Position numbers and translations under genes: made by a program | The notes under the pieces: model-generated | Database searches by the model: none | The model's input: the letters and a program-made list of their open reading frames with translations, nothing else | Told to the model about the DNA's origin: nothing | Shown: positions 1 through 64,000 of the stretch, one piece after another | Numbering within the stretch: position 1 is the stretch's first letter | Layout of the letters: each line of letters starts with the position of its first letter | Assembly (NCBI RefSeq): GCF_002113885.1 | Contig: NW_018408902.1 | Span: forward strand, 1,416,820-1,480,819 | Reading direction: 5' to 3' | Origin: Mizuhopecten yessoensis | Taxonomy: Eukaryota | Length of the DNA stretch: 64,000 bases

Positions 1-3000
1 GGTACTCCTGATGTGGACGGTGGAATTCTGCTCCACCTCCCGTCAACGTCTAAAGAGTACATTACACTAGAGGTAAGACTATGGTACTCCTGATGTGGAC
101 GGTGGAATTCTGCTCCACCTCCCGTCAACGTCTAAAGAGTACATTACACTAGAGGTAAGACTATGGTACTCCTGATGTGGACGGTGGAATTCTGCTCCAC
201 CTCCCGTCAACGTCTAAAGAGTACATTACACTAGAGGTAAGACTATGGTACTCCTGATGTGGACGGTGGAATTCTGCTCCACCTCCCGTCAACGTCTAAA
301 GAGTACATTACACTAGAGGTAAGACTATGGTACTCCTGATGTGGACGGTGGAATTCTGCTCCACCTCCCGTCAACGTCTAAAGAGTACATTACACTAGAG
401 GTAAGACTATGGTACTCCTGATGTGGACGGTGGAATTCTGCTCCACCTCCCGTCAACGTCTAAAGAGTACATTACACTAGAGGTAAGACTATGGTACTCC
501 TGATGTGGACGGTGGAATTCTGCTCCACCTCCCGTCAACGTCTAAAGAGTACATTACACTAGAGGTAAGACTATGGTACTCCTGATGTGGACGGTGGAAT
601 TCTGCTCCACCTCCCGTCAACGTCTAAAGAGTACATTACACTAGAGGTAAGACTATGGTACTCCTGATGTGGACGGTGGAATTCTGCTCCACCTCCCGTC
701 AACGTCTAAAGAGTACATTACACTAGAGGTAAGACTATGGTACTCCTGATGTGGACGGTGGAATTCTGCTCCACCTCCCGTCAACGTCTAAAGAGTACAT
801 TACACTAGAGGTAAGACTATGGTACTCCTGATGTGGACGGTGGAATTCTGCTCCACCTCCCGTCAACGTCTAAAGAGTACATTACACTAGAGGTAAGACT
901 ATGGTACTCCTGATGTGGATGGTGGAATTCTGCTCCACCTCCCGTCAACGTCTAAAGAGTACATTACACTAGAGGTAAGACTATGGTACTCCTGATGTGG
1001 ATGGTGGAATTCTGCTCCACCTCCCGTCAACGTCAAAAGAGTAAATAACACTAGAGGTAAGACTATGGTACTCTTGATGTGGATGGTGGAATTCTGCTCC
1101 ACTGCGCGTCAACGTCTAAAGAGTAAATTACACTAGAGGTAAGACTATGGTACTCCTGATGTGGATGGTGGAATTCTGCTCCACCTCCCGTCAACATCTA
1201 AAGAGTACATTACACTAGAGGTAAGACTGTGGTACTTTTGATGTGGACGGTGGAATTCTGCTCCACCTCCCTTCCACGTCTAAAGAGTGCATTACACTAG
1301 AGGTAAGACTAGGGTACTCCTGATGTGGACATTGGAATTCTTCTCCACCTCCCGTCAACATCTAAAGAGTACATTACACTAGAGGGAAGACTATGGTACT
1401 CCTTATGTGGACCGTGGAATTCTGCTCCACCTCCTGTCGACGTCTAAAGAGTACATTCCACTGGAGGTAAGACTATGGTACTAAAGAGTACATTACACTA
1501 GAGGTAAGACCATGGTACTCCTGATGTGGTCCCTGGAATTCTGCTCCACCGCCCGTCCATGTCTAAAGAGTTCATTACACTAGAGGTAAGACTAGTGGAA
1601 TTCTGCTCCACCAAAGAGCACATTACACTAGAGGTAAGACTATGGTACTCCTGATGTGGACCCTGGAATTCTGCTCCACCTCCTGTCCACGTCTAAAGAG
1701 TACATTACACTAGAGGTAAGACTCGGGTACTCCTGATGTGTACTGTGGAATTCTGCTCCACCTCTCGTCAACGTCTAAAGAGAACATTACACTAGAGGTA
1801 AGACTATGGAACTCCTGATGTGGACCCTGGAATTCTGCTCCACCTCCTGTCCACGTCTAAGGAGTACATTACACTAGAGGTAAGACTATGGTTCTCCTGA
1901 TGTGGACGGTGGAATTCTTCTCCCCCGCCCATCAACGTCTAAAGAGTAAATTACACTAGAGGTAAGACTAGGGTACTCCTGATGTGGACGGTGGAATTCT
2001 TCTCCCCCGCCCATCAACGTCTAAAGAGTAAATTACACTAGAGGTAAGACTATGGTACTCCGGATGTGGACGGTGGAATTCTGCTCCACCTCCCATCAAC
2101 GTCTTATGGTACTCCTGATGTGGATGGTGGAATTCTGCTCCACCTCCCATCAACGTCTAAAGAGCACATTACACTAGAGGTAAGACTATAGTACTCCTGA
2201 TGTGGACCCTGGAATTCTGCTCCACCTCCTGTCTACGTCTAAAGAGTACATTACACTAGAGGTAAGACTCGGGTACTCCTGATGTGTACTGTGGAATTCT
2301 GCTCCACCTCTCGTCAACGTCTAAAGAGAACATTACACTAGAGGTAAGACTATGGAACTCCTGATGTGGACCCTGGAATTCTGCTCCACCTCCTGTCCAC
2401 GTCTAAAGAGTACATTACACTAGAGGTAAGACTAGGGTACTCCTGATGTGGACGGGGGAATTCTGCTCCACCTCTCGTCAACGTCTAAAGAGTACATTAC
2501 ACTAGAGGAAAGACTATGGTACTCCTGATGTGGACGGTGGAATTCTGCTCCACCCCCCGTCCATGTCTAAAGAGTACATTACACTAGAGGTAAGTCTATG
2601 GTACTCCTGATGTGGACGGTGGAATTCTGCTCCACCCCCCGTCCATGTCTAAAGAGTACATTACACTAGAGGTAAGACTATGGTACTCCTGATGTGGACG
2701 GTGGAATTCTTCTCCACCTCCCGTCAACGTCTAAAGAGTACATTACACTAGAGGTGTCTGGTACTCCTGATGTGGACGGTGGGATTCTGCTCCACCTCCC
2801 ATCAACATCTAAAGATTACATTACACTAGAGGTAAGACTATGGTACTCCTGATGTGGACGGTGGAATTCTGCTCCACCTCCCATTAAACGTCTAAAGAGT
2901 ACATTACACTAGAGGTAAGACTATGGTACTCCTGATGTGGACGGTGGAATTCTGCTCCACCTCCCATCAACATCTAAAGATTACATTACACTAGAGGTAA

Positions 3001-4140
3001 GACTATGGTACTCCTGATGTGGACCGTGGAATTCTGCTCCACCTCCCGTCCACGTCTAAAGAGTACATTACACTAGAGGTAAGTCTATGGTTCTTCTGAT
3101 GTGGACGGTGGAATTCTGCTCCACCTCCCATCAACGTCTAAAGAGGACATTACACTAGAGGTGAGACTGTGGTACTCCTGATGTGGACGGTGGAATTCTG
3201 CTCCACCTCCCATCAACATCTAAAGAGAACATTACACTAGAGGTAAGACTATGGTACTCCTGATGTAGACCGTGGAATTCTGCTCCACCTCCCGTCCACG
3301 TCTAAAGAGTACAATACACTAGAGGTAAGTCTATGGTTCTTCTGATGCGGACGGTGGAATTCTGCTCCACCTCCCATCAACATCTAAAGATTACATTACA
3401 CTAGAGGTAAGACTATGGTGCTCCTGATGTGGACCGTGGAATTCTGCTCCACCACCCGTCCACGTCTAAAGAGTACATTACACTAGAGGTGAGACTGTTG
3501 TTCTTCTGATGTGGATGGTGGAATTCTGCTCCACCTCCCATCAACGTCAAAAGAGTACATTACACTAGAGGTGAGACTGTTGTTCTTCTGATGTGGATGG
3601 TGGAATTCTGCTCCACCTCCCATCAACGTCAAAAGAGTACATTACACTAGAGGTGAGACTGTTGTTCTTCTGATGTGGATGGTGGAATTCTGCTCCACCT
3701 CCCATCAACGTCAAAAGAGTACATTACACTAGAGGTGAGACTGTGGTACTCCTGATGTGGATGGTGGAATTCTGCTCCCCCTCCCATCAACGTCTAAAGA
3801 GTACATTACACTAGAGGTGAGACTGTGGTACTCCCGATGTGGACGGTGGAATTCTGCTCCACCTCCCGTCCACGTCTAAAGAGGACATTACACTAGAGGT
3901 GAGACTGTGGTACTCCTGATGTGGATGGGGGAATTCTGCTCCACCTCCCATCAACGGCTAAAGAGTACATTACACTAGAGGTGAGACTATGGGAATTCTG
4001 CTCCACCTCCCATCAACATCTAAAGATTACATTACACTAGAGGTGAGACTATGGTACTCCTGATGTGGACGGGGGAATTCTGCTCCACCTCCCGTCCACG
4101 TCTAAAGAGTACATTACACTAGAGGTGAGACTATGGTACT
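1..4140 (+). repeat. 82-bp minisatellite (~50 copies, runs off the left edge) derived from a cadherin exon end plus 5' splice site
   Basis: Unit ggtactcctgatgtggacggtggaattctgctccacctcccgtcaacgtctaaagagtacattacactagaggtaagactat; next unit starts at 83. The first ~11 copies are identical and later copies diverge. Confidence 0.97.
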
Positions 4141-4791
4141 TTCATACAAATGTGCTTGACAAACTGTCTTGAATTAACTGGCTATGTGTTACTTCTGGTC
4201 ATAGCAACATAGAATGCTATGTTGAATAGAATACCTTCATTGTAGTCTTAGACTGTTAGTGGTTTTAAACATTTTAACATGTTAAAATTAGAGGTGTGGT
4301 CCTCTTGGCACATTTCTGTACAAAGTTGGTAAATTTCTAACACTGACAAAAAAATAAACTGAAAGTTTTGTATTTTTGTATTTTTTTTTTATAATTGGGA
4401 CTTTGTGGTGACACCTTGATAATCAGTGGCAAGAAGATGGAATTAATGGCAGAGGGAAGACAACTCTCTTTGATTCACTAACCTTTCATTTGAATCTATC
4501 CTTTTTTGTATTGTGATGTTTTGAAATGGCTGATGACTATATTTGGTTGTAAACTGACAGTACAATGTTGCAAAATACATGCCCAAAAATATGAAGGCTT
4601 AGTTAGATTTTATCCCGAGAAATGGTGCCCAAATTAATTAGAAATCATTAAAGTTTTAAGGAAATTTGTACAAAAAACCTTACTCATGATTGTGCAGAAA
4701 TTTCTTTTAAGAAAAAAATGCTACTTCTATTAATTAAGCCTAATGTCAGTTTATGAAGTGATGTACTGAGTATCTATGACAACTATTTCAG

Positions 4792-5095
4792 ATCGTAAAC
4801 AATCACCTACAAGTGACCTACAACCTAAAGGACCATGATGCACCCCTGATGCCTAACGTTCTGTCTCTGTCGTCTGTCCCAGCCAACAATGGACAGTGGC
4901 ATCATGTCAAGTTCACTCGCACTGGCAAATGGTTCCAGCTCAAGATGGATGGAGGGGAAGGTCGTTATTACAACGAGACCTGGGGCAAATTCGGAGAGAG
5001 TCAGAAGTTTAGTCTGCGGAGTGACCAGATTGTGGCTGGAGCTCGCGTTGTGTTTGATGCAACTCCCTCATTTGATAAACGTGGTCTCAAAGACA
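4792..5095 (+). CDS. Classical (neural/type III-like) cadherin, internal exon: laminin-G domain
   Basis: tttcag acceptor at 4790-91, gtaagt donor at 5096. Translates IVNNHLQVTYNL...NNGQWHHVKFTRTGKWFQLKMDGG, with the LamG DGxWH-type motif. Confidence 0.9.
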
Positions 5096-5573
5096 GTAAG
5101 TGAGAGATACTTTTTGTTCTCGCTAATAAACTGGATGAGGGGAGGTAACTTGGAAAATGATATAAGTAATATTGTTGTGTTGATCTTGGGTAGTGTTGTA
5201 CCTGGACAATGTTGTGGTTTTCAAAATGTTTTCTATTTCATGTTCATCTTTGATATTGATTTTGCTGTTTTTTTTTTTCCATATTGGCAAATAGAATAAT
5301 ATATGGTTGCTAAGAATTTGCAGATTTTTTTCTGATCATGAGTACAGTTGCACAATGAAACCTTGGTGAAATAACTGCTGTGTAATTTAAAAAGAAAAAT
5401 AAATAAATAAATTTAGCGAGATTTATGTTATATGAAAACAATGTTTCCAGTTTTACATTGCATATCACAGATATTTATTTTTCCAGTAGAATTAAATTCT
5501 ACAATATGTCTCGAAAGATAATGATCAATTGTCGTCCACCGGACTTAAGATATGATACTTCTATCCGTTCCAG

Positions 5574-5778
5574 CCTGCATCACAGATATCCGAGTGGATG
5601 ATTTGTGGTTCCCGATGCGCGTGGAAGAAAACCTTCACAGCCCTGCAGCAAACCTTTCCCTATACCCCAATGTCCAGATGAACTGTGTCCGTGACAACGA
5701 CTGTACGGGCCACCTCTGTTCAAGTGGCATCCCAATCAGTAAAGAGTGTGTGCCTCTCTGGGGCGACAGAGACTGTAG
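5574..5778 (+). CDS. Cadherin exon: end of LamG (CITDIRV) and EGF-like repeat
   Basis: ttccag acceptor, gtaagt donor at 5779. Phase 1/2 is consistent with the flanking exons; Cys-rich translation. Confidence 0.9.
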
Positions 5779-5919
5779 GTAAGTCATGAAGGGTGCAGGG
5801 CTGATAGGGACTGTAGTTAAATCATGGAGGGGAGCAGGGCTGATAGGGACTGTAGCTAAATCATGGAGGGGAGCAGGGCTGATAGGGACTGTAGCTAAAT
5901 CATGGAGGGGAGCAGGGCT
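5765..5919 (+). repeat. 39-bp tandem repeat (~4 units) seeded on the exon/donor junction
   Basis: gacagagactgtag|gtaagtcatg... is repeated as gatagggactgtag(t/c)taaatcatggaggggagcagggct. Confidence 0.85.
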
Positions 5920-6007
5920 TGACAAAGTACAGTAACATTTCACAAAATTCTACTAGCCCATCCATAATGTTTTTTATGTTTTTAACATTTTATTACTGTT
6001 TCTACAG

Positions 6008-6252
6008 GTGTCCAGCCGGCAGTGAGCCTGGGACTGCGGAGAACTGTATCCCGATTATCTACTGTAAACCCAACCCTTGTTACTCGGGCGGAACATGTAT
6101 AGAGCTCGACTACCCAGACACCTTCATGTGTAACTGTCCCATAGGATGGACAGGTACACTCTGTAACCAACAGGCGCAGTCAGAGGTCATCCCAGCTGGG
6201 GTCACGACAGAAGCACTCGTCATTATCATCGTCAGCATCTTCACCGTCGCAC
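6008..6252 (+). CDS. Cadherin exon: EGF repeat and start of transmembrane helix
   Basis: ctacag acceptor, gtaagt donor at 6253. Translates CKPNPCYSGGTC...CNCPIGWTGTLC, then ALVIIIVSIFTVA. Confidence 0.92.
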
Positions 6253-6803
6253 GTAAGTATGATACCAGCATCGTCACTGTAAGTTTATCCTCCACCTTTC
6301 CCTGTGGATATTGAGGCTTAAAAAAAGACAACATTTTAACCAACGTTCACCAGACATACAGGTTGGATCTCGAGTTAACATTTCAACCAACGTTTACCAG
6401 ACATACAGGTTGGATCTCAAGTACCAGAGCTCTGTATAGATTTTGAAATTATTGCATGAACAGTCAAACCTGCTAGGGAGACCACCTCTAGATCTATTAA
6501 GAGACCACCTGTGTTAAGAGACAATTTGGCCCACTCCTGTTTACAATAAATCAGGATATATACAATTTATATCAGACATTACAATCTTGCATTCAGACAA
6601 GACTATATTACAGTGTTTCAGAGAAAAAAGAAGATAGTTTTTAAATTCTCCCTGGGAATATGTTACCTTTACACTAGCAGCTGACTCAAGTAAATTTTCA
6701 AGTGCACTGGGTACTTATTACAGCAAATATGGTATAGTATAGAGAAGTTGATCTGAGTTTATATATTGATAAAGATTGGGTGTGATTCATTGGTTTGTTA
6801 CAG

Positions 6804-6932
6804 TGATCGTGATGCTTGTTTTCCTGTTGGTTTGGAAACTGACCAAGTGTGACACGGAGAAATCTATCTTGTATGATGACCAATACGACGACATCCGCGA
6901 GAATGTCATGGACCACGACGAGGAAGGGGCAG
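6804..6932 (+). CDS. Cadherin exon: end of TM helix and juxtamembrane (p120-binding) region
   Basis: ttacag acceptor, gtcagt donor. Translates IVMLVFLLVWK...DDIRENVMDHDEEGAG, the conserved cadherin DxRENxxxYDEEGGG-type motif. Confidence 0.93.
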
Positions 6933-7320
6933 GTCAGTCAACCGCAACATTGACTATTTTAACACTATCTGTATACATGCTAGTATTATATGTACACATT
7001 TCATGAAACAGTAAATTATTGTTTGCTGTAAAGGTGGACATTTTTATGGTCTTTGTAAATTCTCACTTTTTTGTGTATGATAAATTAGTATGAAAATGAC
7101 AACACCCATTACATATCGATACTGTGTAACATTAAATGTTCGTGGGTACTTTCTTTCATTGTATGAAGTTATTTAGATTTTGTGGTACAAACTTTTGTGA
7201 GCATTTGTAAACTAAATCTGTTGTGGGTTTTTTCGTGGTTCCATAGCAAGCACTATTTTTATTGGAAAATTATTTAACTGAGTGTATTCAGTTTAACTTA
7301 ATATGACCTTTGACCTCCAG

Positions 7321-7419
7321 GTGAAGAGGATCAGGACGGATATGACATATCTGGCTTACGTAAGCCAGATCAGCCCTTCCTTCTACCATCCCAGGGGAGG
7401 CCGGATAAAGGTTTGTATA
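7321..7419 (+). CDS. Cadherin cytoplasmic exon (not in the ORF track)
   Basis: ctccag acceptor. Translates GEEDQDGYDISGLRKPDQPF..., completing the GEED motif. gtaagt donor at 7420, with an alternative in-phase donor at 7411. Confidence 0.88.
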
Positions 7420-7762
7420 GTAAGTGTTGTTTTCTTTACTCTTCTTTAATATTCTCATTGTAAATCCAGAATGTAGGTTATACTTGACTCTTCCTACACT
7501 CTCTTCTAGCATTTGAAAATATCTGGAAGTTAAATAAAATATTAAAATGATGATTAAATTCATTTGAGAATGTTTTGTGGAAAAATGAAATTTTTGAAAA
7601 CAAATAAGCAAAACATATTTTCTTTTTAATTTCTTTATTTGATATCTCTAAAAAATTGAATAGCAAAAATTTAAATATATCAAAAAAATAAATAAATGCA
7701 ATATCATAAAATTTGAAACTTGTACCAGAAAATATTCAATATAAATATTTTTTCTTTTCAAG

Positions 7763-8025
7763 TGCGCCCTGGTGAGACTCCAGATGTTGGAAGTTTCATA
7801 GAAGACCGCCTGATTGATGCTGACAGTGACTCAAATGCTCCTCCCCACGACAACGTCATGGAGTTCGCGTACGAGGGCGGGGACAGCGACCTGGGGTCAT
7901 TGAGTTCACTCCACACAAGTTCCAGTGGCGGGGACCAGGACTACGAGTACCTAGATGACTGGGGACCAAAGTTCTCCAAACTAGCAGACATGTACCAATC
8001 AGTTCCCACTGAGGACCATTTGTGA
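7763..8025 (+). CDS. Cadherin last coding exon: beta-catenin-binding C-terminus
   Basis: Translates [24 protein letters not shown]...FAYEG...GSLSSL...[21 protein letters not shown]; TGA at 8023-8025. Confidence 0.96.
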
Positions 8026-11000
8026 CCCCAGCAGTCCTAGGCTTCATCTATCATGTGCTCATGGACGCTGTTTTGTAGCCCACAAACCAGTTTTCAATCT
8101 TCGGAGAAGTTATTTACAATCATCAATTCTTAGATCCTCATTTAACAGTGAAATTAGGTGACATATGGACACCTTGTGCATCTTGAAAAGATTCTGATCC
8201 GTGTGTTACGGACGATTAAAACAGAGTGCTATATCATGTATTGTACGCTGATCAAAGAAAGATCAGTTCCCGTTCGTAGGGTCAGTATGTTCAAATGGTG
8301 ATCATACCAACATACATTTAACTCCGAAGTTAATGACATGAGAAATTGTGCATTTCCATTCCTCAACATTCTGTGTGTGATCAAATCTTTACTGAATTTG
8401 TGGAAGAAAGTCAAGATATACACAATTATCATAGAAGAAACCAAAGATATTTTACTGTGAAAAAATATGTAGCAAGTATATATCATAGACAGGAGGTAGT
8501 TGTTGATTCTAGTCAGGGACACATCTGTCTAGGAGAAACGTATCCTGCAACAATTCTCATTTTGTATGTGTGTATGTGTGTTTATACACGTTTTACTTGT
8601 ACACATGTGTCAGACTGATACAGGCTGTATTTCGACATAACTGTTTTAAATGGTTTTGTGTTCTGGATGTGAAAATGACAATTTGCTAAGCATTCTTCGC
8701 TCCACAACAAAGTCAGCTGTGTGCTACCATTCAACAATAAGTTGCATTTGTCATCAGTGTTTTCTGGATATTTTGGATAAATATATATTGTTCAACTGTA
8801 TAAAGCTAAAGGGAGATAAGTCTTATTTTGATATCGCACTTGACATCCATAGTGAAAGTGACTTCATATTGTGTGTTACTGGGCAACGTGCTCGGTGCTA
8901 TATATAGCCCACTGGATATTTGTTTTAATTAAATGTATGTGATTCCCCCCTGAATACACTAATGGACTGATGACCATTCCAGTGGTATACAAAGTCCAAT
9001 TGGAGGATAGTGGGGATTGTTCCAGGGAACATATTTTCATGTTCCCAGGAATACAATGGTTGTGCAAATAATTTAAAAAATAAATCAAAATGGTCAGTTC
9101 CAAGCAATGATGAGAGACCAGTATCAGAGTTGTCAATTGATGACCTTGCTTGCTACTAGTGTATGAAAAGTATTCATAATATTGTGTAATATTTTGAGGT
9201 TGTCCTTGAACACATTTTGATGTTTGACTCATTCCACTGAGCGTAGTGATAGAGTAAATACTGAAAATACTGTATTCAGGAAGAAAAAAATCCAGACTGG
9301 TAAAGATGACTTTTGCAGTGAGAGACTTAGCCAATGCATGTAGTCAGAATCTAATGGTGGATAAAGCGTTGATATATTCCTTCATATCAAGGCAAGAAGA
9401 GATAGATTTATATAGGTTAAATTAAGATGCTACTTATATTTCAAATTCATTAAATGTTAGCAAGGTTATGTGAGAGATTAGAGTCAGGTAGTGTATTATA
9501 TATGTAACACGAAAGTAGACAGATGAGAAAAAGATAGAGTGAGGTAGTGTATTATATATGTAAAATGAAAATGGAAAGATTGAATGAGAGAAAGGTAGAT
9601 AGAAGGAAGTAATGTATTGTATATGTGTAATGAAAGCAGAAAGATTGTATGAGAGACAGATGGCGAAGAGAGAGATAGTGTTGTAAAAAAAAGGAAGTAA
9701 AGAGTGGTTATTGTATTTGAAGAAAGATAAAGAGAAGAGAGAGAGCAAGAGAGTTATAGTGTATTATATATGTAAAAAGAAAATAGAAGTTGGGTGATAG
9801 ATTTGATATACAGATGGACCAAACCATGTGCCCAGAGAAATTTCAGCTATATAACATATAGTACCTATTTACTTGAGTGTGGTAACTTTGGTGCATCTTG
9901 TAGTCATATTGGAAAGGGGTTTTTCAACTGGAATTTTCAAAATCACACCTTGCCATTTCCATGTGTGAAACCTGACCAATGATATATTGACCAATGACAT
10001 GCTTACAAAAATCATCACCTGTATCATTATGTCGAACACAAATAATACATCATTTAGACTTAATTCCAGAAATGTTCCAACTCCATGCAAATGATATTCA
10101 AATAGCACGGTACCAGAGGCTGCAAAAAACATAACCTATTTCTTCCTCATTTAACCATTTTTCTTGATCATAATTAAATTAGTTGTAATTTTCATTGTGT
10201 ATCACAGAAGTATATTTGCTATGGTCTATCTGCTCTCAATTTAACCAGCACTGAATGACATCAATTATAAATTTATTTTCTTCATCATGAAAAAAATATT
10301 GATAAGTGCATTATTTTCTGTTTAAAAAAAAATGATCTCATTAGTTATCTCATATCACCTTGGCAACAGGATGCACCAATATATACCATTATATATATAT
10401 ATAAACAATGACAAGTAAGTATCACCCTAAATGAATATTCATCATGTCATTTAATGCACATATTTTAAGGAACAGAATTTCATTGTATTCCATCTTCACC
10501 TTCATCATCATCAGATTGCCATGTTAAAGCATCACATTTTTTTTTAATATTTTGATACATTTTGAGAGAAAAAAAATCGTTTTTATTGAAGTTGTATTTT
10601 TCAAGTCTTGCCTTCTCATAAAATATATTCACCACAGTTTGTATTTGGTTGACGATCATATGGTCTGTAGTTGATATCGCTTTAAATTACATCTTTAGGT
10701 TTGTCTTTACATTAGTGAAATGATTTTGTATTTGAATGATCTTGTGTACATGTTGTCATAGAAAGTTTAAAGATTTGCTTGCTGTCATCATAGTATCATC
10801 ACGGTCATCCTTTTAAGCCACTATCTTGAATTGCACTGCCAAGCTTTTACTTTTTCCCCCATTATTATCAATGCAATTAGCATGCTTTACTTTTAAAAGA
10901 CCAAGAGAGAACACATGATATTTAACCGTCATGCTAAAAACCATTATTAGAAACGTTTTAGCAATCATAACAATAACTTTTACAGAAACTGTTCTGATTG

Positions 11001-11689
11001 ATTATTACAGGGTATATTAATTTGTAATTCTTCATTACTATTGTCTCAGAAAAATTTATCATTCTTAATTTTTTTGGGGTTGATATAGAATTATAGAAAA
11101 TATATTTTCATCCGTCTCCATTGTTTTCAAATGTTCAAAACTTGAGTTTCATACATAAGAAGAAGTGTGTGAGTGTAACAGACACAATTTAGACTGTTGT
11201 CCTTCACATAACAAGTTTGGTCGGTAATTCAAAGGAGTTTTAATTAAGCGGTGTGGTTGTGAATTGATGTGTGCAATATTCCACGCTAATTTATATCATC
11301 ATCACCAAACAATTTTGATGCATGATGAGAATGTGTTTAAACATTTCCCCCAAGTAAATTTGTCATATACGTGGCTTTTAAAGCTTATGATTATGTTGAA
11401 ATTCAGGTGCTTTGAGATTTCTTTTTAATATTGGTACCATGTGTAAATTATGCAAAGTTTTTTGCGTCCTTTGTAATAAGTTTGTCTTCGGCTGTATTTG
11501 TTGGTATAGCTAAGAGTTGATTTTAATCTACGGTACGTGTCATCTTGTTGTTGCTTACTTAACAGTGGAATCCGCTCATTGTAATATCCTGTTTGTCTGA
11601 ACTTGTTACTTTGACTAAAACAGTTTTGACAGGTATGTTATATCAAAGGAAATGTGATATTAGCAGAAATATTACATAAATGAAAATGT

Positions 11690-11998
11690 GTCATTAAAGG
11701 GAATGTGACATTACCAGGAATATTATATTAACCAAAATGTTACATTAAGGTAATTATTACATTAACAGGAATATGACTTAACCAAAATGTTACATTAAAG
11801 GGAAAGTAAGTTACATTAAAAGGAATATGACATTACCTAAGTGTTACATTAAATGGAAAGTAAGTTACATTAAAAGGAATATGACATTACCTGAGTGTTA
11901 CATTAAAGGGGAAGTAAGTTACATTAAAAGGAATATGACATTACCTAAGCGTTACATTAAAGGGAAAGTAAGTTACATTAAATGGAATATGACATTAA
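11690..11998. repeat. 54-bp minisatellite, ~4 good and several degenerate copies
   Basis: Recurring ggaatatgacattacc...gttacattaaa...agtaagttacattaaa; 18-aa periodicity in the ORF track. Confidence 0.85.
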
Positions 11999-13123
11999 CG
12001 TTTATTACAAAACAGGAACCTTCATTATTTTACTTAGATACTCGGGTAAAAATTGTTGAATTGGGAATAGGAACACAGTACCTATAGCATAATTTAAAGG
12101 TGTCTTTTGTTATTTAATTTGTCCAGGTTAACTTCAATGTTTTATTGGATGAAAAGTGCCAATTCTGGTAAGTTTTAATAAATGTAGTATACGTTTGGAT
12201 ATTACACTTCGTGGAAGCCACTGTAGTAAAATGAGAGAGATGTTACATACAAGAGCATAATATTTGTATAAGATCTGATGATCTTGAACTTGCCATGGTA
12301 GAATTGGTTATAGATAGAAATAATTTATCCGTGTCCTCAATGAAATGAAATATAAGGACCAGCTTATTTAGAAAATGTAAAATAGCAACAGAGTAGCTTA
12401 TGAGAAACTATGATTTGGTTAATTTTCCTTGTTCTAGTTTGTTAACTCTTTATATCATTGGTTGTGAACTTTGACCTACATGTAGTTTATAGTTTGTATG
12501 TCAGTATCGTTATTGTAGATATGTGGATTAAAGCTATTCATACTTTCAAGCTTCTTCAACAATGATGAACATCTCAGTACTTCTAATATAATAGTACAAA
12601 ATGCAATTTGATTAAATAACTCATCTAAATCATTCAGTCGTAAAATGTATTTGGCGAAATGTTTTCCAAATTTCATAATACTGTAGGTGCCGCTAGAGCT
12701 AAAGGTTAACAAGAAAAACAATTGATAATACATATAGTAGTCAGTACTGTATTGGCTGTATTTGGTGCCCATGTGATTTGCAAATATTCCGTCTTTGCGT
12801 ATTGCAGAGTTATCTTCTCTTGGGAGCAGGTATTGACTGTTACGTCATTGGTTTGTGTGAGAAAATTACGTCGTTTTCTCAAAAATTGATGACGTTACTC
12901 TCACAAACAAGTGACGTAACAATCAATACCTGCTCCCAAGAGAAGATAACTCTGCAATACGCAAAGACGGAATATTGGGACACTTGATAACAATTGTTTT
13001 AAAACAAAAAATTTGTTTGTTTTTCTGCTTTGAAGATAAACGTCTTCTCAGCATTTGACAGATAATTTCTATTTAGTTATGATAATGTCACCATATCAGG
13101 TTGTTGTTAAATGCCCTTCTTAC

Positions 13124-13560
13124 ATAAAGATATTGGTGCTCCTTGCTGGGGAGCCATCAATAAAGATATTGGTGCTCATTGCTGGGGAGCCATCAATAAA
13201 GATATTAGTGTTCCTTGCTGGGGAGCCATCAATAAAGATATTGGTGCTCCTTGCTGGGGAGCCATCAATAAAGATATTGGTGATCCTTGCTAGGGAGCCA
13301 TCAATAAAGATATTGGTGCTCATTGCTTGGGAGCCATCAATAAAGAAAGATATTGGTGCTCCTTGCTGGGGAGCCATCAATAAAGATATTGGTGATCCTT
13401 GCTAGGGAGCCATCAATAAAGATATTGGTGCTCATTGATTGGGAGCCATCAATAAAGATATTGGTGCTCCTTGCTGGGGAGCCATCAATAAAGATAATGG
13501 TGCTCCTTGCTGGGGAGCCATCAATAAAGATATTGGTGCTCCTTGCTGGGGAGCCATCAA
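13124..13560. repeat. 36-bp minisatellite, ~12 copies, almost all carrying AATAAA
   Basis: Unit gatattggtgctccttgctggggagccatcaataaa. Confidence 0.95.
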
Positions 13561-13639
13561 CAACAACAGTAGAGGTAAACATTCCCACATATTGGCAGCA
13601 GGATGAGAGAAGATGACATGTATTATCAAAGAAGGGTGA

Positions 13640-14455
13640 GGCGCTACAGCAAATACGGTACTGTAAATATACACATATAAAAAGTTAAGGCACTACAGCA
13701 AATACGGTACCGTTAATATAATACAAAAAGTCTGTGCACTACAGCAAGTACGGTACTGTAAAAATACTTTACAAAAAGTTAAGACACTACAGCAAATAGG
13801 GTACGGTAAATATATGCATACAAACAGTTAAGGCACTACAGCAAATACAGTACCGTACTGTAAATAGAATATAAAAAGTTCAGACACTACAGCAAAAACA
13901 GTACCGTAAATATACACATACAAAAAGTTAAGGCACTACAGCAAATACAGTACCGTACTGTAAATAGAATATAAAAAGTTCAGACACTACAGCAAAAACA
14001 GTACCGTAAATATACACATACAAAAAGTTAAGGCACTACAGCAAATACGGTACCGTTAATATACACATACAAAAAGTCTGTGCACTGCAGCAAGTACGGT
14101 ACTGTAAAAATACTTTACAAAAAGTTAAGACACTACAGCAAATACGGTTCGGTAAATATACACATACAAACAGTTAAGACACTACAGCAAATACAGTACC
14201 GTACCGTAAATAGAATATAAAAAGTTCAGACACTACAGCAAATACGGTACTGTAAATATATGCATACAAAAAATTAAGGCACTACAGCAAATATGGTACC
14301 GTAAATAGAATATAAAAAGTTCAGGCGCTACAGCAAATATGGTACTATAAATATATGCATACAAAAAGTTTAGGCGCTACAGCAAATCTGTAAATATATA
14401 CACATTCAAAAAGTTATGGCGATAAAGCAAATACAGTACCGTAAATATACACAAA
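13640..14455. repeat. ~49-bp minisatellite, ~16 copies
   Basis: Unit approximately aaaaagttaaggcactacagcaaatacggtaccgtaaatatacacatac; contains the palindrome tacggtaccgta. Confidence 0.9.
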
Positions 14456-15156
14456 CCAAGGTTAAATGTTTGTGAACTATTTTAGCAGGTGCTTTATATA
14501 AGTAGTACTAGTTAATTTATTACATGTTGATTTTGCCTGAATTTTGAAAGATAATTATTACGCAAATATTGTGGTTTTGAGGAATATAGTTTGACTTTCT
14601 CTTCCAAGCTGATCTACATTTTGAGGCGGCAAAAGAGGAAGTTTTTGTATTTTTTTAACGCTGTGAGATGTACATGGGAGTGTATTATACGTGTGTATAT
14701 ATCTGAAGGAACCAGTTATTTATAGTGTGCTGAACATTCATGTGATTGTATGTCATCATGAAATTTTATCTGTGGCAATTGTTCTTGATATTGCCGTAAA
14801 TCTATTTCATACCCAATTTGTCAATCATTTCGATACTTTAGATATGTAAATTTTTGTATTGGAAAGGAAATTTGTTAATTGTTTTCAGGTTTTCCAACCT
14901 TCATTATGTTATCCAAGTTTTTGTTTCCATTTTCACTATCTCTTTCATTTTAAAACTCCTGAAGACCAATATCTTGTACACTTGCCATTCAGAATGTTAT
15001 AATTTTTTATTTAATAAGTTGTTTCATTGCGATATTTTCCCTGTTTTTTTGTGTTTTATTTTCAATGAACTAGGCAATCATGACTCTCGTCGGCAATCTA
15101 GTCACCGCAGTATAACGAGCATTATTTGTACATATACTTCTAACTTGTCTCATTAA

Positions 15157-15240
15157 CTCATTCACCCCTGAAGATGCATTTGAACTCTTCCAATTCAAAG
15201 GTTGGACTAGTTAATTATGAAATTTCAGGGGGTGAATGAG
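15157..15240. mobile_element. piggyBac-like MITE (84 bp)
   Basis: TTAA on both sides (15153-56, 15241-44); TIRs ctcattcacccctgaa / ttcagggggtgaatgag. Confidence 0.8.
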
Positions 15241-17959
15241 TTAACCCGGCCTGTCCTTTTGGAAGCTACAGTGTATACTTGTTTAATTTTTCTCCATTCA
15301 AATGTATCTGCAATTCTTCTTGTGTAATAAGTTAAGGGCATCTCTGCAATACAAAATAATTTCACTATTTCAAATTCTTATGTCTAAATCAAAGAGTTCT
15401 TTTCTATTGAAAAATAAATGTTTTGATGATTAAGGTAATTCAGTTATAGTTTATTTTAAAATAATGTAAGTATTCAATTTTTGTTGCAAACATGTTGTAG
15501 TTAAGTTGTTGAATTATTGAATTCAAATATTTGAATATCAATAAAAATAGATAAATAAAAAAACAAATAGATGAATATTCTTGTATGTTGTACTGTTAAG
15601 GTTTCATAGAAATATATTTCAGATTGTTAAAAACACCAGTAAGTAAAATCAAATGAAATTGACCAACGAAGCAAACATGTGTTTTGACTGTGTGATTTTG
15701 CCTGTTGTAAGTTATAAACATTTTATTATTACCTTTTGTCTAAGGTGCTCCGTTACATAGAAATCTGTATTAGGCATTTCTGCTGGAAATGATAGCAGAT
15801 CGGACTTCATCAAGAATAACCATCTCACGACTTGAAAAAAAGTTAATACTATTACACATACTTTCACGATTATCATCCTTAAAGATTTTGAAAACTGTAA
15901 TCTCAGCCCCATCATCTGTCACATGACCATCCGACTAACTGATCTGTTATATACATAAGCCACAGTGTCAAGTCTAGCCAGGTTCCATTATGTTCACAAA
16001 CTGCAGACTTCAGTTTGGAAATAATGGAATAGTGGACAGAGTTGAAGGCATGACATTGAGCATGCACTCATTGTAAAAACAATATTTTAATAGTTATATT
16101 TTTATGCTTTTGTATGGAATATCATGACAGATTTTGTCTAAAGATAGATTTCTGTGTGCATGCATATGATTGGCTGGTGGTATCTGCATGTTCACGAGTT
16201 CTGGGGTGGTTTTCAATATAAGATAGTTCATGTGTGTATTTCTGGTCAGTCTTTTTGTACAAATGTTTAGTTGATGAATTAATTGCACGCATACAAGCAT
16301 ATCAATGATTGAAATTATTTATCATAGCTATTTTTGTGCAAGATTGCTGCTTCACAACTCAACTTTCATATATAAGGTAACATTAGACTTGTCTGGTGTC
16401 CTGTCCATAGAGTCAGTGTATAGTCTCCAGTCCTGTTATATAGGTAGGTTGTAGATAAACGGTTTATTATTTCTAATAACTAATCTATTGTCAACATTCA
16501 TGAATTTTCATTTCCTTAATCATATAAAATTTATGAAATTAGTTTGTATTTATTTCAGTAAGTCTGCAGCAAATTGTAGTGAAAATTTTCAAGTATTATG
16601 ATTCTAATTTTTAGTAATATAAAATGATAAATAAAATGAAAATTCTGATCACATCTCTAAAAATAATGCTGACATAATTGGAAAGAGTGAACACAAAAAA
16701 TATAAAAACCAAGGACAATTGTACTTAAGCAACACAGGCCCACTGGGTCTCATGTTTCAAAATAAGTAAATAAGTTTCAAAAAGTGCAACTTTTCACCAG
16801 TATTTCATATAAACATATCATGTCTAAAATGATTAATTTTCAATAAAAATCAATTTCATCAATTTAACAAGTGAAAGATTCTTGAAAGGAAACTGTTAGA
16901 GGAAATTTGTACTGATTGTCACCGTTGAAAATGTTTTACCTATATTAGCAAGCTGTTAAGGGGTCATGTTTACAAACATAGCACATTCTGGACAGGAGAT
17001 CAGACAAACCAAACACTGTATTTCCATAGGTTCATCTCATCGTCATCCTCACTTTCTTTATCATGTTATTATTCTTTTTTTTTTTTAAATAAAAAATAAT
17101 AATGGTAAAATATATTTTGTGTGTTGATTTTTTGTACTCTCTCCAAAAACTGAGTGTAATTTTATCTCCCTGTCCGTTCGTCTATCTGGTTGCCTGTTTA
17201 TAAAACATTGTGCTGCAACAACAAGAATCACAGTTTTTAAGCAAATCTCAAAAGATTTGTTTTTGATGAGAATCATGTGAAGATATGCATATCACAAATT
17301 AAGCTGAAAAGCTGGAATTGTCTTGTTGAAATGATTATATCAATGGCATTTTGAAAATGAAATTATGTGTAAAGGGAGGCGACTCCTACAAGAGATCCAA
17401 TTAATAGGAAACAAATTTTGTCATATTCCTAGACATTTTAGTAGAATTTGTATATAGAGGATATTACTTCTTACATTCGTGTTCTTGTCATATTGAATTT
17501 ATTAGACGAGTTCAATAATTTTATATGACACGAGCCTGCCCTTAGGAACACAAATCTAAGATTCTATTTATTACATAACATTTCTAATTTGAAAGAAAAC
17601 TTCAAACACAATTAGGCTATGTGTTATCTGCTGACTCTATAAAGGTAAAAACCAAAGTTCTCCGATCATAGTATTGTCATTCAGCGCAGTGTAAGGTATT
17701 CCCAGATTTTTGGCCCACTATCAGATGATGGTGGGCTATTCAAATCACCTGCGTCCGTGGTCCGTGCGTCTGTCGTCCGTCCGTCCTTTATCGGTATTTC
17801 TAAAGAAGTACCAGAGGGACCTTTCTAAAATTTTATATGTAGGTTCCCCTTGTTCCCTTGTTGTGCACTGCAGTGCCTGAAATGGACGGTCGCCTGCTTG
17901 CCAATGGCGGTTAAAGTCTTGCTCGAGCGATCAAAAGTTGTCAAAAGTGAGGTAGTCAC

Positions 17960-20490
17960 TGGCCAAACAAAACTAGTTTGGGCGACTGTCAAAAATTTAA
18001 TGAATAAAAGAAATTTTTCGTTGTGCATGAACCGCAAGAACCAAAAGAAATGATCATGAGGACTTCTTGTACTACAATGCCTGTAAGTAACTCTTTTATA
18101 GACAAGGATACTTATGTGCTTGACATCAAGACATTGACTAACACGCCTGAAACCTTTCGGGGTGGGAATATCTCACAGTTCCTCCATCACTGGGAGGTTA
18201 TTAATCTGACAGTTGGTTACTGACTCAGATACAAGGTTATCATATTGCGTTTGCCAATATTCCTGTTCAAATGACACTCCCACACTAAATACATTTTTCA
18301 GCAGTGGAACAGGACTTTATTTATAATGAAATAAATAAACTTCTGTCCAAACTTGTTATAGAAGTAGCTTAAGGGGTGAAGTGAATGAATACATTTCAAC
18401 CATATTCCTCAGACCTAAGAAAGATGGAACATACAGATTAATACTTAATTCAAAAACAAAAAGAACAATGATGTGGAACATGTGCATTTCAAAATTGAAA
18501 CACTTAAAACAGGCATACATTTGATGACAAGACACTGTTGGTTTGCTTCCATTGTTTTTAAAGATGCCTACTATTCTGTGCCGGTTACTTGTAAAGATAG
18601 AACATATCTTCGGTTTTTCTGGGGAGGTGTGTGTTATCAGTTCACCTGCCTTCCAAATGGGTTGTCCTCTGCTCCACGAGTGTTTACCAAGATCATGAAA
18701 CCAGTGTTTTCTCATTTACGGAAAATGGGTCATGCTAATGTAGCATATATTGATGACAGTCTACTACAAGCAGATTCTTATGACCAAAGTGTGGCTAACA
18801 TAGAAGATACAGTCTACACTATGGACTCATTAGGTCTTACTCTTCACCCAGTAAAGTCTCTACTTAGACCACAGGGTGTATAACGTTACTCGGCCTCCGA
18901 AACCATGACAGTAAAGTTTAACAAGTGAGAAAGCTGCCAATGTAGTATATGTGTGTAAAGAACTTCTCAAAACAAAATTAACGACCATAAGACACCTACC
19001 ACAAGTCACTGGGGAAATGGTTGCTTGTGCTCCTGCAGTACCACCTGTCCCCTTATATCATAAAACATTGGAGCATGAAAAAGACAATGCCCTTAAGGAA
19101 ACTAAAGGTGATTTAATTAATCTGTTAGCATTTCACTCCCATCAGTGATCCTGTCCAACAGGTTACAGCTGTTACAATTGCGAAACAACCCAGCCACACA
19201 TCACCCACTTCGGAAACTGCGTCTGATAGCCTGCAGGTTATCAGGGAATGCCTCCAACGTCAAGGAGTTTCGTCGAAAGTTACAAACATCATTCTCGCAT
19301 CATGGAGGACATCAACACAGAGACAATATGGGGTGCATATCCGCAAATGGTTGTCGTTTTGCGAGCAAGGGACAGTGGATCCACTTCAACCACCTGTAAC
19401 AGATTTGTTAGAATTTATGTCCAACATGTTTCACAAAGGGCTAGGCTACAGTAGTGTAAATACAGCTAAATCGTGTATCAATTCATTCTTAAAATTGACT
19501 GGTTATACTTCTTTGATAGACATATATACTCGTTAAAAGATTTATGAAAGGGATATTTCATGCTCGTCCACTACTTTGAGTGTTTCATAAGTTTTACAAT
19601 ATATACAAACCCTTCCACATGTACACACTATTTCACTTAGATTTTTATCACTTAAATTAGTTATGCTTCTAGCATTATTGACAGGTCAAAGGTGCCAGAC
19701 TCTCCATTTGTTAGACATTCGTAATATTACTGTGATACAGTCCCCAAGTAAGAATCGTTATTGGTGACCTTTTAAAACAGCCCAAACCAGGTCGGCACTT
19801 GTCGCCAATATAGTTGTATGCTTTCCCAACTGACTCATCTTTATGTGTTGTGAAAGTGTGAAAAGAGTACCTTGAGAGGACTTAAGTTCTACGCAAGGAA
19901 GAGACACAATTGTTCATCACTACGATGCCACCTATTAACAAAGTTTCTAAACAAACTATTACAAACTGGATTAAGATTGTGTTAAAGAAATGTGGCATAG
20001 ACACATCAAGGTTCAAACCAAATAGCACAAGGAGTGCATCTATGACAGCAGCTAAAGCTGCAAATGTGCCCATCTCTACCATCCTACAGACTGCAGGCTG
20101 GAGCAAAGAATGTACTTTTCGAAAGTTCTACTGCATTCCTTCTTCCCACATTCAGTCTACTGTGACAGAGATTATAGACACTCGACTTCTGGAGCAATTT
20201 ATGCTGCTTCGTCACAAACGTTCAATTAAACATTGAAACATTATGTTTACAGAAAATTTCATTAGATTTGTTTGTGTATATAATGTAAAAAAATGTTGAG
20301 ACCTTGTCATAAAAGGTAAAATATGTAAAATTGTTTGTTTTTCATTTATATATGAAACATGAATGCATCAACTCTAAAAACTGTATGTGTCCCTCAGTAA
20401 GTTGATTTTACCGAATTGGACAATTAAACTAGTTTTCCACTGGAAGACGAAGTTTGATTGAATTTCTGTAAAATCCACATCTACTGAGGA
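17960..20490 (+). mobile_element. Decayed DIRS-type tyrosine-recombinase retrotransposon (RT, C-terminus of pol, overlapping YR integrase)
   Basis: RT motifs FKDAY, YQFTCLPNGLSSAPRVFTK and YIDD (18473-18883). The pol C-terminus HPLRKLRLIACRLSG overlaps the YR ORF start. YR motifs LLTGQRCQTL, STRSAS...AGWSKECTFRKFY. Many stops and frameshifts; boundaries approximate. Confidence 0.88.
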
Positions 20491-20829
20491 AAAAATAAAA
20501 ATAAAAGTAAAAGCTGCAGTGACATAGGAATATGTTCACACGGTTTTGACCAATCACAGCACCTTTAGGTTTAATTACACGTGTGTATTACCATATTTAT
20601 GACATGGCCGTATGACTTTATAAAATGGGTCAGTTATGTGATAAATAATCTTTCCTGAGTTATAAAGAAACTGTTTCGGTACAATTTCAATATTTTTAAA
20701 ATGTTTGTTACAAGAATGCATCAGTACGTGGCTGTGCAGAATTTGGTGTTATAACAAAGTAGTCTGAATTGTTTTGAAACATTAAAACTACGAGAAAGAG
20801 CTGACATTCATGTGGGACCTTCCTTGTAA

Positions 20830-21330
20830 CCACAGTATGTGATCTAATGCACCAGTACGACATTGGAGAACAGATTGATATTGTAATGCCAGACTTGACG
20901 AAAACCTTCGATACGGTTCCCCGTATCAGACTGCTGCATAAGGTGGGCAGGTATGGAGCGGAAGGTTCTTTGAACGACCGGCTGAGGGACTTCCAAACAA
21001 ACAGGAGCATGCAGGTGGTAGTTGATGGCGAAGAGTCGGAGTCCATGATTTATCTGGTGTCCCGCAAGTTACCATACTGGGGCATGTACTTTTTCCTGTT
21101 TAAGATAACTGTCTTACCAGACTCGGACCAGTTCAATTTAATGTGTGCATGAATATAAGAAGCATGGCCGACCATGGAATGGGAAAGTGGGCTGCTATCT
21201 GGGCTATGGGGTTTAACACAAAAACGTGCGCCATTATGAGAGTCTAAATTGTAAATCTCAACACTTCTACCATCTCGATAATTATATCCTCCAGCAGGTT
21301 GAAGAAACTGCGTACTTCGACATCACGATA
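20830..21330 (+). mobile_element. LINE reverse transcriptase fragment (CR1-group-like), decayed
   Basis: QIDIVMPDLTKTFDTVP..RLLHKVGRYG...LRDFQTNRSMQVVVDGEES resembles the DFSKAFD region. Confidence 0.75.
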
Positions 21331-22734
21331 TCTGAGATCTGAGAACCTTAAGGTATTATATATAGGCTCATGTCAGTGAGTAAAATGTATAATGTGCTCA
21401 AAATGTTTCCTAAAAAAAAAAGGATGGAACATTTTTTTTTTTTTTTTTATTAAAAACAATGTAAGCTATGACAATTGAAGAAACCGTTGACATATCACAG
21501 CTAATCATGAGGCTAACAAAGTTGAGTGCACGAGTCAAACCAGCTGTCAATTTTGAGTAAAAGTAAAACACATACATGTACATTGCTTTTATTATGCTTT
21601 GCGTGTTGTTTTTTTTATTTAAAAACCGTCAACCTTATTGGCTTTGTGACTAGTTGTGATATATTTAATTGAAATGCATGTAATCATTTTGGACATTTGA
21701 AACATTTTCTAAACGTTTTCAAGTTTCGCGATAATATTGATAGATAGCTACTTTATTGTGTACATGTACAAAATTGTATATTTGGCGTTTTCAGCCTTTT
21801 CTTAAGACGAAACCCCATACTTCTTGGTGTCAATGGAAATGAAATTAAGCCATTAAGTGTTTGGTGAGCATATACGCGTTTGACACTATAAACAGACGTG
21901 CTTACTATAAGCAATGAACAAAAACAACACTAGTGGTTGCAACGTTCATTTGATGGTAAACCACGTACAAATTGTACTTCTTTTTAATTTGGGAAAGAAA
22001 ATACGACCTTCAGATAATGTTTAAGTTCATATTAGTCGGTGCCTTGAAACCTACGGTATATCTTTTTCAAGCATTAAAAGTTTTCGTACAAGAAAAAAGC
22101 GATACGCATCTTTGGCGTTCTCTACCTTTTCTTGAGAGAAAAATCCCGTTATTTTGTCCGGTATCATGGGGAAGGGAATTTAACCGCTTTCAGAAAATTT
22201 TTGGTGTGAAGATCTCTGAGCTATAACACAACGTAATATTCACATACGGAACGTCAAATATAGGTTGTTGCTATAAATACACAACAAAACATCAACAACA
22301 GCTGTACTCTTCATTTTTACGGGAAAACTCTTACTCAATGGAAACGGATTTTTATTTTTCTTAGGAAAATAATGCTGGCATAATTCTTAGCTATGGCACA
22401 TCGGTTGCACCATTTTGAAATATTGCTCTTTTTCTGTAAAAATCACCCCAATCCACGCCTATAAATTTAATACCGCATCAGAACCTTGTGAATCACCACA
22501 TGTATGCAATCTTTCTTATGAAGATACTATACCCAATATATATCCAAATGTTCTCCATTTTTCTTTCTCTTTGCTTCCTCTACCTTCCATCATCTATTGC
22601 ATTGTCAACCCCCTTGTCCCTTACCTTTTCCATATTCACATCCAGTCATCCCCAACTGCTCTGTATTCGACTGTCCGTATATGGAAGCCCTCCTCTCGCC
22701 CCTAAAATCTGATCTATACCCTCCCTAGTAGGTA

Positions 22735-24790
22735 ATGATGTTGGTGCGTGGAGGGCTGCCATAGGCTGTTTTCACTGTAAAGTTGCATCCATTTTGTATA
22801 CATTTTGTAAAGTTGTAACCTACACTTTATATTGTTTTATGATTATACCCTACTGATTTTCTCAATATTTGTGAAGTCAATGTCATATGTTGGTTATTCA
22901 CGATATATTTGTTCTTTCTTCAATCTTATATCAATAATGTCAACATATTCTTTCCAATGATACTCAAACTGCTTCTGACATCAGGAGATATCCTTTCCAA
23001 CCCTGGTCCAAACTCTAGTGACATGACGGCTACCTATTCATTGAATCTTATGCATCTAAACATGAGAAGTATACGAAACAAAACAAGCTATATTGAAGCA
23101 TTAACCGACGATGTCGACATTCTTCATATTATTTAAAACTCATTTGGATCCATCTTCATGTATTACTAATGAAGAAATTAAGCTACAAGGCTTAAGTGAT
23201 AAACCGATTCTAAAAGACAGGCATATGTTCGGAGGGGGTGTATTGTTATATTATTCTTCATCTCTCGCAGGTAAAAGAAAACCTGAGCTAGAATTTGCTT
23301 ATGAATAAATAATACTACACATATAATAGGTAATCTATACAGACCATCTAATCTAAACTAATCAGACGGTACATGGCACAAATACATTCCCTCGACCTGG
23401 CATTCAACATTACAGATAATGTTATCTTGATACAGGCGATCTAAATGTTGACTTTTCAAAAACCTTCAGAAACGAATTATTCAACTTACTCACTTCGAAC
23501 TAGATGTCAAATATTACGACCGAACCTACCAGAATAACAGACCATTCAGCAACGTTATAAGATCCATTAATTGTAAGTAACACGATAAACGCTTTTTCAC
23601 TGAAGTAATTGATATAGATCAAAATATATGTGACCATAATTCTTTTTTCTTTTACAATAATTGAGGTATCAAAACAAACTCAAACAGTTTTCAAATGAAA
23701 GGTATGGCTATATGACAAAACCGACATCGAAAAGCTAAAACGTTTATCACAAATATATCATGGGAAAAACAAATAAAACGTTTAATGACGTTAATTATTA
23801 GCTCACCTGGTCATGATATTAGAATTGATCCCAGGGTCTGCCCCACCTTTGCAGCCTTAACCCCTGGGTCATAACTTTGAAACGGTTGTTATCCCCACCC
23901 CAAAACTATAAACACAAATGCTTGGCAAAAAGAGACGAATGCAGTCATGATATTATAATTGATCCTCGGGTCTGGCCACAACCTATGGACCTAGTTTCCG
24001 AGTCACAGCTTGGAAACAGTTGAGATCCCCACCCCATAACCATACATAAAATTGCTGAGCATGAAAACTCTAATACAGATATGCTACAAGGATTGGCCTT
24101 GGGGTCTGTCATATTCCATTGGATCTCATTTGGAGAATATTTTGCCATGATTGCTTAGATATCCAGGTGAGCGATACTGGCCCTCTAGGCCTCTTGTTTA
24201 ATGACATGTGTGATTTCCTGACAACCACTGTACTTAATGCTGTATATGTGTGCAAACCATCTAAAAATAACATTGTCCGAAGACAAATACGAACTAGAGA
24301 CTAGAGACTGATATGTAATAATAATGAATCTAATGAAATATAATCAATCAAAAAATTGAAAAATGAAAATATGATAAAACGTGCAAAAGAACTTTTCCTC
24401 GAAAACATCGACTCTATAGTAATAATAATAATAAAGTGGAAAAATATATGGCAACACTACGGAAAATGAAATGGATACTCAGCTGAAATACCATTGACAA
24501 ATTATATTTAATGTTCATTCGACCCTTGTTAGAGTATGCATGTGAAGTGTGGGACAATTGGGGAGAAACAAATTCATCAAATCTTAAATAAATATCCAGA
24601 TGGATGCTGCACGAATTGTTACAGGACTACCCGTGAACACAAAAATCGAACATATGTATAATGAAATTGACTGGGATCTTCTTAGTACTAGAAGGAAACA
24701 AAGGAAATTATGCATATTCTTCACAATAAAAAACGGTACAGCTCCAAATTATTGTGTGATACCATACCAGAAAGGCTGAAGGCTCAATTC
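22735..24790 (+). mobile_element. CR1-group LINE ORF2 remnant (2A-like peptide, APE endonuclease, 3' fragment), internally deleted
   Basis: LLLTSGDILSNPGP, HLNMRSIRNK, KDR..GGGV, YRPS, GDLN, EPTRIT; later IRPLLEYACEVWD and AARIVTGLP. Confidence 0.8.
23795..24198 (+). mobile_element. Non-autonomous Helentron/HINE-like insertion within the LINE
   Basis: Subterminal inverted repeat gctcacctgg (23801) / ccaggtgagc (24163), 3' hairpin ggccctctaggcc, T-rich insertion site. LINE-like coding sequence resumes afterwards. Confidence 0.65.
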
Positions 24791-24894
24791 ACTTAAAAAA
24801 AAACATGAATAAAAAAGGAAAAGATGCATCATCAATGTTTATAATTTGATGAAATATAACGTTCGCACTTTTTAAATAATAGCCTTACTACTGT

Positions 24895-25190
24895 TTATTT
24901 CCATTGTTTTTGAAACTTACACTCGGAAAGTGACATATTAAAAATTATCGGAAGGGGTACACAAACAGTTTTAGTAGTACTTTGTAGCATTTCTTGTGTA
25001 ATATTATCATTTTCGGGTGCTTTATTGGACTTGAAGGTTAAAAGAATATCCTTTACTTCACTTTGAGAAAAACAATATTGTGTCAATAGTATTCTGACAT
25101 CTAGATGGAAAGTCTGGAGTACCAGGTGTTAATTAGTAATGTTGGATAAAGAACAAAAAAGAATTATCGCCAATATGATTTTGAGTCATT
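24895..25190 (-). mobile_element. CR1-group LINE RT N-terminal fragment
   Basis: EVKDILLTFKSNKAPENDNIT..MLQST...VCVPLPIIFNMSL...QWK. Confidence 0.7.
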
Positions 25191-26259
25191 TAAATTAAGA
25201 TTGTCAATCTAACCATTTATATATTATATATTCTGGGCTTTTATTTTTCATTTGAGTTTGTAAGTACGTATATACCGTACCATTTTCAGTCGGGTGTCAG
25301 TTTGTAAATATTTTTTCAGTGCTATTTTCAGCGTATTGCATGCAATCAATTACGTTTGCCATGTATTTTTTTCAGTTCTAGCTCCAGTATATAATCACGC
25401 ATACCGTGTTAGTGTCAATCGATTGTCAGAATATACATGTGTATACCGTGATATTTTCAGTCGAGTGTCAGTATGTAAATATGTTATATGTAAATATATA
25501 TGTGTTATTTTCAATCGATCATATTTTATCTATAACAGGATTTGCTCAGTTATAGTTCCAGTATGTACTTATGTATGTCGTTTCAGTTTCAGTCTATTGT
25601 TGGTATACAAGCATGTTTACCGTTATTTTCATTCAAGTGTCGTTATTTAGTTATGCATACAGCGTTTCTTTCGTTAAGTGTAGGTACATTGTTACATATA
25701 CCGCGTTATTCTCTATAGAGTATCCGTATAGTGTTATTAATATATTAAGTATTACGCTCTTCTTCAATTTTCGTATGAGCGAACTATGCGGTTCTCATAA
25801 AGCTCATGTCTTTAGAACGATTTAACACAATACCACATACACATTTTATGACATGTACTTTGTTTTTGTAAAAACTGATACATGTATATACTATGTAAGT
25901 AAATACTTCAATAGGTTTAGCTCTTATTGTATTGGCAATTTGTATATAAATTAGCTACAAAACAAGAGAAATTAAACGAATAACTATATATATAGATACG
26001 CCTCAGCTTGATATTATTTTAACAACATAAATACAATATATTAGAACAATCCACATAACATTGTATAGGCCATGTACACTAGGTAGTCATATTATATAAA
26101 TCTAGAAGACTTTCTCCTTCTTTATTCATGAATTTGAATATTTTTGTATATACTTAATTTATGTTGACTTTTCATATTTGTTTTGTTTTGTTCTTTACAA
26201 ATTTATTGAATGTACCCAAACATGTCTTAAAATAATGTATGTGTTGGTAGTCGTAAACA

Positions 26260-29200
26260 ATGGTCGCCTTGTCTGTTGGTTTGTATACCTCGATGTTCAT
26301 TGATATATCATTGTATAGGGCGGCAATAGGTCTACATTATATCAAATGTTACTCTGTTCAAGATAATTTATGTTGTTTATACCACAAAGAACATTTTTCA
26401 ATTTTTAACTTAACGAATTTTTGGTTTGTATTTTCTACCGTTATGAAAGCCTATTACATGTCATATGTTTTTATTACAATCAGTCTGTTATACCAAACAC
26501 AAATATTGTATTAATCATCTTACTGATACTACTTTTATGTAACGATATAGAGACAAATCCAGGACCTGAAGGTAACAGAGAAATATCCGTGTTTCATTTA
26601 AATAGTAGAAGTGTTCGCAACAAAACTCCGTCTATAGAATGTTTAGCACACGAATATCAAGTTTTATCTATTTCCGAAACACATTTGGACGCGAATTGTA
26701 TAAATTCTGATTTATCTATAGATGGCTTTTGTACTCATATACGACCTGATAGAAACAGTTACGGTGGCGGAGTTATGGTATATGTATCTGATGATTTACT
26801 TTACAAGCGGCGATATGTTTTGGAATTCAAAGGTGGTGAAGTTATCTGGATAGAGCTAATCGCTGAAAAAATACTATTTTTTATGTACTGTTTAAAGTGT
26901 AAGTTACCGAGTCCTCCGTGTTACCTGTTGGTAAACGTTATCAGTGATCACTCCGCCACTGTTGTTGTAATAGAAGTACCACAAAAATCAATAAGCACTT
27001 TTAAACGCGAGGTATGGATATATAAAGATGTAAATTTTGATTTATTTAATATTCTAATTAGAGACTTCTCTTGGAATGAGACATTGGATTCAGCATCTAG
27101 TTTAGATGAAGCCTGTGCAATATTTACGTCGAAGTTTTTTGAATTTGCTAAAGCCACTATTCCAGTTAAACATGTCACTGTAAGAAAAAACGATAAGCCA
27201 TGGTTCACATCAGAAATGCGCCAAGAAATAAGGAAAAAAATAGGTTACACAAACTCTACCGTAAAAATAATAACAAATATTCCATGGACAAGTTTTAAGC
27301 CCAAAGAAACAAAGTTAATAATATGAAAAACATGCTATGGCATCCTTTTTGAAAAATATAAATGGTTTTATTAACCTAGTAGACGCCTCCGACTCGAAAA
27401 CTTATTGGCGACTCATGCGCCGACTGATTGGTAAAGAAACTAATTCTGATTCTATCCCAGCATTATACGACACTGACATTTTTTTTTAGTGCATGACGAA
27501 ATTAGTAAAGCAAATGTGTTAAATAAGTATTTTTGTTCGATATCTAATATCGATGAAGACCTGGACAGTCCAAGTTTTCCCGTTGTAATTCGTCGTTACA
27601 TTCCATTGTAATTACTAAATCTGATATTCATGATATTCTTAAAACATTGAAGTTAAACAAGGCAACTGGAAATGATAATATAAGTCATAATATGTTAACA
27701 AATACTGCCGAGACAGTTTGCGAACCCCTGTTTATTTTGTTCACTAGATCATTAAGATAATGCAAATTCCCCTCAATATGGAAATTAGCTACATTTCTAC
27801 CACTATTTAAGAAAAATGAAAGAACTCTTCCATCTAACTATAGACCGATATCACTGTTAAGTTCTGTAAGCAAACTGTTTGAGAGAGTCATACACAAATA
27901 CCTTCATGATTATATGCAAGAGAATAATGTACTTTACAGATATCAATCAGGTTTCGTTAAAGGACATTCAACCGTTTACTAATTAAAAGAAATTTATCCT
28001 AATATTTGTTCTGCTCTGGAAAGTAAGCAACAAACATGTATGACATTTTTTGATATATCTAAGCCTTTTGACAGGGTGTGGCAGAGGGGTTTATTAATTA
28101 AGCATTAATATGCTTATGGTATCAAGGGTAATATTCCCTCCTGGATTAAGGATTATCTACTAGAAAGAAAGCAGCAGGTCATAATTATTAGGTAACTTTA
28201 CTTCTTCAATTGGGCATTTAAATGCAGGTGTTCCACAGGGGTCGGTCCTCGGATCGTTCCTATTTTTAGTTTTTTATAAATGATATTGCTGATAATTTAC
28301 TTTCACTTGCAACAATGTTTGTCGATGACACGTCGTTATCATTTTCATCGAGCACTGTTATAGAAATAGAAAATGTATTGAACCATGATCTGGCAATTAT
28401 TGAAGATTGGTCAGACAAATGGAATGTTAATTTTAATCCAACCAAAACTGAAGTAGTACGTTTTCATTGTTCACAAAAGTTAGATGTACATTTAATGTTA
28501 AATAATACACCATTACAAACCTCCACTGATCACAGACATCTAGGTGTCACATTAAATGAAAACTGTACATGGTCTGTACATGTTGACAATATTGTTAAAT
28601 CAGCATCAGAACATATACCAGTATTACGTAAGTTAAAATATATTTTAAATAAGAAAATATTATCAAAATTGCATACAAATTTATAAGACATCTTTTGGAA
28701 TACGCTTGCAAATTATGGGATGAATGTAATGATACAGATTCGGGAAAACTAGAAAAATTACAATTAGAAGCGGCTATAACTGTGACTGGTCTTCCTATTT
28801 TTGCAAGTAGGCAAAGCTTGTATTTCGAAACTAGGTGGGAAACATTAAGCAATCGTCGGAAAACTCGTAAGTTAACATTTTTATATAAAATACAAAAGAA
28901 TCTTACCCCTTCTTACTTACAGGATATAATGCCGAACAGAGTGCTTAATGTTAGCAATTACAATTTACGAAATCTAAATAATTATGTGATTCCAAGATGT
29001 CGATTAAACTTATTTGAGAATCGTTCATTCCTAGCACATTAAGACTTTGTAATAATCTTGATATTCAAATCAGAACATGTAATACGCTTTCTACATTCAA
29101 AAATAAAATATCTTTTAAAGGAGAATGTGCTCCTGATTTTTATTCCACTGGTGAACGAAAATGTAATGGTTTGCATACAAAACTCCGGTATAACTGCAGT

Positions 29201-29480
29201 TCCTTGAGCTCTGACCGCAAACGTATACATGTAATTCAGTCGCCTGAATGCATATGTTCTTATCCTATGGAAAATGTCGAGCATTATTTTTTAGAAAGTC
29301 CATCGAGTGTAGAAGCCAGAAATACCCTCAGGAGAAAACTTTTAGGGAATTTGAATTTAGATTTTTTAACTACTGATTTATATTCTGTATCGTTCATACA
29401 TGTTTACTGCTAATGAAAAAAATGTTTTCTATTCATATCAGTTCAAGAATACATTAAACATTTAAAACGAGTTAGTAAAA
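26260..29480 (+). mobile_element. Near-complete but frameshifted CR1-group LINE ORF2 (2A-like, APE, RT, C-terminal Cys/His region)
   Basis: YRAAIG, DIETNPGP, ISETHL, DRNSYGGGV, NYRPISLLS, QSGF, DISKPFDRVW, GVPQGSVLG, FVDD, FNPTKT, EYAC..WD, CICSY..ENVEHYFL. Confidence 0.92.
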
Positions 29481-29779
29481 AATATGTTAGAACAAAAGTA
29501 AATATACTTATATATCACCTGCACCTAGTTAGCATTATGGTACTTTGATGACGCAGTGGATCGCATCCGGAATAGTGGGAGCCTAACCAGCTCGGAATCT
29601 TAAGGAGGCCAATGATGTGTGATATTTATACTTGTTGAAAGTGGACATTATGGTGCAGTGCGTTTTAAAGAAAGCTTCAAGGATGTGACCATTTTTCAAG
29701 ATTACATAATATTAAGTAGTTGAAGAAGCTTAAATACACTCAGGTTATTTCTATAGCAACATTTTAAATACCTCTGTCT

Positions 29780-30010
29780 TAAATCAGTATGTCTTGTGCA
29801 AACTAAAACAAATAATATCATTACACTTTGTACATAATCTATAAGATTTATCAATGCCAACATAACGCCCACTTTCAAAGTTTAATTTGTGAGCTGACAG
29901 TCTAAAACGAGCAATCTCTTTCATATAACCGATATTAACTGATTTTTTTCGATATAACTGTAGTAAATTTGCATTGTTTAATTCTCTGTAAAGCATACCT
30001 TTAAACATAC
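29780..30010 (-). mobile_element. 3' fragment of an RTE-X-like LINE
   Basis: IARFRLSAHKLNFESGRY...RLCTKC. Confidence 0.65.
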
Positions 30011-30049
30011 CTGAAATTACACACAGACATATACACTCAGGCAGGTCAT

Positions 30050-30660
30050 ATATACGTTTGTTAAGTGACCAATAAGCGATGGTTTTACTAATGACATTTT
30101 AGTCATGACTTATCCAACTACCAGTTAAGTAACAATACTTTGTTGTAGTTTAACAAATTAGGTCCATAACAACAATCTTTTCATGGGTTTGGATAGGAAT
30201 TTTCCTACTTGTTGAAGCATCTTTCACAAAAATTAGGAGTTAGGGGCATTATGAAACATCAAGGAGTTTCTGAGGCCATATTGATCTAGTTCATCTAGCC
30301 CAGTCTGAACAATGTTAACTTGTTCAGTAAGAAGTGTATTTTCATTTATTTTTATTTTCATGACTTATATTATCATTTTGGTTTTCTTCATCCTCAAGCT
30401 TTTTTGTACAGGTTTAACTGCTTGCTTCACAGCGTGTTCAACATTAGTGTTAAGGCTTGAAGTCAATAATGGTCGAACAAAACAGTTTCACAAGTGCAGG
30501 GTCTTTTATCCGGCTGTTTATTATGTGGTCTAAGTGAATAGGTTTTCATTTGGGCAACTGTAAAGTAAGTCCAGCGCTTTGAGACACATGACTCCCTGAA
30601 AAAATCCGGGCTCGAGAGATCCGGTAGAGAATCCCTTCTCTTAGCGACATAATCCATACA
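30050..30660 (-). mobile_element. CR1-group LINE ORF1 fragment
   Basis: Manual translation of 30241-30330 (minus strand) gives TEQVNIVQTGLDELDQYGLRNSLMFHNAP, the coiled-coil/EQYSRR-like ORF1 motif. Confidence 0.6.
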
Positions 30661-31379
30661 GAACCTTTTTTTCTGGATTTAAACATATTTTATTGCCTTT
30701 TTTACATAGCAGTGGAAATGGGCACAAGTTTTACAACTTATATCAAGCTCTTTCCCTGTACAATAATATTTTTTTAACAAATGTTTTCATGAAGGCAGAA
30801 CTACGTAAATAAGCAATGTATTTTAAATTAATTAATCAGTGACATACATACACCTACACATTCACACACCGAACCACACGCATGCGCAAAAATATAAGCA
30901 TGCACATGTAGATAAAGGAAGAGAGAGAGATAGGGGGATGGTGAGAGGGGGAGGAGAGAGAGAGAGAGAAGGAAGAGGGGATTAGAGAGTCCATTTTTTT
31001 AAGATTACTAGATAAGTATTGCAACAAGACAGTAAATTTTAGAAATTATATATCAGACCACGTGGTTGTTCCTTCTCCATGCGAACGGACTAGATATACT
31101 ATTCGCTGTTCACAACTTTCTTCTGATCAATGTTCATCACGTCCCGTGCTATTTTAACTTCCTCCTGTTCACTCTTGCTGGTATTTCCGTTTCAACTAGT
31201 CCGTCCGCACAGAGAAAGACCAAACACTCGGCGTTATTATATTTATATATACATATATTTGTATGTTGCAACTCGTGTTGTCAATCTATTAGTATTAGTA
31301 AGATACATTTATTAATAATGATGTCGATTTTGAGGTGTTGTTCGAGTCTTGTATATATTGCTGAGTATTCATGAATATA

Positions 31380-34300
31380 CTTTTGTTTTCTTGTTCCGAA
31401 TTGTTATATCTCCAAAAAGAAGTAGATTCAATGTAAGGGGTATGTATGCATTCAGTTCACGATACAGTTTAATTCTCTGTTCAACATAATTATCACAGTT
31501 AAAAAAGAAATGGAAGGTGTCTTCAATAGGGTAGCCACACGTTTAACGTTGGTCATCAACCAGGTTAACTCGAAATATAACGTTTTTCGAAATAATAATA
31601 ATAATAATATACAACATTTATATAGCGCTCTATATAATTTGTAAAATTACTCTAAAGCCCTTTACAACATATGGATAATAGTAATGGTTATACTTGTGAA
31701 AACAAAAAAACAAAGGCTTACAATCCCTTTTATACATTTAAGCATGCAATGTGCACATAATTGAACAAATAAAAGGTTAGTATTTACATGACGTCTTTGC
31801 AAGGATTCTAAACTGCAGACGTGAAGAGGTGAGTAAAGTGCTAGAACGGTTTCTTAGTTTTGTATGTAAGATGTTATTTTTTTCTATCGACGTAGAAAAA
31901 GTAATGGGGTACATGGGGAAAATGTTTGTCTCTAATGGCATTTTTAAACGATGAAAAAGAGGAGCTATGCCTAATACTTACAGTTAACTGATTCCAGAGA
32001 GAATAGTAGAAGGAAAGTAAGACATGTTAGGTAACTCTCGTCTGTTGCTAGGCAGGTTGTAGTTTTCGGCGTTTCTAAGATTATATTGAGCATTTTCGAC
32101 AAGGGGAGGGAGTAGAGTGTTTAGATAGTAAGGAGTAAAGTTATGATGAATTTTTTAAAATAATTGCAGTTTCCGACGGGACCTCCGGTGGGCTAGGGAT
32201 ATATAGATTGTCTACTAGCATAAGAAGGTAAACCGGTGACAATACGTCCTGCCTCTAATTGAAACTTTTCTAACTTATCAGTATTAGTAAGAGTACAACC
32301 ATCCCAAACTTCACAGCAATTTTCTAAAGTAGGAAGTATAAAGGATCTATATATCTTATTTAATATACGGCGGTTTAGAGTATATTTCAATTTACGGAGA
32401 ACACCTAATTGCTTCACTACTTTTTTTACAAATTTTATCAATATGATATCTCCACTTACAGTTAGCATCGATGAATACTCCCAGATGTTTATGGTTATCA
32501 ACAAAGTCTATACTGATATTATTAAAATTTATTTCAATCAGGTGATCTAGTTCTATATTAGAAATAAGTAAAGCCTCTGTTTTTGCAGGATTAAATATAA
32601 TAGCCATTTATCAGCCCACAAGTTAATATTACTAAGATCATTATTAATTTTTTGTTCTAATATTTGTGGGAGTTATCTGAACATAATAGAGAAGTATCAT
32701 CTGCGATGGAATTTGATAAGATTTCTAAATTATCTGTTATATCATTAATATAAAGTACGAACAACAATGGACCTAAGACTGAACCCTGAGGTATTCCTGC
32801 ATTAGTTGTCTTAACTGAGGATTTACTGTTTCCAAAAAATACTTGTTGAGATCTATTTGTAATATAATCAATCAACCATTCCAATACCTTACCCGATATT
32901 CCATAACTAGCTATTTTCACCTCCAGCCCCCTGTGCCACACTCGATCGAATGCCTTAGAAATATTACAAAAGACTAAGGTGGGTTGCTTTTTTTCAAGAT
33001 TGTCGCACAAGTTGTGGAATATTTCTATAAGCTGGTGTACGATAGAATGACCTGGTTGAAAACCTGACTGATACTTATATATAAGAGAATTCTCTAAAAG
33101 GTAGTTATGTAAATGTTTAGCAACTAATCTATCAAAAACCTTACCAATAGTATTTAGCAATGCGATGGGTCTATAATATGAGGGGTCTTGTTTATCTCGT
33201 GTTTTAAAAATTGGCATCAATAGAGCAAGCTTCCATTGTCTGGGGAAAGATCCAGTCTCCAGAGAAGAACGAAAGATTAAAGATAGCGGATAAGCAATTG
33301 TATTAGCGGTGTTCTTTAACATATTATGACTAATTGTATCATTTCCTACAGCTTTACCAATTTTTAAAGTTTTGAGTATGTCAATAATGTCATTAATATT
33401 AAAGGGTTTGTCTGAGATAGTCGAGTCTGTTCTGGATTCTATATCAGGTACGTCTGTGTCAGTTTCGTCGATAGTAGAAATAGAAGCAAAGTAGTCATTG
33501 AGTATGTTAGTCTTTATGTCATCATCCATTTCTATGTTTCCAGTCGCACTCCGTAATGGCGGTATACTACCAGACGTTTGAGATGATTTTATTAACCTGC
33601 CGACAAGTTTCCAGGTCAGTTCGACGACGTGTGCACATGAGGCTGGAAGTGTAAACATTTATCCCCCACCCGGTGTTCCACGGTCTTTACGGTACATACC
33701 ATAACCATCTAGGAGTACGTCATCATTTGCTATGGATATTTCAAGATGGGTCTCACTAATACAGACAACATCAAAGTCCGACGCTACATGTTCTAGGTAA
33801 GATAACTTATTTCTAAGACTGCGAATATTAAGGTGGAAAATAGGATAATCTTTGTTGAGATCATCAGGGCCTGGATTTGGATGTACATCATTACTAGATA
33901 AGAGAAGGAGTTGGAGAATAAACAGAAAGTTCGAATTATCAATAACGCTAGATAAGATCAAATATATAGCATATACCAGTTTTGTAAGAACATATATTAT
34001 ACCGAGCATGCGTCCACCTATTAATTTACGGAGATTTATATAGAAAATATACTTTTTATTTTATTTAGAACGTTGTGTGTACGAAGGTAGAAACAGTCGC
34101 TCGCCGCTCTGTAGGACACTATATGGTTAGTTACAGGACGGCGATCGCCGCTCTGTAGGACCCATAATCATCATAAATTAACACTGTTACAGGACGTCGA
34201 TCGCCGCTTTGTAGGACACTATGTCGTTACCCATGATAATCATCACAAATTAAAGAGAGAATGGAGGGTCGATCGCCGCTCTGTAGGACACTATGTCGTT

Positions 34301-37300
34301 ACCCATGATAATCATCACAAATTAACACTGTTACAGGACGGCGATCGGGTCTGTAATCGACATTAACATGTACACACGTGTACGGCTACGTACACAGCAT
34401 TGACGGGAACAGTGGGTCATAGAGATCAGGGTGGAACAGAAACAAGGTTCATACATATAAAGGGAGGAAAAGGAAGAGAAGGGAGGAAAAGGGAGAGATA
34501 GGAGTAAAGAGAGAGAATGGAGGAAAAGGGAGAGAAGGATGATTTAGAGGTAAAGACGATAAGGGCAGGGGCGGGGTATTGAGAGAGGAAACGATTTAGA
34601 ACGATATACACAAAATAACACAACATAAAAAACCTATTTGTCGTTGAGACAATGTACTTGCGAGTAATCGTTAAATAAATACCAATGTAACACTGGGAGA
34701 AACTTACCAATCGTTATCGGAGGCTAATCAGATAAAAAGGCATTTCAAAATAATACAGACAGGAATACACTGTTACCGTTATCCCTCGCTCAGGTTACTA
34801 AACAATATATTTTCATGTATTACTATTTTTAATATGGACGGAGCTGTACCGGAATTACTTTCACCGCTGATTTTCATTGATGGAGGGATAGTAATAAGCA
34901 AGTTGAGCAAATATAAGTACATGTATATCAATTGGAAGACATCATGCGGCTATAATATGTAGCAATGAGTGGACATGAATGAATGTAAAACACGAATTAA
35001 CACGTATGAACAGGAATGTAAATAGTAATGTAAAGGATATGTACAATCGTGAATGAGCCTAGACCCGACCGAAATGGTAGGAGTTGGCACGAATAATATG
35101 GGAGTAAGCAAAATTGTTAACATGATTGTAAGTACCAGAAGGAACACGAATGTATTTTTTGTTAATGTAGCAATGAGTGAACTCAATCATGAATGACTGG
35201 AATATAGCCATGAATAAACGCGATCGAAAACAGGAGTAAACATGAATGTGGACATGGATTAACACAGGTATAGTCCCGAATATGCATTGTAAGGATGACG
35301 TAACCATGAATGAACGTGGACTCCGCCGTGAATAAACATAAAAAAGTACATCAATGAGCATGAGTGAAAACATGAATCAACACGAATAGACGTTATAGTA
35401 AGCTTGAGTGGAAACATAGTTATTTGAAATATGAAATATGAAATATAAACACAATATAGCCATGAATCAAAACATAAATACACATAAATTGACACAATAT
35501 AACCATGAATCAAAACATGAATACACATAAATTGACATCCATGTAAACACGAATGTAAGTATGAATGCAATGCAAACATATGTCGGGGGAAACACTTGTT
35601 TCAGGATTGCTGGGGTAAACATATAATTTGAAAGTAAAATATTTACATATTTCCTGTGTTTACACAATTTGTCGTGGTTATCATATGTACGTGTAGATAT
35701 ACAATTACATACAAGCACGCACGCGCGCACAAAACAATCCCATATACATCCATAACATAAGCACATATATGTGTGCACACACATTCAAACACAAAGTGCA
35801 TCTAACCACTAGGGCACTATACTTCTAGTACTGTTACTACTTCTGCAACATTCTGCAGCCGTAGCCACCTTACCAGGATGCTACCTTCTCCATGTACATA
35901 AGGGTAACCGAGGGATATTGTGGCTGATGGTTTGGAGGTGCTGAGTTTCAAGTGACTGCCATTGGTAGCCGTAAAAAAAAGTTTCTTGAGTATAAAATGG
36001 ATACGTGAATGGACTAGTCTTACGAATACAATGATCAGGGTATATATAATAGTATACATTATGTTGCTACGTGTAAAGGTACACACATATGGTTCACAAA
36101 CACACAGGTAAGTCAATACATACAGGCAAGTATTACCACGACTTTCTATGAAACAGGGCCCCGACGAACCAAAAAGGCTGCGGAGGAGACAGGTTCACAT
36201 AACTAAGGATAAGTATGTTCGAACACACCAAATACGTGTAGTATATGTATATGCGTCTTACCGGATGCTCATATTCTACGCACCTACCCGCCTGTTCGTA
36301 GTGTAACCAGTCTCCACAAAAAGATTTCGATTTTCCGCGCGGATTGTGTTTTCTTGCAATAAATACGTCCATCTGCTGTTCTCAATGAATGAATTTTGCC
36401 GTCTTTTCGAAGAATGTTCAGTCTCGATATTAATTTTTGTCTTGGTCTTGTGAGGCTCGCTGTAATTAGTATGTGATGTCTGTGGTTCTCTAGCTGAAAT
36501 CGGTTGTCGTAGACGCGGTGTCTGTCCGTATATCGGATAAACCGGGCGATAACAGTGATCCTCTGGTTCCTCGGAGTGCCGATCACGTGGGCTCTCGAAA
36601 TATCATTAGCGTCGAGGCGAACCCCGATGCCATTGGATATTGCTACAACTGCTCGGTATGGATTGAGTTCTTGGACCCCACCCGGGGGGATGGGCACGTT
36701 GTGAAAATTCAATGCCGTCCTACGGAAATACTGTTGTAATTCCTCAAGGTCACACTCCGTCGTATGGAGTCTGCTTTTAGAGTGTAGTGTAGGGGGGAGA
36801 CAGCCGCGTCAATTTTACGTTCGATAACGTCGTTTAGGTGCTCGGACACGAGTTCGTTAACGGTTGCTTCAATCTGAGGCTTTGCGCGTTCCACTAGAAT
36901 GTTTTCAGTCGATAATGTTAAAATAGAAGCAACGACAGGTGCTAACATGTCAACACGTTATTGAGGAATTCTTTAGAGTACAAGGTGTCTAAAATTTGAC
37001 TCAGCCCGGGGCTGGGGCTCGGGGCATCAGATAGGTCATCCGTTTTAGAAGTCGGCGTAGTCTCACCAGTAGACCGTTTGGGTAATGTTAATCGATGGAA
37101 AGAGGGTTACACAACTCTTTACGTTTGTATTGTTCATAACCCCTGAACAGAACATTTCAGTCTGGTCTCGGGTTATGACCGAAGTCTCACAAGTAACTAG
37201 AATATTGGATTTAGAACTAGACATAATAAATGTATACTGACATAGCAAGTTCGATGTGTAAAAATAGCAAAACGTTTGACAGGTACGTGCATGAACCGTG

Positions 37301-37330
37301 CTCACAGTGTCTTAATATAGCTGTCCAGGT
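31380..37330 (-). mobile_element. CR1-group LINE with ORF1 (~36250-37090), a ~2.2-kb spacer and ORF2 (~31400-34050, internally deleted)
   Basis: ORF1: DISRAHVIG..VIARF..ITASLT..TADGRIY (RRM/CTD-like). ORF2: DVHPNPGP, ISETHL, YRPIALL, QSGFQPG, SKAFDRVW, GIPQGSVLGP, ADD, CEVWDGC. That both ORFs belong to one copy is an inference. Confidence 0.82.
34085..34350. repeat. Short imperfect tandem repeats upstream of LINE ORF2
   Basis: tcgccgct(c/t)tgtaggac recurs four times, with shared flanking ataatcatcacaaattaa. Confidence 0.75.
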
Positions 37331-37401
37331 AACTCGGTCTAAATATAGCAATAGTATGTGACAAAGAATCCACAGACAGTCTCAATTATGTCATTTATAT
37401 A

Positions 37402-37990
37402 GGATCCAAACTTCAAAGGAGTTGGTGCATTCAGGGCCATTTTTGGCCCCACCCCAGATTTTCTCAATTTTAATGCCATGCATACATGGACATATGAAAT
37501 TTATAAAACATGCAGTTTCAAAGAATTCCGACATTGCGTTGCCTAGCAACAGACCTGGAAACCCACATAATATATACAGTCAAATTGCACATTTGAGTGA
37601 TATTTAATTATGTATGATAACGTTTTATAAAAGTTGTTTTTTCGAAATACTTTATACAATTTTGCATGAATATTTTTAAGTTTTAAAGAATCTTTGAGAG
37701 TATTTCAATGTGACCAGCATGTTTTTGATTTTTCCTAGCAACGCAATCACAACCAAAGTTTCTCCATAGCAACGGTACATAATTTCTATCATAATGGACA
37801 CAGAAAGTGTTTGATATTACAAGATTAAATTATAAAATTACAGTAAATATGAAGGAAGCAGAAACAACATATAGCTGATGTTCCATAGCAACCATGTTTT
37901 GTCTTAGCAACCAAATGTCTTCCATAGCAACGGTACATAAAAAGTTTTACAATGGCGACACGGGTGCTGGATATTACAAGTTATAAACTC
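37402..37990. repeat. Probable 3' terminus and subterminal repeats of the PHIS-type transposon
   Basis: Begins ggatccaaacttcaaagg after an AT run, with multiple (c)catagcaac / cctagcaac motifs. No matching opposite TIR found. Confidence 0.4.
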
Positions 37991-38384
37991 GTATGTTAAT
38001 ATGGTAAAAATGAAGAAAAAATCGTGTTTTTTTTAATATAGTTTATGCTTTAATACTGTATTGGTATTTTATTTGTCATTTTACTAAGAGGATGAAGAAC
38101 ACTTCAGATTCAGTTTCAATTTTACAATTTAATCAATATTCCCGTAATCAGTAATCCTTACGATCCAAGTAAATCGTAAGGGATATAAACAAATAATGAA
38201 ATGTTCAAATGATAATAAAAAATGATACTTAAGAAACAACATTTAACAACAAGAGACCTTGTCACCCGAGATAAGTGTTAATGAATCAGTCTATTAGATG
38301 GCCATCATGGATTTTTGATTAGAATTTTGGAGACAGTCATAATTCGAAAATGCAATTTACATATGTGCAGCTGTTTTTTTTCCC

Positions 38385-40833
38385 CTATTCGTCTTCACTC
38401 TTCGGTGTTCCCCTCATCATTTACTCTCATCAACACTGAGTGACTCTGGTGTATGGCTGGCATCTTGCAAATATTGTATCCAGTCCTTGCTAAAGTCAAA
38501 GGTTTTGTCCAAATGACGTGCAAATCCCATATACCATACCACTGAAGCAATATGGGAGCAAGTCCCAACTACTCTCGCTCAAGCTCGGTATTTACACTAC
38601 CACCCTTGCACAGTGCACTCATCGAATACTACCCACAGTTGGAATACTTTTGAGCTGATGTGTCTGCTCTGAATCCTGGCGCTGATGAGGTTAGCATCTA
38701 CTTTACAGACAGATACTTCATATCCCCCCGTTTTACTCATATGCTCCTGTGTGTAAGCCCTTGCTAATTTTAGTTGATAAACACCAAGTGTCAAATTCCT
38801 CAGGTCTTCTTCTGTCATCACAGGAAAGTAAATATCACTGCTGGTGTCCATCCTCTGCCACATGCTTGGTCTATGGCAAGGCCATCTCTGTCAATTCTTT
38901 CCTGGATAATGTTCTGTTTCTTCGACAGATACAACATCTTTGAATCAATTACTTGATCTTTCTCTGCATCTCCCGTGCTAATTGGTGTACAGAACGTGTT
39001 GCAGATTGCACACACAATTCTTACAATATCTCCAACGTATGTAATCTGGGAGTTAGGGAGCACACGGGCCAGATATTTCCAAGTTTTTAAACGCCCATTC
39101 ACAGCCTCTACGAACCACCTGAAAGATAGTAAATTGATACATTTTGAATCTAACAAATACATAAATTGTAACAATGCATTTAACCCTTTCACCACTGTTG
39201 ACCGTAATAGACCCATCCAGATCAATGAATAGTCGAGTTAACTAAAGTTGCATAGGGGTGAAAGGGTTAACATAAGCTATATCAAAGGAAGTCTGATTTG
39301 AACTTTGTCAACTTCTTCTACATAGATAAGTTCATGCACATCAATTTCTAAAATTATACTCAAGTATCTGCTATTCTCACTGGGAGTGTCCTTTTACCAT
39401 TTTAGTGATATATTTATACATACCTGGTCTACGTTATCATGCATTTATAAGTTATGTACGTTTTATTAGTGAAGCTAGTAAAGTATCAATCATAATAAGA
39501 AAATCTTACCTCATTTTTGTAACAAATCGAGAAGCGTTGCTTTCTCCAACTGTGTGTTGTTGTTTTTGTTTTGAAAAAAGGCATCTCTGTCTGTATTCCT
39601 AGTTGTTTCAGGAGGTCCAGAGAAACCCTAAAACCTCTGTCAACCACAAACACATCATTTTCCTGAATCCACTACTTGATCTCTTCAATGTTGGAATTTA
39701 CAATCTGATTCAGGATGCTGGCGTCATTGCTTTTCGAATCTGCAAAGTAAGGCCCTAGTACGCTTATTATGTAACCTGTTGTTGTGACGAACATCATGCT
39801 GTAGCTCCTCCTATGGAACATAAACTGGCCACTCTTTTGAATGTAAAGACAGGTGCCATCAATCACAAGAATGGCTGGTTCCATTAGCCCTCCAAACAAT
39901 GTTTGGGCTAGTGGTCTTGTGTGTTTTAAGATGGAATCCTGTCGACTTACATGTTGAAAGCCCAGATTTGATGGAACAAAGTCTTTCATAAGTGCAATCC
40001 TTGCCGATGATATTGCACGTCGAATGGAATCTTTTCCAATGTTGAACACTGTTGATAGGATCTTGTTTGACATGCCACTCTTAAGTTTAGTAAGAAAGAT
40101 GCCGACACAAGATTTAATGCTCCTATTTTTTGAAGATCGTACGAACCCAACGAAGAGAATACACAAATCGGTAAAATGTTGAACACTGAGTCAAATTAGG
40201 GTAATGAAATCTTCATTCGAAAGACCATGTGGCGAATCATAATCAATACGTTTGTTTTGTTGGGCATTTGCTACATCTCTAATGTTAGAAATTAAAGACA
40301 GCATGTCAGAACGATTTAGCGAGGATAAGTCACTTTTTATTGCAATGTTTTTTTATGTGCCTCATTTCGTAACAAACCTTCCTCAATATGATGACCACAA
40401 CATCTTGCTCCAAATGGTACCCGGATTCCTTTTCTCAGGAGGAGGTCGTATTTTGCGTCACGAGATATTACCATCAGTTGCTTTGGGTAGGTATTGCAAA
40501 CGATACATTTTTTTTGTGGCTGCTTCCTGTGGATGGTATCGGAAGTGTTATACTCCGTGTTGACAAAAGTGTTTTGGTTGCAGATTTATCATAAGGGGCT
40601 TCAACTGAAGTGGGATTGTGACCGGTGTTTGTACGACGCTGTAGTAATGAGCGATGGCATGACATGCGACACTTTCCACAAATAACATCTTCATCTTTTG
40701 TTTGTATCATAATTAACGTTTTTAACAAATGCTTCCTCAGTGTAGTGTTTTCCTTGCCTTTAGTGAAGCGCCTGTCCCTAGGCTTTGTTCTTTTAGAACA
40801 AACAACACACCGAAATTCTCCTTTTTCAGGCAT
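38385..40833 (-). pseudogene. PIF/Harbinger-ISL2EU-type (DDE_Tnp_4-like) transposase pseudogene with N-terminal Zn motif, HTH, DDE core and C-terminal SWIM; one intron 39119-39509
   Basis: ATG at 40833 (MPEKGEFRCVVC...ICGKCR); VIDGT; SVLGPY..NDASIL; VVDRGFR; SRFVTKMR|WFVEAVNGRLKTWK joined across a GT-AG intron; GW*CKYRA*ARVVGTCSHIASVVWY. Several stops and frameshifts. Confidence 0.85.
39184..39266. mobile_element. piggyBac-like MITE (83 bp) inside the transposase intron
   Basis: TTAA flanks (39180-83, 39267-70); TIR ccctttcacc / ggtgaaaggg. Confidence 0.8.
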
Positions 40834-40899
40834 CCTAAACAATAGATAGCAATCATATATTAAAATACGTCCTGAAAACCAGTTATAAAGGACGTCTGA

Positions 40900-41522
40900 G
40901 CATGTACTTATTCTTTATTGAACAAACATTCTGTGGGTATTGATGAATCAAAACATGTCCCCTACCGGCCCTCCAAACTTTAACCTGAAGATAGTTAAGT
41001 CGAAAACATGTCAAAAATTCAAAAAAAATAGAAGAAGATGTTTTCACTGTCACTAAACAACATTAATGCTAGATGCCTAAAGAACCTCTAACACTATTAT
41101 TAGGTGAATGGTGACCCATTATAAAAGTTTAACCGAACCTTCAACCTGCAGTTTTTGGCCAAGATACTTAATTGCAAAACATGTAAAATAAATCAAAAAA
41201 ATAAAATTATTCTTCCGCTATCACCAAATATCATTTATGCTAGACCCCTAACGAACTTTAACCCAAACTTTAACCTGCAGATTTTGGCCAAGATAGTTAA
41301 GTCCAAAACATGTAAAAGATAAAAAAAAAAGATAGAAATATTTTCCATTTTTAATCCACAGCATAAATGCTAGACCCCCACAGAACCTCTATACAAAGAA
41401 TCAACATCCTAACATCATTATTAACCGATTGGTAAGCCATTACAAAACTTTAACCAAAACCTTAACCAAAGGTAACGGACGGACAACTGACTAACGGACG
41501 GACGCAGACAAAAAAGGGGGGT
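40900..41522. mobile_element. Helentron/HINE-like non-autonomous repeat with internal tandem units and an (ACGG)n tract
   Basis: Recurring aacctgcag..tttggccaagata.ttaa and atgctagacccc units; ends in acggacgg repeats. Confidence 0.5.
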
Positions 41523-42407
41523 CTTTCAAAATATGAGATAATCCTGTGACAGAATTCTCTTTGGGGAATATTTGCTTTTTAACATTTTACACATATCAAA
41601 AGTCTGCTTTTTGACAATTGAAAGCACTGAAATATAATACTGCTACATCAGCAAAAACTTGCGTGTCACTTCAAGAATATCCATGCATCCTGTCTTGTTC
41701 TTATGTAATATAATCTTATGTAATGGCATCCTAAAAAGAAGTAAATAATATAATAATGAATTTCAGTGTTTTCATTTAATAATTTGTGTTTTCACTTCAA
41801 CAAAACATGTTTAGAATGATACATGTATATTTTAGGGCTTTAAACTGCTTCAATTGTCAAACAAAGTCACGTATGCGTATTTCCTTGCAAATATTTTTGT
41901 TCAGTTTTGCATTCATATTGGCTATTCATATATAACTAAGGATATACTTCATTTAGCTTTATTAAGATGTTGCATAAGGAAATACATCCTTTCGAAAAGC
42001 ATTTAGCCCATACAATAAAATTAACTCGTTAATTTATATAAATAATAAAAAGGATTGATCTGACCAGCAAAGGTACACATACAGTTTCAGCAATTTGAAG
42101 GACTGACAAAAATATAATTAATTCAGTTACGACATCACAAAAAACTTACGTGTAACTTCAAGAATATCCATGCAGATGTGATCATTTATCTCACATCTGA
42201 ATGGGTCCATCATATTACTGGCATCCTTAAAAGGAAAATACATATTATCAATTTCAGCATACGCAGCCTTTGTTTTCATAAAAAATACTAATTGAGTAAT
42301 TATAGAATACATAAGCCACAAAAATAAAATGAACAATTATCAGTTGACATGAGTACTGATTTTAACCATAATTGTTACAATTACTGTAAAGCTTCGAAAA
42401 ATTGTGT

Positions 42408-42486
42408 GATCTGAGCGTGACTTGAACCCCCAATGATGTAAAATAAATGCGAAGTCCACGATGCTAACCACTACACCAAGCAGCCG
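42408..42486 (-). other. tRNA-derived (SINE head or pseudo-tRNA) Pol III-like segment
   Basis: Minus strand reads ggctgcttggtgtagtggttagcatc (A box) ... ggttcaagtc (B box); no clean cloverleaf. Confidence 0.5.
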
Positions 42487-42747
42487 TTCCAGGAGATGAG
42501 AATGATTTGTTAACCAATATTATTTCAAAATCAACAGGGAAAGTTTGTGTACGTCGATGTTAATTTGTTGTGTTAATGAATGTAAATGTTAGTACTTCAT
42601 ATGTTGGGATACTTTCTCATCTGTTTTACGTTAGTATATGTTTTATCAACCACGATGTATCAAATATTGGTCGGCTAATCATTTTCAGACGGTTAATCAG
42701 GGATTTCCTTTACGCCGCTAAAATCTTTTTTTTGGACTTAGAACTAA

Positions 42748-43295
42748 TAGTCTGGTTCCCTGCTGCGAATGCTCCGACGAGTCTGCGCTATTCTTAGTCA
42801 GGTGAAAGCCACCGCCATGTTGTTGCGCAATACAAATCCAATATGGCATGCTTTCGGGGGATGGTAGGTTCGATTGAACTTTATGTATATTCGCCGGCGT
42901 GATCGGTATGTCTCATGTTGGTTTTTGCAATCAATCATTAACGTAATTTCACCTTATATGCATTTTAGTGGGTGTCCCATCTTAGTTATGGATTATGCAG
43001 GTGTTTTCTCTTTGTTCGAGCTGACAACAAGAAATACCCAAAATCGTAAAATTGAAAAAAATGCAACTTTCTAGCTTATTTTCTTGCCTTTCAATCGATT
43101 CTACGGGCAATTTCACCTTGGAAATGATACATTTCTCAAAGTGTCGCACTGTTTTTTCCTGAAAAAAATATCCCCGATTTTCACATCGGTCTACCACCAT
43201 GCATTTCACATTTGTGTGATCAAGCGACGTGTTCTCACTATATCACACAATTATTTGTATGTCTTCGTACTTATTATATTACCATATCATTTCAA
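42748..43295 (+). repeat. Left terminal inverted repeat (~548 bp)
   Basis: Reverse complement of 47735-48306 with scattered substitutions and three small indels. The near-identical spurious ORFs 42874+ and 47966- confirm the match. Confidence 0.95.
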
Positions 43296-43514
43296 AACTT
43301 TGAAAACGGTACTCATCAAGTAGGTACACCTCATAAAAACCATGTCAACCTACCTGCCCATAGGCATTGATAACATATTTTCCTTTATTTCATAGCTGAG
43401 TTGTATACCTGTAATGTCACTCTTAAGACGGCCTGCCTTGTGGTAATACAATACTTCTGGTGTAACTGTTACACTGTGATGTAGGAGTTATTTTTACTGT
43501 ATTGGGACCTGTGA

Positions 43515-45900
43515 TTGAACATGGCCAACATACAGCGGGTATGTGAACTGAAAAGAGCAGTATCTTCATTTAATCTTGTACAGTCACCACCAATCACTTC
43601 TCTGAGGCCAAGGCAAATTGATGCATTGTACAGTATCAAGGATACTAAAGATACATTTATTGTGTTACCCACAGGATATGGGAAAAGTTTAATCTTTGAA
43701 TTAATTCCTTTCTACACCAATTGTAAAGTTATTATACTAGAACCTCTGAATTCCATCATTACACAGCTCTGTGAAAAGCATGGGAGCAGTATTATCCACA
43801 TCACTGGACACCCTGAGAACATCCTCAGTAGTGGTTTTATAGAAAAACTTTAAGTTCAACCATGGGTCAAAGAAAATGTTGTCATCGCAGTTGATGAGTC
43901 CCATTGTATTTTGCAATGGCAAGATGATTTCAGGCCACCATATAAAAACATTAAGAATCTGAAAGCAATCTTTCCTAATTCCACCATGTGTGCTTTGACA
44001 GCAACAGTCAACTCAAGCTCTATTAAAAAAATCAGAAAAGAGTTGCAGATGATGAAAGGAGTACTGATTAATTCTACGCCTCTTTTGCGCAAAAACATTT
44101 CACTTGCAGTAAAACGACTCAGTCAGCACCATATGATTACATTTTTAAACAACTGTTTGAAGAGTACATGGAGTGCATTGAAAGTCGTAGTGATTTTACT
44201 GTGACCATTATATACACGAAGCTAATATGGTGTAGCAGGGCAATTGAACTTGCCAAAATGATGTTAGGGGAACAAATGACCATTGGAGAATTAACTTCCA
44301 GAAACAGTGTTGTTGTCCAATACCATTCGCCCCGAGATGCCCAGGAGAACCAGGATATATTAGAAACTGTAGGCAGCGATGACAATCATATGAGAATGAT
44401 ATTTGCCACTATAGCTTTGGATATGGGGGCCGACTTGAAGAAAGTGAACAGAGTAATCCATGCTGGATCACCTTCCACAACAGAAGTTACTGTAATGTTC
44501 AAAACAAGTGTCCTGTATATGTAGGTCCAAATATTTCAAAGGGCCATCACTCTGTCAAAAATTAAATATCCTTATGAAACTTAAATTGAAATATCCTAAT
44601 GAAATTTAACCTTGATCTGTAATTCCTCATTATTCAGCTATATGTCAATTTCTGAAAGCATCATGAAAATAGGAAAACGTTAGTAGGATAGACCACAGGG
44701 GCTTGGCACATTCCTATGACCCAGAATGAAAAAATAACCCCATGGTCAGACCCCGAGACCACTAAAAATAACCCCAAAGTCTGACCACCAGATCACTTAT
44801 TAGTGATCCGCGGGGTTATTTTTTCATTCTGGGTCATATGAACGTGTCAAGACCCTGTGGGACGGACGGACAGATGGGAAACCTATAACCCCAGCAGTTT
44901 GTATTTCTCGTACATACATGTACATAAATAGTACAAAACTAATTTACATTTTGTTTGAAAAAAATACTTGTATTGACATGGAAGGAGACATGTATAGATA
45001 CATGTAACAGGATAAGTAAATTGTGGAAAAGTAGTACAATATCTATCTTAACCGGTACCCAGGACTATCATGAGTGGATAACACAAATGTCCCTGGTTTT
45101 GTAAATCTAAATAGTAGTAATTCACATTTTGTTAAAAAAAACAACACTTGCATTGACATATGGAAAAGAAAATTACACAAGTGGATGTGAAAAATTTCAC
45201 AAATTATATTGATGGTTCCCATGATAAAACATGGAGAGTGGGATAGGTATTTTACTGGAATAGCCATTTTGGTATGAAAAGTAAATTGTAAGATTCTGAA
45301 AAAAAAGAACACATTTGTTTTGTTTAAAAATAATTTATGTGCTTTCATTATTTCAACAGATCATCTACTTTTCAGGTTGACAACATCAGGTAATTCTGTA
45401 CAGTTCATCTTTATATTAGTGTGCAATTCTTTCTTTGTAGAGTACATTCAAGAAATTGGAAGAGCAGGGAGGACTGGACAGGAAGCAGACTCGATAATAT
45501 ATATCAATGCTATGGATCTGTCATCACAAATAGTCACAGCAGAAATGAAGACATACCTAAAACTGACAGAAGGCTGTCGGCGTAATTTCCTCAATGCTTA
45601 CTTAAACTGTCCATTTGAAGCTGCTGAATATAAATGTTGTGATATTTGTAGCAAAGATACTGACACCGAAGTGAGAGGGCAAAATCAGGTTGTCCGTTTC
45701 TTGGTAAAACAAGCCCTTCAGCAGTATGTTGAAGCAGACATTTCTGGTGAAATTGCATTCCATCTGAATGACATGTTAATTGAAAGAATCACAGAGACAT
45801 ATGAAATTATTCCATTAGATACTTCCAGGATAGAACTATTACAAGTTACCCACGTTTGTTGCAGAATCCGTCAAAGTAATACTGAGTACCTTTCAATAGA
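43515..45900 (+). pseudogene. Transposon-borne RecQ-like SF2 helicase pseudogene (exon 1 ~43515-44486, exon 2 ~45441-45900)
   Basis: LRPRQ, LPTGYGKSL (motif I), VDESHCILQWQDDFRP (II and aromatic loop), ALTAT (III), FATIALDMG (V), YIQEIGRAGRTG (VI), CRR...CCDIC (RecQ Zn region). In-frame TAA at 43851 and a frameshift near 44120. Confidence 0.9.
44693..44860. mobile_element. Palindromic MITE nested in the helicase intron
   Basis: ccacaggggcttggcaca..tatgacccagaatgaaaaaataacccc / ggggttattttttcattctgggtcata..tgtcaagaccctgtgg; GA on both flanks (possible 2-bp TSD). Confidence 0.8.
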
Positions 45901-46222
45901 CACACAGACATATATATATATGTATGTATACACTGGACAAAATAAGTTAGGGACCAAAATAATTTAATGGTGTTTCAATAGGAATATACAGACCACAGAA
46001 AAGTATAATTATATCATAACAAAGGATGATGGTATGGACTTTATCTCTGTGACCCTAAAATGAGGAATAAAAGATACACATAGGTGAATGACACCTTTAT
46101 AAATTAAGTAGTGAGTGATGTCCAGGGTCATTATATATATAATGTTTAAAAAAGACTCATTGGTGATGCTAGAAACCTTAACTTATTTTGCTGAGTATTT
46201 ATACAATGTTTGTAAATTTGGC

Positions 46223-47734
46223 TCATTTTCCAAACTCAACATCAAGCCTGGATTTATGATAATCGATCCACGATTGTAATTGTAAATTGTCGATGTTATC
46301 CACTGGTGCTTGGATGTGTTTGTGAGTTATATGATGCCTCCTAGGATGAACCTCAAATGGCCTTATTCCTCGAAGATCATCTATTATTTTCCTCTCGTCA
46401 GATAAAGCATCTCTCTGTTTCTTAAAGTTTGCTCGTTTCTGTACACAACTGCCAGCATCATTATCATAGTTATTGGATATCTGTTCCAAGGCAGTAACTG
46501 CTTTAGACCGTGCCATTAGGTTCTTGTCTGTGTTCATTGGGCCAAGACCTTTAATGATTGTCTTTGTTTTGCGTACAATATGCTCCATTTGGAGATCAGC
46601 AGGTATGTGTGAATCCTTCTTACCCCTGGTATTGACAAACAATCCATAAAAACTCTCGTGACCTTTTTTAAGACTATAGCTAGCCTGCTGGTGACAGAGG
46701 AAACGAAGCATTTGTAGAGCATACTTGCTCCTACTGTTGTGACTTTTGAACATAACCATCATGTACTTCATACATGTTATCATTCTGTCTCTGTCCGGGT
46801 GATGAATACAGTCCAATAATTCCATGTAGAGAAGTCCCAGCAGCAGAGTCACCTTGCTGTATTGCTGCACATGATCTACAGCCACAGGCACCCTTATGGT
46901 CCTTTGTTGTCGGTTCAACACATGCAGTGTACTATGGACATTTTGTCCAATTTGAACTTGAACTGGCATTCTTGTTTCTTCCACCACAGTTTCCTCCGTC
47001 GTGTAATTATTGTTCTTAGCGAGAACATAGGTATCGATGAACAAATTCATTGTTTTCTGAAGCCATGCTGATGTAACTAGAACAGGTGGGATGTTTTTGT
47101 TTGGTTCTTTGTCAGGATTGTCAAGGCCAAAGAAATCGCACAATGCATCCACAATGTAGTCTCTTGTAAACGACACAAAGAAATCCTTGTCCACATCATA
47201 ATTATTTTTCACATCTTGATGTACATCATTTCGCCTGATCCGTACCTTTTCACCGTTGAGAGTACCAACTTCGAGACTGTTGGAGCTGAACAGTTTATTG
47301 AATACCAGCGTCAGGAAGTTCATGGCCATATGCCAGAGCTCAAATGTGATGGGGTTGAGATCACTGATTTTAGATCGTTCGTCGAAAGACCCAAACCGTA
47401 GCGCCTTTGCTCCACTGAATCGCTCTCTGGTCAATTGATCTCCTCCGATGTGTACCTTTCTATGTTCACTGGTGCCGTAAATCGAATCCACAACATCTAC
47501 ATTATGACAACAGAATTTTGCACACATCACTGTATTGTGCCTCATTGTACGAAATAATTTCTATTGGCACAACAAGGGATTTCTTAGCCATTTCCTTTGA
47601 ATATTCTCCTTCCAATTCCTCTTTCCATAAGCCATCAAACACCTTTAGAAATGGAATGTGATCTTTTGTATTTCTTAGTATATGTGTCACATAGTTTTGT
47701 TTGAGCCTCCTCTCGTCCACAGGCGAAGGTAAAA
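46223..47734 (-). pseudogene. Academ-type (DUF6589-like) transposase, 5'-truncated, one frameshift near 47505
   Basis: HIPFLKVF..YSKEMAKKSLVVP, then GGDQLTRERF, ELWHM, HNSRSKYA, FVNTRG..IPADLQMEH. About 425 codons remain open downstream of the frameshift. Confidence 0.8.
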
Positions 47735-48306
47735 TTGAAATGATATGGTAATATAATAAGTACGAAGACACACAAATAATTGTGTGTTATAGTGAGAACA
47801 CGTCGCTTGATCACACAAATGTTAAATGCATGGTGGTAGATCGGGTTGATGTGAAAATCGGGGATTTTTTTAGGAAAAACAGTGCAACACTTTGAGAAAT
47901 GTATCATTTCCAAGGTGAAATTGGCCGTAGAATCGATTGAAAGGCAAGTAAATAAGATGTCGCAGCTAGAAAGTTGCTATTTTGTCAATTTTATGATTTT
48001 GGGTATTTCTTGTTGTCAGCTCGATCAAAGAGAAAACAACTGCATAATCCATAACTAAGATGGGACACCCACTAAAATGCATATAAGGTGAAATTACGTT
48101 TATGATTGATTGCAAAAACCAACATGAGACATACCGATCACGCCGGCGAATATACATAAAGTTCAATCGAACCTACCATCCCCCGAAAGTATGCCTACTA
48201 GTATCCGCCATATTGGATTTGTATTGCGCAACAACATGACGGTGGCGTTCACCTGATTAAGAATAGCGCAGACTCGTCGGAGCATTCACAGCAGGGAACC
48301 AAACTA
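47735..48306 (-). repeat. Right terminal inverted repeat (~572 bp)
   Basis: Matches the left TIR in reverse complement; directly abuts the truncated transposase coding sequence. Confidence 0.95.
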
Positions 48307-49008
48307 TGGTTTTGGAAACATGGACGAGGAGCGTTAATCATTTTGGCACAAAAATCATAAAGTACACCTGGTTTTCCCAACTATTACGATAATTTAATTT
48401 GATAACTATTTCACTATTTATAAGTTTATATTGAGAACAGCAATGTTCTGATAAAATTATGACTATTTGTTTACTTAATGATAACTGGTAGCACGGACTT
48501 AGATAACAGGGATTGGCAACTCCAATTTCATTTCGCGTATGTATTGTCCACCTCTTGTATTTGTGCACCGAGCCGTGACGGCCTGTGACCCTCTCGCTGG
48601 AGCCAATTTACCTGTACTGCGCTTGCGTGCTATCTCACAGGCCGGTTTCCGGTATCGATAACCACGTTGTTTACCTAGGTGACAATAGATCGATAGTTTG
48701 ACACTGATTTGACAGATTAATAACACAGTGCAATCATCGTGGCTATAACTTTAGAAAACGAATGCGTACACGTGATGATGTCGCAAGCTTATCTGTTTAT
48801 GTCAAGCAGCATCAGGTAGGTATCTGATCGGATGATACATCATTGTCAAATATGACTGACTTTTTATCCCGTGATAGTTATTTAGATTTAGACTTTTTAA
48901 TGAAAGAATTTACTGATAATGAATGAAAAACTTAATATTTGGAGATGATAAAAGACGTCTCTGGCTATAGGCAGCTATATTTCGAGGGCATACACAGCAC
49001 GGTAGAAG

Positions 49009-49151
49009 CACAGGGGTTCGTAACAAATGTCTAATACTCATGTACATGTGATATATACTGATCTAGGTCACAACACATGTATGTTTATGTGGACTGTGAT
49101 CTATATCAGTATAGCATAACGTTATGTGTATTTTATAACGAAACCCCTGTA
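49009..49151. mobile_element. Small MITE with CACAGGGG-type termini
   Basis: cacaggggttcgt / acgaaacccctgta; internal inverted tatactgat / atcagtata. Confidence 0.6.
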
Positions 49152-52100
49152 GGAGAAGTGACTTAAAGAGTAAACTTTTAACAATAAATTTGTCCTATAA
49201 CATCATTTTAAATTTTAAACCATTTAAAAGAAAAATACAGAAACAGCAGCTGACCTTATACCTTTGAATGTAATTCTCGAAATTTTGAGATAGGTAATTT
49301 AATATATGTACCTAAAAAAATTGAACACTTTTATAAGTTTATATTTCTAGGCAACAATCAAAGGCATTTTTCAAACCTGAATTCCACCATCTTGGCTCCA
49401 CATGTATATCCTTTGTCGTCATTGATATTTTTATACAGAAATATATTCTTGATTTCAGTTTAATCTGATAACATCACAGCAAGTTACATTACAGCCCGGA
49501 GCTAATTCTAATGAATTCATTGAATTAAATGTCAATCATAAGCAAATATATGTATATCATATACATATTTTTGTGCAACTTATTCGCAATTACTCCACAT
49601 GGTGCATTTTCGCAGCTCCTTTGTTTTCTTTATGTATTCTGCGTTAAAAACATGTGACATAAACTTCTGTCCCAGCACTATGAATCTGACTCAAAATAAA
49701 AACGTTTGTCTAAACCAGACTTTCCCAAAAATGGACAAAATAGTTCATTGAAATTTTGAATTTCATTTAATCATGTTTCAATTCGGCATTTTGTCAATAT
49801 TTAATGACTATTGAGAAATGACTGACTCCATAAAATGAGCGTTGATTCTGCGAAAGGACATGTCTATTTGATATTTAATGTCTTTGCTGTAACCAAAATA
49901 TTACACATTGTAGTGTCGTTTTTCTGTTCCCAGAAACTATATAGCAAGTCCAAGGTTTTCTAATAACTAGACACCAGTATGATTTTAATTTGAATTACAT
50001 CTTTTTCAGCTAACCAAAATAAAACTTGCTGTTCTAGGGACAGCTCCAGCACCAGTGTTCCTGTTGACAGCACCACTAGCTCAGATCTGTTGTTCTAAAG
50101 GTACCAAGCCCACTCGTTAAAGCTATTATGTTGTTAGCGACAATTTTCAGCATCACTTAAATCATCAATATATTCCTAAAAGATTGATGATATTCAATTT
50201 CTTTGGAAGAAGTGCTTAAACTTTTTGTGACTTTACTCCAAAGAACTCTTGTTTTGGTAACTTTTTATTTTTGTGTTTTTCAAGAGGTTTTTTCTTTAAC
50301 TGATTTATATGTGTCCTCTGTTAGAAAGAGAACAAATATTAAAGAAGCTACATCCAGTTCGAATAAGTCCTGAGCTTAAAACCCAGTATACACTTGTATA
50401 CAGATTAAAGGTTGCGGTTCACATTTATGCAAATGATTATTATCTTTCAAAATTGATGTGTTGTCTGTTTTGTTACTCAAATGTATCATTACTATTTATG
50501 TGAGAAAGTTGGAACATGTTTCATATAAATCACACTTAGAAAAAACCAAGAGCCTGCAGCATATGCTTTTGCTGTAGATTAACAAAATAAAGAGATGCAC
50601 TTTAACTAATTAATTATTTTATTTATGTTAACTTAGTTATATATACTTTGGGAAAATAGACAAGCACATGTAATTGTTTTCACAGAATATGAGAGTTTAT
50701 TGCCCAATGTCTAATACTAAAAGTACATATGCTTGATTTTGTATGATATACATACAATGAACAGGGCTAAGTTGAACCATTTCTTAAGTCAAATAATATT
50801 TTCCTTCAGGTTTGGAGGGTCAAAATCATATCATGTTGACATGTTCATTCAAATTTTGGAGAGACAAAGCAAAACAATACTTATCGAGGATCAACTTAAA
50901 GTCCTGCAGTAAGTGAATGGATGTTTATTCATGACTTTCCTTGCACACATTACATGTACATTGTACTGATTGTGTTTTTACAACTGAATAAAAACTTCAA
51001 AATGAAAATATAGCTGTTTTTTTTATTACTCACAGGTGACATGTAACACACATGAGTGGTGATGTACAAATTGAATTATAATTCAATGTTAACTCTGATA
51101 AAAATGAACTGGTTATTTGATTTAAAAGTCAATTCTTCTGGTGTGGAATTTTGTATTAAACTTGTAAGGCTTTGAAGCATATTAATTTGCATACATCTGA
51201 TGAAACACTCTTCTGCTGTTGGTTTGTGTTAATTTTTTGACAGTCTGGACCCTTTTTTCCTCTTCGGCATGCTGAAATTAGAAAAGATACATCAATCAAG
51301 TCAGATTGACAAAATCCATGTCAAATTTGGGAATCAAACCACAGCTGTCCTGTTCAATATCTGCCAATTGGCTGGTACATTTTGATTTGAAAATGTCCAC
51401 CCCTGTGTGGAAGTGGGATGTACCATGTAATGACTAGCTGTCAATCAGCCTCATTATCACCCCTGTGTGCATGTGTATCTGCATGGGCACCTTTCAAAAT
51501 TGAAAACTATCTGTATTGCTTGCAAATTAAGACAAAGAATGGATATTACAGTTGTCTGACATACTTCTTACTCAGAACAATTGTTCACATTCATCACTGT
51601 TATTATTTCATTTTTCTGACAGCCATGCATAATTTTAGACAGAACTACAATTTATTTTGTGTGTAGACACAAGATTATATAATTATCTTACATTACAATC
51701 CATGGCGTAGAACATGTAAAGGTATACTTGTTTAAGTCACGGAATTGGCCAATTGCTCTCTAAATCTGTCTTTTAATCAAAGAGACTGCAAGATCGGACC
51801 TGTGTTATTTTATCTGCGACTTTTGAAAAAGCTCCAGCTTAAATTAATTAACTCAATAAACCATATAACTTTTAATATCCCTTCACTAACACTTTCGCAA
51901 TACAACTTTGGCTGTACTAATATGTTAATAGATAATTCTGTATCTATCAATATCTATTTTCCAGTGGATAGCCGTAGCCTAGTGAATCAATACGTAGGAA
52001 ACTATAAAAACAATTTAACACTGGCCTTGTTATTCAACAATTTGAAAAATAATAAATTTAATCAAAAAGTACAATTCATCATTGAGAATAATAGGGATTT

Positions 52101-52865
52101 GTCAACACGCAGACAGGCCTTTGAATTTAGGCATTCATGCATATGGCGGCCATTACTAAAAATACACTGATTAACAACCGTTTTCAGAAATTAAATACTA
52201 CAAAATCAGAGATATGGGTTCACTTACAACCACATGTTGCAATAGAAAACAAATAAAAAACAATAATGTTTAGTCCGTATGTCAAAATAATCTATTTATT
52301 AGCAAGAAAACTAGACGTTGATGGCGGGTGTGAAGCCATAAAATAATTCAAGTTGGCAACGCTGTATGTTCACTATAAACTTTCGCATTCTGCGACATTT
52401 CTCTGGTATTCGACACAACAAACATTATTAAATTTAAACAGAAGTATAGCATAGATCACTTACTTTGAACTCCGGACAATGTAACGGTCCAGCATACCCC
52501 AGAATGTATCACTTCTGAACGGCAATCAATTTCTTTGATGATTGAAGCGGCGGGTTTTCCCAAATCACGTAAATACTCGCACTTTCTCGCACTTTCTCGC
52601 AACATCAAAGTGCCCTAGACATATTATATCATGGATTTCAAAATTAATTATACGCTGGCAAAATAAATATCATTGGATGGAATTTCGTTATAATCTATTA
52701 TAAAATTACTGGTAATTAATGACCTGCTGGAGAAAACACTGTTAATCGTGTAACAAGTATTTAAATCTCAAATAGTGACTTTACTCAAAAAAATAATCTG
52801 TGTGTGTTACAATTTACGTTCTATACTTGTGTGGCAGGATTGAATTTTATCACATTTATTTGTAA

Positions 52866-53792
52866 TGTTGTATAATAATTGTTGTATAATTATATGTCCG
52901 GTAAAGAGGTCAGTAGTGTGACGTCAGTATATATCTATTATCTGACCGGCTATTGGGGTGGCGCGCGATACCTTTGTATGACTAGGTAGACGAGAGAGCG
53001 ACGACAACGACAACTGACAAGATTATAAGTGAGGTATAAACTCGATTTCTCGATTTACAAACTAATCTGTCGATCTTTTCTATTTGTCCTTTCCCCTGTC
53101 CGGCGTGCGATATTTCCCGCGAGCAGTATCTGATATTATTTGTACGGTATTTTAAATAAAACATGTATGTGTGCGTACGCTGGGTTTACCTGAGTGACCG
53201 CCATTACACCGACCGGTATGATTGTGTTTATATTCCATATCTTATTATTTGTATGGTTTATGTTTACAGACTTGAATGTGTGTACAGACTAATACATGAG
53301 CTGGGCATATTGTAAAGCCTTCTGCCACACAGAGGTGATTATTTCAGTATAAGTCCTACAAATCCCAATATGTATATATCCTTTTGAATGTCCCGTAAAA
53401 GTGTACGTCCGTAAATAGTTTTCATCATTTATGAGTAACTTCAAAAGTAAATGCCAAAAGGCCATACACTTATGATATAATATATGTGTAAAAGTAAATT
53501 GTAATCCATATTGTAACTAATAGATAAGGAAATAGTAAACGTCCTATTTACAATTCATTATTTGTTATCATATAATCCCCGGTTAAACGTACTTATTTTA
53601 CATGTAAGTATTAATTGTCAGTTGTACTCGTATCTGTTATATATGTATCGATAGCGTTATGTGTATGTGTAGTAAAGTATTGTATGTTTGTATCGTTGCA
53701 GGGTAATATCTACCTACAATAAATCACTGGTTCGGTATAAAAACGTCGAGCTTGGGTTGTTTATTCAACCCCGAATACCCCTTGGCTCCACT
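52866..53792 (+). mobile_element. Possible solo LTR (BEL/Pao-like)
   Basis: Starts TGTTGT, is locally CpG-richer, has splice-like sites and AATAAA near 53718. Near-match flanks tgtaa / tgtat; the 3' end is not a clean CA. Confidence 0.35.
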
Positions 53793-55188
53793 TGTATCCA
53801 AGATAATATGCATTTGTAAGGCTTGGTAAAACATAGATTAAGGACGTAAAGCCCTATCAGTAAATCAAAGGACTTCTCTTTGACCTTGCAATATCGAAGT
53901 CTGTACGTGGTAACCCATCGTCGCCGATATCTCAGTAGCCACGATCAATTTGTATCAATCATTTAGAAAACGTAGCTGCACCCCAAGTATGGCAACACTG
54001 GTATGCATCTGCCCTTCTCTGGCTTCCAACGGTTAGGTTACACCTATCGGCTTCCGTACAACGCTCCATGATGCGCCGCTGTGTGACGCCTAATAACTTT
54101 CCGAGCACATTGAGGTCAATCAAGCCTGTGCATGCACGTGGTTACGATGATCACATACGTCATGTGTGGTGTTACATGAGACTGAACGGCGGCTAATTTT
54201 TTTATGTTATTAATGAAAACATGTTTACAGTGATACGCGTTTAATTGTCAACGGTGATATTTGTATTAACCAAGGTCAGGAACGCTGTAACACGGGTACC
54301 TATTATAGTGGGTTTTGGTGTACACGTGACCGTTTGACCACTTTCATAGTTTACGATAAAGGGATTTGTGAAGATGAGGACACTTAAGAATAGACACATG
54401 AAATTATGTGCTATGTTCGTATTGTCATTGGTGATAGTATCTTGGATGTATATTCATCGGAACGCCGACTACATGAATTGTCCTTGTCCAGGTAAGTACT
54501 TTCACCTGTTATTTTATAACATTATTACAGAGCAGGTTTAGAAGTGCATTCCGAAGGTCTACACGGCCAGAGCGACGTGATCTTGTGCCCGCCACTCCTG
54601 CATTGTGGTTTATTCCGGTTTGTGGATTGTTTTTGTGGTTCCTCGAACAGAGCAGGTTAATATTATGCAAATTTAGATGCTCTGATATGAAATTTCCCAT
54701 TTGAACGGGTAGAAAGCACAATATTCACAAACGAGACCGAAAATGTAATATAGGTCATACTGGACAGGTAGGTTAGGTATTAAGATTGGGTAACTACCGA
54801 AGTGAGGTACATCTATACATTCATATTTATTTTAAAATAGATTTTCAAAATCTTCAGTAACAAATTCCAGATTATCGTTTAGCAAGATTTCATGCAAATT
54901 AATTGCAAGAAAAGAACAAAAAGGCACAAGGCTGCATCACTCACCTGGTACATATATTTATTATGAAAAATTTATAGTGTGGTCCTGGCTCCTGTGTAAG
55001 TTTATATATTGTTCACTATTGCAGTTTCTTTGTTGTTTTGTTTTATGCCTTCAAGTTACTCTGTAACTATAAATGAGCAACACAATTATTGGATTGAATT
55101 GAAATAAAATCATAACGAATTTCTCACCAGACACGATTTCTCACTCCCGCACGCGGGAGGTGTAGGATTACCCATGTCATGAGTACGA

Positions 55189-55458
55189 AAATAAGTCTTA
55201 ATACACCACGATTGCCCAAAATCAATGACAATGGTTGTACTCACAGGGACCTGAGAATGTGTTACAGCTATATTTGGACCGAAACTAAGGTGTTCAGAGT
55301 AATTTTACATGTTTTAGGGATCTACACCCCTAATACGTGTAACATTACTATGAACACCTTAGTTTAGGTCCAAATATAGCTGTAACACATTCTCAGGTCC
55401 CTGTGAGTACCACCATTGCAATTGATTTTGGGCAATTGTGGTATATCAAGACTTATTT
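55189..55458. repeat. ~270-bp near-perfect foldback palindrome
   Basis: aataagtctt...ctcacagggacctgagaatgtgttacagctatatttggacc pairs with ggtccaaatatagctgtaacacattctcaggtccctgtgag...aagacttatt; the loop is only a few bases near 55320. Confidence 0.9.
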
Positions 55459-55839
55459 ATAAGTTTTTAAACCAATACGCAGACAATAATGATATCCGAG
55501 TGTTCCTTACAGACCCAAATCATGGCTTCTCATTAGCTGAGACATATATCGGGCTAAAATAATTCCTTTTCTGTTATATGGACTACAATTTTATCAGGTA
55601 TGATCATGAAATATTTTGATAGTGTTCAAACAATCAAAGGGATTGGGCACAAAATCTAACAACATCATGATAATAGGAAATTTCATAATTAGTTTGTAAC
55701 AGCAGACGTGATTTCGTGAATGCAAGTAAATGAAAATTGTTGTTCAATTAAATTAAACGCCCCACCCACATACACATCAATAATTATTATACCATATCAC
55801 TATAACTTATTTATTATATTGTCGGTTGACCTCATATAT

Positions 55840-56060
55840 ACACGCATGCGCCTATCTGCTCACAAACTTCGTATAGACACTGGAAGGTATAGAAATAACA
55901 AAGAGAGGTGAAATACTCTGTACAAATTGTGGGATGATGGTGGTAGAGGATAAGCCCCATTTTTCTTTATATTTACGAAATACAATGCAATCAGGAAACA
56001 TGTTTGTATGTTTTTTAGATCCTCTATGACAAAGCCAGTCGAATGTTTCATCTGCTCAAA
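55840..56060 (+). mobile_element. 3' fragment of an RTE-X-like LINE
   Basis: TRMRLSAHKLRIDTGRY. Confidence 0.6.
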
Positions 56061-56464
56061 TGTTCAGCAATTTTTTATGAGGTAAATATGTTAAATCGGC
56101 GGATATTAAAACAAAGAATTGTTTCAAATTAAACCTCTGCATTCAGATGTGATCATGAAGGTTAACTAAATATTTACGTATTAATAATAATATGTATTCA
56201 TATATATTTGATGAACTTAAGACAGCATGTAAGCCTGAAGGGAGACAACTGTCACAAAACCCACAGAAATAATGTGAAAGGTAGCCTACAGCCTTAACTC
56301 TAATACAAAACTTGTTCATTTATAATTTTACTCTTCAGTTTAATGGAGATTTCCTATGTTCACTGTTATATAACATGAAATTATGCACATAACTTATTCA
56401 TCGAAGGTATATATAACCGTTATAAGAGACGTATCTAGAAAAAAAATATTTATTAGGTAACGGG

Positions 56465-56820
56465 GCATAGCCGCGCGGGACATCGAATTTCGACTTGAAT
56501 AGCTGTCACAGAAACATGCAAATTTGTCCACAGAAGATATTTTAATTGTATACATGCAATCATAAAGATTTTAATCCAACTTTTTCCTTGACGTTTTATC
56601 TAAAATAGCTGCGCTGGGCATTGTATTTCGACTTGAATGGCTGTCACAGAAACATGCAAATTTGTCCACCGAAGATATTTTAATTGTATGCATGCAATCA
56701 TAAAGACTTTAATCCAATTTTCTCCTTGACGTTTTATTTAAAATAGCCGCGCTGGGCATTTCATTTCGACTTGAATGGCTCTCACAGAAACATGTATTTG
56801 TCAACAGAAGAAGTTTAATT
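56465..56820. repeat. ~138-bp tandem repeat, ~2.6 copies
   Basis: atagc(c/t)gcgc..tttcgacttgaat.gct.tcacagaaacatg recurs near 56467, 56604 and 56743. Confidence 0.85.
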
Positions 56821-57919
56821 GGATATAATATGCTAAAAAACCCCATGAATATTAAATACAATAACAACAAAACACATTTCTAAGGGTATATTTCACTATA
56901 AATAGAAATAGTCAGATTTGAAAGTTAGTGACAAATATGTTCTTGTTTTTATTATAAATTGATCTTAAATATTTGTTAGTAAGTGACAGATATGTTCTTG
57001 TTTTTATTATAAATTGAACTTTTATAATAAGGCCAAATGTGTTTTGAAACTGAGATATTTAGTCAGAGGAATCATATATGAATGTAAATACCTGTACATA
57101 ATAAACACTTGTTAAGACCGGAGCCTCACGCCTATCAGAGAAATCATTAATTACATAGTTTTTCGTAAAAACTCAAATGAAAAGAAAAGTAAACATGTGT
57201 AGCTATTTTTGGACATCTGGACAAAACACTATTGAATGACAGGCAAGTGTCATACGCTATTAGTCGGCTTGACCACAGAAAGAAACAAGAGTTATTCAAG
57301 TCGGGTTGTTTACCAACATGACAGGCTGACCAGGTGTTAGACACGTCAACACATCGCACATGCGTAAACTGAGTTGTATGCACTTATCCCTAACTGGGAC
57401 ACCTTGGTTGGACGAGCGGCCAGAGAGGTTATTTATATGTCTCGGGCCAGAATTCACTCTATGCCCAGACATTTTTTTCAATTCAATATTACCAAATGCA
57501 CATTGCATATAGGCGTACAGAAATATACATATAGATAAATATTTTACAAATATCTTGTACAATGGCGGAGAACATATGCAATAGATTCAATTCCATACAT
57601 AATAATTAAAAATTCATGAAATAGTCATAAGTTGGGGAACACTTTAAGGTTTTCCTAAGGTAACTTAACGGACTCTTATGAAGCATAATTTAGTTGTTTA
57701 TGAAATAATACAAATAAAGCCTTAATCCAACCAAATTTCTAGGAAAGAACAAAACTTCAAAGTAAATCATACAACCTCAACATGAAGGTAGAACGAATAT
57801 TAAATATTATATAATGAAATTAGGTTATAACTCATTGTTAAGTAAAAGACATAGATCTCAATCGCATTATACAGTAACAAAACGTTTATAGCAAGACTTG
57901 TATACAGCTTATATATCAT

Positions 57920-59465
57920 AATATACGACTTTTCTTAACAGTTGCTTGAATCAAGCACTTACTTAAATTTCTAATAAGTTTATTTTTTTGCTAGACAGTA
58001 GCTCTATTAATTTAAACACAGAAGGACGAATACGATAATATGGCTTGATATACGATACTCTTAATTCTAAAAATACAGGACACATAAGAATGAAATGAAA
58101 CTCATTCTCGACATCGCCAAGATCGATCCCATAAAGTACACAATCTCTTGTTTCGAGGCACTGCATTATATATACCTGTCTCTATGTTAAGTTTATGTGC
58201 TTGCGATCTATATTTCGCAAGAATACATTCATTTTTTTTCTAAATAGCGGTTTTGTAAAATAACAATATAGATCAAAACGGTCAACAATGTGTTTATTCA
58301 ACAAACATTTTGAAGATGTCTCGAATATGTTTCTCATTTCCTGAATAAAAGTATCCTTTATGCGTTGTTTATATAATAAAAAAATTTATTCTCATTTGGT
58401 ACACATTGTGCCAACCACACATCTCCAAAACCAACGTACACAAATCACGTCCCAGATGATAAACCAAATTTGCTTTACAATTTGGTTTCCTGTTATGAAG
58501 CTCTTAAAGTTCATCGTAACAGGCCTTCAAAATACAGTTACCAGTCTTTAGTATTTGCAGCAAGTACTTTACAATAGCAATCCTACGCTGTATATGCAAA
58601 GGGTAACGACCAAGTTCAAAATCCTGACACCAAACAAGGTTTTCAAAAATAATAAATGCATATTTTCAATTTGCGGTGCAAGACTATAACCCCGTACTTC
58701 ACATCCGTAATACACAATACATGATATATAAGTATCAAATAAAGATAACTTAGTCTTTTCATTCAACAAAAATCTTTTCCCTTTCGTATTAAGAAGAAAA
58801 TAAGCTTTCCTTCCTTGTAAAGCAATGTTGTTCAATGCAATGGTAAATTTACCATTATAATTAAAAACCAAACCTAAATAGCAAAATTGATCTACCACTT
58901 CTATAGCTTTACCATCAAAAATCACTGCTCGTTTGGATACAATCGTTTACTTTTCCTAAAACCAACTATTTTTGTTTTGTCTACATTTACAGATAAATTC
59001 CAACGTCGAGAATAAGTGATTAAATAATCCGACATATTTTGGAGGTCAACTGCATCCTCAAAAAATATACCGTGTCACCGGTTTACATGATTAAAAACAA
59101 ATTAAGTAATTGCAAGTGATAACTTTGGCAATTTGACTTAATCAATTCGGATTACATTTTGTCGACAAATAAAGAAAACATTATTGGAGATAAGTATTCT
59201 CCTTGTAATAATCCGACCTGTAAGTCGTACATAGGAGATAATTTATCATGAAGCTTTACACATGACTTAACACTCTCGTATATAGATTTGATAACATTAA
59301 GCATCCGTCCTCTTACACCCGATTTCCACAATTTATACCACAATTTATCATTTGATATACTATCAAGCGCTTTTCTATAGTCTACGAAAACACAATAAAG
59401 CCTTTTATTACTCTTTAAAGTTTTAATAATCAAGGTATTAAGTACAATAATAAACAACTTCAACT
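57920..59465 (-). mobile_element. 5'-truncated RTE-X-like LINE (RT to C-terminal Zn knuckle), decayed
   Basis: LYCVFVDYRKALD..LWYKL, GLLQGEYLSP, FCYLGLVF, YGCEV, VENEFHFILMCP. Confidence 0.82.
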
Positions 59466-60907
59466 TAGCCTCTGCTGTTTGTTATTCAAATTCAGGTTCA
59501 TCCTAATCCAGAAGTCCCGTCAAAAAGTGTATCAGATTACCGAGACAAGTACAAAATATACATACAATCACAAAGATCTGTATGCAAATTCTCCTTGACG
59601 TTCTATTTAAAATACTAAACATAAGTTATTTGAAACGGTTTTGATAAGAGCTGTTATGTACGGAAGCCTTGGAGGGACATTTTTAGTTACCAGTTATTTA
59701 TTATTACTTATTTGTTATTCCTTATTTGTTATTATTTAGTTGTTATAACTTATTGGTTATTTGATAATTACGACAAAACGTGGCAAGGCTGTTCGGCAAA
59801 ATAGACGACTTCAGCTCTAACGAACATGCAAAATAATTAAATTAAAACAACAATCGACAGGCTTAATTAATTAATTAAAAGTGAAAATTTTATATTATTA
59901 CTAAACAGAGATTGCCTGCTTAATTAGCAATAACAAACAATGAATAACAAATAAGTATTAACAAATAAGTCAAAATATATAAGAATTAACAAATAACAAA
60001 TAAGTATTAACAAATAAGTAATAACAAATAAGAATTATTAAAAGGATACGTTTTTTGGGGAATCATACATTTTCTCTCTCCATATTATCAATTTTGGGAT
60101 ATGGCGGCTTAAAGGTGATATTTAAGTTTTTCCTCGTTATTAGTGAACTTTTATTTATATTATAGAACTGACAGCAGAGGAATAAGTAAATTCCTATAGT
60201 CATAATAAAATCTGTATCTGTGTATCTGCGTATGGGATGGTGGAATGTCAAATACAAAAAGTAGGTCACTGTGACCTGTTGTTTTGCTTTTGACCTCAGC
60301 TTTTGAAAGTTTGTTTGGGGCATATCTTATGCTTGTTCAAGTGGACTAACAATATTTGGTTTGCAAGTATGTTTTACAATGGGGAGTTCAGGAAGTATGT
60401 CACTGTGACCTATATACTAAAATAAGTGTAGAGCTCAGTAAATGAAGAAATAAATGCTGGTGGGAGATTATGTCTTGCTTTGAAACAATTTGCCTTAGTT
60501 TGCCTTTATCTTACAGTTCTGGTTTATATGGGAGCGGATGTATTAGTAAGTCTTCGGTCTTTGGCTTACATTTCCAGTTTAAACTTACTTTTCAAAGATT
60601 AATATATTTCCCCTTGATCAGCCACATGTTTTTGCGCAATTATTTCCCTATTGTTGTGAAATAAGCATGAGTTACAATCTGGAGTTAAATATTGTAATAA
60701 CACAAAATCACATTAGTTCTCATACCGCCGCAATTCCTAAATGCTACTATTTTCGTCTTTCCTATATTCAACGTGTTTTTTTTTTTTATTGTTTTTTTTT
60801 TCGAGTTTTTTGTTACATCTACATCAAACAGTCATTACACACAAACTCTCACTTGTAGACAGAAGCATGCGTTTCTCAATCATCATCATTTATACACATC
60901 ATCATCG

Positions 60908-61046
60908 NNNNNNNNNNNNNNNNNNNNNNNNNNNNNNNNNNNNNNNNNNNNNNNNNNNNNNNNNNNNNNNNNNNNNNNNNNNNNNNNNNNNNNNNNNNNN
61001 NNNNNNNNNNNNNNNNNNNNNNNNNNNNNNNNNNNNNNNNNNNNNN
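60908..61046. other. Assembly gap (139 N)
   Basis: Run of N. Confidence 0.99.
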
Positions 61047-61117
61047 TCATCATCATCGTCCGTACACAGTGACAAACATCATCATCATCCTCATCATCGT
61101 CCGTACACAGTGACAAA

Positions 61118-61193
<76 letters not shown>
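61047..61193. repeat. (ATC)n microsatellite with a short duplicated spacer, flanking the gap
   Basis: catcatcat... tract; ccgtacacagtgacaaac occurs twice. Confidence 0.95.
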
Positions 61194-61379
61194 GCTGTTT
61201 ACCTTGGTATTATTATAATTACACTTCTGCATAGTCTAATGTTTTTTTTTCCATTTTCTTCATTCTTTCTCAAACCTATCCTGTGCAGAATCACCTTGAC
61301 TGTGTACAATATATTTTTTAACAGTATAATGTTCTGTAATCGTGTTAATTAAGGCATTTGGGTTCAACGTTTGATGTCG

Positions 61380-63490
61380 ACATCTTGTCTTATAAATATA
61401 AAACTAAATAATAATTAAAATTTCATTGTCAATTCTATTATGTGTCATATTCTCATTTGGTACCAATAATCCAAAAAGAAAACTGATTTTATTAAATGAA
61501 AATGGGATAAAAAGTGCACCTAACAATATTTCAAAACTTTGTAAAAAATCTCTGTATTTCTCTACATTCCCACAAAATATGAATGATTGTTTCTTGTTCT
61601 AAATTACAAAGTGTACAGAGTGGAATAATCCTACTTTAAACATGGATTAATTTGTTGTCAAAATATGATGAACAATTCTATACTGAAACCACTGTAGTCT
61701 TGAATTTTTTGTTATTTTAAAAGGGGTCTTATATATACAGTATTTATATCATTCCTTTTTTTTACTATCTATATAGTATCTTTTTTACCATAAGATTATT
61801 ACAATCTTTTCTTTTTATCCCTTTTACTCTCTTTAAGAAAAATGTAACATTACAGGGTGTGATAGGGTATACAATAGCGTCCTTTTTACAATCAATTTTA
61901 GCTAAATATTTCCTTATTGTAGTTAATACACCATGATATTGGAAAAATTAGTATTTACCTGATAAATTTGAGCAAATTCTTGAAATGTGTAAAAAGTACA
62001 AGTCTCAATGTCTTTTATTAATTCATGAATTATAGTCACTCCTTTATTATACCATGTTTTGAAAAATATTGATTTCTCCCAATAGTAAAATTCCCGTTGT
62101 ACCATAATGGCATTTTCCAGATACAACTTTCGTTAATTTGTTTCACCCGCTCCCTTTCATTAAACATTCTCCATGCTTTAAAGACATCTTTCAAAAAATA
62201 ATTTGTGCACTTATTAAGACATATTGAAATGTAATCATTTCCACAATCAGATAGCATATGTAAGTCAATTTGTGTTTCTAAGATAACTTGCCACTTGCCT
62301 GACTTCTGATATAATCTCCGTATCCAACCTAATTTTAAGGAATCTATTAATGACCTTATATTAACCATTTAGACCCCCTTCAAAATAATTTTGAAATATC
62401 TCATCTGTCTTTATTTTATCAGTTTTACTGTTCCATAAAAGGTAAAGAGAATATTATTTAATTGATTCAAAAATTGATCATCAGGATTTGGCAATGCAGT
62501 AAACAAATGGTTAAATTGTGATATCATTGAAGAGTTTATCAGATGGATTCTACCTATAGGATTAAGTGATCTTCTGTTCCATGTCTTGATAAGTGCTTCA
62601 AGTTTAATTAACTTCTTATCAAAATTTAATTTTGGAATTTCATGAAGATCAACACTAAATTCTATTCACAGAAGCATGAATTTTGTCCTTCCCCACTGCA
62701 ATTTTAGATCAGATAAAAATGTATCTTCACTGTATTTTGTTCCCTATCCAAACCACCTGGGTTTTGTCTATATTTAACTTCAAACCAGATGTTTTAGCGA
62801 AAGTATTCAATTCTGCTATAGATTCGTTTAAATACCTTTCTGAACCATCTAAAATGAGAGAAGTATCATCATGAGCATACTGAGAAATAAGGATTTGACT
62901 TTTATTTACTTTTATACCCTTAATCTTATTGTTATTTCTAAGCCTTATGCCTCTAATATTTCAACACAAAAAATAAAAATTAAGGGGGCGATTGGATCAC
63001 CTTGACGATAGCCTCTTTTTATGTTTAAAATGGAATGATGAAAGGTTACCACCTTGGTTAAGAGTTGAAATTACATTGGTGTGTAGAAGTATTACCAAGC
63101 ATCTAACATCAGCACCAAAATTAAATTAATTAAAAACTTTATCAACAAATTCCCATGAGACTGAGTCAAATGCTTTCTCAAAATCTACCATTAATATCAT
63201 ACCTGGAATATATCTTTCTTCTGCATATTACATAATGTCATAAACTAATCTGGTATGTCCCCCTATATAACGGACTGAAAGAAAACCTGTTTGATCCTTA
63301 CTAATTAATTTATCTAAAACTGTTCTAATTCTACCTGCTATTGATCCGGACGCTATTTCATAGACTATATTCAATAATGTATTTTTTTATGAACTGCCTA
63401 GGTTTATCTCCCTTGGGAATACATGTTAAAATACCTTGCTTTAAGTTTATACTCAATGATATATTTTTTTTAAAGCATCTAACATTTGTT
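61380..63490 (-). mobile_element. Tx1/L1-clade LINE ORF2 remnant (RT and C-terminal region)
   Basis: Minus strand gives DQTGF..RYIG..RLVYDIM, VDFEKAFDSVSWEF, RQGDP, ISQYA(H)DDTSL, SLKLGWIRRL, PLWYN; heavily frameshifted. Confidence 0.85.
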
Positions 63491-64000
63491 GTTATTTATC
63501 TGGCGAATCTGCAAAAACGACAATGCCGTGAGCATACACTAGAAGGAAGAATGTTATCAAGTTCGGCGGTCGAACCTGGTATATAAAACACATGTTGCAC
63601 ATTGGCGATCAAATTTCTCCCTGATACCAAGAATAGGATAAATCACGAGAGCAACCACATTTGATTGCCATGTACTGTAATGTTCTGAAATCTGCTGATA
63701 AATCGCATATATGTATATTCCTCCTATATTTATACATGTATACTTTATACCCTATGTAACTTTACATAACCACATATCAACGTCTAAAAATGAGAGACTT
63801 ACTAAACAGTCTTTCTACCTGAGTTTGGTGTAGTATTAGAGCACATAGACATGGAACGCATTCACTTTCATTCAATTTGGTTTTCTCATAATCGCGACCG
63901 TAGACCACTTGAAAAAAAAGCCCCACCGGGCAGTATAGTTTAATTGTATACCAACGAGTATATGTGAACAACCAATTAATGTCTAGTGTCAATCAAACTG

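What the first reader, a model, noticed from the sequence alone, without database searches (positions are those of the whole stretch)
1..4140. Minisatellite made of ~50 copies of the cadherin's own exon end plus 5' splice site
Seen: read from base 1, the unit encodes GTPDVDGGILLHLPSTSKEYITLE (72 nt) followed by GTAAGA, a strong donor (GT at 73). The next real exon starts in phase 0 with IVNNHLQVTYNL. Known: the join ...DGGILL...EYITLE|IVNNHLQVTYNL fits the LamG pattern (RT..DGLLL..DY(I/L)xLE(I/L)xNGxL..xYNLG). Seen: the unit is 82 bp, so reading past the first donor gives VRLWYS then TGA (91-93). Inference: the intron begins with a >4-kb array of decoy exon ends and donors, and only the most 5' donor makes protein. 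Any distal donor would give a premature stop, meaning NMD or a secreted cadherin lacking its TM domain. Copy number could act as a tunable knob on cadherin output, and the locus is a natural test of how the spliceosome chooses among identical donors. I do not know of this being described for this gene, but cannot check.
Basis: partly seen in the sequence, partly recalled or inferred. Interest (0 to 1): 0.8.

Follow-up and report, generated by a model that had tools for sequence, protein, structure and literature searches.

The report
Intron minisatellite copying exon end and donor
An intron of an invertebrate cadherin gene starts with about 59 tandem copies of the preceding exon's last 71 bases plus its splice donor; this is a real and unusually large example of a kind already described (amphioxus "mirages", human F7, LMNB2 and IFI6 introns), not a new mechanism.

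Summary
The 82-bp array starts 737 bp left of the window, at the true 3' end of a LamG exon (...FRTRDADGGILLHLPSTSKEYITLE|gtaaga). It runs 4,876 bp: one authentic donor and 59 decoy sites, 57 still with GT. It fills 88% of a 5,457-nt intron.

Three related species and the in-genome paralogue have the same exon boundary, but introns of only about 300-670 nt and no array. The array is therefore a lineage-specific local duplication. A 5-bp microhomology (GTACT) flanks it.

Splicing from any decoy donor keeps VRLWYS-TGA in frame, so only the first donor can give full-length cadherin. That the first donor is the one used is inferred from precedent, not shown. No RNA data were available.

The architecture is known: human F7 IVS7, IFI6, CBS, LMNB2 and PDGFA (PMC1557585) and amphioxus "mirages" (PMC3087553). 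The "tunable knob" idea is untested.

Copy number is uncertain. Fifteen units are identical, and an unplaced 532-bp contig holds variant units.

Four more introns of this gene begin with donor-spanning arrays. Other first readers of this scan noted similar arrays elsewhere in this genome; I did not check those.

The parts
1..4140 (+). Window part of the 82-bp junction-derived minisatellite: 50.5 of 59.5 units. The array starts 737 bp upstream of the window, at L001 1093. Each unit is the last 71 nt of exon A plus the first 11 nt of the intron (gtaagactatg).
   Evidence: TRF. Own-genome DNA search. Unit-by-unit parse. Donor 9-mers: 44 GAGGTAAGA, 10 GAGGTGAGA, 3 GAGGTAAGT, 2 with GT lost, 1 deleted.
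4136..4140 (+). GTACT at the 3' edge of the array. The same 5 bases start the duplicated stretch inside exon A (L001 1093-1097). This is microhomology at the duplication breakpoints.
   Evidence: Direct reading; printed side by side.
4141..4791 (+). Non-repetitive remainder of the intron (651 nt), ending in the acceptor ...ctatttcag. It is similar in size to the whole orthologous intron in relatives.
   Evidence: Ortholog introns are 304 nt (L011), 672 nt (L012) and about 536 nt (L014). The paralogue's is about 329 nt.
4792..5095 (+). Exon B, phase 0 start, IVNNHLQVTYNL...: the middle of the membrane-proximal LamG domain.
   Evidence: Translation. Pfam Laminin_G_2 E=6.3e-9, profile positions 25-88. 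Ortholog alignment A3.
5574..5778 (+). Exon C: end of the LamG domain and a Cys-rich stretch. Donor TAG|GTAAGT.
   Evidence: Direct reading. The L011 ortholog has the same exon.
5771..5919 (+). A second, small junction-spanning array: 39 bp x 3.8. The first unit is the last 8 nt of exon C plus its donor. Later copies have lost the GT (TT or CT).
   Evidence: TRF; sequence.
6008..6252 (+). Exon D: an EGF-like domain and the start of the transmembrane segment.
   Evidence: Pfam EGF E=5e-9; hydrophobic run VTTEALVIIIVSIFTVA read.
7819..7998 (+). Exon encoding the classical-cadherin cytoplasmic domain. It identifies the host gene.
   Evidence: PF01049 match at 89.5 bits, over the cut-off, at C5575:1424638-1424817.

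Best explanation
This is a locally born intronic minisatellite of the "mirage" or F7-IVS7 type.

**Origin (inferred).** An 82-bp segment straddling the exon A/intron junction of a classical cadherin gene was duplicated in tandem. The segment is 71 nt of a LamG-coding exon plus gtaagactatg. The duplication lies between two GTACT microhomologies, probably by replication slippage. It was then amplified by slippage and unequal exchange to about 59 extra units.

**Splicing (inferred).** The pre-mRNA carries one authentic and 57 intact decoy 5' splice sites. The authentic, most upstream donor is most likely chosen because it completes definition of the 179-nt exon A and is made first. The whole array is then removed as intron.

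**What is shown and what is not.** Any use of a decoy keeps an in-frame TGA and should give a transcript that is degraded or non-functional. The array itself is most likely neutral or slightly costly, unstable in length, and without a conserved function. The DNA anatomy and the absence of the array from relatives are shown. The donor choice, the nonsense-mediated decay and the neutrality are inferred.
For: - **Array and its extent:**
- **Local origin:** The first unit is the real exon end (...RTRDADGGILLHLPSTSKEYITLE|gtaaga). It differs from the array consensus at 5 of 82 positions (read).
- **Single locus:** The unit occurs only at this locus plus one unplaced contig.
- **Breakpoints:** GTACT sits at both.
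- **Lineage-specific:** The same exon boundary, with a short intron and no array, is found in L011 (304 nt), L012 (672 nt), L014 (about 536 nt) and the paralogue L023 (about 329 nt).
- **Real turnover:** There is a higher-order repeat (units 30-32 equal units 36-38), and partial units of 37 to 136 nt.
- **Only the first donor can code:** Read-through gives VRLWYS*.
- **LamG continuity:** Exon B enters the LamG profile at position 25, so about 24 residues must come from exon A's end.
- **Precedent:** In F7 IVS7 only the most upstream of identical donors is used, although the others are functional. LMNB2 and PDGFA likewise use only the authentic donor (PMC1557585). In amphioxus, mirages do not disturb splicing (PMC3087553; PMC3902484).
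Against: - No transcript evidence could be obtained, so exclusive use of the first donor is an inference.
- In IFI6 and CBS the first two pseudo-sites are also used.
- Three decoys (GTAAGT) match U1 better than the authentic site, and the last decoy lies only about 670 nt from the acceptor. If short introns here are recognised as units (intron definition), distal donors could compete.
- Copy number is not secure. Fifteen consecutive units are identical, giving 1,291 bp of perfect periodicity. A 532-bp unplaced contig holds units only 93.8% identical to any placed stretch.
- Five of the eight arrays with at least 3 copies in this gene span a donor. Plain neutral drift does not explain that.
Confidence: 0.78

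Rival explanations
1. Assembly artefact or inflation. The array, or much of its length, was produced by the assembler or gap filler looping through a short repeat. The true intron would hold far fewer units.
For: Units 5-19 are identical and give 1,291 bp of perfect 82-bp periodicity. An unplaced 532-bp contig, C61591, consists only of array units and matches no placed stretch better than 93.8%. The genome is fragmented into 82,659 contigs.
Against: There are no Ns in the array. Both ends are anchored in unique sequence. More than 40 units carry their own variants, with higher-order patterns and partial units that a looping artefact would not produce. Four other junction-spanning arrays lie in the same gene.
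Confidence: 0.1
2. Functional regulatory array. The roughly 57 U1-binding sites act as a dose control, or protect the transcript. Decoy splicing followed by nonsense-mediated decay could set cadherin output by copy number. Alternatively, the sites could suppress premature polyadenylation in the intron, or enhance transcription or splicing.
For: 57 of 59 decoys keep GT. The donor changes that spread (A to G at +3, A to T at +6) keep or improve the consensus. Donor-spanning arrays are over-represented in this gene: 5 of 8 arrays, rough binomial P about 3e-5 to 4e-4 (stricter count of 4: 7e-4 to 5e-3). An AATAAA lies just after the array, near window 4345-4350.
Against: The array is absent from three relatives and from the paralogue, so there is no conservation. 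Retention of GT is expected from recent amplification and homogenisation alone. In the 39-bp array after exon C the decoy donors have decayed. In the best-studied case, F7, the pseudo-sites stay silent.
Confidence: 0.08
3. The units are used as coding or alternative exons, for example a repeated protein segment or mutually exclusive exon ends.
For: Each unit keeps an open frame encoding GTPDVDGGILLHLPSTSKEYITLE.
Against: The unit is 82 nt, which is not a multiple of 3. Read-through stops after 6 codons. Units have no acceptor context: only 8 of the 20 bases before the AG|GT are pyrimidines (read). Orthologues have a single copy of this segment in the LamG domain.
Confidence: 0.02

Closest known systems
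Human F7 intron 7 VNTR (37 bp x 5-9), with IFI6/6-16 intron 2, CBS IVS13, LMNB2 and PDGFA intron 4 (PMC1557585)
   Same: A minisatellite whose first monomer spans the exon-intron boundary, so the authentic donor is followed by identical pseudo-donors. It is length-polymorphic. The PDGFA unit (81 bp) and the LMNB2 unit (100 bp) are of similar size. In F7, LMNB2 and PDGFA only the authentic, most upstream site is used.
   Different: There are more decoys here (59, against at most 25 in IFI6), and a much longer exonic part in the unit (71 nt, against 4 nt in F7). The animal is an invertebrate, where recognition of introns rather than exons may weigh more. Donor choice is not measured here.
Amphioxus "mirages" (Adh3, TnC, globins BflGb6/9, PGBD5; PMC3087553, PMC3902484)
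   Same: Minisatellite-like tandem duplications of exon-intron boundaries, recurrent in one genome. Units are 10-160 bp. Interior units are homogenised and edge units are more diverged. They do not appear to disturb normal splicing.
   Different: This genome is not amphioxus-like at this locus: the cadherin keeps its cadherin repeats. All five arrays seen here span donors and none spans an acceptor, whereas both kinds occur in amphioxus. The copy number here is far higher than the 3-6 units reported for BflGb6. I found no report for molluscs or other lophotrochozoans, but the searchable library is incomplete.
Intron gain by tandem duplication of an AGGT-containing segment (Rogers model, cited in PMC3087553; PMC4974935)
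   Same: A tandem duplication that reiterates a splice signal.
   Different: No new intron is created here. An existing intron is lengthened from about 0.66 kb to 5.46 kb.

Membership tests
Junction-spanning intronic minisatellite ("mirage" / F7-IVS7 type) | Head-to-tail array of a unit of 10 bp or more inside a gene | tested here: met
   82-bp unit, 59.5 copies, 83-91% matches.
Junction-spanning intronic minisatellite ("mirage" / F7-IVS7 type) | The first monomer contains the authentic exon-intron boundary | tested here: met
   Exon A (L001 984-1162) ends inside the first unit. The boundary sits at the same position in L011, L012, L014 and the paralogue L023.
Junction-spanning intronic minisatellite ("mirage" / F7-IVS7 type) | The splice-site sequence is reiterated in the following monomers | tested here: met
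   57 of 59 copies keep GT: 43 GAG|GTAAGA identical to the authentic site, 10 GTGAGA, 3 GTAAGT and one broken by a deletion (GAG|GTGTCT).
Junction-spanning intronic minisatellite ("mirage" / F7-IVS7 type) | The mature mRNA uses the authentic, outermost site and the pseudo-sites stay silent or minor | not testable with these tools
   No transcript data were reachable. This is inferred only from the in-frame TGA and from precedent.
Junction-spanning intronic minisatellite ("mirage" / F7-IVS7 type) | Length instability or polymorphism | tested here: inconclusive
   An unplaced contig, C61591, holds variant units. It may be a second allele or unresolved assembly. No population data.
Non-chordate classical cadherin (cadherin repeats - EGF/LamG - TM - catenin-binding tail) | Cadherin repeats upstream | tested here: met
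   Ten upstream + strand open frames carry DxNDxxP or LDRE-type motifs, for example ...VRAEDNDRGPNGQITY. This is motif level only, not a Pfam scan.
Non-chordate classical cadherin (cadherin repeats - EGF/LamG - TM - catenin-binding tail) | Membrane-proximal LamG and EGF domains, a TM segment and the cadherin cytoplasmic domain | tested here: met
   Laminin_G_2 6.3e-9 and EGF 5e-9. PF01049 at 89.5 bits at window 7819-7998.
Recursive splice sites (zero-length exon, YnNCAG|GTAAGT) | A polypyrimidine tract and AG directly before a regenerated donor | tested here: not met
   AG|GTAAGA is present in each unit, but only 8 of the 20 preceding bases are pyrimidines (read).

The most novel reading that the evidence does not exclude
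In this, probably molluscan, genome, 5' splice sites may be preferred seeds for minisatellites. That would be a lophotrochozoan counterpart of amphioxus "mirages", but biased to donors. The cause would be either a mutational process tied to the exon-intron junction or selection for reiterated U1 sites. With 57 intact, near-identical decoys over 4.8 kb, the cadherin array would then be the most extreme natural substrate known for testing how a spliceosome picks one donor among many.
Probability: 0.25. Interest if true: 0.6.

Novelty: new member of a known kind. Interest (0 to 1): 0.35.

Why it matters
This adds a very large example, outside chordates, to the small set of genes whose intron reiterates its own exon-intron junction.

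If transcripts confirm that only the first of about 58 usable donors is chosen, the 5'-to-3' "first site wins" rule shown for human F7 would extend to an invertebrate and to a roughly ten-fold larger array.

The practical value is for annotation. Such arrays produce false exon ends for gene predictors, and they mark places where assembled intron length should not be trusted.

The recurrence of donor-spanning arrays within one gene hints at a genome-wide process. It deserves a proper survey against an annotation.

Tried and rejected
- **Transcript evidence.** A word-based protein search with exon B returned only exon-sized calls on genomic contigs and no junction-spanning cDNA products. They did give three orthologous loci.
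- **One look-up not sent.** The look-up for P0004 was not sent because the queue was full.
- **Exon A against Pfam.** Exon A alone gives no Pfam hit: 59 aa is too short.
- **Joined exon model.** I did not search a joined exon A+B model. The exons were searched separately.
- **Dispersed satellite or transposon origin.** Rejected. The unit is found only at this locus and on one unplaced contig.
- **Recursive splice sites.** Rejected. There is no pyrimidine tract before the AG|GT.
- **Coding repeat.** Rejected. The unit is 82 nt and read-through hits an early stop.
- **Donor motifs as a general property of this genome's minisatellites.** Not supported.
  - In 200 kb sampled along the contig, 47 arrays with at least 3 copies were found.
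  - Only 1 has a donor-like 9-mer, against 4.9 expected from shuffled units.
  - Donor-bearing arrays are therefore a subset tied to exon junctions.
- **Amphioxus origin.** Unlikely. The gene has cadherin repeats; that amphioxus cadherins lack them is from my memory.
- **Species identity.**
  - From memory, the assembly size and contig count resemble the Yesso scallop short-read assembly.
  - A literature search for that gave nothing, so the species is left unverified.
- **The costly representative-protein search.** Not run, because the protein's identity was not in doubt.
- **Structure and complex prediction.** Not relevant here.
Full report
**1. The observation**

The window opens inside a tandem array. 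TRF reports an 82-bp period over window 1-4140, with higher-order periods of 164 and 246 and 83-91% matches.

Read from base 1, the unit encodes GTPDVDGGILLHLPSTSKEYITLE.

A DNA search of the window's own genome shows the array continuing to the left of the window. It also shows that the unit occurs nowhere else, except on a 532-bp unplaced contig.

**2. Where the array really starts**

The upstream sequence (L001; L001 position 1829 = window 1) holds a normal exon, L001 984-1162. It is preceded by ...ttttgtag and translates to TTVRDLKDHGFMSWVLKNEMYNTLQERMISLQMSFRTRDADGGILLHLPSTSKEYITLE. It is followed by gtaagactatg.

- The repeat begins inside this exon at L001 1093 (GTACT...) and ends at window 4140. 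That is 4,876 bp, or 59.5 units.
- The window's first unit is already the ninth or tenth decoy.
- The array ends ...gactatgGTACT|ttcatac. The same GTACT starts the duplicated stretch in the exon. This 5-bp microhomology fits an origin by slippage.

**3. Anatomy of the array**

I parsed 60 donor-like sites.

- Their 9-mers are 44 GAG|GTAAGA (one of them the authentic site), 10 GAG|GTGAGA (the 3'-most units), 3 GAG|GTAAGT, two with GT destroyed (GG, GA), and one broken by a deletion.
- The authentic unit differs from the array consensus at 5 of 82 positions.
- Units 5-19 are identical, giving 1,291 bp of perfect periodicity.
- Units further 3' differ from the consensus at 3-10 positions.
- Units 30-32 recur as units 36-38, which is a higher-order duplication.
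- Partial units of 37, 48, 62, 78, 83 and 136 nt are present.

This is the usual picture of minisatellite turnover, and it argues against a pure assembly loop.

The identical block leaves the true copy number and interior sequence uncertain. So does the unplaced contig, whose 6.5 units match no placed stretch better than 93.8%.

Each unit also folds into a hairpin: GTACTC pairs with GAGTAC, and GGTGGA with TCCACC. For two units as RNA, z = -3.06 against shuffles. This may favour slippage. The donor lies outside the hairpin.

**4. The host gene**

- Exon B (window 4792-5095) matches Laminin_G_2 from profile position 25 (E = 6.3e-9).
- Exon D (6008-6252) has an EGF domain and the start of a transmembrane segment.
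- The cadherin cytoplasmic domain (PF01049, 89.5 bits) lies at window 7819-7998.
- Upstream open frames carry cadherin-repeat motifs.

It is a classical cadherin of the non-chordate type.

Because exon B enters the LamG profile at position 25, the first 24 or so positions must come from the end of exon A (FRTRDADGGILLHLPSTSKEYITLE).

**5. Relatives**

A protein word search with exon B led to genomic contigs of related animals.

| Locus | Exon B identity | Exon A end and donor | Intron | Exon B start | Array |
|---|---|---|---|---|---|
| L011 | 73% | ...MSFRTRTPTGGILLHLPSNTREYITLE, gtaaat | 304 nt | IVDDHLQVTYNL | none |
| L012 | 53% | ...RFRTRDLDGILFHLPSNSDEFITLE, gt | 672 nt | LVNGRLKVLYNLG | none |
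| L014 | 48% | ...EFITLE, gt | about 536 nt | (not fixed exactly) | no array seen in the ORF listing; TRF was not run |
| L023 (in-genome paralogue on C4827) | 37% | ...KFIRLQ, gt | about 329 nt | (same boundary) | none |

Alignments A2 and A3 show the conserved boundary.

The closest relative (L009 and L010, 87% identical) is uninformative. Those contigs stop 298 bp upstream of exon B.

Here the intron is 5,457 nt: 4,806 nt of array and 651 nt of unique sequence. The array is therefore a lineage-specific insertion into an intron of ordinary size.

**6. Consequence for splicing**

From the authentic exon end, the frame reads VRLWYS then TGA. Any transcript spliced from a decoy donor contains that stop. 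Only the first donor can give the LamG-EGF-TM-tail protein. This is shown by the sequence.

That the first donor is actually the one used is inferred, from two things:
- The gene is intact and conserved.
- There is precedent (section 7).

Points against simple silence of the decoys:
- Three are better U1 matches than the authentic site.
- The last decoy is only about 670 nt from the acceptor.
- In IFI6 and CBS the first two pseudo-sites are used as well.

**7. What is already known**

Borensztajn et al. [quoted passage not shown] Their examples are:
- human F7 IVS7 (37 bp x 5-9);
- IFI6 (25 pseudo-sites);
- CBS;
- LMNB2 (100 bp x 10-15);
- PDGFA (81 bp x 16-18).

Using 50 constructs, they show that the pseudo-sites are functional but that the most upstream site is always chosen.

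In amphioxus such arrays are called "mirages". They are seen in Adh3, TnC, globin and PGBD5 genes without aberrant mRNAs (PMC3087553; PMC3902484).

My searches found no report for molluscs or other lophotrochozoans. The library is incomplete, so this is weak evidence of absence.

**8. Recurrence in this gene**

Four other introns of the same cadherin gene start with arrays whose first unit contains the exon end and its donor.

| Place | Unit | Exon end and donor | Note |
|---|---|---|---|
| C5575:1397529-1398545 | 40 bp x 25.6 | ...NQPVGTRVVQ, GTAAGG | The next exon continues VRAEDNDRGPNG |
| near C5575:1408550-1408811 | degenerate 32 bp | ...LAIDKG, gtcagtcagggtca | The weakest case |
| L001 359-670 | 22 bp x 14 | ...NKCDT+A, gtaggtag | |
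| window 5771-5919 | 39 bp x 3.8 | TAG, GTAAGT | Later copies have lost the GT |

- Of the eight arrays with at least 3 copies in the gene, five span a donor and none spans an acceptor.
- Under a rough model (30-40 donors, 80-100-nt target, 41 kb) the binomial P is about 3e-5 to 4e-4 for five of eight. It is about 7e-4 to 5e-3 if the degenerate 32-bp case is left out.
- This model is crude, because I had no annotation.

In 200 kb sampled elsewhere on the contig, minisatellites are very dense: 47 arrays with at least 3 copies. Their units are not enriched for donor-like 9-mers: 1 observed against 4.9 in shuffles. Donors are therefore not a general ingredient of this genome's minisatellites. The donor-bearing arrays are a subset bound to exon junctions.

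Other first readers of this scan noted similar arrays in other genes of this genome. Those are unchecked notes that I did not test.

**9. Verdict**

- The structural interpretation is right.
- The functional ideas are untested.
- The novelty claim fails, because the kind is known.

What stands out is the size (59 copies, 4.9 kb), the long exonic part of the unit, the non-chordate host, and the clustering of five such arrays in one gene.

I took no contig for human. From memory, the assembly statistics resemble the Yesso scallop; this is not verified.

Noticed in passing
G000:C5575:1397529-1398545 (upstream of the window, same gene): A 40-bp x 25.6 array whose first unit is the last 11 nt of a cadherin-repeat exon (...NQPVGTRVVQ) plus its donor GTAAGG. 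It fills about 1.0 kb of a 1.27-kb intron. The next exon continues VRAEDNDRGPNGQITY.
   Followed up: partly
L001 359-670 (= C5575:1415350-1415661), the intron before exon A: A 22-bp x 14 array. The unit is the last 14 nt of the EGF exon (...CAAGTGTGATACAA) plus gtaggtag, so this intron also starts with copies of its own donor.
   Followed up: partly
near G000:C5575:1408550-1408811: A degenerate 32-bp array (GGTCA-rich) that seems to start at the donor of the exon ending ...VEVLAIDKG|gtcagtcagggtca. This is the weakest of the five cases.
   Followed up: partly
window 5771-5919: A 39-bp x 3.8 array starting 8 nt before the exon C donor. The later copies have lost the GT (TT or CT), unlike the 82-bp array.
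   Followed up: partly
G000:C61591:1-532 (L018): An unplaced contig made only of 82-bp units, at best 93.8% identical to any placed part of the array. It is either a second allele or unresolved assembly.
   Followed up: partly
window 2-83 (every unit): Each unit holds an imperfect palindrome: GTACTC pairs with GAGTAC, and GGTGGA with TCCACC. In the true exon the inner stem has a mismatch (GGCGGA), and the array's C-to-T change at a CpG makes it perfect. RNA fold z = -3.06 for two units.
   Followed up: partly
L032 2924-3619, L036 2360-3434, L038 2869-3621, L042 1451-2460 (samples of contig C5575): The same 145-bp tandem family turns up at four of twenty random 10-kb samples. This suggests a dispersed satellite or a repeat carried by a transposon. 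Minisatellites overall are very dense, about one array with at least 3 copies per 4 kb.
   Followed up: no
window 11635-11999, 13124-13560, 13639-14453: Three further minisatellites (54, 36 and 49 bp units) downstream of the cadherin cytoplasmic-domain exon. None was tied to an exon.
   Followed up: no
window 60908-61046: A run of 139 N (assembly gap or masked), left as it is. A CAT microsatellite and a 41-bp repeat follow directly.
   Followed up: no
L012 17375-20423 (related species, ENA contig): A 156-bp x 19.7 tandem array lies about 7 kb downstream of the orthologous LamG exon in the distant relative. Large minisatellites are therefore common in that genome too.
   Followed up: no

What the first reader, a model, noticed from the sequence alone, without database searches (positions are those of the whole stretch)
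42748..48306. Helicase-carrying DNA transposon: RecQ-like gene and GDQLT transposase between ~550-bp TIRs
Seen: long inverted repeats with TAG...CTA ends enclose a spliced RecQ-like helicase (motifs I-VI region plus Zn region) and a convergent ORF with GDQLT, LWH and DLQMEH motifs. Known (from recall): Academ transposons of the AcademH lineage encode a RecQ-like SF2 helicase plus a transposase and make 9-10-bp TSDs. Their mechanism and the role of the helicase are essentially uncharacterised. So the system type is described, but this family may not be, and annotation pipelines would probably mislabel the ORFs as host RecQ and a DUF protein. The copy is dead (TAA at 43851, frameshifts), yet the transposase core remains open for ~425 codons.
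Basis: partly seen in the sequence, partly recalled or inferred. Interest (0 to 1): 0.72.

Follow-up and report, generated by a model that had tools for sequence, protein, structure and literature searches.

The report
Dead helicase-carrying DNA transposon copy
This 5.6-kb stretch is a real but dead and internally deleted copy of a two-gene jumping element (a DDE-type transposase labelled only "DUF6589" plus a RecQ-like helicase, AcademH type) in an invertebrate, probably scallop, genome: a known kind of element and an ordinary genomic fossil.

Summary
Inverted repeats of 548 and 572 bp with TAG...CTA ends (42748-43295, 47735-48306) enclose a two-exon RecQ-like helicase gene and a convergent 440-codon ORF that matches Pfam DUF6589 (E 2e-33).

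- **Family hallmarks:** the family makes 9-bp target duplications. The helicase-facing-DUF6589 layout recurs in five diverged loci of this genome and four metagenome contigs. DUF6589 occurs in animals and fungi. All of this fits AcademH.
- **Untested:** direct clustering with curated Academ sequences, because no Repbase copy and not the AcademH paper were available.
- **State of this copy:**
  - The transposase lacks its whole N-terminal part, including the first catalytic Asp.
  - The helicase has an in-frame TAA and a 1-nt frameshift.
  - The copy has no target duplication.
  - dN/dS against a sister copy is 0.83.

The scan had already found AcademH-type elements elsewhere in this genome. 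Verdict: new member of a known kind, modest interest.

The parts
42748..43295 (+). Left terminal inverted repeat (548 bp), terminus TAGTCTGGTTCCC...
   Evidence: Terminus conserved at about 30 genomic ends. Contiguous with the helicase 5' region in copies C1955 and C4099.
47735..48306 (-). Right terminal inverted repeat (572 bp). Its inner edge is probably truncated by the deletion that removed the transposase 5' region.
   Evidence: In C1955 the TIR homology runs about 36 bp further inward, to the equivalent of 43331.
43521..44491 (+). RecQ-like helicase exon 1 (motif I LPTGYGKS, motif II DESH, QWQDDFRPPY, motifs III-V). Disabled by an in-frame TAA at 43851-43853 and a 1-nt frameshift near 44126.
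44492..45442 (+). Helicase intron (GTAATG donor, polypyrimidine-AG acceptor, phase 0). An intervening sequence at the same place is seen in metagenome relatives L066 and L068.
44693..44860 (.). Nested unrelated palindromic MITE (about 168 bp) inside the intron
   Evidence: I5, D2. At least 40 dispersed genomic copies at 70-92% identity.
45443..45967 (+). Helicase exon 2: motif VI (QEIGRAGRTGQ), Zn-binding cysteines, C-terminal tail and stop
46223..47545 (-). Transposase main ORF (440 codons, DUF6589 positions 102-401). Holds the second Asp (GGDQLT), FELWH and the Glu (ADLQMEH).
   Evidence: dN/dS 0.83 against the C1955 copy.
47505..47771 (-). Upstream transposase piece in another frame (frameshift near 47508). 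It corresponds to residues about 108-183 of relative P0002. Everything further N-terminal is missing.
42944..43119 (+). Two copies of the subterminal 12-mer YAATTTCACCTT in the left TIR (42944-42955, 43108-43119), mirrored at 47912-47923 and 48085-48096, with a degenerate one at 47726-47737. Candidate transposase-binding sites (inference).
   Evidence: (D3, D4) and 82: 5 matches against 0.81 expected, all inside the TIRs.

Best explanation
This is a non-functional, internally deleted copy of an autonomous two-gene cut-and-paste DNA transposon of the AcademH type.

The ancestral element had TIRs of about 550-590 bp and two convergent genes. One encodes a transposase of about 850-1000 aa whose core (Pfam DUF6589) is an RNase H-like DDE domain interrupted by a large mostly helical insertion, as in P-element and hAT transposases. 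The other encodes a diverged RecQ-like SF2 helicase of about 500 aa.

Proposed mechanism:
- The transposase binds the TIRs, perhaps at the repeated YAATTTCACCTT sites.
- It cleaves at the TAG...CTA ends using the triad Asp (GDNxN), Asp (GGDQLT) and Glu (DLQMEH).
- It integrates with a 9-bp staggered target cut.
- The helicase is an obligatory accessory. It most likely unwinds or remodels DNA at the transposon ends, or acts at the gapped integration or donor site.

Shown here: the fold, the conserved motifs, the 9-bp TSD and the conserved gene linkage. Inferred: catalysis, the cut-and-paste mode and the helicase role.

The window copy cannot encode either activity. The transposase gene has lost everything upstream of about residue 393 of a full-length relative, which includes the first Asp and a conserved N-terminal region, and it has a frameshift. 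The helicase has a stop and a frameshift. The copy has no TSD and lies between two unrelated repeats. It is therefore a rearranged or deleted fossil decaying neutrally.
For: - TIRs and termini.
- Motifs: near-invariant GDNxN, GGDQLTRER and DLQMEH lie on strand 75-86, after strand 228-232 and on helix 514-535 of the model.
- Helicase: colinear RecQ family hits and RecQ-only PDB hits.
- Linkage: helicase convergent with DUF6589 in five diverged loci of this genome (22-44% aa identity) and four metagenome contigs.
- TSD: 9 bp at 8 or 9 of 9 bases in 6 of 12 terminus pairs, and in no other register. This matches AcademH at 9-10 bp (PMC10045372).
- Distribution: molluscs, hemichordates and a priapulid, and Basidiomycota, Mucoromycota and Cnidaria. 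PMC10799480 reports AcademH from the same fungal phyla.
- Decay: N-terminal loss, TAA and frameshift, dN/dS 0.83 at 4.3% divergence, no TSD and unrelated flanks.
Against: - No direct sequence comparison with curated Academ or AcademH entries was possible. The name rests on architecture, TSD length and taxonomic spread.
- Kolobok lineages can also carry a RecQ helicase (PMC9587614), and Mutator-like elements share long TIRs and 9-bp TSDs. No single feature is therefore unique.
Their equivalence to Hermes, P-element and integrase catalytic residues rests on alignment ranges combined with residue numbers recalled from memory.
- No complete element with TIRs was recovered from other organisms.
- No RNA data.
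Confidence: 0.8

Rival explanations
1. The DUF6589-plus-RecQ elements are a separate, not yet curated superfamily of DDE transposons. They resemble AcademH only through convergent recruitment of a helicase and a similar TSD length.
For: No held paper or annotation links DUF6589/PF20231 to Academ. All 51 aligned members match no other transposase profile. No DUF6589-XPG adjacency, which would be expected for the AcademX sister lineage, was found in this genome.
Against: Every known AcademH hallmark that could be tested is met: two genes, SF2/RecQ-like helicase, 9-bp TSD, and the animal-plus-fungal spread including Basidiomycota and Mucoromycota. Earlier notes of this scan independently read similar elements in this genome as AcademH, but those notes are unchecked.
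Confidence: 0.1
2. It is a Mutator-like element (long TIRs, 9-11-bp TSD) that captured a RecQ-like gene.
For: TIRs of about 550 bp and 9-bp TSDs are typical of MULEs (established knowledge). [quoted passage not shown]
Against: No MULE, Transposase_mut, DBD_Tnp_Mut or SWIM profile hit in any of 51 members even at E up to 1. The helicase linkage is conserved across families at only 22-25% transposase identity and in other organisms, which argues against a one-off capture.
Confidence: 0.05
3. It is a Kolobok element of a helicase-carrying lineage, like KolobokH or Kolobok-1_CCri, which has a RecQ helicase on the complementary strand.
For: Kolobok lineages with a RecQ helicase exist, one with the helicase on the opposite strand (PMC9587614).
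Against: The family makes 9-bp TSDs of varied sequence, not TTAA (the TTAA hallmark is from established knowledge). There is no THAP or other Kolobok-related profile. KolobokH is reported only from fungi and as a fusion protein.
Confidence: 0.03
4. It is not one element. A host RecQ paralogue and a DUF gene happen to lie between two independent insertions of an unrelated 550-bp repeat.
For: This copy has no TSD, and its two flanks belong to different repeat families.
Against: The TIR is contiguous with the helicase 5' region in the C1955 and C4099 copies, and with the transposase side in C5106. The C1955 copy carries both genes between the same TIRs with a perfect 9-bp TSD. Short derivatives with the same termini have 9-bp TSDs. 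The helicase-DUF6589 pairing recurs elsewhere.
Confidence: 0.01

Closest known systems
AcademH lineage of the Academ superfamily (Kojima 2020, Mob DNA 11:15; cited through PMC10045372 and PMC10799480)
   Same: TIR DNA transposon with a DDE-type transposase and a separate SF2/RecQ-like helicase. 9-10-bp TSDs. Low copy number. Found in animals and in Basidiomycota and Mucoromycota.
   Different: No difference was shown. Sequence-level membership is untested. This copy is a 5.6-kb deletion derivative without a TSD, and whether this particular family is already curated is unknown.
P-element and hAT (Hermes) transposases
   Different: Sequence identity is only 8-9%. No hAT dimerisation, THAP or P-element profiles. 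9-bp TSD. An obligatory second gene for a helicase.
Kolobok lineages with a RecQ helicase (KolobokH, Kolobok-1_CCri; PMC9587614)
   Same: A DDE transposon associated with a RecQ-type helicase, in one case on the complementary strand.
   Different: Kolobok makes TTAA duplications, and KolobokH is a fungal fusion protein. Here the TSD is 9 bp, the genes are separate and convergent, and the transposase profile is different.
Mutator-like elements (MuDR superfamily)
   Same: Long TIRs of several hundred bp and 9-11-bp TSDs.
   Different: No MULE or SWIM domains and no sequence similarity. MULEs do not carry a conserved RecQ-like partner gene.
Cellular RecQ helicases (RECQ1, WRN, BLM, RECQ5, bacterial RecQ)
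   Same: Motifs I, II (DESH), the QW..DFRP.Y box, motif VI and the Zn-binding cysteines. The only PDB hits.
   Different: Low similarity (piece E-values 1e-10 to 3e-3). No RQC-WH or HRDC profile detected. Encoded inside a transposon and co-inherited with DUF6589.

Membership tests
AcademH (Academ superfamily) | Transposase clusters with curated Academ transposases | not testable with these tools
   No Repbase or Dfam. Kojima 2020 not held. No paper links DUF6589 to Academ.
AcademH (Academ superfamily) | DDD/E (RNase H-like) transposase | tested here: met
AcademH (Academ superfamily) | Separate helicase gene (SF2, RecQ-like) within the element | tested here: met
   Linkage conserved in 5 diverged genomic loci and 4 metagenome contigs.
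AcademH (Academ superfamily) | Target-site duplication of 9-10 bp (PMC10045372) | tested here: met
   9 bp at 8 or 9 of 9 bases in 6 of 12 terminus pairs of the family, and in no other register. Not met by the window copy itself (3 of 9).
AcademH (Academ superfamily) | Distribution in animals and fungi | tested here: met
   Molluscs, hemichordates and a priapulid. Basidiomycota, Mucoromycota and Cnidaria. Compare PMC10799480.
Kolobok | TTAA target-site duplication | tested here: not met
   TSDs are 9 bp of varied sequence, for example TCGATTGTA, GCGGTGTCC and AACCAAACT. The TTAA hallmark is from established knowledge.
MuDR / Mutator-like | MULE-type transposase domain (PF10551, PF00872, SWIM) | tested here: not met
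   None of 51 members matches at E up to 1.
MuDR / Mutator-like | Long TIRs and 9-11-bp TSD | tested here: met
   These features are shared with Mutator-like elements and are not diagnostic.
hAT | hAT C-terminal dimerisation domain and 8-bp TSD | tested here: not met
   No PF05699 hit. The TSD is 9 bp. Only the fold is similar.
RecQ helicase family (the helicase gene) | SF2 motifs I-VI with the RecQ-specific aromatic box and Zn-binding subdomain | tested here: met
   Colinear TIGR00614 hits at 10-67, 141-211, 240-308 and 309-433. Motifs read. Cys alignment to RECQ1. The gene is broken by a TAA and a frameshift.
RecQ helicase family (the helicase gene) | RQC winged-helix and HRDC domains | tested here: inconclusive
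   No Pfam hit to RQC or HRDC in the C-terminal piece. Only pieces were searched, and divergence is high.

The most novel reading that the evidence does not exclude
DUF6589-plus-RecQ elements might be a DDE transposon superfamily of their own. It would be structurally allied to P, hAT and MuDR, carry an ExxH signature, and be distinct from curated Academ. In that case a widespread metazoan and fungal 'domain of unknown function' would mark an unrecognised helicase-dependent transposition system.
Probability: 0.1. Interest if true: 0.6.

Novelty: new member of a known kind. Interest (0 to 1): 0.33.

Why it matters
For this locus, little: it is a truncated, neutrally decaying fossil of a described kind of element, and the scan has already met AcademH-type elements elsewhere in this genome.

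Two by-products have some annotation value:
- **DUF6589 is a DDE transposase core.** Pfam DUF6589 labels hundreds of "uncharacterized" animal and fungal proteins, and one preprint speculates it could be a fungal virulence factor. Here it is shown structurally to be the core of a DDE transposase with a P/hAT-like architecture. The Pfam model starts after the strand that carries the first catalytic Asp.
- **The helicase pairing is conserved.** The tight convergent pairing with a RecQ-like helicase persists across very deep divergence. This supports the idea that the helicase is a required transposition factor, whose role remains experimentally open.

Tried and rejected
- As a result, empty-site paralogues of the left-flank repeat and the long open DUF6589 frames elsewhere could not be read.
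- **Papers.** The AcademH paper is not held. Supplements of PMC10799480 mention neither PF20231 nor Academ.
- **XPG adjacency.** I looked for a DUF6589-XPG adjacency in this genome to tie DUF6589 to AcademX and found none. This is uninformative.
- **TIR searches.** TIR searches in the diverged genomic loci and the metagenome contigs found no convincing element ends.
- **Other blanks.** A profile search of the PDB by sequence found nothing. The sigma-70 promoter scan is irrelevant for a eukaryote and was at chance level.
- **Searches not run.** The costly search of protein representatives was not run, because its nameless top 150 would have been the same close DUF6589 proteins.
- **Rejected reading: domestication of the open ORF.** dN/dS is 0.83 and the catalytic N-terminus is missing.
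- **Rejected reading: host RecQ gene.** The helicase lies inside the TIRs and is co-inherited with DUF6589.
Full report
**Observation**

Positions 42748-43295 and 47735-48306 are inverted repeats. They are 92-97% identical in ungapped blocks and 91% identical overall, with indels of 4-14 bp. Both begin TAGTYTGGTTCCC, so the element ends are TAG...CTA.

The window lies in an assembly of 988 Mb and 82,659 contigs. The same terminus occurs at about 30 other places in that assembly and always stops at the same T. Repeats of this length and identity cannot be due to chance.

**Genes**

*Transposase.* On the minus strand, 46223-47545 is open for 440 codons. It contains GGDQLT, FELWH and ADLQMEH and matches Pfam DUF6589 at E 2.2e-33, profile positions 102-401 of 410. 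An upstream piece, 47505-47771 in another frame, continues the match weakly.

*Helicase.* On the plus strand, four pieces match the RecQ family model TIGR00614 colinearly at positions 10-67, 141-211, 240-308 and 309-433. They also match Pfam DEAD and Helicase_C, and weakly RecQ_Zn_bind. In the PDB they hit only RECQ1, WRN, BLM, RECQ5 and bacterial RecQ, including the zinc-binding cysteines.

Reading the frames gives:
- motif I LPTGYGKS, motif II DESH, the RecQ box QWQDDFRPPY and motif VI QEIGRAGRTGQ;
- a 1-nt frameshift near 44126;
- a canonical phase-0 GT...AG intron at 44492-45442.

I searched all pieces separately by reference. I did not build the joined spliced or frame-corrected proteins, and I made no consensus.

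**Nested insertion**

The 168-bp palindrome at 44693-44860 inside the intron belongs to a separate dispersed MITE family with at least 40 copies.

**What the DUF6589 protein is**

Relatives are proteins of 550-1035 aa, named only "uncharacterized" or "DUF6589 domain-containing". They come from bivalves, gastropods, hemichordates and a priapulid, and the best identity is 47%.

An alignment of 51 sequences shows three near-invariant motifs: GDNxN, GGDQLTRER and ADLQMEH.

An AlphaFold2 model of the full-length natural relative P0005 is confident, with pLDDT 86.8 and pTM 0.85. It places the motifs on a first long beta-strand (75-86), at the end of strand 228-232, and on helix 514-535. A large inserted domain lies between the last two.

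Foldseek's top three hits are also Hermes, though weak.

The alignment ranges, combined with catalytic residue numbers I recall (HIV integrase D64/E152, Hermes D180/E572, P element D230/E531), map close to D80 and E519 of the model.

DUF6589 is therefore the core of a DDE transposase. The Pfam model begins at residue 126 of P0005, after the first catalytic strand. None of the 51 members matches MULE, hAT, P or Kolobok profiles.

**One element, not a coincidence**

- In copy C1955 the same TIRs enclose the same transposase and helicase sequences, with a perfect 9-bp TSD (AACCAAACT).
- In C4099 the left TIR runs without a break into the helicase 5' region.
- Five other loci of this genome keep helicase exons H1-H4 convergent with a DUF6589 gene. 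Their proteins are only 22-44% identical to those of the window.
- Four metagenome contigs from other samples keep the same layout.

**Target-site duplication**

Across 12 terminus pairs, six have a duplication of exactly 9 bp, matching at 8 or 9 of 9 bases, and no other register scores. This equals the 9-10 bp reported for AcademH and differs from the 3-4 bp of AcademX (PMC10045372). It also differs from Kolobok's TTAA (established knowledge). Kolobok had to be considered because some of its lineages carry RecQ helicases (PMC9587614).

**Distribution**

DUF6589 clusters occur in Basidiomycota, Mucoromycota and Cnidaria, as well as in the animals listed above. PMC10799480 reports AcademH from Basidiomycota, Ascomycota and Mucoromycota.

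**State of this copy**

- *N-terminal loss.* Full-length relatives align to the window only from about residue 108 of P0002, or about residue 393 of P0116. The GDNxN Asp and a conserved region of about 200 aa upstream of it are absent. Copy C1955 still encodes that upstream region (L058 4124-4621, E 2.5e-23) but also lacks the GDN stretch. No same-family copy in the assembly has the N-terminus.
- *Deletion breakpoint.* The breakpoint coincides with the inner edge of the right TIR. In C1955 the TIR homology extends about 36 bp further inward.
- *No TSD.* The copy matches at only 3 of 9 bases. Its left flank is a low-copy repeat, its right flank belongs to a different repeat family, and no paralogue joins the two. 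An internal deletion together with a flank rearrangement, or a deletion or recombination between two neighbouring copies, would explain this. I cannot tell which.
- *Neutral decay.* Against C1955, the ORF is 4.3% diverged with dN/dS 0.83. The long open frame is therefore chance survival, not selection.

**Mechanism**

*Shown:* a DDE fold of the P/hAT type, a conserved D, D, E triad in the family, 9-bp staggered integration, sharply defined TAG ends, a 12-mer repeated twice per TIR arm, and an evolutionarily fixed partnership with a RecQ-like helicase.

*Inferred:* cut-and-paste transposition in which the helicase acts as a cofactor at the ends or at the gapped products.

**Comparison and novelty**

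All testable AcademH features are met. Sequence-level membership is untested. Earlier notes of this scan report AcademH-type elements and miniature derivatives elsewhere in the same genome, which they call the Yesso scallop. I treat those notes as leads. They agree with the multiple DUF6589-helicase families I found.

The finding is a new member of a known kind. The modest added value is the structural assignment of DUF6589.

Noticed in passing
window 44693-44860: A palindromic MITE of about 168 bp (49-bp inverted arms, two 34-bp tandem units) is nested in the helicase intron. It belongs to a dispersed family with at least 40 genomic copies at 70-92% identity, unrelated to the host element.
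   Followed up: yes
window 42348-42747 and 48307-48707: The element's flanks are themselves repeats. The left flank has 5 other copies at 73-87% identity. The first ~178 bp of the right flank belong to another family with at least 40 copies. From about 48482 a 220-bp high-copy repeat begins, with at least 40 copies at 86-94% identity, possibly a SINE.
   Followed up: partly
G000 C3490:229846-231123, C5574:885878-886354, C736:903247-903855: DUF6589 matches lie inside very long uninterrupted frames (942, 856 and 1075 aa). These could be intact transposases of other families or domesticated genes.
   Followed up: no
L023 (G000 C461:1706-1797): In a 92-bp MITE-like pair of the family's termini, the 15 bp on either side are exact reverse complements of each other, so the palindrome extends beyond the TAG ends. 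This may be a foldback or inverted duplication rather than a simple insertion.
   Followed up: no
G000 C1955:139767-154558 (L058, L059): This sister copy has a perfect 9-bp TSD but is heavily remodelled. It has 5.7 kb between one TIR and the transposase, part of which holds an N-terminal transposase exon. The 3' half of the helicase is deleted, and a 4-kb insertion splits the other TIR after its first 131 bp.
   Followed up: partly
Pfam PF20231 on P0005 (residues 126-571): The DUF6589 model starts after the beta-strand that carries the first conserved Asp (GDNxN, residue 80). The Pfam domain therefore cuts through the RNase H-like catalytic fold. Long family members (843-1035 aa) also share an unannotated conserved region of about 200 aa upstream, and one has a weak Myb-like hit.
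   Followed up: partly
window 41645-41687 and 42132-42174: A 43-bp direct repeat (91% identical) spaced 487 bp apart lies just upstream of the element.
   Followed up: no
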